The position numbers were made by a program, and so were the translations under genes. A DNA stretch of 60,815 nt, filler included, from Sphacelaria rigidula (Eukaryota), in NCBI GenBank assembly GCA_964200075.2. It is 8 parts of 8 records of this genome, joined end to end, with 100 filler letters (N's around TTAATTAATTAA, not from the genome) between each part and the next. Parts side by side here need not be neighbours in the genome. Positions count along the whole stretch, not along the records: positions 22,846 to 30,359 come from CAXNAA020014554.1; 7 more parts are not named here. One strand, 5' to 3'. The notes below the pieces were generated by a model, which did not search any database, was not told where the DNA came from, and saw only the letters and a list, made by a program, of their open reading frames with translations. Positions 1 to 60,815 of this stretch are shown here, in pieces (position 1 is the first letter of the stretch; every line of letters starts with the position of its first letter).

Positions 1-335
1 CGCGAAGCGCCGTGGTGTGTGTGGCGAGTCGCATGAAGGGTGAGCTGTATCCTGCTAAGATTGTTCGGCCCGAAGCCCACTGATTACCTTGCATTTGGAT
101 GATAGCCAACAATGAGTTGCTTTATTTTTTGGTGTCACCACTTCCAGAGACAGGAGGGGGAGAGGAACAAGGAAACCCGGTCCCTGCAGGATGGCCGGTC
201 CCTGTAGCATGGCCTCAGTAACCCTTTGCTCTATTCTTTACATTGGGGGTGAAACGACAAATTAAATAAGTTGTATATTGGTGAAAATTGTCTTATGGTC
301 GCCACTTGTTGGGTGTGCATCGTCGACATGTGCAG

Positions 336-2705
336 CACCCTCGGCCCGAAGGATCTGGAGGACGTCTTGAATAGTGTTCGCAGAGCCAACCGGAAGCTGA
401 ACAAACTGTCAATTATGTTCAACAAGACCCAGGCTAAAGGTGTAGGTCGCTTCCTCGCTTCAGACAAGAATGTTAGAGAGGTGAGTATATTGAGGTGAGG
501 GGGTGGAATGCACAAGATGTTTAGTCATGGTCGGTATTATCTTCAAACGCGGTGACCATACATACGTGCAACATGGTCAATACAAGCTTCGTGCGCCCCT
601 CACTGTAGCGAAAACTGAATTGTGTCTACTTTATCTCTCAACACAAGCTACGCTGGCCAATTGCTTTTCACGCCAGCTGAATAGTGCTCCTTTCGCGTCC
701 AGCCAAGTATGCAACGCGCTATTTCACCAGCAGCTTGGTGTCCGCCCCCTCTCTCCCCGCCCCCGCCCCACAAACTAATGTGTCACAAGTTGACGATCCT
801 CTGCGAGAAAATTTCGCAGGAATCCATGCAGAGCATTGCCGATGCTCTGAAAACCAACAGCACGGTCGTCAAAATTTTGCTGGGAGGGAGGGAATTGCGA
901 CGAGAGGCGGCAGAGGCTCTGGGCGGAGTGCTGGAGGCCACACCTTGTCTGCAACAATTGACGTGAGCTTGAGCCTAACAGAAGGGCTGCGCTGTGTGGT
1001 GAGCAGAAAACCAAGCGGTGATAGTTTTTTACTTTTACCGAGAACGGCGTCGCGTTTGTGCGGAATGCGGCACAAATGTTAATTTCCACCAGCATGTGGG
1101 TCACCCAATCAATTATCGTAGATATGATCATGTTGCACCGCCTAGGTTCGAAGACGAAGACGCATAAATGCTGTGTGCTGCAGAATCAAACTGGTTGTGC
1201 TACTACCGCCTCGTGCGTGACACTGTGCAGCTTGTTCAACTGCGGCATCGGCGATGTCGGGTCGAAGTACCTGGCTGCAGGACTCGCCTCCAACAAAACT
1301 CTTCATTTCTTGGAGTGAGTTCTCGTCCGGAGGACGCTCTCTTCCCACATGGCTATGCAGATCGGCAAGAAGAATAGTGGGCAAATATTTAGTCCAGAGA
1401 GGAAAAGGTGCAGATGGTGTCCCACTGAGAGATTCGAAATACCGTAATTGTGCGAGTCATCGCACACCCCCTGGACCGAATTTCAAAGCTCGATTACTCC
1501 ATGGCGAAGAGGGTGCCAACACCAAACGACGCGTTTTCGGACAGCTGTCGACGGGATCTTTCTAGCGTTACCCTTTTCAGAACTGATGCTCTTCTTGTTG
1601 TGGAGTGTTCAAGCTTTGAAATTCGGTCTAGGGGGTGTGCGATGGCTCGCACAATTACGGTATCTAACGCGTAACACTATATGGCTCATCAACATCCAAA
1701 TGCCGCGTGCGTAGAAAAATTTCAGCGCGCCACGAGGCGATCGTTTGGTGCTTAGGTACGCATCTCTTGCGGAAGAGGGTAAGACGTGCTGGGTTGTTGG
1801 CAGAACGCATTCTCCATTTGTTTCTTCATCAAGCTTTTGAGCAGTGCTTCTACTGCATTTGTTTCCCGCGTTTCATGGGTTCCTGCCGACAACTCAGCCT
1901 CGCCTACTGTGGAATTACGGATGAAGGAGCGATCGCGATAGCTCACGGTGTTCAGCAACATCCCTCTCTCACCAGCTTAAAGTACGTGAAATAGCGGGAT
2001 AAAGTATGTCGACAGTTGAATAACATCTGGACATAATGATACCCCGAGAGAAAAGTAGCCGTATGTTTCCCCCAAATTCATTTCGACACCTGATTTCGTG
2101 TATGCGTTTGCATACATTTCGCTTACAGTACAGAGAAAAGGTATGCGCGCTGTCGATTTGCTCTGGTCAGCAGGGTATCGAAGTTTTCTAGATTGCTGGC
2201 AGAATCCTCAGTATGCCTACCGTTTCCGAGTTGGAACACAGGCTATGCATATTTGTATCCAATGGAAAACCTCACCATAAGCACCCCCCCACACACTGCT
2301 TTGGACACAGTGTCAGAAACAACACTATCCGAGCTCAGGGGAGCTCCGCCTTAGCAGAGGTATTGAAGAGTAGCTACGTCATCCTCCGGGAGTTCATGTA
2401 AGTAAATCTTGTCGTGGGCCATACAAGGCTCAACACCGTGTTGATTGTTTTGTTGAATGCGATCGGAGTCTTCACGTGCAAATTGTCGCGCCTGATTTTA
2501 TAGCCCGCGGGATCAATCGTGTGTTAATATAGCGCAATCACGGGCAAAGGTGCTGTTGTCATAGCCATTGTGTAGAAATTTTGGTGGCCTGCATCAACCG
2601 TCAACGATCCCCCTCAAGCAGGCTTGGTGGCAATAAACTACGAGATGCTGGTGCTGAGGCTCTCGCGGATGCGGTCGCCGTCAACACTGCCTTGACTTAT
2701 CTGGA
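336..2705 (+). CDS. Partial spliced gene for an RNI-like/NLRC3-type leucine-rich repeat protein. Exons 336-480, 790-962, 1231-1314, 1898-1981, 2311-2397, 2622-2705; 5' and 3' ends not identified
   Basis: Every exon is flanked by AG and GT(GAG/AAG/ACG) and phases join in frame. Peptides LFNCGIGDVGSKYLAAGLASNKTLHFLE, LAYCGITDEGAIAIAHGVQQHPSLTSLK, VRNNTIRAQGSSALAEVLKSSYVILREF and LGGNKLRDAGAEALADAVAVNTALTYLE fit the 28-aa RI-like LRR consensus. Confidence 0.9.
1442..1660. mobile_element. MITE, Tc1/mariner-pogo-like (TA target duplication), in an LRR gene intron
   Basis: ~60-bp TIRs CCGTAATTGTGCGAGTCATCGCACACCCCCTGGACCGAATTTCAAAGCT... and ...AGCTTTGAAATTCGGTCTAGGGGGTGTGCGATGGCTCGCACAATTACGG, with TA on both flanks. 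Confidence 0.85.
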
Positions 2706-4277
2706 GTGAGTGGATCAGAGACACTGCAAAGACACCTATATCATTGTTATCACTACGACCAGACGAGTGTTTTGTACGGTCAAGTTGAAACGCATGTACA
2801 CTGCCATGGACAGCGATGGCATACCTACTCTGTATCTTGATAATGATCGGAAAAGGAGTGTGAACGCGGATATGAGTTCGTAGTGACGGAGGTAAAAATC
2901 CAGCTTTTGTTGTTGAAAGCGAGTGTCTGGGGGGGGGCGCGCTCGCCTCAGCGACGGGTGCAGCACGATAACGTGGGTGTCGAAACGCACCGGACTCGGA
3001 CACGACTGTTTACACCGTCCATTGGATGGGGCGCAAATGACCTGATGGGACACAAGCGGAGTTTGTGACGAAATCACGTCGTCACGTGTAGTATACAGTG
3101 ATGATTGGATGATGACTTGGGATCTGTAGGGGTGATATGAATGATGACATGGACACGGGGGTGATACCCTGATGTGGTATATGGAGCCGCCTGGGTGGCA
3201 CTCCAGGATAATAAAAGGTGTTGCGAAGGCTAACAACTGAAACCTGAGGCCAATGGAACTGGGGAGTCCCTCAACAGCATTCGACGCTGCAGTACTAGCA
3301 ACCTGCTGGCGTCACAAGTTCAAAGTCCCGACTCCGAGCGATGCACCTCAACAACAACACCGTAATGATTATCAACCTTGGTTTCGCACCCTCATCTCGT
3401 TCGTATCGTCGGTGCCGACAGCTTGGGAGCAAACGAGATCAACGACGAAGGCGGACTTGCTCTTGCGGAAGCCCTTGCCCAAAATGTTTGTCTCCGGCAT
3501 CTCAAGTGAGTGCGGACAGGTTCCTACCGGTTGACGAAAAAAAGCAGCGTCGTCTTAACTCTGCAGACGAATTGAACGTAAGCAGGTGACGAACTACTGC
3601 TACACTGCTTGTGTGCTGACATTCAAGAATACAACTGATTTGTGCTCGACACCTACATCACGGTCAACACACAATTCCCGTGTTACCCCGCGATGCGAGT
3701 ACTCGCGCAGAACAACCTTCACTAGTCGCTGAATGATTCCGTGTACCCTTCCACACTTTCCCCCCCCCACGAAGCAGCAATGGAGAGGAGAATGAAGAGA
3801 CTCTCCACTTCCCAGTCTATCTTTGTAAGGGCACTGAAAGATTCTTGCCCCGCTGGGCGTTTGCACTGAAATGAAGCCACAATAGCTGACTTTGAGGTTT
3901 TGCGTTGTCGGCTTCATACATTCAACTCGTTTGTGACCCTCCAATTTGTGCGATAAGTCTCCGGAGGAACGCGATTGGACCGGAAATATGCGAACGCGTT
4001 CGTGCCGGATGGAACAAGCGGAATGCTAAGGACAGCACGCTCTGGGGCCAACCATGGCACGATGGCCTCTCGCTACCTCAGTGAGACGAGGCCACCAAAG
4101 ACTGACTGGCGGCAGCTTGTGGACGCCTGTTTTGCTGTGGCTCACGAACCGGTCGTTACAGGAAGTGATTGCCACAAGCTGAAGTCGATCAATTCGACGT
4201 TGTGGTATTCACACCAGGTTCCGCATGCGTAAAAGTCTATAAAAAATAATGGAAAACATGTCAGGTGACGGTCTGAG

Positions 4278-4278
<1 letters not shown>

Positions 4279-4320
<42 letters not shown>
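4279..4320 (+). repeat. (CAA)14 microsatellite
   Basis: Direct reading. Confidence 0.95.
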
Positions 4321-7300
4321 GAGGGTAAAGGGGCTTCAGCTCTGAGAGTATGGAACCCGACCAAGCACGAACGTGAGGAGTTGTGTAACGATTACCGGTT
4401 CAAAATACCTTTGATGAAGATGGGGGGGGATACAGATGTATTCACCACTAAAGGTCATGAAAAGTTTGTTTTGGCAGTGTAGGTCATGGGTGTCTCATGC
4501 CACTGCGACGAAATTGGGGTCTACATGTCGCATTTGATGAACGCAAACAACAACGCCATCTGCCCATGTTCCTCTTGGGTAGGAGAAGTCGATCGGCCAT
4601 ACTTCTTTTCAGCCCACACAACTGTTGAAACACCGTTCTCGACGACGCTACTCCAGTTTTTATGTTCACGCTGCCTCTCTCTCAGCATGAACACATTAGT
4701 GGGCCTCCACAACGGAACATCGCCGAGCCCCTAAAACGCTTTCTCTGTCGACTCGTACGTCTCGTACGTCTCCGGGTCGAACCAGTTTGGCATCGAGTTT
4801 GATGTCGTCCACTGCGGGTGAAGCCAGAGTGACGCAAGTAAATTATAGAGCAATCAACCGAAAGGAGCAGCAGGCGGGGAAGAATTTAGTAGCAACACAA
4901 TTGGAATTTCACAGCTTGTCGACAGTTTCAGGCATTTCCTGGACCCACCCCAGGCTCGGCGCGGTGACATCGAAAACGCCACACACGAACCGCTTGCGGT
5001 AACTAAACCAAAGCTTAACATTAAATGCCGGGAGGGCGCGGCTAAAGATTACTCGAAGAAGCGTACCATATGTTGCGACGAGCCCCCCACTCAACTTGTG
5101 GATCACAATATAGGCCAACAGCACTATAGCGACCTTTTTTGGTGTATTTACGAATCTTGTCTCACAGCGAAGGGATGGACAGTGACACCTTGTGTACTCC
5201 ACTGCTCTTTGGCACAGCCTTCAACGTTTCAATGCCCATCGAGGACTGGCTTGTGGTTGGGGTTTGCGATTCTGGTAGCGACATTCCCTTGACGGTGAGG
5301 AAGCGTTTACGTCTTGTCACAAGCTGGGCAATTGACCCTGCATTAGTCGCGAACACAAACCCTCGCCTGGTTTATGTCGTCATCGCCGAAATGGAGGCTG
5401 GAGTAGCGAGGATCCTGTTTTGTCCTCGCGTTGAATCCAGGCTCCATTTTACTCGTGGCCTCCACGATCTCCTTCATCGAATCGTGCTGGGTTGTCGTCA
5501 ACGTCTGCACATAAGGGAAAGGTAGGCTTGGGAAGCGTATGGAAGGGTATTGCAGCGCACAGATAGAATGAATCTAAAGCCGAAGGTGATCACGTGGAGG
5601 CAGGGCCCGGAGCGAGGCAGCAGCAACTAAAGTGCACACTCCCGAGGGGTTCACGGTGATACAAGAGAACAGCTCCGCAGGTTACACAGAAACCGGAAAA
5701 CAGAAACAACACCCAGTTTGTTGACCACACACAACCTCTAAGAGGCCAAACACCTACAGACGTCCGATACAACATGCGTCTGGCTGTAGTAACCCCTGAA
5801 AAAAAACAGCTTCTTATTATGGGCTGTGCTCTTTACGTGTACTGCGAAGAACGCACCTTGATCCGTGCATCCCCGAGTACAAGGTTAGATTTTCGGATGC
5901 CGCGCACAATATCAGGATTGGCTTCAGAGTGGGCCTCGCGCAGTCGATTTGTGAGGTCGGGCATCGCGTTGCTGCTCTCGTAACAGGTGCAATCTTCTTC
6001 GCCGTCACCTAGTGTTCGTGTTGTCCTACCAGCTGAATGTAGGAAAGGAGAGGAACAGTCACGGGCGCCGATTCAGGACCCACTCGAAGCAACGACCGAA
6101 AAACACTCGGGCTGGCTGGTCTTTTCAGCATCTCAATACTTTCGCCTCATAATCAACTCTTCAGGAACCACCAGCCGTTGAACATGCTGGCTGATCCGGG
6201 GAAAGAAATATTTTCTGAGACTAGCGAGATGAAACACCGGTCCAAGGAGTTGAGCAGCTTGTGACTACACCAACACTCTTGCTTCCCACATCGTCGTCGT
6301 GCAAAACAACACACATCACCATCGAGTGCCCTTGGCTTTTTGTGGTGTCGCGCTCAACTAAAGTCATTGTCTCACACTGTACAAGTAGACTTGCGGTGTG
6401 CATGTTCTGATGGTCAATCACGAAGAACCAATGTATCCACCGTGCGTGGCCCACCTTCTTCAAGTGTGCGGCTGCACTGAGTCTACTCCTCCAGCGCTTT
6501 GTCATGATCTTGACGTCCTTCACACGGGCGCGAAATATAGTGGCTGACCCACATTTGTTTCATACGAGTAAAGAGCTTCATTGCGTCGTATCGACGGGTC
6601 GCATAAACCATTACTGCATGTACGCTACACGATGCTAGCAGCGCGATGCCATCTCGCCTCTCCGTCTCACATGGACTGGGCTCTCTATCAGCTGCTGCAC
6701 TCGCCGTTTCGAAGTTTGTCATGCAGGGCGCGATTGCTCTTGAAGATCTCTGCGGATGCTTCGTGATCGGGAATCGGCAATCCATCTCTTGCCATAGACG
6801 TCTTATGTTGGGATCCCGGATGCAACGATCCCATCTTCAAGCTGCCCGCACAATATTGCATTTCCCAGCGATACGCACAGAAGATATCTTACGAGAAGGG
6901 ACGAGCTTCTGTGGAGACGTCCAACGTTCGTCGTTCGCTAGCACAGCTATATTTTTCAGTGTACCCTTGAACTTGAATGCCTCCCTTGTACATCGCTGTT
7001 TGCTACTGGGACGGTGGGATCTACGATGTGCGCGGCATAGACAGCCTGCGCATCCTTCCAGTGCAAAAATACTGCTTACCTGGAGGTCTTGATAAATTCC
7101 GCCGTCTTCGTGCTTAGAGCCCCTCGATACCGGGAGAGCTCACCGGTTGGGCACGGCATGACACTAGACGACCCCCACTCGGTATTGTCGTCCCCCAGCA
7201 CGATCTGGGCGGTTTGTAACGCTGGGAATCGACGGGAGCAACCAACACATACCGGTATGCCTGAAATTCGTTCTTAGTCGTGGTTGGGTTGCATTATGGT

Positions 7301-7515
7301 ATATGCTCGATCTTCATTCGTGTTAAGCAACAATGACGAAATAGTCAGTCGAGCCTACAGTAGTACCAAGGGTACCGGAATCGTAAAGTTGAAAAAGCCG
7401 CAGGGTTCGTAAAGCTGACATCTGATGTTTCTTTCATGGGGGAGGGGAACGGTTCTCGGACGGGGGGGGGGGGGGGGGGGGGCTGTAATTTTTTGCCGGG
7501 TTTTTAATACTATTT

Positions 7516-7615
7516 NNNNNNNNNNNNNNNNNNNNNNNNNNNNNNNNNNNNNNNNNNNNTTAATTAATTAANNNNNNNNNNNNNNNNNNNNNNNNNNNNN
7601 NNNNNNNNNNNNNNN
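7516..7615. other. Artificial contig spacer N44-TTAATTAATTAA-N44
   Basis: Identical 100-bp spacer repeated every 7614-7615 bp; the 12-mer has stops in all six frames. Confidence 0.97.
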
Positions 7616-8499
7616 TACCGGTGGTCACGTATCGAACGTATCATGGCCAAACTGATACACTTTCCTCCGTAGTACAGGGTAGCACGCTCTTGCGCCCAAA
7701 CCTGCAACTGCAGTCGGTCGCCTGCGCACTGCCCGGCAGAGTCTCCACAAAACAAAACAAGATTCTACGCAAGTGCCGACGACTGAATACTAATCATAAC
7801 CTGAGGGATCGGCGCAGAGGGTTAAGATCTGCTCACTACAGCACGGAACTCTTCACCAAACAGTGCTTATGTTGACAGCATGATCACGCCCAAATTTTCG
7901 CCCTCTACTTGAACCATCACCCGCCACCGACAGTCTGTACTAAGCGGAGGGTTCGCGCCGCAAAGGTTGAGAAAAAAAATCACCACCGGTGTGCGAAAAT
8001 GGACACAGCGGAGCACGCATGCTACCAAAGGGTGGGGATGCAAAGTACAAGCCCACTTGCCTGTTCCTATGATGCTTCAAATCCACAATACTTCAACGCT
8101 TCCCCCCGCCGATCCCGTTTGTGGTCCGGCTCGGCCTTCTCGGCACTCGTAGAGGGTGTCGGCCGCCCGTGGGGGAACAGGTGCTGAACCATCGTGCGGA
8201 GTGTTGAGTGCAGACATGCAGACACCACGGCGGATTCCTTCGCGCAGGCTGACGAATTCGACGGACGTGGCGTACAAACGGAGGATTACACAATAACCAG
8301 GCTCGGACGGCACAGGGCCTGTGACGAAAATACGCCGGCGTCACAGGCCTCTGCACACTCGGGCCGCGGGTGACATGTAACGTTTACGGCGCCGTGTGTT
8401 GAGGACATGCGTAGGATGCTACAAGCAGAGTCGGCGATGGTGCGGTCCGCATTTGATTCGTCCGGTTGGTCGTAGGACGCCGAACGACACCGGACACGG

Positions 8500-8700
8500 C
8501 AGTACAGTGCAGTACAGTAGGGTAGAGTACGGTAGAATACGGTAGAGTAGAGTAGAGTAGAGTAGAGTACAGTAGAGCAGAGTAGAGCAGAGTACAGTAG
8601 TGTAGAGTACAGTAGAGTACGATACAGTACACTAAACTACAGTAGTACTGTAGTGTATCGTACTGTACTGTACAGTACGGTAAGGTGCCGGACAGTACAA
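8500..8700. repeat. Degenerate pentamer simple repeat (CAGTA/TAGAG)n; similar tracts near 14120-14160, 14840-14935 and 47380-47620
   Basis: Direct reading. Confidence 0.85.
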
Positions 8701-10183
8701 TATAAACGGACATGTCGGCCCCAACAAATACAAAAGATGCGCGATACAGCAAGCGCACATACTTGACGATGCTCAGTCCACTAGCCCATCAAGTGTGAAA
8801 GAATGATGCCGTCGCTATTCAGCACGATTGTACGCCGCGAAGGGGCGACACTTCTCTCATGTGCGAACAAGAGATAACGGGGTCTCGTTTCACCGTCTGG
8901 CAGGGTCGTGGATCATGCGGCAAGATTCTGGAGGGGTTGGGGCCAAGCTTACACGCTGTTCTCGACACTGGACTGGTCGATTGACCCCAAATTTTGCATA
9001 GCACCGGAAAACTATATGATAGACGCGACGACGCAGGCGCTGCAGGGGATACATCAAAGGGTCTCGGACGCACTCGTTTCTTGGCGAGGGCATGCGGGTG
9101 CCGACTGCTGCCTGTAAAGTGCACACCTGCCACTGGGAACATCGACCTTGCCACTCACCGGATGAAACGAGGTGATTCTACTTGCTCAGATGCTCGCACA
9201 TGTAGTGAAGTTGGCTCTCCTCACTCCTTGTGGTCCTTTGTCGGCTGTAACTACTGTGCTGGCGGCTGCAGTGGGTGACACCCATCGGCCGAACTGTTGC
9301 TCATGCCCCGTACAATTTGTCATGCTCTAGCTCCAAAAACGCGAGTACGTGCGATCACAGCTTTGATATTTATTTTTACTTTCATCGAAGTATTTGTATA
9401 GGAGAAACAAGTACTCACCCTATGCTAGAGTCATACCCTTTGAATCGGTAATACTTCCAAAAGTCAAAACAAAGTGGGCGTCCGAAAAAGTCGTGAATGG
9501 CGGCGATATCCTCTCGGGAAAAACGTATCGCAAGACTGTCCGAGGTGGAACAATCCGTGATGCCCCGTGCTACTACTACTGTACTCCCGCGAAAACTAGC
9601 GCTGAATCGCCAACATTTTGTTTCATACTCTTTTTTTCCCATTGAGTAGTTGTTTCCCATCGAACTGTCGTGCCGCGATGTCGCGACCAATTTTTGCCGC
9701 ACATCACCCACATACCGATACATTGAGCTCTTCTGCACCGAGTGTTTCTTCAGCGCCGAAAGGCGGTGTGCGCGTCTCAGCAGTACCAACTACCCAGACA
9801 AAAAACGGCCAAAAACATGTGCAGGGGAAGACACCACCAAGCTGAAATATCGGACAGCATCCGCTCCATCTTATGCCGTCGTGATGGGCAATAAATAGCT
9901 AATGCAGTACATATGTTTCCCATATTCAGGGCTTTCATTCAAGCTATAGATCGTTGGTGAAATCCTGGTATACCAAGAGATATGTCCCCATATTATCGGC
10001 TCCAAATCACAGCTGTTTGGATTTTTTGCTGTTCGAAACGCAAAAAATGACCACAGTTTACGTAATTTAATTCAATGCGTTTAATTAATTCAATGCAGAG
10101 GTTATACCCTACGGAGTCCAGACTCGTCGTGGCTGTAAATAGACACCGTATTGGTTAGGCGTTACGCGGCAAGCGGTGCACAG

Positions 10184-10285
10184 GTGGAGAAGCCGACACG
10201 GTCTTGTCGATGGGAGGTCCAGGAAAATTCCTCGGTTTTGCAGCCCAGCACAGCGCGGAAGGTGCAGTTGAAGACACTATTACAG
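10184..10285 (+). other. Candidate isolated coding exon (GEADTVLSMGGPGKFLGFAAQHSAEGAVEDTIT), gene unknown
   Basis: CAG acceptor, strong CAG/GTGAGT donor, 102 nt, open in phase 1. No family recognised. Confidence 0.35.
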
Positions 10286-11023
10286 GTGAGTACAATCCAA
10301 TTACTGAGCATGGTTATGCGGAGAGACAGCGTTGCTGGCGGTCGTTGCGAAGCGTCTGGCATTCAGGGTGGGCGTGTTTCTGGCCGAAACTGTTCCAGAC
10401 ACTGCGAAGAAGTGCGGCCACGTTCTCCTGACTGTAATATAGTGTTGCACCTACTGTGCAGACTCAAAACTAGGCTGGCGCTTTGTGTCCTTTACTACAG
10501 TAACTATTCTACGCCAATATTGCCAGATGTGAGCGTTTCACACCGTTACTACAGGGGCGATATTCTCATCCGTATGTTGTACGCAGAACAAAACAGGTGG
10601 GCCGACGTCTCGGTTTGAATTGATATTTGCTTGTGCTATACTACAAACAGTGAAATGTACTGTACTTACTACATGTCGATTAGCGGTATATACGGTACAG
10701 TCAAGCTACAGTATAATAGTAGATCACGAGCTGGATTGCTGCAGTCAGTTACGAGATGATCGGCTCGTTGTGTTGGTGTGGTTGCGTTTAGTGTGTATGT
10801 TTATGTGCGTACGTTTTTGTTGTTATTGCTGCTGTTGGTGTCGCTGTCCCCTCTCTTCCCTGTATGTGCTTTTGCTTCTGTGCTTATTTCTTATCCTGCC
10901 CTTTTTGTTGTTGCTCCTGACCACGGGCTGGATTGTTGCAATCAGCCAATAATGTGAGATGATCAGTAGCGCGTGAACATCATGAACGATCTCCACGAGT
11001 GTGATCAGGTGATACCGCGCCCC

Positions 11024-11388
11024 CGTGTGAGTGTGTTGTCATCCCACCTATTCTGGACGCCAGCGTACACTTTTCGTTATATGTGCGCACATCAGCCGGG
11101 GTCACACAGGATGCCAACACAGGACTTCAATTTGGACCATGTTGTTGTACTGTAGTACTCCACCTTCCTTCTGCGGTACTTGCTATACTTTTTTATCGCG
11201 GAAGGGGTTCAGCAGTACCTTTCCCTCGTCGACCGCGAAGTCGAACTTTGTGTACCCACGACATCGTCGCTCACCTCTGTTGGTCATTGTGAGAAATCCC
11301 AGGTCGTGTGACTGCACCGAGATTCGAATCCACGACCCAACCGTCGGAAGGTTTCGAGATTGCCGACTGAGTCACCGGGGCAACGGGC
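11024..11388 (-). mobile_element. tRNA-derived SINE, family A, apparently full length
   Basis: Minus-strand head GCCCCGGTGACTCAGTCGG (A box) ... GGATTCGAATCTCGG (B box), CA-rich tail; homologous copies at 12571-12795 and 57907-58270. Confidence 0.8.
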
Positions 11389-11984
11389 TGCGTGGACTGG
11401 ATATAACGTTACTGTGAAGGTCGTGAGCTAATGCCTGCATTTTGCTTGTTTCGTGCCATGTAAGCGCTTTCACCCCCTAGGCCTCCAGGACCGCCATCGA
11501 TGAGCCGACATCTTGACTTGGACAAAAAAACAGATGCATGCCACAACTGGTTGATTTGCGGCAACGATCAAGAAGGAATTTCCGCGGAAAACTCTCCGCA
11601 CGCACGATGCCTCACATCATCCTGAACACACGTGACAATCAACAGCCCGCACAGCACAACAGAGGCCAGTCTCAAGACATACTCGGGCGAAGTGGGTGCA
11701 AAGGTTTTCTATTGATGGGCAAAGTATGGTGTCGTTGGGGGTCAAATCGGGGCGGCGCCGGTTCAAACGATTTTTCATGGTGGTCACCAATCTCGACCTG
11801 TACGCAGATGGAGGAACTCATACCGGGAAACGCTTACGAGAATCATGACCCCCAACGTGGCGTTGGCAGACCTCAAAACGGCCGATTTCGACGAAAAAGC
11901 GTCCTGCGCACGCGAGGGGCAGTTGGGGCTGTCAGCCCCGCTAAAGATCCGAATATCGATGTTTACCCTTAAATCATTTAATGA

Positions 11985-12428
11985 AATTCCAGGAAGGTTC
12001 TACTCGACCAAGTGTTTTTTTTTTCCTCACACTCTGAACCCCTCCCCTTCCTCGGGATGAGTCCGTGGTCTCAAGGGGCCAACCGATTAATAAAATTCCA
12101 GGAAGGTTCTAATCGACCAAGTGTTTCATTTTTTTCTCACACTCTAAACCTTTCCCCTTCCTCGGGATGAGCCCGTGCTCTCAAGGGGTCAACCGGTGGC
12201 TCCCCCGGTACGTGCCTTTCATTTTGATCTCGCGGATTAGGCCAGCACTTCCGCACCGCGTCAACTCACGTCACACAAACGCAGTCGACTACTTTGTGTA
12301 CTCACGTTTTCACGCTTTCCACGGTGGAAATCATATTACGAAGAAGAAACGCAACACATCGGTAATCGAACCCCCGTTCTATCCACCCTAATGGCGACAG
12401 TCGGACCATTACACTACCGGGGCGCGGC
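11985..12428 (-). mobile_element. tRNA-derived SINE-like element, family B, with a tandemly duplicated ~110-bp 3' segment
   Basis: Minus-strand head GCCCCGGTAGTGTAATGGTC ... GGGGGTTCGATTACC. The block AAATTCCAGGAAGGTTCTA...CTCAAGGGG(T)CAACCG occurs twice (~11985-12085 and ~12093-12195). Confidence 0.6.
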
Positions 12429-12570
12429 AGTTAATAAACACTCATAGATCGAGAAACCTCAAATCGGGATGTAACGATTTAAGAACGGTTTTCCCCCAAT
12501 CCGAGCCCAGATTGGGGGAAAATCGAGGTCCCCCCAGTCTGCGGGAAGGTGATACGGGTATACGCACAAC

Positions 12571-12795
12571 AGTGTGTGTTATCCTATCTATTTTGGACGC
12601 CGGTCTACACATTTCGGTATACGTGAGCGCACCAGCCGGGGTCACACAGGAGGAAGGCCAACAAAGGAGTTTTGCTTTTTTGTGTTTGTTCTAGTTCTCC
12701 ACCTTCCTTCTGCGGTGCTTGCACTTCTTTTTTAACGCCAGAGGGGTTTAGCAGTCCCTTTTCCTCGTCGATCATAAGTCGAGTTTTGACGTACG
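12571..12795 (-). mobile_element. SINE family A, 5'-truncated copy without the tRNA head
   Basis: Shares TGGACGCC, CAGCCGGGGTCACACAGGA, CTCCACCTTCCTTCTGCGGT and CCTCGTCGA with the other two copies. Confidence 0.75.
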
Positions 12796-13721
12796 GTGAT
12801 GGAGGAAGAGTCATTCGATGTTTTGAAAGCGTAGCAGCAGGCAGTCTCGTGTCCGCACAGACCGTACCCACCTGCACAGGCTGCTGAAGAAGCTTCGTAG
12901 ACAATTAGCGCGCACTGGGTTTGGCAAGCGGATAAGAAATGTTGACGCTGTACCTTTCGGCGACGGTAAAGTACTGCGCTGCCCTGCCGTATGTATCATC
13001 ACAAACAGTGCTGTATTAACCTACTGTCTGTTGTTCTTGTGCTTGCAGGGTGGTGTACGACATTGCACTCGTACTGCACTACTACTGTACTGTTCTCGCA
13101 ATACTGTCTGTACCATCATGTGTTCCGCGCGGCATTATCGTGTGCTGTGATGGGAGTGTACTGCGCTGTATTTGAGACTATAACAGGGGACTACGGTACG
13201 ACGCTGCTCTCGAAGGATGGTTCACTGCCTGTCTGTTCTTCTGCTTCACTACTACAGTGTCACGGGGGGGGGAAGTTCTCTTATTTTTACAGCAAAATAG
13301 ACGCCTCCGCAAGAAACGGTGGATGATGGCAAATATCCGAATTTCGCACGGAGGTTCCGCACACCCTGTGCATTCAGCAACAGACCACATAGCATCGCCC
13401 AGGTGGAAGGAATGGACGCGAAGACGATCGAGGTGCGTTGAGATGTAGTCTGGCAGTTCCTCTCGCAAATTGCACCCGTAGCAGGAGCGTCAGCAACGAG
13501 TAATTGTAGATTCCGTGCGGCCTAGGGTGAACACCATGCCGCCCCTTAACAGCTGACCTCCGGTGTTACGACAGAGCACCGCGCTCACGTGGCGTCACCG
13601 GCAGAGAAACGGACGAGGTTTTCACCATCTAGAGAAGTCAAGTATTCCATAAAAAAAGGTTCACACGTCGGACGCGTCATTAGTAGTCGAAACGAGTGCA
13701 CCCGTTGATGTTTTTTTGAAA

Positions 13722-14700
13722 CACCTCGAGCATGACTCGTGTGTCCGAGTTTTTTACTTATTTCACCATGAGCATGACTTGCGTGCTCGAGTCATTTATT
13801 TTTCCACAACAAGCAATGACTCGAGCACTCACTCTACTAATTTTTATCACCACCAGCAGTGACTCGAGTATTCGCTCTACTAATTTTTATCAACACCAGC
13901 AATGAATCGATTACTCGACCTATTGATTTTTCCACCACCAGCAATGACTCAAGTGCTCGAGGACCTCCAAAAACGGCCCACGAGAAGCCGAACACTTGCG
14001 AGTGCCACGAGTCATCCTCGTGCTCGTCCAAGGTATGAACTTTTTTCACTCAACTTTCAGTTGGTGCTGATCATCTCGGAGGCGAGCGCTCCTCCGAAAA
14101 AAAAACACACGGACCTCTACAGACAGTACAGTGCAGCGCAGTACAGTACAGAATAGTACAACAGGTTGTACATGTGCAGATATGCATATGAACTTGAAGG
14201 TTCTAGGTCAAATATCGTCGAGCAGCTCATTGTAATTGTTTACTCGTCGGATTGCTGACTCTTCGACTCAAGTTGTTCACCACGAGCAATGACTCTTGTG
14301 ATCTAGTCGTTTTTTTTCCCACCACGAGTAATGACTCGAGTGCTTGATCTATAATTTCTCCTACAACGAGCAATGGCTCGAGTGCTGACTCGCTTGCTCG
14401 ACCTATTGACTTTTCCACCACGAGCATGACTCGAGTACTCGCCCCATTGATTTTTTCCACCACGAGCAATGACTCGAGTACTCGCCCTATCAATTTTTTC
14501 ACCGCGAGCCATGACTCGAGTACTCGCCCTTTCAATTTTCCCCACCACGAGCAATGACTCGAGTACTCGCCCTTTCAATTTTCCCCACCACGAGCAATGA
14601 CTCGAGTACTCGCCCTGTCAATTTTCCCCACCACGAGCACTGACTCGAGTACCCAACCTACTATTTTTTTCCACCACAGGCAGCCGAACGAGTGCGAGTG
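13722..14700. repeat. ~39-bp minisatellite (consensus TTTTCCCACCACGAGCAATGACTCGAGTACTCGCCCTTTCAAT) in two blocks, ~13722-13965 and ~14250-14700
   Basis: Roughly 17 recognisable units read directly. Confidence 0.85.
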
Positions 14701-15130
14701 TCATGAGCCAGTACTCGTGTTTCTCCGACGTATGGGAAGGTTGTGCTGAGATCCATCCATGCCGCAGACAAACGAGTTTGTTGAAGTACGAAAAGTTTAA
14801 TTTTGCTCCGCACGAGTACATGGATGCTGTAGACTACCGTGTATTGTAAAACAGTACATCCACCTCAGTACAGCACACCACAGCGTAGCAAGGCACAATA
14901 CAGTAAAATGCAGTGCAGTACAGAGCATTGTACGGTCTGCGACACACATTACTTGGTGCTGAAGTGCCTTGACCGCGAGGAGGAAACGTCATGTACAGTC
15001 AGTAGTAGTGTATATATGATGCTCGGACCAAAACCTACTTGAAATCAACTCCTGCAAACCGTTGTAAACAGTGTTTTCGTGAGATTGAGAGTAGATGATA
15101 CGATTGAGAGTGAAAAGCGGTCAATCAGTG

Positions 15131-15230
15131 NNNNNNNNNNNNNNNNNNNNNNNNNNNNNNNNNNNNNNNNNNNNTTAATTAATTAANNNNNNNNNNNNNN
15201 NNNNNNNNNNNNNNNNNNNNNNNNNNNNNN
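15131..15230. other. Artificial contig spacer
   Basis: N44-TTAATTAATTAA-N44. Confidence 0.97.
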
Positions 15231-15300
15231 GGCGTTGTATGGCCATTTTTTTCGTGACACTTTTCGCTGGTTTGGGGGGGGGGCTATCGTAGAAAGTGTC
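15231..15300 (-). mobile_element. End of a GACACT-type MITE (same family as 25658-25905), truncated by the contig edge, abutting Copia sequence
   Basis: TTTTTCGTGACACTTTT...GGGGGGCTATCGTAGAAAGTGTC is the reverse complement of the left end of the 25658 element. Confidence 0.85.
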
Positions 15301-18300
15301 ACCGGCTGAACGCAACCTCCTTCGGGTGATAGGCGACCCTGTAGTCGGTGAATTGTCCTCCGTGGTGCTGCCCTCTAGCTGAGCTATACCATCGTCAATA
15401 TTTATGTTGAAGTTGTTGATGTTGTCGTGTTGTTCCTGATCAACTGCAGATACGACGGGTTCCTGGATACCCAAAGTCGAAAAATCTTAATCACTGGAAG
15501 GAGCTCCTGTTACTTGTTCGATGAAAGTCACGTTTCGAGAGCTGGATATTTCCCCCGAGTAGCGGCTGTAAATGCGGTACGATGGACTATCGGAATAATA
15601 CCCTACTGGCACTCCTTCCCAAGCCTTTTCTTCCAACTTACTGTGATGACGCTCCCTGTGCACAAACGCCCTCGAGCCGATGGTCCGCAAGGATGATAGC
15701 TTCGGTTGCTTGAGAAACATTCGAAAATATCGTGTATCGCCGCCGATGCTCGTGTGCGGTAGGCGATTGATAAAAAAGACCGCAGTTGCAGCAATTTCTC
15801 CCCAAAGAAATTTCGGCAAATTCGATTCATTCAGGAGACAACGAGTAACGTTCAAGATGCTCCGCCCGTCTCTTTCGCTGATGCCCTTCTGCTGAGGAGT
15901 ATATGGACTGGTGAACTCTTGGCGGATGCCCGTAGGCTTGCAGTACTTCTTAAAATAGTCCGCGATGTATTCACCCCCACGGTCTGACCGCAGACGGTGT
16001 ACACGGAGTTCTAAAGGAATAGCCAAATCTTGGATGAACCTGCAGAGCGTAGTTAGGGTCTCATCCTTCGTTTTGATGAGTTAGACTACCTTGAAACGCG
16101 AGAAGTGATCCGTAAATTTTGCTATGTAGCGGTAGCCGCCCTGCGCCATAGGCGTGATCGGGCCCGTTAGATCAGTGCTGACTAGTTGCAGTCGTTCCGA
16201 AATACTGGTGGAGTCTACACTCTTTGGATGATCCTGCTGTACACTTTTGTTAAGCTTGCACGCTGCACAAGGTGACAGTGGTCCCTCAAACTTCACACCT
16301 GATTCCGGAATGTTCTGTAGACGGCGCATGACCTGCTCCGTTGGATGTCCAAGTCGCTTGTGCCAAATGTCTGCTCCTGTCGTGGTAGACAAAGCTGTCG
16401 GTTCTGCTCATGGATTCTCTTGACATGATTGTAGCTGTAAATGCTGAGCTGTTCTTAGAATTACCCGTGTGCCGAGAGACTCTCACGCTGATATACTGTA
16501 ACGCTCCGCTGCTGTCACTGTTGATTGGTACTTTAAACTTTCCGAGGTCGATATGGGACTCGTGAGAAAATATTGTCGAAGCTCCCTTTGCAAGAGCCTG
16601 CACAGGGGATAACAGATGCTTCCCCAAACCTGGGACGATTACGGCTGGGAGCCGTACAGCACGTTGATACCCCTCAGAGTCAATAACCACGGTGTTCAGA
16701 ACTCCTTTTGCTGCACCATGAAGTAGATGGCTTCCCGCTGTTAAAGTAGTCATCCGAGGATCGAGTTTGACCAGTTCGACAGTTAGAATTTTGATTCCAG
16801 GTAGCAACTGATCATCGACAAAGTGTCCGGTACTTCCACTGTCCACTATCAACTGGAAAGAAATTCGATCGGATGTATCAGTGGCATGTGAACCAGAGAG
16901 GAAAGAAAATCCCATACCGTTAGGTGGTGATGATGTATCTAACACTGTAGCAGCTGTTGGTAAAATATATTCCAGGCCGTTGTTGTTCGATGGTACGGTT
17001 GTAGAAGCTGGATCCGCGGCGGCTGTGTTGGCTTGGCGTTGATGTCCGTTGGAGTTGCTGCTGCCGATGTTGCTGTTGTGGTAGCTCCTACTGTTGTTGC
17101 TGCTGCTGTCACGGTTGTTATTTCGATGGCGGGGATTTCTGCGACGATGATGGTTATTGTTGTTGTTTCCAGCGTTGCCGGCTGCATTCCCGCTTTCTGT
17201 TGAGATCTACACTCGGTATCATCATGCTTGTCAGTGTGATCGAAACTGCACCACTTTACAGGCCTGCTCCCATTATTTGACTGCATTTGCTAGCGACAGT
17301 CTCTGGCCTGATGTCCTGGTTTCCCGCAGGTGTAGCAAATTCCACGGAATTTCTGGGGTTGATTCAAAGATTTCGACAGTGATGTCACCAGCAGTCATGA
17401 ATCGCGGCCATGCGATTTCCCGGAGGTAAATCCCCGCGCCATGCAATTAGCATACATATTTCGCATTGTTGTTTCGACGCTCTGAATACTGAGATCTGGA
17501 TCACGCTCCGCATTGTACTTGATGAGATCATACTTGCTTGTTAAACCTTCGATCACTATGTCAGTCAGCCTTTCTTCGGAAATGGCCTCGCCAACGTTGT
17601 CCAGTTCGTCCCGAAGCTGATACACTTTGCTCAAGAAAGTATCAGGATCTTGCCCTGGTGGCATAGTGGCGCTGTTGAGTTCTCTCATCAAGATCCTGAT
17701 TCTCTGCTTCGAAGAATTTTGGTACTTGGAAATCAAAGCCTCCCATGCACGTTTGCCGTTTGGTCTCTCTGAACCCTTCGGCTGGAAACGCAACAAATAA
17801 CTCGCTGCAGGACCAGTTGTAGACAGATACAAGACGCGGAACAATTGTTGATTGCATCGGTCCCAACTTTCTATCTCACGCGTGTTAGAAACCCGCCTCA
17901 CATGTGACACCACGCTTGGAGAACGAGATTCTCGTGAAAAATGATGGTCTTCTTCGGTAGATCCAGTCCCATCCACCGCTGCAATCGCCTCGTCCCCAGC
18001 GGTTGCCTCCACCGATGAGAAATGCGGTCGAACGGACGACTGCTGGCGGGTGGTTTGAGAACGAGTTCTAGCAGGGGTAGGTCTTGTGGCAGCTGGTTGT
18101 GGAAGATCTACCTCAGAGAGATCTTTTAATTCCGCGGGGCGTTCGACCCTGTTAAGGATATCCGCAATCCCCGGATGAGTTAAAGAAATGATAGCGCGCG
18201 TGGAGCGCATCTACTCGACGAACTTTGTACCGTCGAACTTCTTGATGCTGTAGATGAGCTGAGTTACAGATGGCTCTCCCGACATATTAATCTGCCTCAC

Positions 18301-19024
18301 GTTACTAATAAATCTATTCTCTTCACACCTGCAGATCTTTTGGAAAGATCAGGGTTCTTGGACTCTTGATTGTCGCTGCTGTGGCGACCTTGATATGACA
18401 CCTCCTCGCTCGTGCTGACCGATGTCGTCTTGACTCAAAGGCTGATGACCTGAAGACCTTGGTGGTCGCGAATCGAAGGCACCTGTTGGCCTGTGTGGTC
18501 GCGAACCAAGGCTGATAGCCTGTTGATCTATGTGGTCGCGAATCGAAGGCTCGAAACCTGTTGGAAATTATTCCCTGGCACGGCACTGTCTCACTGGACA
18601 GTCAAGCAGAGGCTTGCACTGTAGCGGTAAAGCTACTTGCAGGGAGCCAGTGGAGTAAAATCAAGATAGTGTAGTTCGGCGCTTCTGGCCTAGAATATCA
18701 AACAGCCTCTTTTGCAAGAAAGAGCTGTGGAAGCAAAACTGGGTTGCTGGGGAGAATGCGAAGCGAGGGGCAAGCGAGAGCGAGCCTCAATACCTTCCAC
18801 TCTCTGGACAAAAACCAATGCTGTACGTAAACGAAAACATCTTAAAAGCGTACCCTATATTACCATGAAAAAGGTACAGTGAAACGACACATGTGTGGTT
18901 TACAGTTTCACCTGAACCGTAACAAATAACATTCAAGTCGTGCCGCTTATACAGTACAGAATCTTTTAGCGGCGATTTCAATCACACACAATGAACTTAG
19001 ACTGTCCTGTCTAAAATTTCAACA
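15301..19024 (-). mobile_element. Ty1/Copia LTR retrotransposon 1: 5' LTR, gag, protease and integrase; defective, RT/RNase H beyond the contig edge
   Basis: Gag from ATG at 18285 with an early in-frame TAG and UBN2-like AWEALISKY...DPDTFL; protease IVDSGSTGHF; pre-integrase WHKRLGH and CAAC; integrase STDLTGP, RLRSDRGGEY, PYTPQQKGISER; SH3-like region SSRNVTFIE. Several frameshifts. Confidence 0.93.
18559..19024 (-). repeat. 5' LTR of Copia 1 (466 bp), followed by candidate PBS GGTTTCGAGCC (18548-18558)
   Basis: Minus strand starts TGTTGAAA exactly where Gypsy RNase H similarity stops and ends TTTCCAACA. The second LTR is not in the contig. Confidence 0.7.
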
Positions 19025-22000
19025 AAGAGTCAAATGACTGTAAAGCTATCGCCAATCTTGTCAACATATTGCTCGTGTCTTGCATGGAGTAGAGGTACCG
19101 TTGTGCTGCATGATCTGTCACACAAGTGAAATGTCTTCCCTATGACAAGGGTCTCCAGTGTTGTATAGTTAATACAACTGCATAACATTCTCTGCGTGTG
19201 GCAGCGTACTACTGCTGAGCATGATTGAAACGCTGACTGAAATACGCTACGACTGCAGTTTTGCCCTCCTTATCCTGGGTCAGCTTGAATGGTGAACTCC
19301 TTTGAAAAGTCTGGGAAGTGAAGGACAGGTGCGGTGGTGAGAAGCCCTTTTACTTCGGCAAAAGCTGCATCGTGTTCGTGATTCCAGCGTTTTGCTACTT
19401 CCTTGGCTGCCTCTTTTTTCGTTAGATTTACCAACGGGGCGATTACCTGTGCAAGATTCGGAATACATTTTCTCAGCAAATGAATCGTCCCTAACACTGA
19501 ACGTAATTGTTTGATGTTCGTTGGTGTGGGTAAATCTAAGATGGCGTTCCCCCAATTTTGATCCCGTCAGCGGACAAAGTGTAGCCGAGGTACTTGGCCT
19601 CCTTTGGACCAAACTGTGCTTTAGAGGGCTTTAGGGTAAGACCTGCTTTTTTTAGTGCTTTGAAAATTTCTTCCAGTAGAGTGAAGTGACTTTCCCATGT
19701 CGAGGAGCAGGCGATAAAATCATCCATGTGCACCAACAGACCGCTCCTGGGCCCAAAGTGTGACAAAGTCAGAGCCATTATTCGCGAGAAAATAAACGGG
19801 GAAAATGCCAGGCCGAACGGCAGCCTGTTGAAAACCCACTTACCTTTCTCTGTGACAAGACCGTTTTTTCTTTCTTCTCCTCCACTACTGGGATCTGATG
19901 AAACCCGCTCTGTACATCAAAGACAGAGGTGAATTTGGCGCCTGCCACCGTATCTACATGACTTTCCAAATTAGGCATTGGCCATGATTTTCGCACAAGA
20001 CTTCATTGAGCGTGGATCTGTAGTCGACACAAAATCGGGCTGTACCATCATGTATGTTTAGCTACTACTGTCACTGCAGAGCCCCATGGGATTGGCCCTG
20101 TACGGGTTTCGTGCCGAGAAGCAGAGGGAAAGTTGTCTCTCCGATTGTACAAAACCCTAGCTTCCGCTGTGACAGTGAGAAGACTGACCTGTATTTGATG
20201 CATAAATCGAGCACTTGGCTCTTCTGATTTTCAGAAAATGTGGTATCTTTGAATGCATTTTCGAGCGCTGTTGTCAATTCTTCTCGTGCGTCAGTATTTT
20301 GGTGTTCAACTTGTGAAATTGCACTGACGTTTTCCGTCGGGTCTTTTTTTCTCGACTTGTGTGATGTGTCCCATAAGTAAATTTCTTGGGAATTGGACGT
20401 GTCAATTCGACGGGTGTGCTACTTGTACCATAGCTGTTTTGTTGGCCGCTGACCAGGTGCAGGTTGTGCGTGCTACCACGAGGCGGTCAAAGGCATCCGG
20501 TACTTTCTTGCATTGGAGGTCTTCATCCGTTACAATTCATGGCTCAATGACCGCTTCAGTTGTAAATTTTGGCGGCTCATTTTTTTCGACAAGAAGAGCC
20601 ATCTCACTTCGAGGCGGGATGGAGCGCCTTTTTCAGAGGTACACTGGTACATTTTCAGCCGATGCTACTCGTCTGACAGAACAATAATCATGTCCCGAAA
20701 ACGTCGGATGAACGTTTCTGTCTTTTCTTCTGTGAGTAGCCGTGAGGCGAACTGTTGAACTACGAAACGTCAAAGTTTTGCTTGCCGATCGAGAATCCCG
20801 CCAAATACCCTCATTACTGAGATCTATATCAGCATGATGTCTGGCCCGAGATTCCTGAGGACAAATGCTTCGACGGGCAAGGTTATGTCACCCAGCGTGA
20901 GGTCAACGCGAATAAACCCCTTTATCGTGACTGGTGAACCGTTAGCGCTTCGTAGATCAAAAGAACGCGATGGGACTGATTGAATGTGCTCTTCGCTCAA
21001 TGTGGGATGTGAACGGATGAACTTCGAACTACCAATGATCGGGACGTCTGAAGCAGTATTAATGGTTATCGCCGGGACCCCCGTTCCGCTGACTCTGGCG
21101 GGAACCTGCACCTTCCCTGATGCAGGTTGCAACGTTGCCGGCTTCCTAGGATAGCGGGCCAACGAAAACATGAAAAAAGACTCGAATTATGTCGAGCTTG
21201 GGGGCAGAAATTTGGATCCGTGCTTTTTATTAGTATTTTAGAGACGTCTTGCTTACACAAGCAGCTTGGGGGCGATGTCCAGGTGATGATGCCTCCCACG
21301 TAACATCTTATCTTGACCTGTCTTATTCCCCATTTGCTCTTGTCTTCTAGCCTTTGCAACCGCAACCCCTTCCACACGTACTCTCTTACATGACCTCACA
21401 GAAGCTACGCCTTGGCTAGCAAACTGCACACGTTTCTTGCCCTTTTTATTTCCCACCAGAGGGTCGGCACCCATTTCGTGGTGCACAGATTTTTCCCTCG
21501 ATTTTCCGTACTTTTGCGTAACCCGTGCTACCTTAAAACCTCCATCTTTGATAGATTCTACGGTAGTTGCTCTTCTCGCTTCACATACTCGACAGAAATT
21601 TCAGGGTGGCATGATCCGTCACCCAGGTAAAGAATGTCGACCCCCATAAAACGGGGCGCCTTGATGTTTTCTTTTTTACACCCACATATAACACTCCCTG
21701 GGTCTCACAGAGTACTGTCGCTGAGCGTGGTTCAAACGTTGGCTGATATATGTTATGAACGCACCTCGTCGCCTTCTATTAGATCGAAATCGAGCCGGCC
21801 TCTCCCGTTGACGCCTCTGGTTGGATGGCTTTGAAAATTCTGGGAAATTGAGGACCAGTGTGCTCGTCAGAAACCGTTATGTTCTACAAGGCTGCGTCAT
21901 GTTCAGGCTTTAAACGTTTGGCGCTGCGATTTCACTTCCATGAGGTTCGGTATAAGTTCCCTCACGAACGTTATCGTGCCCATCACTGAAAGTAACTGCT

Positions 22001-22568
22001 TGCGATGTACGTCGGTTTGGTCATCTCCTACTTCGATACCATTTGCTGACAGCGCGTGTCTCAGGTTCTGTTTGGGTCCAAGCTCAGCTGTCGATGGTTC
22101 AGGGATGAAGACCGACGCTGATCTTAGCGCTTGAGCGTGTGTTCGAGTCAGTAGGGTAAACTTCCTACCGTCTCACGAAGTCGAACAGTTGAATTCAACA
22201 TTCGTTCGTCGGTAAGTTGTCCAAAATTTCCGGTGGTGAACCGTAATTTTTTAATTTGAAGATCCAGATTAAAATATCGCGTGGATGTGACCGGATGATC
22301 TTTTGAAGTGAATATGAGTAGGTCCGAGTTTGAAATCAACGACCCTTGCCTACAGCCTTGCTCTTTACTCTGGCGGAAGGTTAAAGAGGCGTCAACCCAT
22401 AATGTAACGCCACCCGTCCGTTGGGGTACCGAGTCACATGCAACATACTATCAGTCCGCGAGTTGATCTATTCACGTTGAACGACCATGGACACATCGCT
22501 TGTTCGACGGCTGTATTACAAAGGCTGCTGAGGAGATGAGTCGAAATACGGAGGCTGTTCATATTACA
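19025..22568 (-). mobile_element. Ty3/Gypsy LTR retrotransposon 1, degenerate (gag, protease, RT, RNase H), interrupted by Copia 1; candidate short 5' LTR 22403-22568
   Basis: RT WPMPNLESHVDTVAGAKFTSVFDVQSGFHQIP, HMDD, LKPSKAQF, KYLGY; RNase H APVLHFPDFSKEFTIQAD; protease-like DLRSANGSPVTIKG. Many stops and frameshifts. LTR guess rests on TGTAAT...GTTACA ends only. Confidence 0.88.
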
Positions 22569-22745
22569 CACCGCACTCCGTTTTGCTTCTCAACTCTTGG
22601 GTGCTATCGGACTGTGTGTACTCCCTCTTAATTTCAAAAGTTTGTTGGTTATGGGTTCCCCCCCCCCCCCCCCTTCCACATTCTCTCTTCGCTTATGGGG
22701 GGCGGGTATGTGGTGAGAACAAATAGAACGCAGACAAGAAGAGAC

Positions 22746-22845
22746 NNNNNNNNNNNNNNNNNNNNNNNNNNNNNNNNNNNNNNNNNNNNTTAATTAATTA
22801 ANNNNNNNNNNNNNNNNNNNNNNNNNNNNNNNNNNNNNNNNNNNN
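22746..22845. other. Artificial contig spacer
   Basis: N44-TTAATTAATTAA-N44. Confidence 0.97.
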
Positions 22846-22909
22846 TCTCATTTGTTGCTTGCCTTAGTCGTTTGACCATTGACCACGCATCCCTTTCGAG
22901 ACGGAGCAC
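22846..22909. mobile_element. Terminal repeat of the GTGCTCC-ended TIR element family (see 59424)
   Basis: CTCATTTGTTGCTTGCCTTAGTCGTTTGACCATTGACCACGCATCCCTTTCGAGACGGAGCAC is nearly the exact reverse complement of 59424-59487. Confidence 0.75.
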
Positions 22910-23505
22910 TCTGGGGGGGGGTAATGTGAAACCTGATTCTCTAGATCTTGTGTGTATAAATCGACTGTGATCTGCTTGCGTGTTATTACCCACATAGCAT
23001 TTTCATTACGAATACAGTACGTATCAATTATTTTTCCCTGTACTGGACGCTGCCTTATTACACAACATTTTCAGTACGAGCACAACAGTACCTATCAATT
23101 GTTTTCCCCTGTATTGCTTCTTCTCCTTCTCGTGTGGAAGGCGGTCCGCGTTCCGACCTGCGACAATACCCACACCCCCTTCCGAGTGACTGCCACCTCC
23201 CTTGAAGTCGCTGGTCTGTTCGCGTGCTGTTTTACCGTCTCAGTGTCACTTGTTTCTCACTCTAGCTTGCTAAATTAGAACGGCGCATGAATTCTCATTA
23301 TGCTCCTCTTCCATCATAACCAAGGAAAAGAAGAAACGAAAATTGGAAGCGCGATGCAAAGCAGAGCAATCAATGCCAAAAACAGACAACAAGGATGATC
23401 CGGGAGGGTAGAACCACACGCTGGGCTCCCTCATACGTCATACACCCAGTCATGACACAATCCGACAATCCGATAATCCGATACCGCACACAATATCCGG
23501 TACCC

Positions 23506-23971
23506 AACACTATATTCGTGAGATTCAGAGGGTAGTTTCAGATTCAGAGTCAGACCCGAAACAATCGACTTTCCCGTCGATTTTGACATCGCCACAGTTC
23601 GAGGAGTAATGCACCCAGCTGGTGAAGCCGTGGCTTCAATGAAAGCTTTCACCTACACGATCAATTTGACACATTACTTGATCGCAACGACGTAGTCAGT
23701 CCATTGCAACAAAAGATCCCCTCTTTCAGGAAAAATCGATTAGTGCCTGAAACAGTTTCAGTTCCGAAATGCCCCCGCAGGCGTAAAAATGCATTGTGCG
23801 GTATCTCACCAACCAGACGGCCGACTTCCTCGAATGGGGTACTGTACGGTAGCTGCATGCACAGGACGTGTGCTCAAGCAAAAATAAATGAAAAAAGTTG
23901 CCTGTTAGGAACGCTAGAGCATCCACTCTGAATCTGAAACTACCCTCTGAATCTCAAGAAAATATAGTGTT
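23506..23971. mobile_element. 466-bp MITE with AACACT termini and 4-bp TSD ACCC, probably inside the 3' LTR of Copia 2
   Basis: ~45-bp TIRs AACACTATATTCGTGAGATTCAGAGGGTAGTTTCAGATTCAGAGT and ACTCTGAATCTGAAACTACCCTCTGAATCTCAAGAAAATATAGTGTT; ACCC at 23502-23505 and 23972-23975. Confidence 0.88.
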
Positions 23972-25657
23972 ACCCGTGATACATTATCAATCTGCCCTGC
24001 ATGTACCCGAATTAAGTCACGTACACATATGCACTAGTGTTGAGCTCGGCAACATCCAATCAGCCCTCCTTGTCGAGGCTTAACCCTGCTCATATCATGC
24101 ATAATTATCTTAATTCCATCCCATGAAATAACAGAAACTCTCACAGCACGAATGCCGTGATACACGGAAGACTCAGCAAAAACAAATAAAGCCATCAAGG
24201 GGAATGACCTCCTAAATTATATGCCCCCCTGACCCCATATTACCTCACCATGTTCGGGAGCAAAAAGTATCAACTCTCGGGACGTGTTTTTCCAAAAATC
24301 TACCAAGAAAATCGTACTCTTCTTACCACGGAAATCAAAAGATGTTCACGACATAGTCACGGTGGAATTCAATGCACTCTGCCGGTAAAACCTTCGTATA
24401 AAAATCGGCATGCTGGTACTCAGATCTGACATGAAAATGGAAATATCCCCTCTTCCCACTAATTCCCTGATGGAATGATATTTTACATCGATGTGCTCAG
24501 AGTTGGAGTTTGATAAGGGGTTCTGTGCCATTTGAGTAGCACCCTGATTGTCCTCGAACATCGGGATACATGATTCTCCGACTTCAGGCAGCATGAGCTC
24601 CCACACCTGTCTCGAAAACAGCACCTCCTTCATCAAATCGGTCATTGCAACGTATTCTTCTTCTGCAGTCGACAACGTCACACACTTTTGCGTCCTTGAG
24701 AACCATGACACACATCCACCCCCGCACATCACTAGTCCATCCGACACTGATCGCCTATCGGTAGCCTTACTCGTGTAGTCTGCATCAGCATATGCTTGAA
24801 AGCTGAGACCTTGCAAATTGCCTCGCCGAAAAGTAATACCCGATGTACTCGTTCGCCTAACATACTCAAGTATACCACGAGCAGTACGCCAATGAATTAT
24901 CCTTGGGGATGCGCAATACCTCGCTACCGCTCTCACTGCGTTACTAATATCCGATCTGGTCTGGTTTGCTAGCCATCTAAGTGACCCCACCAATTCTCTG
25001 AATGGGAACGTCATGATCTGCTCATCCTCATTGAAATCCTCGAGTTTGACACCTGCACTCATAGGCGTCTTAGTCCTCCATGATATATTTTGCTCCTCCG
25101 CCAACTCCTCTGCAGAAGTCTGTAACGATACATTAAGGTCCCTCCACTCCAAATCTCTCTCGTATTATAGTCTCGAATACCATCGCAGTTCTCCTAAATT
25201 CTTGACTGGAACCATTTTGTTTAGTTGCTTACCACACCCGTCACACCTTTCCTCATCCCCTACGACAAAGATATCATCTAGACTACTTATACCACCAATG
25301 TGATCACTACCTTGTTGTCCTCCATTAGTCGGAACACTCACGAATCTGCCAAACACTGATCAAAACCTAACTTCTTCAGGCATCCTGCTAAACGAAAATC
25401 TCATTGTCTCGAAGCCTATCGGAGTCGATGGAGCGATTTGTTGAGTCTCCCTACCTTACCAGATAAGTTACCACAGCCATGAGGCAAACGCATAAAAAAA
25501 TCTTCGTCCAGTACTGACTGCACAAAAGCTTGCTCGATATCGAAATGGCGCAACGAAAGATTTTGCTCACAAGCAAGTGCTGTCAGCAACCGTACACTCG
25601 AAACCGATACTGTAGGTGCATACAATTCACCAAAGTCAATATCTGCCCGTTGTCGAT

Positions 25658-25905
25658 GGCACGTTCTACGATAGCCCCCCCCCAAAACCAGCCCAAAAGT
25701 GTCACGAAAAAAAAGCCATACAGCGCCTGATGTTTGGGTTCAGGCTGCACGAAGCACCTCATATTGGCGACATTTGCTAGAACGAACCCAAGCGTCGGAA
25801 CTCCCAGCCGCTCATTGTGCCCGGCTTTTCCATTTCGATTCACGTGAAGGTTTTGCCTCCCAAACCCATGCACTTTTGGGGGGGGGGGCTATCGTAGAAA
25901 GTGTC
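25658..25905 (+). mobile_element. 248-bp MITE with G(A/G)CAC termini and 4-bp TSD CGAT, inserted in Copia 2 RT
   Basis: TIRs GGCACGTTCTACGATAGCCCCCCCCCAAAA and TTTTGGGGGGGGGGGCTATCGTAGAAAGTGTC. Removing it plus one CGAT restores the RT frame ARGDRQRADIDFGE. Confidence 0.93.
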
Positions 25906-26549
25906 CGATCTCCCCTTGCGACCAGTGTTGATTTTCCTTTCGTTGGCCACCCAAACTCATCAACCTTCCAGTTGTATACCCACTTCGCGGGAAAAATATC
26001 AACTACTGATTGCTATATTGCCGCATCCATGGTTCCCGCTTCCTTCAGGCCTCGAAACTCTCGCGCCATGGAGTCCACCCATCCTCCTCCCTGTTATGGG
26101 CGTGTTGCTCCAGCATATGTTTTTGAGGTTTCCAACTCTTTCACTGGGCGATGGGGCAGTTTAGGTGGTTCATGCGGCGGACGTACCCCCTCTTTCGCTG
26201 TGTTGATGTCCTCGCGCGTTGTCATCGTAGTCGCAGTCCGATATTGCGAACCCTTGCGCTCCACTGCCCCATCACCCCGTCGCTTTCTTCCGGCCTCTAT
26301 TACGGACCGCGTGAGGTGGGCTGATAAAAGGGGTGGTTTGTCGAGCTGCGCAAAAAGACCCCTCTCATCACGAATGAGTGCGATGTTGTCGCCCCGCTCC
26401 TTCTCAGCTGTATGCTGGGCCGTCTCCGATTGGGTCCTCCCCGGTTGCCGAGGGTTACTACTCAGGTCCAGCTCCTTCGCCGCCTTGTCGGGCAACTGTG
26501 ATATATAGAAGGGTATAGACAGGTTCCACACCTTCCTAGGTATGATCAA

Positions 26550-29500
26550 TGTGCTGCAAGCTTGGGTAGATGCGCAAACGCGCTAGGTGTCCGAGTAAAA
26601 CAAGCTGCAAATGCACACGAGCAGATTCACGTGACTGTTGGTCACAGTAGCAACAAACAAAGGGAGCTCAAAGGCTTGATATCTTTTCAACTCTCACTGG
26701 TTATTCCCTTGATCGCCCAGCACACTGTTCTCACCAATGGTGAACAGTAGGAGCAGATGTTCCGGCCGGCTCGAAGGGTAGCTCAAGAGTGAGCGAGGGG
26801 TGCATGAGGCACGATAGAGCAACCTATTTTTGAACTCGGCCCGAGAAGGCGTTTCGCCTCCCCGGGACTAGGGCACACCAATCTGTACACTAATCTTCCC
26901 GAGCTAGGGTAAACCAGCCTGTACACCAATCTTCCTAGAGCTATGGGAGCATTCCCCGTGGACATATCGAATGATCTGTAAGCCAACCTGCCCCGAAGTT
27001 ATCTGTGGGAACAAATAACGCCTCTCTATCTTCCTTCCTCATGATACTCACCCACCCAGACGAACCTCTATTTGGGTTGCGATGAAATCTCAGGAGCAAC
27101 TAAAATTGAGGCTTGTCTCACCCATCAAGTCATGAGGAGACAACGCGAAAAAGAAAAGAAAAACAAGAGGGCAATGACCAGCCTGGTGCCCGATCCTTCC
27201 ATACCTCAAAGAAGAAAACCAAAGGTGCCTCAAAAAGCGCGATTACGCAATTGCGGTTGACTGCGCAGGAGCACACAATGCTGCTGTGAGCTAGCGAACA
27301 AACGGAAAAAGCACACCATGCTTGGACGCGCTAGCTAGATGAAAAGCAAAGCAAAACCCCGCAAAGGACACAGTGGTAATTTCAAGCAGGAGACAATACT
27401 TGAAGACCCGAATAGGGTCGAGTGTCAGCCAGACAAAGTGGCGGCAGCGTAGGGGCCAATGGAAGAGGGCGAAGGGGTCCAGAAGAAGTCGTCGAAGAGA
27501 TCGATGAGGGCAGAGATGAGCCGCGATAGGAGAGCCAGCGCAGGTGAAGCAGTGAAGAGCAGAGCGTACCTGAGGGGGGACGAAGGAAGGACCAGAACCA
27601 AACTGGGAGGGGAGACACAAATCGCGTTAAAAGGGAGTACGAAGAGATAGAACTCAAGATGGTGCATTGATGTCGTGTGTACGATCGATATTGCGCTGAA
27701 GACCTCGATGTAAGCCGTGTGACTTGAAGCGTTGTAGGCACCAGAAACTGCGGGGTGCGGAAGGGCTGGTCGTGTAAAAATCGGGGCGAAGCTTGAGCGG
27801 AACTGAGCCAGGATCGTCGAGGAAATGCACGATGTACGTGTCGACCGCGAGGGCATCGACGGAGTGGATCTGACCTAGCCACCAGAGGTAATCGCTGCCC
27901 TTATACCACAAGTAAGCACATTTAGGGAGCGGTTGTTGTTTTGCGCGAAGTTTTTCGTCCCATTGTTTGGTGAGTACAAGTTCGTAACCATCGGCTACAA
28001 AACGTAGTCCTTTGTCGCGGTGGAGTTCGCGGGCTGCGGCGCCGTGTCTCATGTTGCGATATCCCTTGTTGTCAGCAAGCTGTTGCTGTGGGGATTGTGT
28101 CCAATAGAGAAGGATGGCACGACGGTGCAGTTGAAGGTCGGACTCGCGTTCCCAAGACGCACGCCGAAGACCTTGCCAGTGTGTCTTGTACATGACAGCT
28201 ATTTTGCCACCAGGGCCTCGAGTGATTTGGTGGCCGGAAATGTGGGACACGGCCAAGCGGAGAGGTTGTTCAGTCACGTCATCGGTGGTAACGTGGTAAG
28301 GCGTGGATTTTGTTGAGTAGCTGTTAAGCATGTATTGGGTGAGACCTGCAGGCAGGTATTGAGGCATGTCCGTGGTGTCATGCGGATTCGTGCAGCGCTT
28401 GTAACGATGCACAGAGACGCGAGATTTAGCGTCGTGCCCCTCGAGGTCACGAGGTAAATCAAGGTAGAGGACTTTGTCGCCAACGGGCTTGCCGTCAGGA
28501 GATGTCGACGAGGGTCCGACTATGACAATCTTGAACGGACTCGTCCAATTGAGGGACAGTCTGGTCTTCAAGACTGCTGCCTGGGCAGCACGGTCAGCGC
28601 CTTGACGGATGGTGGATAAACTATTGTAGATCCAGACCCAATCGCCGATTTTCCAAGTAGGACGTTTGTGCATCAAGTTGTAAAGGGCACTATTGAATCT
28701 TTCAAGGCGTGAGACGTTGATAGCGTGTTGTTCGCGCACCAAGGTGAAAGCTTTGTGCTGACGAGCCCTGGCGAGGTCGTGGTAGGATATCTGATCCTGT
28801 TCCAGACCTTGGTGACCATCGAAGGTATGTCGTTCGAAAACGGTGATGGGCAGATGAGGGTAGCGTCCAAGATGCAGCTCGTTGGGCGAGAGGCCCGTAG
28901 CCGCGTTAGCCGAATTGTTGTAAGACAACATGACATGCGAGAGATGAAGATCCCAATCATTTTGTCGGTCGTTTACGACCATGGATAGCATTTGAGCCAT
29001 CGTGTGGTTCACACGGTCAGTCCCACCGTTACCGTTAGGGTGGTAGGCGCTCGTGGCAATTTTGCGAATGCCGAGGAGCTTGTACAAATTATCCGAGAGT
29101 TCGGAGCAAAATTGTTGACCATTGTCGGAGAGGAGCCGTTTTGGGCAGCCATAGTGCTTAATGTAGTCATAGACGAGAATGTCCGCTGTGCCGGCAGCAG
29201 TGATATCGCTAGCCGTGACAGCATACATAGCTGCGTGACGGCTGAAGCGGTCGGTGAAGAGTAGAATGTGGGTATTACCACGGTCAGTTGAGGGTAAAGG
29301 GCCGAAGTAGTCGAACGATACGAAGTGACCAGGAGCGTTTGGAAGCTCCATGGAAATCACCGGCCATCGCACAGTCTGTCGAGAGGGTTTGCGAGCCTGA
29401 CATTTGAAACATCGGCGGCCCCAAAAACGCGTGGATGCTTCCATGCCAATCCACCAATAAAAACGTTCAAGGAGCGCTAATGTGCGCGTGACGCCTAAGT

Positions 29501-30359
29501 GGCAGGACAAATCAGAGTGACGGCCTTTCATGACCCACGGGCGCATCATGATAGAGACATAGATGCGAATTGGGGCGTCATGACGCATAAGTGCCGAAGC
29601 GGCAGTTGTTACTGCGGCAGCCGTGCCCAATTGGGATTTGGATCGACGAACAAGCAGATCAACGTCCTCGTCAGTCGTGAAGACGGTACCTTTGCGTGCC
29701 AGCTCGAGCACATCAGAGGCGGCGGGGACGGGTACAGGGCCTACGGTGGGCAGTTAAGCCTCAAGTACCGCATTGTCGCACGACAGAGCGGGTCTTGTTG
29801 TTGATCGCGAGCCCAATCGTGGTGAGAGTAGCTAGCGAGAAATTCCCGAAGTTGGCCTTCAGCCAGAGAGCCAACCAGGCACGGAAGATTCCCAGAAGAC
29901 GGCGTGGGCGTAGCGCGAACTGGTAAACGCGATCGGCGCGTTGGGCGCGCAAGGGGCGCGGGCGGTGTTGGTACAACACTGGGCACACGGCCAGTTGTTG
30001 GAGGCGTGGTACGGTCCGTGGGGGCACAAGGCGGCGGCGGCGGCGGCGGCGGCGTATTGCTACGCGCGGCCGGCGATGGTGGCGGCATCACAGCCTGCGA
30101 AGAATTGGCACGAGCTGGCGACCGAGAGCGCGTGTTGTCGGAGATGAGGTGAACAGTAGGTGGTGGCGGCGCCGAGATATTCGCGCGAGGGCCGAGAGTG
30201 CGGAAGTCGGCAAAATCAGCAGCTGTGTGCGCTAAGCCATCCAAGACTGTATCAGGGGGTAGAGGGCGGGGGCCACCCATGTGCAGACCTGTTTCGGGGC
30301 ATTGCAGGTCGAGCGCGTAGATGGGCGTAGAAAAACGCCGGATGGGGTAGACGCCTGGT
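26550..30359 (-). mobile_element. Ty3/Gypsy (chromovirus-like) retrotransposon 2, 3' half, abutting or inserted in Copia 2; candidate 3' LTR 26550-27013
   Basis: Pro-rich tether, integrase ORF, purine tract GAGGAAGGAAGATAGAGAGG shortly before TGTTCCC, and end GCAGCACA where Copia sequence resumes. LTR limits are tentative. Confidence 0.8.
27654..29711 (-). CDS. Gypsy integrase with HHCC zinc domain, catalytic core, GPY/F-like region, chromodomain and an extra C-terminal module; cut off from upstream pol by a stop and frameshift near 29740
   Basis: HSDLSCHLG...CFKC; DYFGPLP; LLSDNGQQF; AYHPNGNGGTDRVN (D at the catalytic E position); LNWTSPFKI; ISGHQ...YKTHWQG...SWERESDL. Confidence 0.92.
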   Translation of the reverse strand: MLELARKGTVFTTDEDVDLLVRRSKSQLGTAAAVTTAASALMRHDAPIRIYVSIMMRPWVMKGRHSDLSCHLGVTRTLALLERFYWWIGMEASTRFWGRRCFKCQARKPSRQTVRWPVISMELPNAPGHFVSFDYFGPLPSTDRGNTHILLFTDRFSRHAAMYAVTASDITAAGTADILVYDYIKHYGCPKRLLSDNGQQFCSELSDNLYKLLGIRKIATSAYHPNGNGGTDRVNHTMAQMLSMVVNDRQNDWDLHLSHVMLSYNNSANAATGLSPNELHLGRYPHLPITVFERHTFDGHQGLEQDQISYHDLARARQHKAFTLVREQHAINVSRLERFNSALYNLMHKRPTWKIGDWVWIYNSLSTIRQGADRAAQAAVLKTRLSLNWTSPFKIVIVGPSSTSPDGKPVGDKVLYLDLPRDLEGHDAKSRVSVHRYKRCTNPHDTTDMPQYLPAGLTQYMLNSYSTKSTPYHVTTDDVTEQPLRLAVSHISGHQITRGPGGKIAVMYKTHWQGLRRASWERESDLQLHRRAILLYWTQSPQQQLADNKGYRNMRHGAAARELHRDKGLRFVADGYELVLTKQWDEKLRAKQQPLPKCAYLWYKGSDYLWWLGQIHSVDALAVDTYIVHFLDDPGSVPLKLRPDFYTTSPSAPRSFWCLQRFKSHGLHRGLQRNIDRTHDINAPS

Positions 30360-30459
30360 NNNNNNNNNNNNNNNNNNNNNNNNNNNNNNNNNNNNNNNNN
30401 NNNTTAATTAATTAANNNNNNNNNNNNNNNNNNNNNNNNNNNNNNNNNNNNNNNNNNNN
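30360..30459. other. Artificial contig spacer
   Basis: N44-TTAATTAATTAA-N44. Confidence 0.97.
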
Positions 30460-30643
30460 GGGGGGGGTACTCATGCATGGGAAGGGAGATACCGGAATTA
30501 AGAGATATGCCCACCTCGTGCGTGAACATGAAGGGAGAGAGAGAGAAAATGAGAGAGACTAACTATTGTAGCACGTGCTGAAGCACTGGAGTAAAACGAG
30601 CAATTCGTTGCAAGCCGAAGGTGTGTATTCAAGGAAGTCTCAC

Positions 30644-33503
30644 CGCAATGTGAAGAGAAGTCGTACCACTGTCGGAGGCCTTCTGCGCATCGGCCCCCGC
30701 GGCGAGCAAAGCCGACACAAGCTCTTCACTTCCCGAGACCGCGGCCAAGTGTAGCGGGCATCTCGACTTCCTGTCTCGAGCATGAGGGTCGGCGCCGGCG
30801 AGCAGCAGCACTCTCGCCACATCAACCTGTGAAGTGTTTTTTCATTCTTGTTAGTTTTTTTTGTACTTCGAACGAAAAAACAAACTGAGAGACGGATGCC
30901 GGTCTGATTCTAGTCCGCCATTTGGGGTGTAAATGAACACATATATATATATATATATATGCGTGTGTCGGATGCTCTACTTCAACTGAGTAGTATCATA
31001 TCATACTCCCCGTCTCCTCATACGCGGTCGGGTGGTTGAGGGGTCGCAGAAACAGCAATGGTCATCCTCCAGAACGGCGGTGTGAGTTTTGGAAACAGGC
31101 TTTAAAAGCGTTCTTCATGCAGTCAAACTACGATGGTCATGGTGACGATCTCGATTTCAGGAGGTGTTCTTCCAACATTTCTCAGCAAGTGATCATACGC
31201 CATAGTGACCACACACACACACACACACACAATTTGCAGGTGCGCGATCAACCAAAATTAAAATTAACCACAACCAATATCACAGCTACTCCTCCCACTT
31301 ACCATGTTGCGCAGGCAAAGTGGAGGAAGGGGGCTCTCCCCAACTCCCAACCCGGCTTCCCCCAACCCATGGTTGAAATTGCTTTGTTCTTGCCAAATCC
31401 CAATGCCAACCCTTGGTTTAAGTTTTTGCGTAACCCTGAGGCTAACCCTAACAACCCAAAGCACATCGAGAAGTCTGAGCCAACAGCGATGCATACAGTG
31501 TCCTAGGCTTTCACCCTACGGTTTCGCGGGTTGCAAGCTGAAATTTTCCACACCCTGGACAAGATATGGTCAATAGATGCAATGCACATAAAATATACTG
31601 GGTAAAGAATAGGCCTGTTACAACTATTGTCGATTGTCGATTGCAACTAGTGTCGACAATAGTTGCGATAGGCCTAAAATTCACCCAGTACATTTTTGGT
31701 CTATTGCATCCATTGACCATATATTGTCCAGGGTGCGAAAGTTTCACAGCCGCCTGCCTAGACGCAACACCGAGGCCGTGATTGTTGTTCATTTATCTTC
31801 ACTACCTTCATCTCAACACAAATGCATTAATATGCCGTCTCAAGAAAAGCAAAGTTGTTTCAAGAAGAGTAGTGATGTGACATCGCCGTTGCGCACCTCA
31901 ACTAACTGGGGATGTCCGTCTCCTCTGTGGAGGCGCTTTTGTTTCGCAGATTGAGTCTTCGGACCCCAGTCCGTTGGGGCGGTGTTTCTCGGGTAGTTGA
32001 AATTTGATTCATTATTTGGTTGATTGTCCCACGTTGACTGACCCCCTACGAGTCATGATCCAGCCACGGTCATTATCCACAAGACTGACGTACCCGAGAC
32101 AAAAAAACAAGACTGAAGCACGCGCTGAAGAGAATGTAGAAAAAAACAGAAAGGCAGAACAGACCAACGAGTAGAGTAAGAAAAAAAAAGAAAGTGAAGA
32201 ACACAACAGAAAACAGAACAAAGAACTGGACATTGACCATTGGTCATGTTGTAGTAACAGATTTGGGTCGCCGATCTGTTTCTGGAACACAAATCGGCGG
32301 GCTCGGGGCTAATTGCAATTCAACCAAGACGGTGAAATTATCATTGGTCAACGTCCCGAGAATCAGATTATCCGTTTTTTTTCAATACGATGGCAGAAGT
32401 CACGAGTGCCTGCCGTTTTTCTCCCCACAACTAATCGAGAAATAATTATCAATCCGTTGGGGGTAGGTATGGGATTTCAAAATACCGGATTGGGCGGGTA
32501 GGAGTGCGCTAAAATGAAAAAATCAAAGATTCACTGTCATAGCTGTCGAACGTTCCTTATCGAGAAAATATCACGGAAAAAAATTACGAACAAGAGCACA
32601 GACAGGGAGAAGAACCACCAGTATTGCCCGACTAACCTGTCCGGCTGCGCAAGCCAAGTGCAGAGGCGTCATCCCCTGGGCGTTGCGCGTGCGCAGGTCG
32701 GCCGAAGTATCGACCAGAGCCCTGGCAACTGACCACGTATCCACACCGGATGTTTCAAGCCAAACGGATACCGCAAGGAGGGTAAACGAAACGCCGTCTA
32801 GAGGGGGTGTACATATTCTGCGCAGCCAGCTTTTGGATGCAGCTCGCCGGTGACCAGGTGGGGTGCCAGTAGCGGGAGATAGCATCGCCGACGATGGCAA
32901 TGACGATCGGAGCGGAGGGGTTGGAGAAATGGGGACGCTTTGAGTGACGTTGTCGCTGTTGACCTTCGTGTCTGAAATATGACTTTGTCGTTGTCGTTGT
33001 TCTTGCTGTTGCTGCGCCATGAACAAGTCAGCAGTAGCGCCCGCTTCAACCTTCGGGTGTTGTAGTTGCTGCTGCTGTCGCTGCGGTATGCACATTTCGA
33101 CTCTCTCTTGCTGCCGTTGCTGTTGTTGTGATCGAACTCTACTCGCAGCCATCGCCAGCAGGTCATTCATTGATGCTGGCGACACAGGCTCCGTCATCTG
33201 CGAGCGCGATGCCGGCTGCTGCTGCTGCTGCTGAGGCTGTTGTTTTGGCGGGCTGACGTTGTAGTGTTCGCGGTTCAATGGTGGCGATGTTGCTTGTTCC
33301 AAGAATGAAATTGGAGAACGGGCGCCCACGGTGACTACTTCCACAACGTCCGTGGTGGTTCCACAAGAGGCAGCGGGGCGGTGGGTCTGTCTACTTGTGG
33401 AAGCCGGGCGGTCAGCGGAGGAGTGTGTGTGGTGTGGATGCCGTCGGTGCACGCCGTTTGAGTGGTGAAATGGGAACACGCATCGGTTGTGCCCCATCAT
33501 CAT
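30644..33503 (-). CDS. Partial spliced ankyrin-repeat protein gene with a Q/S/P-rich region. Exons ~33503(or 33603)-32637 and 30826-30644
   Basis: ADLRTRNAQGMTPLHLACAAGQ (donor GTTAGT) joins in phase 0 to VDVARVLLLAGADPHARDRKSRCPLHLAAVSGSEELVSALLAAGADAQKASDSGTTSLHIA (acceptor CAG, donor GTGAG). Confidence 0.88.
31539..31746. repeat. Long imperfect inverted repeat (foldback, ~90-bp arms) in the ankyrin gene intron
   Basis: CACCCTGGACAAGATATGGTCAATAGATGCAAT...ACTGGGTAA...TAGGCCT...CAACTATTGTCGA pairs with TCGACAATAGTTG...AGGCCTA...CCCAGTA...ATTGCATCCATTGACCATATATTGTCCAGGGTG. Confidence 0.85.
32015..32095 (-). repeat. Dispersed repeat resembling a non-LTR retroelement 3' end with an AATC-like tail; related pieces near 36975-37000, 46640-46705 (opposite strand), 50140-50205 and 53100-53130
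   Basis: Shared TTGATTGTC(C/G)CAC(G/T)TT(A/G)ACTGA and CATGATCCAGCCA motifs. Classification is inference. Confidence 0.45.
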
Positions 33504-33928
33504 TTGTTGCTGTCTCCGTTGCTCTTCGTGCTTCTGCTGCTGCTGAAGTGATATGCGGCTGCTCTTTGGTCTTTTGCTCGTGCGGTAGCCAAGACTCGGG
33601 TTTCTGCGTTATTATTGCTGTGATGTATCGGTATGGTCGGCGGTGGAGGGAGCGGTCGAAGGGGGTTGCAGTCATCAGGAATAATGCATCTGAGAAAATG
33701 AAACACGTTCAATCATGGTATGGAATGTCATCATTTGCGTGAGAAGATTGCGCAGTTCAAACTTGGAGCTCATACTGTTGCTGAACGCTGAACGCTTTTT
33801 GATACAGTATAGAAAATGCAGGCAAGCATCGCAGAAGCAAGGTAGATTGCTAAATCAACATCAAGACTTCCCGTGTTGGACCTTCGGTGTGAAGCCGGTC
33901 CAGAATAGATGGGATGGCCACGCAACAC

Positions 33929-33966
<38 letters not shown>
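33929..33966 (+). repeat. (CA)n microsatellite
   Basis: Direct reading. Confidence 0.95.
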
Positions 33967-33967
<1 letters not shown>

Positions 33968-35040
33968 CGGGCACTTCTTCCAATATGAGAAGTTGGCTGT
34001 TCGATGGAATTTCCGATTTTTGCATCATGCACATGCAGATCATCGTGTCGACTTCTGACTAATACTGTAGACATCGTGCACCAGCGCAGCAACCGCACGC
34101 TCCATGACGACTACATCCTTTTGCGCTCTGTATAAGAGCAACCCGTACATAACGTGGCTCGAATGAACTTGATGGTGTATTGGTCCTAAGAAATACCCGC
34201 CATTGGTCGGCACAACGGCGTGTAGTAGATATGGGTGAGTACGTTTGGATCTTCGTCACTTCAGATCTTGGCCATGTTACAATAGACCGAGCAATAAACA
34301 CCGTATTTCTGTCCAGTAGGAACTGCTTCGAAGAGAACCGACTGTTGTATTCAAGTTGTATCTTGTACCGACGGTCACTCACTGCACCACGACAACAGAG
34401 TCAAGTCAAGATGAGTGTCGCTTTCCTCGAGCCCCACAACGAAGATGTGACATTGCACTCGGTGTGGAGACAAATCCTCGCACACGGCTTCGAGAGGAAT
34501 TCCGACCACTGCAGTACAGACAGTGTAGGGTAGAACTTTTCAAAGACAAACTCTAGCGGGCGTCCCCACGAGCGACAAGCGGCGCGACCGCCACTCCTCC
34601 AGAAAGTGGAAGCAGAAATCTTGTCACCCGCGTGCCACTCAGCGTACCACCCAGTGTGCGGCGTACCACTGACTGAGAGACGGGCGGATGGTGCGTCAAC
34701 TTTTACCTAAAACACAGAGGTGTATGTTTGGCATTTTTCCAAAGGCGACCCCCCCCCGACGTCGGTGGAAACTGCTCCCGACGCAGAGTTGCGCACAAAC
34801 GTTGAGTTGACGTATGACGAAAAATGGCCTTGCACAGCGCAAACACCTAGAGAGATCCCAGGGATTCTGCTCTCCGAAAGGTTTCGACGATGCATTGCTA
34901 GTGACACAATCTTTGGGGGCATAACAGCCGGAGTACGAGTTGATGGCAAAATCCAGGTACCTCGTGGAAAAATGAAGAAAGAAAAATCGAAAAATCATCA
35001 CCCGGGGGTGGTATACATCGTCACCTACGTCTTGTCCGTA

Positions 35041-35148
35041 CCCTTTGACTGCCCGCGCAAGTCATCCGAGTCTCTCCATCATTCTTCAAGTGAAATTGAT
35101 GCCGGTTCAACAGATAACCACACTGACCCTTTGCATATCAAACAAGGG
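35041..35148 (-). mobile_element. Diverged solo copy of the ~100-bp CCCTT...AAGGG micro-MITE
   Basis: Ends CCCTT and AAGGG; minus strand carries TGAACCGGCATCAATTTCACTTGAA shared with the 37189-37452 units. Confidence 0.55.
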
Positions 35149-37188
35149 TACAAGAGGTTGGTGCTCGCTGGAGATTACTCGAACCTGAATTGATCGTGGA
35201 AAACTAGTCATGCACGGCAGTAATGTAGATAGTCAGACAGCTTTGCAAAGTTTATGAACCAGTTGATGGTGTGCCTTTTGGTACTACAGTCAGCAGTTCA
35301 GTACAAAACACAAGATGTTTTCACCCCCCGTTTGGCGAAGTTTTGAAAACACACAGCTGGTCTTCTCGAGAGCTAGCTCCTCAAGACGTGGTAATGCAAG
35401 CCAGGTAGCTGCATATGTAAGCTTCCGATAACACAAGAGTCTCAGGTCCTCGATAAAAGCCGAGTTCAGCATCATAGTTTGGTGGATGATGAAGCCAAGT
35501 CCCTGCTGACCGTCCGTAAATGCGCTGCCCTCTCGGCATAACATACGTCCATGTCCAGTACCCCTGTCAAGTACATCTACAACAGAGCAAAGTGGTGCAG
35601 TCGGTACACCAAGACTGGCTATTGCGGTGTATGTACCATGAAAAACGTCACTTGATACCGCTTGCACGACTCACCCAATATCGACACGCAGAGAAAGATG
35701 GAGATGAACCGAGCAAGAGTAGTTCCTCCTAAAGGAACTGCGGTAGCTTCCTGACTCTGTCCGTTTCGAGTGCACCTGCCAGCTGGAAGCCTCCTTGTAC
35801 TGTTCGGTTACCCTCTCAACCGGCACACTGAGCTGACACGGCTGCTGGAACTCTACTGCTACTTGCGGGCGAAGGAGGATCACCACGGTGAGGATGGCTG
35901 ATTGCACGTCTCGGTTACGTCACACGTCGAGTATCGAAGGTAGCGTTGCGTCGGGGGAGGCAATACCGGGGAGTTGATTTGCGGTCGCCACACAAAGTGT
36001 GCGCGATGCTGCGCTGTTGTTATCATGCCTGCGAGGTGTCAGTTGCAGAGGCGGAGCGTGCGCCGAGAGAAGGTCGGAAATTCTTTGCCTAATTTTGAAT
36101 TGTCATGTTGAAATTTTGAAAATGCGGGGTAATTTCGGGAAAGAGCAGCAGAAACTTGCGAAGTTAATGAAACTTGTGACTCTGCAAAAATGTATCATAG
36201 AAATATTCGTCTACTGTACTGCAAACTGTAGAGTTCTATAATATCTTCATGTATTCATACGAAATCTTCCCCACGAGAAGTTCCTGTCTCTATTCATACT
36301 CATGCACAGCACACTACAGAGCAAGGTCTGGCTGTTTCTTTCATAATATTACAACATTGAACTAAGTGACGAGCAGAACAATGGTTTGCTACGTTCAGTG
36401 GATGCCAGTCCGTTCAGTCACTTCGTCGCATCTTCCGAAAATTTTGAAAACTGTATAATTCTACAGTACTCGTATCCATATGTCTTGACACGAAATCTTC
36501 CTACAACAAACAGAACCCTTTGTTCGCGCTGCAATGTGAACAGCGCAATACCCGTTTTTTGTTTTACAAAGCGATTGTGTGATAACAGGCCGATGAAAAT
36601 AGTACCATCCGCCATAACGGAAAATATGGGACACCAGCGTGAGATCGTTGGTGAATTAGAAGTTCTTGTACATCACTGGGGAGCGAGATTGATTGTGGCT
36701 CAATTCTCTTTGAAAGGAGAAAAAACGGCTTGCTACGATCTATGGGGGTCAGTCCGTGCAGCCACTTCGTCGCACCTTCCGAGTTTTTGACACAACTGCG
36801 AATTCTACCGATATATCTTCATACAAAATCGTCCTACAACAAACAGAGAATGTTCACGGTGTACTCGTAGTGTGAACAGGTACATGGGACCCATTTATGT
36901 GTTCTGAAAATAATGCAATACAGTATAGTACGACTCCATACCGGGTACAGTAGTGTACCCCAATTTATTTTTATTTTTATTGATTGTCGCACTTTAACTG
37001 AAAAGTACTGGCATAATCAAAGGTTATGACGAAATAGAACATTCACATTTATTTGCCATTATCTTTGGGCATAATATTGACTTGGCACACAATCGCTTTT
37101 ATGCCAACTCGGTAAGAAACGGTGTCCGTCCACTTTTACACCGATTCGGCACAGAATCAGACAAGTTAGCTAAGCACGATTGTGTTGA

Positions 37189-37452
37189 CCCTTAGACCGT
37201 GAGGGTAGGTCACCTGCTGAACCGGCATCAACTTTCACTCGTAAAAAGTATCAGTGATCCAGATGGACTACCCGCACCGCGGTCTAAGGGTTAACCCTTA
37301 CCGCGAGGGTTGGTCATCTGCTAAATCGGCATCAATTTTCACTTGAAAAAATACACGCAGTCCAGATGGCCTACCCGCGTCACGGTCTAAGGGTTGACCC
37401 TTCGACCGCGAGAGTACGTCACCTGCTGAATCGGCATCATTTCACTTGAAAT
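37189..37452 (+). mobile_element. Tandem array of ~100-bp piggyBac-like MITE units (37189-37290, 37295-37393, partial 37398-37452)
   Basis: Units begin CCCTT(AG)ACCG and end CGGTCTAAGGG and are bounded by TTGA, TTAA and TTGA. Confidence 0.75.
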
Positions 37453-37973
37453 TTTTCGCTTGCGTGTTGCGCCCGCAATTCCTCCAACGCACGGATCATC
37501 TACACGTATATTTACTACAGTACAGCATCATGGGTCAAAATAAGTGAATATATTGCTGTTGGAAATTGCTGTCCCTAACGTGCGCTGTGATCCATGCCAT
37601 CCTCGCCTTTTCAAGGGGGTATGACACATCTCCCATGCAACTGTTGGACTTTCCATACTCCTCTGCTACGGTAACGTAAGGAGGCGGATTGACGATGACT
37701 TCTGAGGTTCTGCCTTCAACGTTGTATTGTTTAGGTAAGGGGGGCTGGCGTATGGCTTGGCAACGTGCAGCGTTGCCCTGCCGCACACGGCATGGCTCTG
37801 CAGCTCATTTGTGCTGCTGTGTTACTGACTGTAGCCCCGCTACTCGCTGGATTATTCGCTTCCATGCTCAATCTGCACAAAGTTGCATACCGACCGTGTA
37901 TTCTATTCACGGTTAGGACAAATCATCACGACTCAAAATCACCAAATTCACGATTTCTTCGGCCTGATTGCCC

Positions 37974-38073
37974 NNNNNNNNNNNNNNNNNNNNNNNNNNN
38001 NNNNNNNNNNNNNNNNNTTAATTAATTAANNNNNNNNNNNNNNNNNNNNNNNNNNNNNNNNNNNNNNNNNNNN
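37974..38073. other. Artificial contig spacer
   Basis: N44-TTAATTAATTAA-N44. Confidence 0.97.
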
Positions 38074-38373
38074 TCTGCCGGGGCTAGCATTTTCAAGTAG
38101 GCGTGAAGAACGGTACTCCAGAAAAACTTAGATAAAAGGACGACTATGAATTCTGAAAACTTCTGACGCTGACTACTATATCGTATACGCGTTGGGGGCT
38201 ATGGGGATAATAAATGTCGACCGAGAGTCCGAGAGGACAGTAGGATGCAGTACCCTGGTGGAACCTACCTGACCAACGCCGATGATCGGCATTGCCGAAA
38301 CAATAATCTACGCGGCGATCGCATGCCTCCAGGCCCTCATGCCCATGCAAAACACTGTTGCTCTTGCTGATGG

Positions 38374-38409
<36 letters not shown>

Positions 38410-39827
38410 CGAGGGTAGGCGCGTATCATTTGACGAAGGACTGAATACTCCGCCCCGCTAGAAAGACGTACTGTGATTGCGGCATGTACTACTGTACTGT
38501 GCACGGCAAATAGGTCAAGGGTGTCAACTACAAAACAACGCTGAGTTGTAGTATGATGTGCGACTCACGGGAAGCCGACGTAAATACTGTAAGGTATCAA
38601 GCTTTTTAACAGGTCTACTCGTACATACAGGCAATTCCCTGCCCACTTTACAGAGCTGTAAACTTTGCAACTGACACCCAAACTGAAGAGGTGCGGCGAA
38701 AAGACACGAATCTACGCAAACGCGGCGCAAATGCAGGTGAAGGAAGATGACAAGATTTAAGGTGTTATTCGTATCGAATAACCCAGGCGTTTCATTCCAG
38801 AGAACTGTTTGTCGTTTCCTCACATTTTCCAGTATACATCCTTGGGCAACCATTAAAGTGTTACCGTTGGTCTCAGCCGAGTGGTCAACGCACCGCGCAC
38901 CCCAGATTCAGGGCCACAGCGAATACAGAACCAACAAGCTTGTCACGTGTGTAGCGCTTACGGAGCAGAAACAAACTGCTCTGTGTAGGGGAGAAGGAGA
39001 CAAGCTATTGGTTTCTCCCGGAGTAGGCTCAAAGATTGGGGAAAGGGACCCGGCGCGTTTATTCTTATTCGGAACTCTCAGGTGAGAAGCGACGAGAGAA
39101 TGAAGAGACAGTATCGCGACTTTTGCCACTCTAACCGCCGATTCCTTCTCAGATACTCGGCCTGATTCAGGGAAACAAGACAACCGGTATCAAACAGAAC
39201 TGCTAGACACACCTCGCTAGCAAGTGCGTGCTTGTGGTGGGCTGAGCTTTGTAGAGTTCGTGATTGTGCCTTGTTTCAGTGCTTACCTTATTCTTCCGGG
39301 AATGCTGTCACGCAACCGCAAAACCCGTGCAAGTTTTGTACAGGACATTACATACCGTATAATAAAATACTCGGTAATCTGCCAACACTAAACTCGAGTA
39401 ATGATGCAGATATTTAAATGGAACACTTTTTGCGCTGTACCAACAGGGTTACATTTAGCGGAGAGGAGGGTGATGAATCGAAGTACAAAATAGCAACGTC
39501 TATCGAGCAACTTCTCTACTCAATCAGTACAACACACCCTGCACCTTTGCCAGCAGCCGAATTCTTTCAACCGCCTACGCAACCTTGTCTCCCATGTCTT
39601 CATTCATTTGATTTTGATACAGAGGTGGGTCAACATGTTTTCTTCTCATTTTTCAGATGAAAATGATGCCGATTCACCAGATGACCCACAATGGCGGTTA
39701 CCTGGCCAACAGCTCTGACTTTGGTATTTTTCTTGTCGTCCAAAAATATTATTGCAACGTGTACCCTCTGTCTGTCCGACGAAACAGAACGATACCGAGC
39801 ACACGCAGACATGCTTGGAGGGAGACC

Positions 39828-42800
39828 ATGGAGACTACGCTAGTGGCAAGGGCTGGCTTCAAACGCCGCCGTAATAACATGCCCCGAACGCCGGTGGCGA
39901 CGTCATCTTCGGACGCTCCGCTAAGCTGTCGCAAGCATGAACGGGGAACATTCCCATCTCCACATTTCCCAGCTATGGGTCTACCCAGTACATGTGGACC
40001 TTGTACCCATAATCATGAAAACTTCCTTGGAAGCAGCTTCACTGTTTTCGACCAAACAACCAACCCAACTACCCGGCCAACTTGCCGGACTGATGACAGC
40101 AGCAACGACAACAACACCGGAAAAATGTTACCGAAACGGCGGCGCTCTTCATGCAGCAACAGTAGCTCCACTACCACCACTACACTTTGGCGCATCGCGT
40201 TAGCTCTTGGGTACCTCTCGACTCTTTCTACATACTCGGCAACAGCTACAACAACCAATACCAACATTTCGCCAGGCGCGCCGAACCGCAGCAGCAATCG
40301 GCTATGCGCCCCCGCAGAAAACACGAGAGCTTATGTGACGACCCTAGCGGGCGAAGCAAGGGGGCAAGTGCTCGGGCCGAGGGTGCTTGCTCAGTCTTTG
40401 AGATCTGCGGGTGCAAAGGGGGACATCGTGGTATTGGTGCCCTTGGATCGGGCTACTGGCTCCAACGTCGACGCGCTGCGGAGGGATGGACTTACAGTAC
40501 ATATCGTACCCCGCGGATTACAAACCGGTATGTGCAAAAATCCAAGTTGTGTGATAAAACGTAAATGCGTAATTTTGTGCAGGGTTCCTTGCAGGTCAGA
40601 GCTAACTGCAATGAGATGATGGTGCTGGGGAGGTGCTGTAACAATTCGTGGCAGGTTGATGTCCTCTCCGAATGCAATCAAAACTTGCTATCATCCTTGG
40701 AGGGGCTCCCCCACTTGAGCCAACCAACACACGAGCAAGCAAAGGGAGGAAGAAAAGCCTCTCGTCGTTTCGTATGCATGTAGATATACCTGTATTAGCA
40801 TGTACTCCCAGTTTTGTGTACGACACAAGGCAAGAGTATCAATTATTTTATCTTTTGCAAGAATAGTGCGTTCTCATGTTTGGTTTTCCCGCATAAATAT
40901 CCGGAATCGAATACTTTGCATGCCTGTGAGTAGAGTATGTGTGAAGCGTGATGCACGTGTTGAGTAAGGGTGATGGGTACGCGGTGTAAGCGTGTCGCTT
41001 TCGTGCCTTTCCCTCCCAGAACCGTCATTTATTTGTGCGTTCATCTTGCACGTTGATGCATAGTTGGAAATTTCATTTTGTCAACAATCAGTTGAACAGC
41101 AAGGCCCCCATTTTTCCCGCGCTCTGTTGGCTACACTTTCATCATCTCCTCGAAGTATCCAGGAGCGCACGCTGCAGAAGGGCCCTACTCTTCCACCAGA
41201 CCCCACTATCTGTCTCACTGGTTAATTGTCACCATCAAACAAAGGCATGGTGCGCTATGTGGAAGTGTTGCATCTGTGTGCAATATTTGCTGTCATGTAT
41301 GAGGTGGAGTCCGCAGCAATTTGGTTGTATGATACCTTACTCGGTGATACTTTTAGCGCGCTGACGTCTTCTCTGGTATCTCGTCGACATGGAAATGCCT
41401 GGTTGCTGGCCGTGCTAATTGCCAACCGATACCGCATGCATTGAGATACAGGAGTTCTCACTGCTCTATTCAATAATCGAACGTGTCAGGTCGTTACAAC
41501 CGTGAACGTTTGCTACGCACATAAGTACCCTACCCTCAATACAGACAGTCACACCTCCCCACACACTGAAAAAAAGCTCATGATACAATACACACCACCA
41601 CCCACCCGCCCACAAAGCCACCCTTCATCGAACCATAATCCCCTTCAACCCGCCACCTGTCACTCCACTATGCTGTACCCCCTCCCCCGAGACACGCTTC
41701 TAACATTCAAGGAGGCCAGGCTGATCGCAATTTTTCTTAGATGCATTACCATTCGCCCGCTTCAGAAAATATGGAGGCGTATGTTGCTCGGACTGCTCTT
41801 GTGCACAGACAGACGTGAAAACGATATTCTTCTTTTTTATTCCATTTATTCGTCGACAGAAGAGCTCATGTAAAAATGGTGAAATTTGTCCAAAGAGCTC
41901 TTTGAAAGAATTATGCGTCCCTCTGTTGCATGTAAAGATTCGAGTCTACGAAAATTGCCCGATATCCGTTGCATGTTTGTCCGCAGTTTGAAGGAAGTCA
42001 CAAGCTCCTCCGTGCGGGAGATGCATTCAGAACAGTAGTACAGTTCCCTCATTTTTTCCTGTTCGTTCAGTCCTCACATGTCGAAGTACTGTTGTGATGG
42101 GCATGAAAGCCTGATCTCTCAGCTAGATCTGGCCATTGACCACCCAGCCAATTTATGGTGTGTTTCACATCTGTTTCATCATATTTGATGATTGCCAAAG
42201 CAAGTGCGGCTGGTCAATGCCGTATGACCACCCTCGACCAACGTGTCCGTACGCCTTGCGCTCTTCGCTATCGCTTTCACCGGCTGCCTTGAGCTATGGC
42301 ACGTTTCGCGCGTCTATCCGTTCGCTCGTCTCCGTTCTTATGGCGAGCAAGCGCCTCTTTCGATGGCGTATGCTTGAAGTTCTACCGCGAGCAACTGCGT
42401 TTTCATCCAATTCAGCAGCACACATGATGACTTGCATCATACAGCCGATATGTAATGAACTAGACTACTGTATCTTCGTGCAAGGCAACTCTCAAGCATC
42501 AACAGAGTTTCCTCTCTACAGCAGCACTTATGCCGCATCAGTCGAGCAATGATCCTGCAAGACTCCTGCGACTCCACGTATGGCACTGCATTGTACGAGA
42601 GCACCAGCACGCACAGGTGTCCGCGTGCCCCCCCCGCCCGCCCTTCGAACATACCTCATGTTTCTTTGTTGTTTTGGAGCAAAGTAAAATAGCGACCGTA
42701 GGATTCTAGCCCCCAAATTGGGTCAACCTGCGTTCTACGAGGCGCCTTTCGGAATGTGACGATCCAGAGGTTGTTCGGGGGTTTCGAGCAGGCTGGTGAT

Positions 42801-45017
42801 CTCTGGGGGGGGGGACCAACGAGTGAGCTCTACTGTTCCCTGGACCCTCTTGTGCGGTGCAGAGATCACGACACGCATGTTTTATTTATACAGTACTGTC
42901 CCCATTTTGGCCCTAATCGAAGAGGCACGTCGCCCGTAACTCGAGATTATTCTGAACGAACAAGCCGCTGACGTGTATGTCGCGAATCACTTTCCGCTTC
43001 ATGGAAATACCTTTGTCTATGTCGTTGATGCCCACTCCGGTATACATACGCAGGTTAAGTATTTGTCGCTTACTTGTGTACAGGCAATCGCTATCATGAT
43101 AAATATACTTGTACTTGGAACTAAGACTCGTAGACGATAGAAGAGCGACGAAGGGATTTGAACCCTTGCACTGTTCGCGAAACGCAAGCGAAACGCAAAG
43201 TGGTCTTTCCAGTTAAGCTACGTCGGGAGCGTTGAGTGGAGAGGACAGACCTTCCACAGTGCTAGAACGTTCCCATGACTAGAACCAATGAAATGTTGTT
43301 GGACAGAACTATGAGGTCATGTTGGGTTCTCATAAGTGTGATTCGCACAACTGTCAGTTGTAGTGCATTTACTTTGTCAGAATTACTCGAAATAATTAGT
43401 GGAAGTATTTGTTTCGAAAGGATCGCGCATCATGGCATTTCTTGACCTTTTGATCGCCAGGATCCAGGGGTGGGTCATGTGGGTTTGTGTGATGACAACT
43501 CAACAGATGACCCACCCTGGCGGTCGAAGGGGCCCTCTAATGACGTATACCCATCTTGATTTCTTCCACGCTGACGCGAAGAGTTCGAGTCAATGTACGC
43601 TTACTGCTTGCGTGATCCTCCAACTGATGTTCACGCCGATTCCCTAGATGAACGTATCTTGGGCGGCCGAAGGGTTATAACCACTGAGTGTCCTGTATCA
43701 GGGAGAAATCTCGTTGTTCTCAGTAAAGGTTGTCCCAGTTTGGGTCCGAAAAAAAACTTGAAAAACTTGGGTGGCTGAGGATGATGAGGACGATATTGTT
43801 TGCCTTTTGATGATCGTACTTCTACTTTTCCTGTGGAAAATAATCGCCACCCTGTTGATGTTTTTCTCCTCCACATGCGCCGTGGTGCACCCCCGCTACA
43901 AACGCTGGAGCACCACACCACGCCCGGTTCTGGATATTTTTTCACCTCGTTCCAGCCCTGAAAACCCTTTATTTTCTTCACGATACAGTAGTTACCTTCG
44001 CCAGGAAAGCATTCGCGAACTATTGAAACCCTAATCCCCGTTTCCCCTCTTCCTCCCCCCGTCCCTTTTTCCCTTCCATACCCCACCGCGTGCGTTCAAA
44101 TCCTACTTGGGGTGATAAATACCACAAATAAAATCATTTAAACAGCTGGCGGTGAGATCGCATCGGAAGACCTCATGACGAAAATCTTCCTCTGGAGCCT
44201 GACCTCGTACGATCGCGTGGTCTATCTCGACCCACGCTCGCTTATCCAGAAAAATCCAGACGCCCTCTTCGCTTGCGAGGGCTTTTGCGCAGCTGGCGCC
44301 GTCCCGCTATGGGAATCCGACCCAAATGCCGCTGCTTTGGCTCTCGCTGCCGAAGCAGCGTTGCTAGATACATCAGAGGATGAAGATGATACGTGGGCGA
44401 CGGCACGAGGCGACGGAGGGAGGGGTGCCAGCAACTCGGTGTCCTCGTGGAGGCCGTCCACCTCGGTAATGGTACTGGAGCCGTCCTTGGATGTCCACCA
44501 GGCCATGCTCGACAAGCTTACGAAGACCACAGCGTCCGTAGGAGCAGCGTCTTCGGATGTTGTCGGGAGGAGGAGGGCGGCGAACGGAGGAGATGGCTCC
44601 CTCGAGGCGCAGGCGTTCCTATCGGCCTTCTTGGAGGCTGGAGATCACTGTACGCCGTTTGAGGAGCTAGATCACTACCGTAGTGCTGATGCTGGTGTTG
44701 ATAGTCGCGGGGATAAGGAGAGCATTGCAAGGCAGCAAGCAGGGCTTGGGGGGAGTGAGACGCGGGGTTTTGACACCGAGGGCGGTATTGGTGGGGGAGC
44801 TGCCGAAGGTTGGGGTCAGGAGGCGGGGCTCGAGGATGCGCTGCAGCCGGTGGTCCTTTTGAACAGGGCGAACATGCCGTCGTGCGCTCCCGGGCGTGAG
44901 CGTACGTCACAGGGGATCTGCCAGCGCCTGCCCTATACCTACGCGGCGCCGTCGACGGACTTTGATGGGAGGGGGAGATGGGCGGGAAGGACGAGACGCT
45001 GCACTCTGTGCGATGAG
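39828..45017 (+). CDS. Glycosyltransferase family 8 (glycogenin-like) domain protein, partial. Exons 39828-40527 and 44146-45017 with a 3618-bp intron; start codon uncertain, 3' end beyond the contig
   Basis: RAYVTTL...PRVLAQSLRSAGAKGDIVVLV then, after a phase-1 GTATGT...AACAG intron, MTKIFLWSLTSYDRVVYLD...KNPDALF, VMVLEPS, QAFLS and RLPYTY, in the colinear order of GT8 motifs; hydrophobic segment LWRIALALGYLSTL upstream. Confidence 0.85.
43144..43227 (-). pseudogene. tRNA-like sequence (pseudo-tRNA or SINE head) in the GT8 intron
   Basis: CGACG/CGTCG acceptor-like stem, A box TAGCTTAACTGG, perfect T arm AAGGG-TTCAAAT-CCCTT; anticodon region carries a tandem TTGCGTTTCGC duplication. Confidence 0.65.
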
Positions 45018-45479
45018 GTATGTGCGACGTGCGCGAATGTTCACGTTTTGGGGGGCGGAAATGACAACAGGAGAGTATGTTTTGTAGGGGTTGGGGTTAT
45101 GTGCCGTTTTTTGACGCGATCGAGTACAGTATCCGGTATCCGGCAGCACGCATCCGTCGAGCGTTGCTGGGGCATTTTGTTCGTGTCAACACCCGCTGAC
45201 AAGATAGGCGGGTGTCTCAATAAATTTAGCACATCCCTATCCTTGACGCGTTTTGGATACGTAAGAGGGCATCTCCCCGTGAAACCGATTGAAACATGGT
45301 GTTGAGTTTGTTTTTTTGTCTTGATGGAAGTGCCTGCTTCCCGTGTAAGGGGTCTTGTTGACGGTGCGTTGTTACTCGTATAGCGCGAACCTTTATGAAT
45401 GCACACAGCTTCGCCTTGCGTGCGTGCCTGTGGATTCTAAGTGATCGATCGTGCCTGTTTCGAAGGCAGTGATTTCAGG

Positions 45480-45531
<52 letters not shown>

Positions 45532-45587
45532 CCCCCCTCCCCCCTCTCCCTTCCTCTCTCCCCTCCCCCTCTCCCGCGCGTCTCTTC

Positions 45588-45687
45588 NNNNNNNNNNNNN
45601 NNNNNNNNNNNNNNNNNNNNNNNNNNNNNNNTTAATTAATTAANNNNNNNNNNNNNNNNNNNNNNNNNNNNNNNNNNNNNNNNNNNN
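45588..45687. other. Artificial contig spacer
   Basis: N44-TTAATTAATTAA-N44, preceded by a long poly-C tract at the contig end. Confidence 0.97.
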
Positions 45688-46211
45688 TGTCTGGCACACT
45701 TATGAGCCTCTTTTTTCGTGCAACCAAATACCCCCCCCCCTATCGTAGGATGACTCAAATGAAGGCCCAGCCCTGTTCTGTTTTGTTTTCAGTATGCCCT
45801 TGCGATTCTCCATACAAAATTTCAAAGCACAATCCCAGAAAATAAGCTGAGAAACTGAGTTCAGGGGCAAAAACAATGCCCATTTTCCACGAAAGCGTCC
45901 TCAACTCACGGGCGAAAGAAAAAGTCTCCAGGACCTGAACATTTGTTTTTTATTTTTCCATTGCGATACTCCGTGCAGCATTTCAAAGCACAATTCCCAA
46001 AACTGAGGTGAGAATCTCAGATTCAGTCTATTATTGCTTCTACTCGTAACATATGAAGTTTAGTATGGAATACCATTGTGCGCCAAATCTCTAGATAGAT
46101 CATGACGAATTAGGTGAAGGTGAGAGTATCGACCGTCTACCCGTGCTGCAGGGAATTTTCACACCAGAAATCATCATCCGCTGTACATATTGTTCGGGGC
46201 GTCGTACAGAC

Positions 46212-49200
46212 CTTATTCAGTGCGGACCCCTGGGCTTTCGAGCAGATGGCCATCTTCTTGATAGGACGATATATTAATATGTGCAGATCACGGCTCAATT
46301 CGCCTGCGTCAATGAGATATGGCTGTGAGAGCTCAAGCCCGCTCTTGGGCTGGTCCAGCTCGTAGAACTGAAAAGGGGAGGAAAACAAGAGGAAATAAAA
46401 GGATAACACGAGTCACACCTGGCTAAGATACAGTGGCTTGGGTGAGACGATACAACTCCGTTAAAACGAGACAATTCCGTTTATTATGGTTTACTGGTAT
46501 TTTTCACGTGGTACTATTTTCGTGTCTCTCGTTCTGGTTCAGCTTACTATCGGTACTCGGCCTATTCCCATATTTCTTCGTGTTCTCTCTTCCTCGAGTT
46601 CCCCCCACGACTTTCCAATCAATGTTCCACGGATACATCCATGTCGTGATCATGGCTGGATCATGACTCCTTGAGGATCAGTTAATGCACGACGATCGAT
46701 CAATCCATTATCCAACCGATTGCGTCACAAGGCCAAAATAAAACCACTCCGTACCAAGTACATATACAGATAATAGAGAGTGTCGGGAATTTTTTTTTTT
46801 CGTATTTTAGAGTTCGAGTGGAACGAGCAAAAGCCAGTGACGGTACACGTTCCAGTTTGAAAAAAATCTGAGTTAACTTTTCAGAGTCAGAGTCCAGTTT
46901 GGAGGACTCCGCTGTGAAAACCGATGTTCCTCAAACTCCATAGCGCAACGAAAATGAACCACCCCAACCCCCAACACCCCGGCTACAGCCAAGTCACTAT
47001 CAACATATTATAAGAAACAAAATGGGCATCCATCGCAACTGTCATGCTTCATCACAATGGACCAGTCACGAAGTAGCAATGATTGGCATCGCAATCAGGG
47101 GGCCTCCTGACACCGCCATGGTATCAACATTCGCTTGGTTGTGCTGCGTGAAATTCAAATGCTCGGCGGGTACAAGACGTTGCCTTGGGTGCAGCTCCTC
47201 ACTATTGCTAGCCTCAGCTGTCAGAAGACGGTGTGAACGATTCGTAGTCTACAGCGCACAAGCAGTGCTACACCCGGCCGCATTGTCATTCCGTTGGGGG
47301 TCATGACGTATGGTACCACCTTTATGGGTGGCATCTCGGAAAATCATTGCAATGCGGCTTTGTCGTTTGAAAGTGCTGCCGTACTGATTGTCTATACTGT
47401 ATCGCTGTACTTCACCGTACTGCCATGTATAGACTGTAGGGTTTTACATTGCACTGACTGTAATACATTGAGTATACTCTACATTGCACAGCACTACTGT
47501 AGTGCACCGTAGTGCAGTGAAGACGTGTGAGTGTAGTAGAGCGTAGTGTACGGTACGGTACGGTGCCGCAGGGTACGGTGCAACACAGACTCGCTACTGA
47601 TATTGTACAGTCAGTGCTGTGCTGACCTATGCACCTTCGAACTGGACGCTGGTCGATTGCACATTTGGCGGGGCACCCTGCGGCCAATCACTGCGACAAA
47701 GAAACCCACCTCAAGCCACGTCACATCAGCTTCCGCTATGAACTTTTCAGCGTTAACTCTGAACTTTCTTAAGCTTCCACTTTGAAGTTCTTCCACTCTG
47801 ACTCTATGATGTGAAAAAACATTTTTCGAAACTCTCTAATACCATTTGCTACTCTCGTCGCTCACCTTTCCTGCATTTAGCAAAGCCTCTACTCCTCCCA
47901 CGTCGCACCTCTTCGCACACCTGCCAGCCCATAAAGCCAGTCAAATCATCGTCAGCTCTCATCACTGACAGTGGTGGGTTCCTATATAATGCGGTGGGTC
48001 GCTAGCCCCTCATGACCGCACTATACTGGGACCCCGGCATGACACTGACAAGTCAATGAGTCGAAATTACTATAGTAGATTGGGCTTTTTTTAGACGTGA
48101 TTTTGACCGCACTGTGGCGGGACCCCCGGTGTACGGTAGTTGCAGTAACGTAGGCGCTATACGTGGTGTATCACCCGCAGCAATTACTAATCGCAACCTC
48201 GATTTTCTCCACAGGTTGCGGTGGCCACGTCGCCGAAAGTTGAATGTTGTGACATTCGGATCATGGAGTTGTGGTCGTCACTGACCTTGTTGGGGTGAGC
48301 TCACAACACTCGTCACGACGCAGCTGATCACTCGACATCAGCTGACACGTGATACGTCACTGGCTACGTTAGAGTAGCATGACACACGTTATGCGGGGCA
48401 ACAAACAGGGGTATACGCGGCGGAACATGGGGGTACCTGGTAGTAACGTATCATGCTCTTCACACAAGACAACACAAACAAACAAAAAAGACGAGCCGAA
48501 AAAGGCGTCCTGTTGTCGTCGTCGAGAAAAATACCAAATATCCGACCAAAAGATCATAATTTGTGTGTTCAGCTCAGCTGTCCCCACCAATGCAGTGCTG
48601 TCCGCCCGAACGAGTCTTGGAGGTTGACGTCCGTAGCGTCGTGCTCGCTCAGCACCCTCACCACTTCATACAGGCCCCGTTCAGCGGCCAGGACGACTGG
48701 CGTCTGTCAAAAAAAGGTGAACACAGAACAGTAATAGCGGTTCCTACATGAGGTACACCTGCACAGGGTCACCTGTACTGGCTATGTGTGTCCGATTGAG
48801 GAATACCCGGAAGACGTTCACGTTCACGTGAACTGGGAAAACCCCCGTTCAGTCGCTGGGGTGGCCGTCCTCTGCTTAAAACTGGAATAAAACTGCTGGG
48901 TGCCTCTGTTCTCGACTCCATACAGCGCCTAGGCGGTATCCGTTCGTTGGAACGGTATCGCGTCAACTTGATAAAATACTGTTGGGAAAAATTGGCTCAT
49001 CTTTTTGCACCGCTCTAAAGGATCGGCACACGACATTTTCGTTGCTCATTGACTCATAAATGTGCTAGCCAGTGTCTGTGTCCTTTTGCATCATGTCAGC
49101 AAAATTTCCTTCAGGATTTTTGTTTCAACCGCAAACATCTGTAATCATCAAGTGCGCCCTTACCCGCAGGGCACGGGGTTCGAACATCTTTGGTGGTGCC

Positions 49201-49544
49201 ATGAATCCCCAAGAAAAATGTGCTCCTATGCGACATGAAAAAAATACGGTATCCACTACTTTCCTATTGTCAGCGCGCACCGCTTCAGCCTCAGCTAAAC
49301 AGGAAAAAATGAAAGCAGCAATTCCACCAACATCCTTTGCGAATTGATTCCCAAGTCGAACCTTATTAGTCTCAGGATGGTTGTATGTTACTACAGGCGG
49401 TTAAACATGCCGTGGAGATGCAGCTACAGTACACTGTACCTGTAGATGTCCATCCTGGGCGTTGGGATCTGCGCCGCACTGTAGCATGTCCGCCACAGCA
49501 TCGGCATCCCCGGCGATCGCCGCTTGGTGGAGAGCGGTTCGGCC
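46212..49544 (-). CDS. Second partial spliced ankyrin-repeat gene. Exons 49544-49440, 48703-48588, 47920-47866 and probably 46367-46212
   Basis: Spliced translation GRTALHQAAIAGDADAVADMLQCGADPNAQDGHLQ / TPVVLAAERGLYEVVRVLSEHDATDVNLQDSFGRTALHW / CAKRCDVGGVEALLNAGK / FYELDQPKSG... with AG/GT sites and matching phases 0, 2, 0. The last exon is less certain. Confidence 0.82.
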
Positions 49545-51404
49545 CTACCAATCGCACGGATAACGGTGTCAGGCATGGAGGGTCGGGGGTGGGGCGTGCT
49601 CAAGCGTTAAATAATCTTCGACTCCCACATTTCAGACGGAAATAAATATCATTACAAGGGGGGTGTACTCATGATCTTGCACGCTATAGTCACAAGACTA
49701 TTGACCTCGCATCCCTACAAAGGCGGAACGGAGCACGCTGGGGTTTCGCCGGATCAGACTCGCGATCAATCACAAAGCGCGCAGTTCGGCGAGTCGCATA
49801 AAGGGTGAGCTGCATCCTGCGAAGATTGTTGGGTCCAAAGCGTACTGATTATCTTGCATATGGATAACGGCCTCCAATTAGTTGCTTCATTTTCTGATAT
49901 GGTCACTTGCAGAGACAGCCACGGGTTCCACACTCTCATGGGTGTCTCACCAGGGCGGGGGGGCACAACGACGTTCGACACGGGGTACACTTTCGACATA
50001 CTTCGGGTGGTACATGTACATCGCATACGTCCAATGGATTAGCAGGTAAGGCATGACACTCTGAACACGTTTCTACTATTATTGCGGCGTGCTCGAACGG
50101 GAAAAAATGTTTGATTCCTGGATGATGATGGATTAACTGATTGGTCGATGATTGTCCCACGTTAACATTTACTGGCCCGCTACGAATGCAGCCATGGTCA
50201 TTAGATAGACGTGATACCCAAGGCAAGCGGCGGGAAAATACTCGCTACAGGAAACTTGAGAGCAGAGGGGGATCATGAAAAAGGACAAGAGAGAAGAAGT
50301 GCAATAAACTGAACGAGAGACAAATGTAAAGAAAAAAAACGAAGAAAAAGGTCGACAGCAAAAACAGATTCCGGCAACCGGCGGGTCCCGAGTAGGAGTT
50401 TACGTGCTCGTGCCGCAATATATGTACGGGGAAAAGTGGTGTTTTTATTTGATATTACTGCCGCAAGATGCACAGTTTACGTATTTATGCGTATATGTAC
50501 GTATATAGATGGAGGCTGAAGTTGGTTCATCAAAACACCTGCAAAAAATTCTGGCAAAAGACACGACCAGGTACACCCGGATCCTTGGTGAGTCAAAAAT
50601 AGGTACGGCATCAGTTGAGTACTTTTTCGAACGTTGTATATTCAACCCTCCGCCAATCCATATACCCTCCCCTTCTCCCTCCTTCAAATAATATCATAGT
50701 CTCAGATAATCAATCCATATACCTTCCCGGTACTTTTCTCTGGATCTCAAGTATCGAGCATTGGATTACCGTATGACCACTCCCGCAGCCCGTTGACGTT
50801 CTCCATCCACCTCCGAGTCATGCTATTACGGGGGAATGCTGTTACTAACAATAGGAGTATTACAAAATTAATGTACAGGATTGGAGGGACGCCAACAAGA
50901 AAAATTCACGAAATGGGCCTTAGTTTCTAGTGTGCATCACTTTTTTTTATTGATGGCCGCTGGCCGCTGACCGCAACGACCTTGCGGTTCATCCGAGCTA
51001 TCGTTTGTTGGAATCGATCCATGACCCATGAACGCTAGAGTTACGTACGTTCATGTATCCACTCGTACTATTGTAACAATGTTCCCCCGTACGACAGGAC
51101 GGGGGGGGAGGGGTTTTAGGGGCCATTTCCTCGACGAAATTCCACTTCAAATCGTCCTTGAAAGCAGCAACGGTTGTTCGAACGCACTTGTAACCGAAAA
51201 AAACACCTCATCACCCATTGATACTGCTTGATACCGTTTTTACCCCGATAGATACAAGCGCGCCGCGAGTGTGGTATTGTAGGTGGTCTGACACATCCAT
51301 GAGCCCTTTTTCTACGTGGAATATCCTCTCCTCTCCCTACCGTAGCATGAATACTCGCACCAGATGAAATCTTGTTCACGCTGCTATCTGCTATACTAAG
51401 GCCG

Positions 51405-51860
51405 GATGTTATGGCAAACAGATGTTCGGCCCACAGATTGTTCACTTTTGGGACGTTTGACCCACGCATTTGACCCCCAAACCAAGAAAGCCGCCAACAA
51501 GCGTCTCGGACACTTTGCATTACCTCACAGAGAGGAGCCTAGCCTGCTTTTCAGATTCCTTTGGCTCCGAGGTTTCGAGATGGGCTGCTTAACAAAAATC
51601 CGTGCGCAAAAATCTGTGCTTGCCGACCCCCGCCAGTTTGGGGATGTTATGGCACACAGATTTTTCGCCCACAGATTGTTCACTTTTGGGACGTTTGACC
51701 CACCTTTTGACCCCCAAACCAAGAAAGCCGCCAACACACGTCTCGGGACACTTGGCATCACCCCACAGAGAGGAGCCTTGTCTACTTTTCAGATTCCCTT
51801 GGCTCCGAGGTTTTGAGATTGGCCGCTGGACAAAAATTCGTGCGCAAAAATCTGTGCTTT
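51405..51860. repeat. Two-copy tandem repeat, period ~238 bp
   Basis: GATGTTATGGCA...CCCACAGATTGTTCACTTTTGGGACGTTTGACCCAC...CGTGCGCAAAAATCTGTGCTT at ~51405 and ~51643. Confidence 0.9.
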
Positions 51861-53201
51861 GACCCTTCTTGACCGTGCTTGGACAAAAATTCAGGTTTTG
51901 CCGAAATAAAAACTGCGGCCACTGGAAAACGCGAAGATGTCCTGGAACCGCTTAATCGAGAACAGCGAGTCATTCCAAGGTGTCAAACTCCGCCTAGCTC
52001 TCTTCTAGGCCGTAAAACGACGAAGAAGGACCAAAAAAGCACTTATACAGGGGTTGGTTTTAGTTTACTGTAAATTTACATCATCACCCACAATTTATTC
52101 ATAAGCAAAACCTCACGCCGATTTTGTAGTTAGACCCTGGAAGGTTACACACTTGTACTTCGGGTTATCCCAAAAAGTTGAAATTAAATCGTTGTCCGAG
52201 TTTTTTTCTTCTTTCACCGTTTTCCGGTAGTCCCAGAGTTCTCGGGGGGTCATGTGCGGCTTGGGATCCCCGAAGACCGTAAAAAAATCATCCATGAAGA
52301 GCTCTCTCGATGACCCGTAGTGCATGTGTACAATTTTTCAGAGTTTTACTCTGAAAAATGGCGTCCAGTTTTCACGCCTTTGTGCGGTGAAGTTTTTCGT
52401 GCCCGGTGTAAACTCCTAGCTACTTGATTTAAGCAGGAAAAATCTTCTTGCGGTATGTTGAACATTCAACGAGAAAATCCTGCATTTCGGGTCCGAGTTT
52501 CGCGACGAAACTTGTCACGTATTTCTTGGACTACTCCGGGACGCAGAACTTGATGATTTCCCTCTTTTTTTAGGCATTCTGTACCGGCTTCCGGGGTTCT
52601 TCGCAATGAGACCCCCGGAAGCCGGTACAGGGCGGAGAAATTTCGAAATGTTTTTCAACACTACATTTTTACATTGAGAATTCCGATACCCACCGAATTC
52701 AAACAGTCGGAGCTCGTCTACGACAGAGGCAAGTGAGACCGTCAGGAGCCTTCCTGGGTCTTTGGTGCCTTATGAACAGTGAAAATCCGACAACGCCAAA
52801 ACCCCACATCATCGACACATCACGGTTTTGCCTATAATTCGATCCCATTGTAACCGTTGTCACATATTTTTGCCGTTAGATTCGCGAGCTGATGGTTGCG
52901 ACGACTTGAAGCTGTGCAGAGATTGGGTAGAAATTGGGTTGGGAATTCTTATCTTCAAATTCAGAACAGTTTGCAGGGCACTGATTGATCGAGGTACCTT
53001 TTCACCCTTAGCGCCACCCCCACGGCCTTTGAACAAGACTTCGGCTATATTACCCTCTGCAGTTGCCCATGGCGGTCAGAACAGTACCATTGATTAATTT
53101 CGATTGGTTGTCGCACTTTAACTGACCCCCTGGTGACGCACCCGTGAGGCAGTGTATAAGCCGTGGCTGTCTCTGGAAGTGCCGATACCAGAAAATAAAG
53201 C

Positions 53202-53301
53202 NNNNNNNNNNNNNNNNNNNNNNNNNNNNNNNNNNNNNNNNNNNNTTAATTAATTAANNNNNNNNNNNNNNNNNNNNNNNNNNNNNNNNNNNNNNNNNNN
53301 N
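53202..53301. other. Artificial contig spacer
   Basis: N44-TTAATTAATTAA-N44. Confidence 0.97.
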
Positions 53302-53381
53302 CGAACATCAGGCGCTATATGGCCATTTTTTTCGTGACACTTTTAGCTGGTTTGGGGGGGGGGGCTATCGTAGAAAGTGTC
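53302..53381 (-). mobile_element. End of a GACACT-type MITE at the contig edge, abutting the satellite
   Basis: AACATCAGGCGCT...TTCGTGACACTTTT...GGGGCTATCGTAGAAAGTGTC matches the 25658 family. Confidence 0.85.
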
Positions 53382-56300
53382 GCAAAAGAGAAGCGAGAGC
53401 TGGGCGAGAAAAAAAAAGGGAACGGTGCGCGCGAATTGTTTTCCGTCGCGAGAAACGAGAAGTGTACAGATCGCCCGTGTGTTGCTATTGCACTCGGTAT
53501 AACAGCGCTTGACATCCGCTAGCTTGTTCGTGGCATCGGCGCTAGCTGAGCAGAGGAAACAGCTACAGCGAGCGATAAGCAAGCAAGCTGTTGTCGCAGT
53601 GGGCAGCATGCTGGACACGACCTATTGTGTGCATGGGTGTTTGCGGAATCGCTGGGCGGAAGAAGGAAGCGATTGCTGAAAGAGGAAAAATAAAGCGATC
53701 GGTGCGCGCAAATTGTTTTTCGTCGCGAGAAACGAAGAGTATAGATCGTTCGTGTGCTGCTGCTGCACTTGGTGTAACAGCGCTTGACATCAGCTAGCTG
53801 TTTCGTAGCATCAGCGCTAGCTGAGAAGAGAAAGCGGCTACGGCGAGCGATAACCAAGCTGGATGTTGCAGCAGTCGGCAACATGCTGTACACGATCGAT
53901 GGCGCATGGGTGTGAGCGCAATCGCTGGGCGCAAAGAGAAACGATCGGTGGGCGAGAAAAAAAAGGCGATCGGCGCGGGTGAACTGTTTCTCGCCGCGAG
54001 ACACAAGTACAGATCGCCCGTGTGCTGCTGTTGCACTTGGTGTAACAGCGCTTGACATCACCTAGCTTGCTCGTGGCATCGGCGCTGGCTGAGAAGAGGA
54101 GGCGGCTACGGAGAGCGATTACGAAGCAAGGTGTTGTCGCAATCGGCAGAATGCTGTGCACGATCGATGGTGCATGGGTGTGTGCGGAATCGCTACGCGA
54201 AAGAAGGAAGCGATTGCTGGAAGAGGAAAAATGAAAATGGTGCACGCAAATTGTTTTTCGTCGCGAGAAACGAAAACTGTTGCACTCAGGTGTAACAGCG
54301 CTTGACATAAGCTAGCTGTTTCGTAGCATCAGCGCTTCAGCGCTAGCTGAGAAAAGAAAGCAGCTACGGCGAGCGATAACCAAGCATAAGGTGTTGTCGC
54401 AGTCGGCAGCATGCTGTATACGATTGATGTTGCATGGGTGTGTGCACAATCACTTGGCGCGAAATAGAAGCAATCGCTGGGTGAGAAGAAGAAAAAAGCG
54501 AACGGTGCTCGCGGGTTATTTTTCGTCGGGAGAAACGAGAAGTATAAATATCGCCCGTATGCCGCTGTTGCACTCGGTGTAACAGCGCTTGACATCAGCT
54601 AACTGGTTCGTGGCATCGGGGCTAGCTGAGCAGAGGAAGTGGCTGCGGCGACTGATTACCAAGCAAGGTGTTCTCGCAGTCGGGAGCATGCTGTACACGA
54701 TCGATGGTGCATGGTTGTGTGCACAATCGCTGGGCGGAAAAAAGAAGCCATCGCTGGGTGAGGAAAAATAAAGTGGTCGGTGCGCGCAAATTGTTTTTCG
54801 TCGCGAGAAATGAAAAGTACAGATCGCTCGCGGGTTGCTGTTGCACTCGGTGCTCCAGCGCTTGACATCAGCTGGCTTGTTTGTAGCATTGGCGCTAGCT
54901 GAGCAGAGGAAGTGGCTGCGGCGAGCGATAACGAAGCAAGGTGTTCTCGCAGTCGGGAGCATGCTGTACACGATCGATGGTGGATGGTTGTGTGCACAAT
55001 CGCTGGGCGGAAAAAAGAAGCCATCGCTGTGGAGGGGAAAACGAAGCGATCGGTGCGCGCAAATTGTTTTTCGTCGCGAGAAATGAAAAGTACAGATCGC
55101 TCGTGGGTTGCTGTTGCACTTGGTGTTCCAGCGCTTGACATCAGCTAGCTTGTTGGTAGCATTGGCGCTAGCTGAGCAGAGGAAGTGGCTGCGGCGAGCG
55201 ATAACGAAGCAAGGTGTTCTCGCAGTCGGGAGCATGCTGTACACGATCGATGGTGCATGGATGTGTGCGCAATCGCCGGGCGCAGAAGAGAAACGATCGC
55301 TGCGGAGGGGAAAACGAAGCGACGGGTGCGCGCAAATTGTTTCTCGCCGCGAGAAACGACAGGTATAGATCGCTCGTGTGCTGCGGTTGCACGCGGTGTA
55401 ACAGCGCTTGACATCAGCTAGCTTGTTGGTAGCATGGGCGCTAGCTGAGAAGAGAAAGCGGCTACGGCGAGCGATAACCAAGCAAGCTGTTGCAGCAGTC
55501 GGCAACATGCATGCTGTACACGATCGATGGTGCATGGGTGTGTGCGCAATCGCTGGGCGCAAAATAGAAGCAAGCGATCGCTGGGCGACAAAAAAGGAAG
55601 AGCGGTGGGTGCGCTTCCGTCGCGGAGAAGCGAAAAGTACAAATCGCTCGTGTGCTGCTGCTGCACGCTGTGTAACAGCACTTGACATCAGCTAGCTTGC
55701 TTGTAGCATCGGCGCTAGCTGGATCGATGGCGCATGGATGTGTGCCAAATCGCTTAGCGAAAAAGAGGGGCGATCACTGGGCGAGAAAAAACGGAAGCGA
55801 TCGGTGCGCGCGAACTTTTCTTTGTCGCTATAATATAAACGAAAACTACAGACGATCGCTCGTGTGCTGCTGTTCCACTCACAATAGCGCTTGACATCAG
55901 CTAGCTTGTTGGTAGCATTGGCGCTAGCTGAGCAGAGGAAGTGGCCACGGCGAGCGAGAAACGAGCAAGGCGTTGCTGTCGGCAGCATACTGTACCTGAT
56001 CGTGGTGCATGGCTGTACGCAATCGCTGGGCAAAAAAAGCAGGAAGGGATACATGACACGTGAACGTGAACGTGACGTGAATCACGTTCGGAAAATGTAA
56101 CGTGACGTGAACGTGCCGTCTGGAAATTTAACGTGACGTGAACGTGATGTTAATCATCACGTTGGAAAAAATTCACGTGACGTTTCGTCATGTCACGTAA
56201 TATGTCACGTGACATTGTCACGTATCACGTATGATGTCACGTGACATTATCACGTGTCACGTATTATGTAACGTGACATTGACACGTGTCACGTTCGAAT

Positions 56301-57515
56301 TTAACGTTCATTCTATGCATATCGCGGCTCACACCAGGGTTGGAGGTGTTTTGACGTGTCGTGTAACGCATGAAGTCACCGTGTGCGTGGCACTGACGGT
56401 CGCCTATCGTATGTTTGATCGCAGGCGGGGTATTTGAGTGTATAACGCTTCTTTCTCTACAGTGTATCATGCATTCGTCCTTGACCGGATGAGTTTCCCT
56501 GACTTTTCACTGTCTCATTTCAAGTTTTCAAGATTCGAATGCTTGGTCATTCGCACGACAGCACATACTGTACATACAATAGTTCAATAGTTCGCGAACG
56601 AGATTGAACGCCGGCTTGACTCTTCCTGGCATTTCCGAGACAGAACTATGTCGGTATACCCTTGGCTCTACACATGTATGACAGGTTTACACCGCCAGGC
56701 AATCTACACATTTCTCTGGCTTGACAAGCTTTTGTTTCACTGTACACAGACTGATGGATTTTCCACTTTTCCATCAGATCAAACCGCCACGAAACCAGCC
56801 GTTGCGGTAGATGCTGCAGCTGGAGNNNNNNNNACCTGGTCCCTTGATATCTTGAAATGAATATCATGGTCGAGATGATTATCATGATGTTGTGGTGCTG
56901 TGCTGCGATGATGACTTGTAACGTCAGCTATGGGGCAGAGCGGCAGAGCGCGAACTTGCCGCCAGAGTATGTTCTATACCGTGGTCATTCAAACTCACAC
57001 GTGTATCTTGAAGCACAATCTTCAATCTTCTAGGACTTCAAATTTCATTGCAGCGTTGAAGTAAGTGTTCACCGCTTCATGTAACGTTTATGACGTATTA
57101 CGTAAGGTGTAACGTATTATGTGACGTTTCATGTCACGTGTCACATATAGTTCACGTGTCACGTATATTATACGTGACGCGTGACATGTCACGTTACACA
57201 ATATGTGATATGAACGTTTGGGCAATTGAACGTGACGTGACACGTGATGCGTGTCACGTTCGTGAAATATAACGTGACGTGAACGTGCCATCTGGAAATT
57301 GAACGTGAACGTGACGTGACGGCCAAAACGTCACGTTCACGTCACGTGTCACGCTGTGTCACGTGTCGCGTATCCCTCCCTGAAAAAAAGGAAGCGATCG
57401 CTGGGCGAAAAGAAAATAAAGCGATCGGTGCGCGCAAACTTTTTTCCGTCGCTAGAAACGATAAGAAAAGACTGCTCGTGTGCTGCTGCTGCACTCGGTA
57501 ACAGAGCTTGACAGC
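53382..57515. repeat. ~273-bp tandem satellite, about 10 units (53382-56039) plus the rest of one unit (57383-57515) after an inserted element
   Basis: Anchor CTTGACAT recurs near 53508, 53783, 54051, 54301, 54588, 54861, 55134, 55407, 55681 and 55890. Confidence 0.93.
56040..57382. mobile_element. Non-autonomous hAT-type DNA transposon (~1.34 kb, includes an 8-N gap) inserted in the satellite
   Basis: TIRs CAGGAAGGGATAC and GTATCCCTCCCTG, 8-bp TSD AAAAAAAG (56032-56039, 57383-57390), dense ACGTG subterminal repeats at both ends; the satellite unit resumes in register. Confidence 0.88.
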
Positions 57516-57906
57516 ATCTCACACACCCCACCACAGCGCGTGATTTTTCCGCCTTCTTTACCCTTCCTCCCGTTTATCTTCGTAACCACCGCCACTGCTG
57601 TTGCTGGTCCCGCCTGAAGTATATTACTTGACGTGATTCCCAGATTTTCGAGGCGGGTTTGCCCATATATTTGGCCCTCAAATGTATGGTTGAATGAACT
57701 CCGTTTCGGTCGAACGCGAGGTATAAGGCTGATCCGAACACCCCAAACCAAATCACATCAAGACCTTCGGGCTAGAGGGTTGCAGGAGGTAACCCGAGGT
57801 AAGAGTGCACTGGAGTAGCTTGAACCAACGCCTTAGGCGCCGATTCGAGCCAAAACGCGTCCTGGGAAAGCGGGGCGAACACCTAGGACTGTCTGGTATC
57901 AGTCAG

Positions 57907-58270
57907 TATGTGTGTGTGTGTATGTTGCCGTCCCATCTATTGTGGACGCCGGTCTACACCTCTCGGTATGTATGGGCGCACCAGCCGGGGTCACACAGGA
58001 GGAAGGTCAACACAGCAGTTTTTCTTTCTCATTTCTTTTGAGCACTCCACCCTCCTTCTGCGGTGCTTGCCTTTATTTTTACCGGGAGAAGGGTTCAGCG
58101 GTCCCTCCCCTCGTCGACCGTAAAGTCGAACTTTGCGTAATCACGACATAGTCGCTCTCCTCTGTTGGGCACTGTGTGGGGAGAAATCCCAGAGATCGCT
58201 CCGAGATTCGAACTCACGACCCAACCGTCGGAAGGTTTCGAGGTTGCCAACTGAGTCACAGGGGCGACCA
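57907..58270 (-). mobile_element. tRNA-derived SINE, family A
   Basis: Colinear with 11024-11388; minus-strand A box TGACTCAGTTGG, B box GAGTTCGAATC, (CA)n tail. Confidence 0.8.
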
Positions 58271-59423
58271 GGCTAGGTCTGAAAAACGACGTCTGCTTTC
58301 GACATCGGAATTAGGGCGGAGGGTTGACGCAAAACTCTACAAAATTTTCCTCGCAGTTGCCAAATAATTCATCAATCAACCAGGATACAGCAATGACGGC
58401 ACTTGTCGTGAAAACACAAACGAAAAAAAGGGGGGGGAAAGAGGTGCAGTGACAAATTGGAAACAGCAACACACACAACCGCGGTACTTTCGACACACGT
58501 AAAACTCCCAACTCTTATTTCACGACCAAAAAGACATGTGCGACATCATAGCGGAAAAATAATTGATGGCGAGAAACAACGATACTACAACATATGTGAA
58601 CTCAATCTCGTATTAACACGCAGCGGCTGTTTGTTTGCACCATATCGGGTCGCACTCTCAAGATTCATGATTTGGCATGCTGCCTAGTACTGTGCCACAT
58701 ACATAACTTACTAATGTGCGTCAAGTAAGAGCATCATGATCCCCCTATCCCCCACTCCAAAAATACACCCGAAAAAACTGCCACTGACCAATGAATCAGC
58801 GACAAAGACCAACATAAAACAGCACAAAATTGTTCAGCCAAGCGAAAACAAGCAACGCGTCGAACGTTTCCGTTCTCTACACGTCTGCTGTCCCCCCTCC
58901 CCCTTCCCTCCTCCCACCCCGTCGACTTGAGTAACTCGGTGCCGCCCTGTACACGGCAAAAGCACCGTCGTAAACGTTTGTGATCCCCCATGCATCCCGC
59001 TCTGCTTGCTGTTCTCCCGTGAACCTCACTTGGCGCGAACAAAACAAAAACAGCGTGCCCTCGTCACGGGTCAGTCCACGCAGAGAGAAAGGGAAAATAT
59101 TCGACTTGCCTTCCCGCTGTACTTCGATACACACACTACTGTACATATTTGCCTCCTATATACCAACAGCCCGCGCAGACTCCCGCTTGTCACAACAACG
59201 CTCGGCACCCGCCCGCAACCGCACCGTCTCAAGCGCCGCGAGCTTAGCTCGAGCAGCAACCCAACTTTTCGTTCCATGTGCTTAACGTGCAGGGACGATT
59301 TACAATAAATTAAATCATTCTCACCCACCGTCACCGCACTGTGTGCGGTTGCGACAAAAAAAGCTCACCAACGAAAGCTCCAGCTGAACAATCGAATCTC
59401 CCCTCTTCCCCCCATCACTCTAT

Positions 59424-60815
<1,392 letters not shown>

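Follow-up and report, generated by a model that had tools for sequence, protein, structure and literature searches.

How retrotransposons and their hosts coexist is decided by the choice of integration site, and the fusion of a chromodomain to the integrase is a textbook example of a cis-encoded targeting device. In HIV-1, the integrase is tethered by the PWWP domain of LEDGF/p75, a Royal-family barrel linking integrase to marked nucleosomes. In the chromoviruses (MAGGY and Tf1 in group I, and the plant elements of group II), the chromodomain lies behind the GPY/F region of a Ty3/gypsy integrase, and that of MAGGY is reported to bind H3K9me2/3, which is thought to direct integration (PMC3350952).

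Brown-algal Gypsy lineages carrying chromatin-reader domains were described in 2025 (PMC12477816). According to that description, the NADAR-Gypsy lineage of Ectocarpus (lineage IV, for example Gypsy-12_Ec32) has a putative C-terminal chromodomain only, and a Tudor domain is found in a different Ectocarpus Gypsy lineage. In the reverse transcriptase (RT) tree reported there, the brown-algal chromodomain Gypsy lineages fall outside the chromovirus and Chronos clades. Furthermore, brown algae are described as having lost DNA methylation and PRC2, and H3K9 methylation is reported to be absent or nearly so (PMC12477816; PMC13076208). The target of their Gypsy chromodomains is therefore a question in itself.

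In this study, a Ty3/gypsy integrase with a long C-terminal extension was analyzed in a window of 60,815 nucleotides, filler included, from Sphacelaria rigidula (GCA_964200075.2). The window consists of eight pieces of ~7.5 kb each, joined by N44-TTAATTAATTAA-N44 linkers, and the integrase element is carried by the piece at 22846-30359. The locus is read here, with fair but not high confidence, as the 3' part of a slightly decayed, high-copy brown-algal NADAR-Gypsy element, the composite C-terminal extension of which is most likely a chromatin-tethering module. The features are listed in Table 1.

Table 1. Features of the integrase-bearing piece, with positions along the window and residues of the integrase ORF.
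Feature	Positions	Strand	Residues	Basis or remark
Pro-rich spacer and integrase leader (...SYSHHDWARDQQQDPLCRATMRYLRLNCPP*)	29741..30359	-		Frame differs from integrase ORF
Integrase ORF (P0001)	27654..29753	-	699 aa	Stop codon 27654-27656 included
H2C2 zinc-binding domain	29382..29546	-	70-124	Pfam PF17921 Integrase_H2C2, E 1.4e-11
rve catalytic core	29037..29339	-	139-239	Pfam PF00665, E 2.5e-08
GPY/F module (canonical integrase C-terminal SH3-like region)	28509..28661	-	365-415	GDWVWIYN...WTSPFKIVIVGP
Chromodomain	28092..28265	-	497-554	AF2: three strands and C-terminal helix
Structured linker	27945..28067	-	563-603	AF2: two helices and short strand
Tudor-like five-strand beta-barrel	27723..27935	-	607-677	AF2, Foldseek, VIA, profiles
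C-terminal tail, poorly conserved	27657..27722	-	22 aa	pLDDT 50-73
Ty1/copia RT-RNaseH fragment, 5'-truncated, separate from the Gypsy element	24346..25739	-		RVT_2 and ORF translation

The window element is a Ty3/gypsy integrase with H2C2, rve and GPY/F modules, and the peptides quoted in an earlier note on this DNA are all present in its single open frame. The GPY/F module has the family consensus GGWVWVYNS...LSLNWTGPFKILAVGP, with invariant columns; the window copy reads WTSPFKI where the consensus reads WTGPFKI, P406 and K408 being invariant. Just past the rve match, the position of the catalytic Glu (codon 29016-29018) is GAC (Asp) in the window copy. The column is Glu in all six relatives that cover it, and the contigs of host sequencing runs X1 and X3 all carry T at 29016, which gives GAA (Glu). 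The DD35E core is intact in the family, and the change from Glu to Asp is a mutation of the window copy. This copy deviates from the family residue at three conserved sites, whereas all host-run contigs retain the family residue. With a frameshift near 29741-29753 in addition to the catalytic change, the window copy is decaying. The integrase leader upstream can be aligned with the N-terminal ends of P0002 and P0005.

Over 670 aa, the integrase shares 51% identity with residues 1484-2146 of a Pol of 2170 aa (P0010), in which NADAR (38-186), RVT_1 (723-881), RNaseH (975-1079) and IN (1537-1710) domains follow one another; the alignment of the tail reaches residue 2146 of 2170. The same domain order was found in the ORF of L004 (2386 aa) and in the ORFs of L001. 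RT, RNaseH and IN stand in this order within one Pol in all three relatives, and these tail-sharing proteins carry a YbiA-type NADAR domain at the Pol N-terminus (E 1.2e-44 in P0010, 1.9e-45 in L004 and 1.8e-52 in L001). The NADAR region lies beyond the cut of the window copy and is known from the relatives. The order in the lineage would be NADAR-(PR)-RT-RNaseH-spacer-IN, with the whole extension as the natural and selected terminus of Pol. The element is cut off where the piece ends at 30359, ~600 nt before the integrase begins, so that its RT does not appear in the window. Owing to this, a standalone integrase, a Ginger-like DNA transposon and a Polinton integrase were considered; these readings were rejected because the window joins separate pieces, of which this one is cut at 30359, and because the relatives have RT-RNaseH fused upstream. 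The named relatives come from the brown algae Nemacystus decipiens and Pylaiella littoralis, in line with the brown-algal host considered in the earlier note. A related-locus search with a smaller alignment gave 37 stretches that fit the pattern, five of which were confirmed.

The tail of the integrase is 48-53% identical to seven other proteins, and the part behind the chromodomain alone retrieved 242 cluster representatives at E<=1e-3 (77 at <=1e-10) from 1.84 billion proteins. In the barrel, pN is 0.24-0.36 against a pS of 0.67-0.77, similar to the chromodomain. Because synonymous sites are saturated, pN and pS are quoted instead of dN/dS; judged by these values, the barrel is under purifying selection. 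In the last 22 aa, the poorly conserved C-terminal tail of Table 1, pN roughly equals pS in two of the six locus pairs. The identity to the seven proteins, the 242 representatives and a pN far below pS indicate that the frame behind the chromodomain is not open by chance, and the conservation across family copies on which the earlier proposal depended was found.

For the last 220 residues (P0009), AlphaFold2 (AF2) gave a confident model (pLDDT 88.5, pTM 0.78) in which a chromodomain is joined through two linker helices to a five-strand barrel. The chromodomain is formed by antiparallel strands 23-33, 39-47 and 54-57 and helix 58-73 of P0009 (pLDDT 90-96). In VIA it matched Chp1 (Z 6.8, rmsd 1.5 A over 53 residues), HP1 (Z 6.4, 1.5 A over 51 residues) and Polycomb (Z 6.0, 1.6 A over 49 residues). 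Pfam Chromo (PF00385) gave no match in the window protein at E<=10 and was found weakly in four of the seven relatives (13.5-17.2 bits, under the gathering score of 25.1); the ESM Atlas returned only sub-threshold chromodomain look-alikes (0.79-0.81) and nothing informative on the barrel. The cage of classical methyl-lysine-binding chromodomains is reported as Y24/W45/Y48 (PMC3350952). When these positions were taken from the family alignment and from alignments to Swi6 and MPP8, one of the three aromatics was found to be kept, the central Trp W526 (equivalent to W45); in all eight aligned proteins, L, V or M stands in place of Y24 and L or I in place of Y48. As far as alignment can tell, the cage pattern is group II or shadow-like, a chromodomain with only W45 resembling group II as described in PMC3350952.

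Behind the chromodomain, the frame remains open for 145 aa, close to the ~150 aa noted earlier, and the modeled chromodomain and barrel lie close to where they had been proposed (~28125-28260 and 27733-27920, respectively). The linker has the conserved pattern N..YR.MR.GAA.RE..R..G.RF...GY.LV and helices at 84-101 and 116-124 of the model (pLDDT block means 85-96). The barrel segment reads YLWYKGSDYLWWLGQI...YIVHFLDD...FWCLQ, with W616, Y617, D621, W624, W625, G627, F644-L-D-D-P-G, Y660 and W671-C-L-Q conserved, and its strands are predicted at 135-139, 145-153, 160-165, 171-175 and 192-197 of the 220-aa model; a 137-aa model was similar in quality (pLDDT 87.3, pTM 0.74). When the barrel was compared with the PDB using Foldseek, the top ten matches were all PHF1 or PHF19 Tudor domains (prob 1.00, E 0.009-0.015, rmsd 1.9-2.4 A over 45-47 columns, 24-28% identity); neither the 220-aa nor the 137-aa model gave a match at E<=0.001, and the argument is one of ranking rather than of E-value. 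Sequence profiles searched against the PDB point the same way with marginal scores (PHF19 at E 0.0054-0.013 with two overlapping profiles, PHF1 at E 0.46-1.1). Nine of ten matches of profile A2 were PHF19 or PHF1 Tudors (best E 0.0054), the tenth being the Swi6 chromodomain, and nine of ten were PHF19 or PHF1 for profile A4; the best match of profile A3 was the Pcl Tudor (E 0.67), followed by the MPP8 and Swi6 chromodomains.

Structure comparison with VIA placed the barrel near PHF19 (Z 5.9, rmsd 2.1 A over 56), RDM15 (Z 5.9, 2.0 A over 56) and SMN (Z 5.1, 2.4 A over 55), and 33 of the 50 rows listed were Tudor, Agenet, PWWP, MBT, chromo-barrel or SAWADEE domains by entry title. The AGDP3 Agenet domain (Z 5.5 and 5.1) scored level with many Tudors, and Pfam Agenet was not matched. 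Structural scores were middling throughout, and no Z of 8 or more was obtained in VIA; the best single row was the SH3-like domain of bacterial TraI (Z 7.0), and generic SH3-type folds (R67 DHFR, KOW and Pelota) tied with Tudors. No Pfam Tudor or Agenet family was detected in any of the eight proteins at E<=10, and the BFVD viral fold library gave no meaningful match, only high-rmsd phage proteins or small generic barrels. Taken together, AF2, VIA, Foldseek and profiles uphold the architecture proposed in the earlier note, namely a Ty3/gypsy integrase that terminates in a chromodomain fold followed by another conserved barrel of the Royal-family (Tudor-like) type.

The aromatic cage of PHF1 consists of W41, Y47, F65 and F71, and the W41A mutation abolishes PHF1 binding (PMC7492083). 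Cage residues of the barrel were assigned from an ungapped HMMER alignment to PHF1 and concern aligned positions rather than coordinates of the pocket. Aromatics occupy two of the four sites: Y47 is replaced by Trp (W625; W in 87 of 99 sequences) and F65 is kept as Phe (F644; F in 78 of 99). At the other two, W41 aligns with G619 (A/G/S in 82 of 100) and F71 with S650 (P in 77 of 95). PHF1 D67 and D68 are kept, and the conserved W616 (85 of 99), Y617 and W624 (84 of 99) adjoin the PHF1-aligned positions; D646 (82 of 99) and P648 (87 of 98) are also conserved. A Tudor-like fold is predicted, as the earlier note expected, but the canonical pockets are incomplete at the aligned positions, with one of three aromatics in the chromodomain and two of four in the barrel.

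The tail probably helps the integrase to choose its insertion site in chromatin; neither domain shows a complete methyl-lysine pocket at the aligned positions. The dual chromatin-reader module put forward in the earlier note is plausible. The extension of chromodomain, two-helix linker and Tudor-like SH3 barrel, closest to the PHF1/PHF19/MTF2/Pcl Tudors, would hold the intasome on nucleosomes with a particular histone feature and would thereby influence where integration occurs, in the manner of chromoviral chromodomains. The chromodomain and the barrel might act together. The folds, the conservation, the purifying selection and the place at the end of complete Pols are documented here; the binding of chromatin, the mark recognized and the guidance of integration are inferred.

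The state of the window copy, with its frameshift near 29741-29753, its Glu-to-Asp change and its private changes at conserved sites, might indicate that the stretch behind the chromodomain is read-through without a function, the frame of a dead copy having stayed open by accident. The conservation data refute this reading, which is extremely improbable: 242 representatives were found with strong column conservation, pN is well below pS, the AF2 fold is confident and the stretch ends intact Pol ORFs of 2170-2386 aa. A functional barrel need not read histones, and it could be a nucleic-acid-binding or architectural SH3-like domain, a second integrase C-terminal domain (CTD) that contacts target or viral DNA or RNA or stabilizes the intasome, with the chromodomain as a scaffold. 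Retroviral integrase CTDs are SH3-like DNA binders, and the incomplete cage residues at PHF1-aligned positions, the TraI domain as best VIA match and the ties in VIA between Tudors and an ssDNA-bound PWWP (Z 5.9), KOW and UvrD/PcrA C-terminal domains are in line with such a role, as is the pTM of the two-domain model, which suggests a rigid unit. However, nine of ten matches of both A2 and A4 are Polycomb-like Tudors and not DNA-binding SH3 folds, and the ten top Foldseek matches agree. In addition, W616, Y617, W624, W625 and F644, together with D646/D647, fall where the cages of Tudor domains are found, namely where beta1 ends, beta2 starts and beta3 ends, and a canonical CTD is already present in the element in the form of the GPY/F module. 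This reading is considered unlikely.

The degeneracy of both cages would also suit an extension that anchors the integrase on a protein of host chromatin instead of on a histone modification, as Ty5 integrase is tethered via Sir4, in which case both barrels would be protein-protein surfaces. Chromodomains that lack Y24 and Y48 resemble shadow or group II chromodomains, for which the ligands are described as often proteins or unknown (PMC3350952), and Ectocarpus is reported to lack H3K9me1/2/3 and H3K27me3 (PMC12477816), so that the usual chromodomain ligands would be gone. On the other hand, no partner is known, and an acidic motif beside aromatics, such as the conserved FLDD, is typical of methyl-ammonium pockets; the corresponding PHF1 D67 aids recognition (PMC7492083). 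Tethering to a host protein is judged to be improbable, and a chromatin-tethering module that reads a histone feature is preferred.

A bolder form of this preferred reading is that chromodomain, linker and barrel make up one rigid bivalent reader, retuned to the unusual repressive chromatin of hosts that lack DNA methylation, PRC2/H3K27me3 and, for the most part, H3K9me; in these brown algae, the features read could be H3K79me2 and/or H4K20me3 on islands rich in TEs. We regard this as doubtful; if true, integration would be steered into repeats that are already silenced. A tandem histone reader encoded in cis on a retrotransposon integrase would then be a first, and it would offer a ready-made probe of reader specificity in the lineage.

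The closest described relative is NADAR-Gypsy lineage IV, which shares with the window relatives an N-terminal YbiA-type NADAR domain, RT, RNaseH, IN, a C-terminal chromodomain and brown-algal hosts. It differs in that a Tudor-like barrel behind the chromodomain is not mentioned in its published description, with which the comparison was made. Gypsy-10_Ec32 (Ectocarpus and Tribonema) is likewise a Ty3/gypsy Pol of stramenopile algae that ends in a Tudor-superfamily domain; by description, it belongs to a separate lineage and has the Tudor, detectable by CDD cd20401, instead of a chromodomain, whereas the present barrel stands behind a chromodomain and escapes Pfam. Unlike chromovirus integrases, the window element has 145 further residues that form a second domain, and the label of chromovirus given to it in the earlier note is not warranted, given the reported placement of brown-algal chromodomain Gypsy lineages outside that clade (PMC12477816). 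With the Polycomb-like Tudors (PHF1, PHF19, MTF2 and Drosophila Pcl), the barrel shares five strands (rmsd ~2 A over 45-56, 24-28% identity) and the motifs D-G-L-aromatic-aromatic-L-G-K-I and V-x-F-x-D-D, but in the ungapped alignment it has no aromatic at PHF1 W41/F71, and it possesses N-terminal helices and, ahead of beta5, an insertion of 11 residues. The context also differs: Polycomb-like Tudors belong to a PRC2 accessory protein, whereas the barrel belongs to a retrotransposon of brown algae, which are reported to lack PRC2 (PMC13076208). The likeness to LEDGF/p75 is a functional analogy, the reader there being a host protein bound by IN and here being fused in cis.

In a literature search for integrases with both a chromodomain and a Tudor domain, only PMC12477816 was directly relevant, and the tandem arrangement was not described in the papers found. 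Because that study describes a chromodomain-only NADAR lineage and a Tudor in another lineage, the tandem of chromodomain and Tudor-like barrel on a Gypsy integrase looks like a new arrangement within a known type; the novelty implied earlier is reduced, a Tudor-carrying Gypsy of another lineage having already been reported. It extends the 2025 description of the NADAR-Gypsy lineage, in which the text names only the chromodomain (PMC12477816). A Polycomb-like-type Tudor barrel stacked behind a cage-poor chromodomain in a conserved lineage of high copy number suggests a composite-reader solution, and the two small, foldable domains are directly testable against H3K36me3, H3K79me2 and H4K20me3.

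No direct repeats (LTRs) flanking the element were found within the window piece or in the relative L001. The earlier statement that the element abuts another retroelement is broadly correct, as on the same strand a Ty1/copia RT lies 1.9 kb 3' of the integrase stop (RVT_2, Pfam E 6.1e-17 at 25419-25739). The neighbouring ORF at 24346-25164, to which Pfam assigned no family, was read as RNaseH from its translation alone.

The frame that encodes the integrase was read by translation, and every peptide quoted in the earlier note was found in 27654-29753 (-). The frame, which was said to stay open past the chromodomain, runs on for a further 145 residues to the stop, and the observation is thus confirmed. 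A Pfam search of the window protein at E ≤ 1 returned H2C2 and rve and nothing beyond them. The stretch that separates the GPY/F module from the chromodomain contains a conserved motif, RVSVxRCKPCxNPHD (residues 445-459 of the ORF product, ~28377-28421, -); it has two near-invariant cysteines, the first of which is Tyr in the window copy.

Coordinates of the integrase element, its modules and neighbouring features (model residues refer to the AlphaFold2 model of the last 220 residues)
Feature	Position	Strand	Details
Integrase ORF	27654-29753	-	single open frame, 699 codons
H2C2 zinc domain	residues 70-124	-	Pfam, E 1.4e-11
rve core	residues 139-239	-	Pfam, E 2.5e-08
GPY/F module	after rve core	-	WTSPFKI in window, WTGPFKI in family consensus
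Chromodomain	28092-28265	-	checked by translation; model strands 23-33, 39-47, 54-57 and helix 58-73
Helical linker	27945-28067	-	checked by translation; model helices 84-101, 116-124
Barrel	27723-27935	-	checked by translation; five model strands 135-139, 145-153, 160-165, 171-175, 192-197
Stop codon	27654-27656	-	checked by translation
Catalytic site (DD35E)	29016-29018	-	window Asp, family Glu; T at 29016 in all aligned contigs
Position 650	27804-27806	-	window Ser, family Pro; G at 27806 in all aligned contigs
Position 670	27744-27746	-	window Phe, family Ser; G at 27745 in all aligned contigs
Pro-rich spacer and integrase leader	29741-30359	-	200 codons upstream of integrase ORF
Ty1/copia RT, 5'-truncated	25419-25739	-	RVT_2, E 6e-17
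Linkers	7516-7615, 15131-15230, 22746-22845, 30360-30459, 37974-38073, 45588-45687, 53202-53301		

AlphaFold2 modelling of the 220-residue tail from a 101-sequence alignment gave a pLDDT of 88.5 and a pTM of 0.78, and the last 137 residues, when modelled on their own (pLDDT 87.3, pTM 0.74), agreed with it. In a structural search of a library of 48,161 chains, model residues 18-77 superposed on the chromodomains of Chp1 (Z 6.8, rmsd 1.5 Å over 53 residues), HP1 (Z 6.4, 1.5 Å over 51) and Polycomb (Z 6.0, 1.6 Å over 49). The barrel fold proposed in the earlier note, with AlphaFold and Foldseek as the check, was recovered: a five-stranded barrel was modelled, and its top ten Foldseek rows were all Tudor domains of PHF1 or PHF19 (probability 1.00, rmsd 1.9-2.4 Å over 45-47 columns, 24-28% identity, E 0.009-0.015), no E value of the tail models against Foldseek reaching 0.001. 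In a Foldseek-independent search, 33 of the best 50 rows for the barrel were Royal-type by entry title (Tudor, extended-Tudor, Agenet, PWWP, MBT, chromo-barrel and SAWADEE being counted), and the barrel scored Z 5.9 with RDM15, 5.9 with PHF19 (2.1 Å over 56), 5.7 with TDRD3 and 5.1 with SMN. Sequence profiles gave a marginal signal, independent of structure, that suggests a Tudor domain. With profile A2 against all PDB sequences (E ≤ 10), PHF19/PHF1 Tudors made up nine of the ten matches (best E 0.0054), the tenth being the Swi6 chromodomain (E 0.18), and with profile A4 they again made up 9/10 (best E 0.009). The shallow profile A3 had the Pcl Tudor of Drosophila as its best match (E 0.67), followed by the MPP8 and Swi6 chromodomains and two unrelated rows. 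Neither a Tudor nor an Agenet family was among the Pfam matches at E ≤ 10, and Chromo appeared at sub-threshold level only, in four of seven relatives. The assignment of the two folds, first a chromodomain and then a Tudor-like barrel of the Royal family, is sound, and the closest known relatives of the barrel are Polycomb-like Tudors.

The candidate binding pockets were compared with characterized cages. Of the classical chromodomain residues Y24, W45 and Y48 (PMC3350952), as read from tool alignments to Swi6 and MPP8, the window chromodomain retains only the equivalent of W45 (W526); the aligned proteins (8/8) have L/V/M in place of Y24 and L/I in place of Y48. This W45-only pattern resembles that of group II/shadow-type chromodomains, the ligands of which are poorly known. 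In PHF1, according to the available text of PMC7492083, trimethyl-lysine is caged by W41, Y47, F65 and F71; W41A, Y47A and F65A each lose binding, and MTF2, without the fourth aromatic, binds weakly. An ungapped HMMER alignment pairs W41 with G619 (A/G/S in 82/100 of the family), Y47 with W625 (W in 87/99), F65 with F644 (F in 78/99) and F71 with S650 (P in 77/95), while D67 and D68 are kept as D646 and D647. Three more conserved aromatics, W616, Y617 and W624, lie at the end of β1 and the start of β2, and could complete a putative barrel pocket if the β1-β2 loop is two residues longer. The predicted reader function is plausible for chromodomain and barrel alike.

Conservation of the tail among copies, on which the earlier note had made its proposal depend, was borne out. 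When residues 545-699, which follow the chromodomain, were searched against 1.84 billion cluster representatives, 242 matched at E ≤ 1e-3, 77 at ≤ 1e-10 and two at ≤ 1e-30. Key columns of the 101-sequence alignment are strongly kept: W616 (85/99), Y617 (Y/F in 85/100), D621 (84/99), W624 (84/99), W625 (87/99), G627 (85/98), F644 (78/99), D646 (82/99), P648 (87/98) and W671 (69/85). Seven proteins of similar length match the last 220 residues at 48-53% identity and 95-100% coverage; they are conserved up to the WCLQ motif, with ends 20-35 residues beyond it. Among longer proteins, a 2170-aa Pol (P0010: NADAR 38-186, RVT_1 723-881, RNaseH 975-1079, IN 1537-1710) carries the same tail at its extreme end. 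A scan of metagenome contigs found the pattern in 37 stretches, five of them confirmed, and the order NADAR-RT-RNaseH-IN-tail was seen in one 2386-aa ORF (locus L004) and in adjacent ORFs (locus L001). In comparisons of the window copy with three intact loci, pS in the barrel is 0.67-0.77, synonymous sites being saturated, and non-synonymous differences are 0.24-0.36 (similar in the chromodomain, 0.10-0.30); near-neutral divergence is limited to the last 22 residues. Judged from these comparisons of sequence, the tail is a selected part of Pol, and accidental, non-functional read-through past the chromodomain is excluded by the conservation data.

Most likely, we infer, the extension would tether the intasome to nucleosomes bearing a particular feature and would thereby bias integration sites, by analogy with the MAGGY chromodomain, the integration bias of which with H3K9me is cited in PMC3350952. 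Alternatively, the barrel may be a DNA/RNA-binding or architectural SH3 domain: its best single row in the Foldseek-independent search was the SH3-like domain of bacterial TraI (Z 7.0), other generic SH3-type folds tied, and no Z reached 8. This reading is considered unlikely, and a role of the extension as a protein-protein tether slightly more so. For nucleosome tethering, the question of the ligand is made interesting by brown-algal chromatin, which, as set out in the available text of PMC12477816 and PMC13076208, is without DNA methylation and H3K27 methylation and has absent or sporadic H3K9 methylation; active genes are marked by H3K36me3, and repression and repeats are accompanied by H3K79me2 and H4K20me3.

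Four Gypsy lineages, all with chromatin-reader domains and all outside chromoviruses and Chronos, are described from Ectocarpus in the text of PMC12477816 (Genome Biol 2025). Three have 'putative C-terminal chromodomains'; the remaining one, Gypsy-10_Ec32, of which Tribonema has a homologue, carries a Tudor at its C terminus and is called there the first TE reported with one. One of the three chromodomain lineages, lineage IV (e.g. Gypsy-12_Ec32), which also has an N-terminal NADAR domain, matches the relatives of the window element in layout; that text gives it a chromodomain only, and a barrel may be present in the figures or FASTA. A survey of TE/chromatin-domain fusions reports mainly Chromo and PHD (10.1101/2021.11.30.470311), and full-text literature searches found a chromodomain-plus-Tudor integrase described in no other paper. 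Reader-domain fusions to Gypsy integrases, one Tudor among them, are already known; the tandem chromodomain and Tudor-like arrangement appears to be undescribed so far.

Both named relatives (n = 2) are from brown algae, Nemacystus decipiens (EukProt) and Pylaiella littoralis (NCBI). The public sequencing runs that contain the stretch bear the label of a single organism and, in one study, 'algae metagenome'. In each of two sequencing runs of the host, ~2000-2500 short contigs of 90-99% identity, differing mostly by transitions, span all of 27300-30359, with the 350 nt that follow the stop; such numbers of contigs indicate a high-copy family. The window copy alone deviates at three conserved positions, all aligned contigs of both runs having the family residue. 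The spacer ends in an integrase leader (...DWARDQQQDP...YLRL...) in a frame other than that of the integrase ORF, which indicates a frameshift near 29741-29753; together with the three private changes, this identifies the window copy as a decaying family member. The active lineage is marked as one that keeps Glu, Pro650 and Ser670. Two gene models, P0017 (373 aa; TIMP and WSC domains fused to the Tudor-like module) and P0003 (Nemacystus; a membrane-protein-like N-terminus fused to integrase), are probably chimeric predictions running into TE fragments.

The eight ~7.5-kb pieces of the window are joined by N44-TTAATTAATTAA-N44 linkers every ~7614 nt; since the window was put together by concatenation, two features from separate pieces are not necessarily neighbours in the genome. 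The piece with the element, 22846-30359, cuts it ~600 nt upstream of the integrase, which is why no RT is seen there; LTRs sought within this piece were not found. In P0010, L001 and L004, the first domain of Pol is a NADAR of the YbiA type (E 1e-44 to 2e-52), and a ~400-aa spacer without a Pfam match lies between RNaseH and IN, its window counterpart being the 200-codon Pro-rich stretch. The Ty1/copia RT fragment shares the strand of the integrase and is found 1.9 kb 3' of its stop; the ORF after the fragment, 24346-25164 (-), in which Pfam found no family, reads as RNaseH in translation. Two other pieces begin with short stretches (15231-15304 and 53304-53379) that are also present near 25654-25734. 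In another piece, ORFs at 15487-18210 (-) resemble Ty1/copia gag, protease and integrase; there is also a weak gypsy-type RT fragment (19306-20349, -), which corresponds to residues 595-970 of P0010. The ORF at 32571-33608 (-) is rich in Gln, has an ankyrin repeat at its C terminus (Ank_4, E 1.4e-05) and is possibly a host gene fragment.
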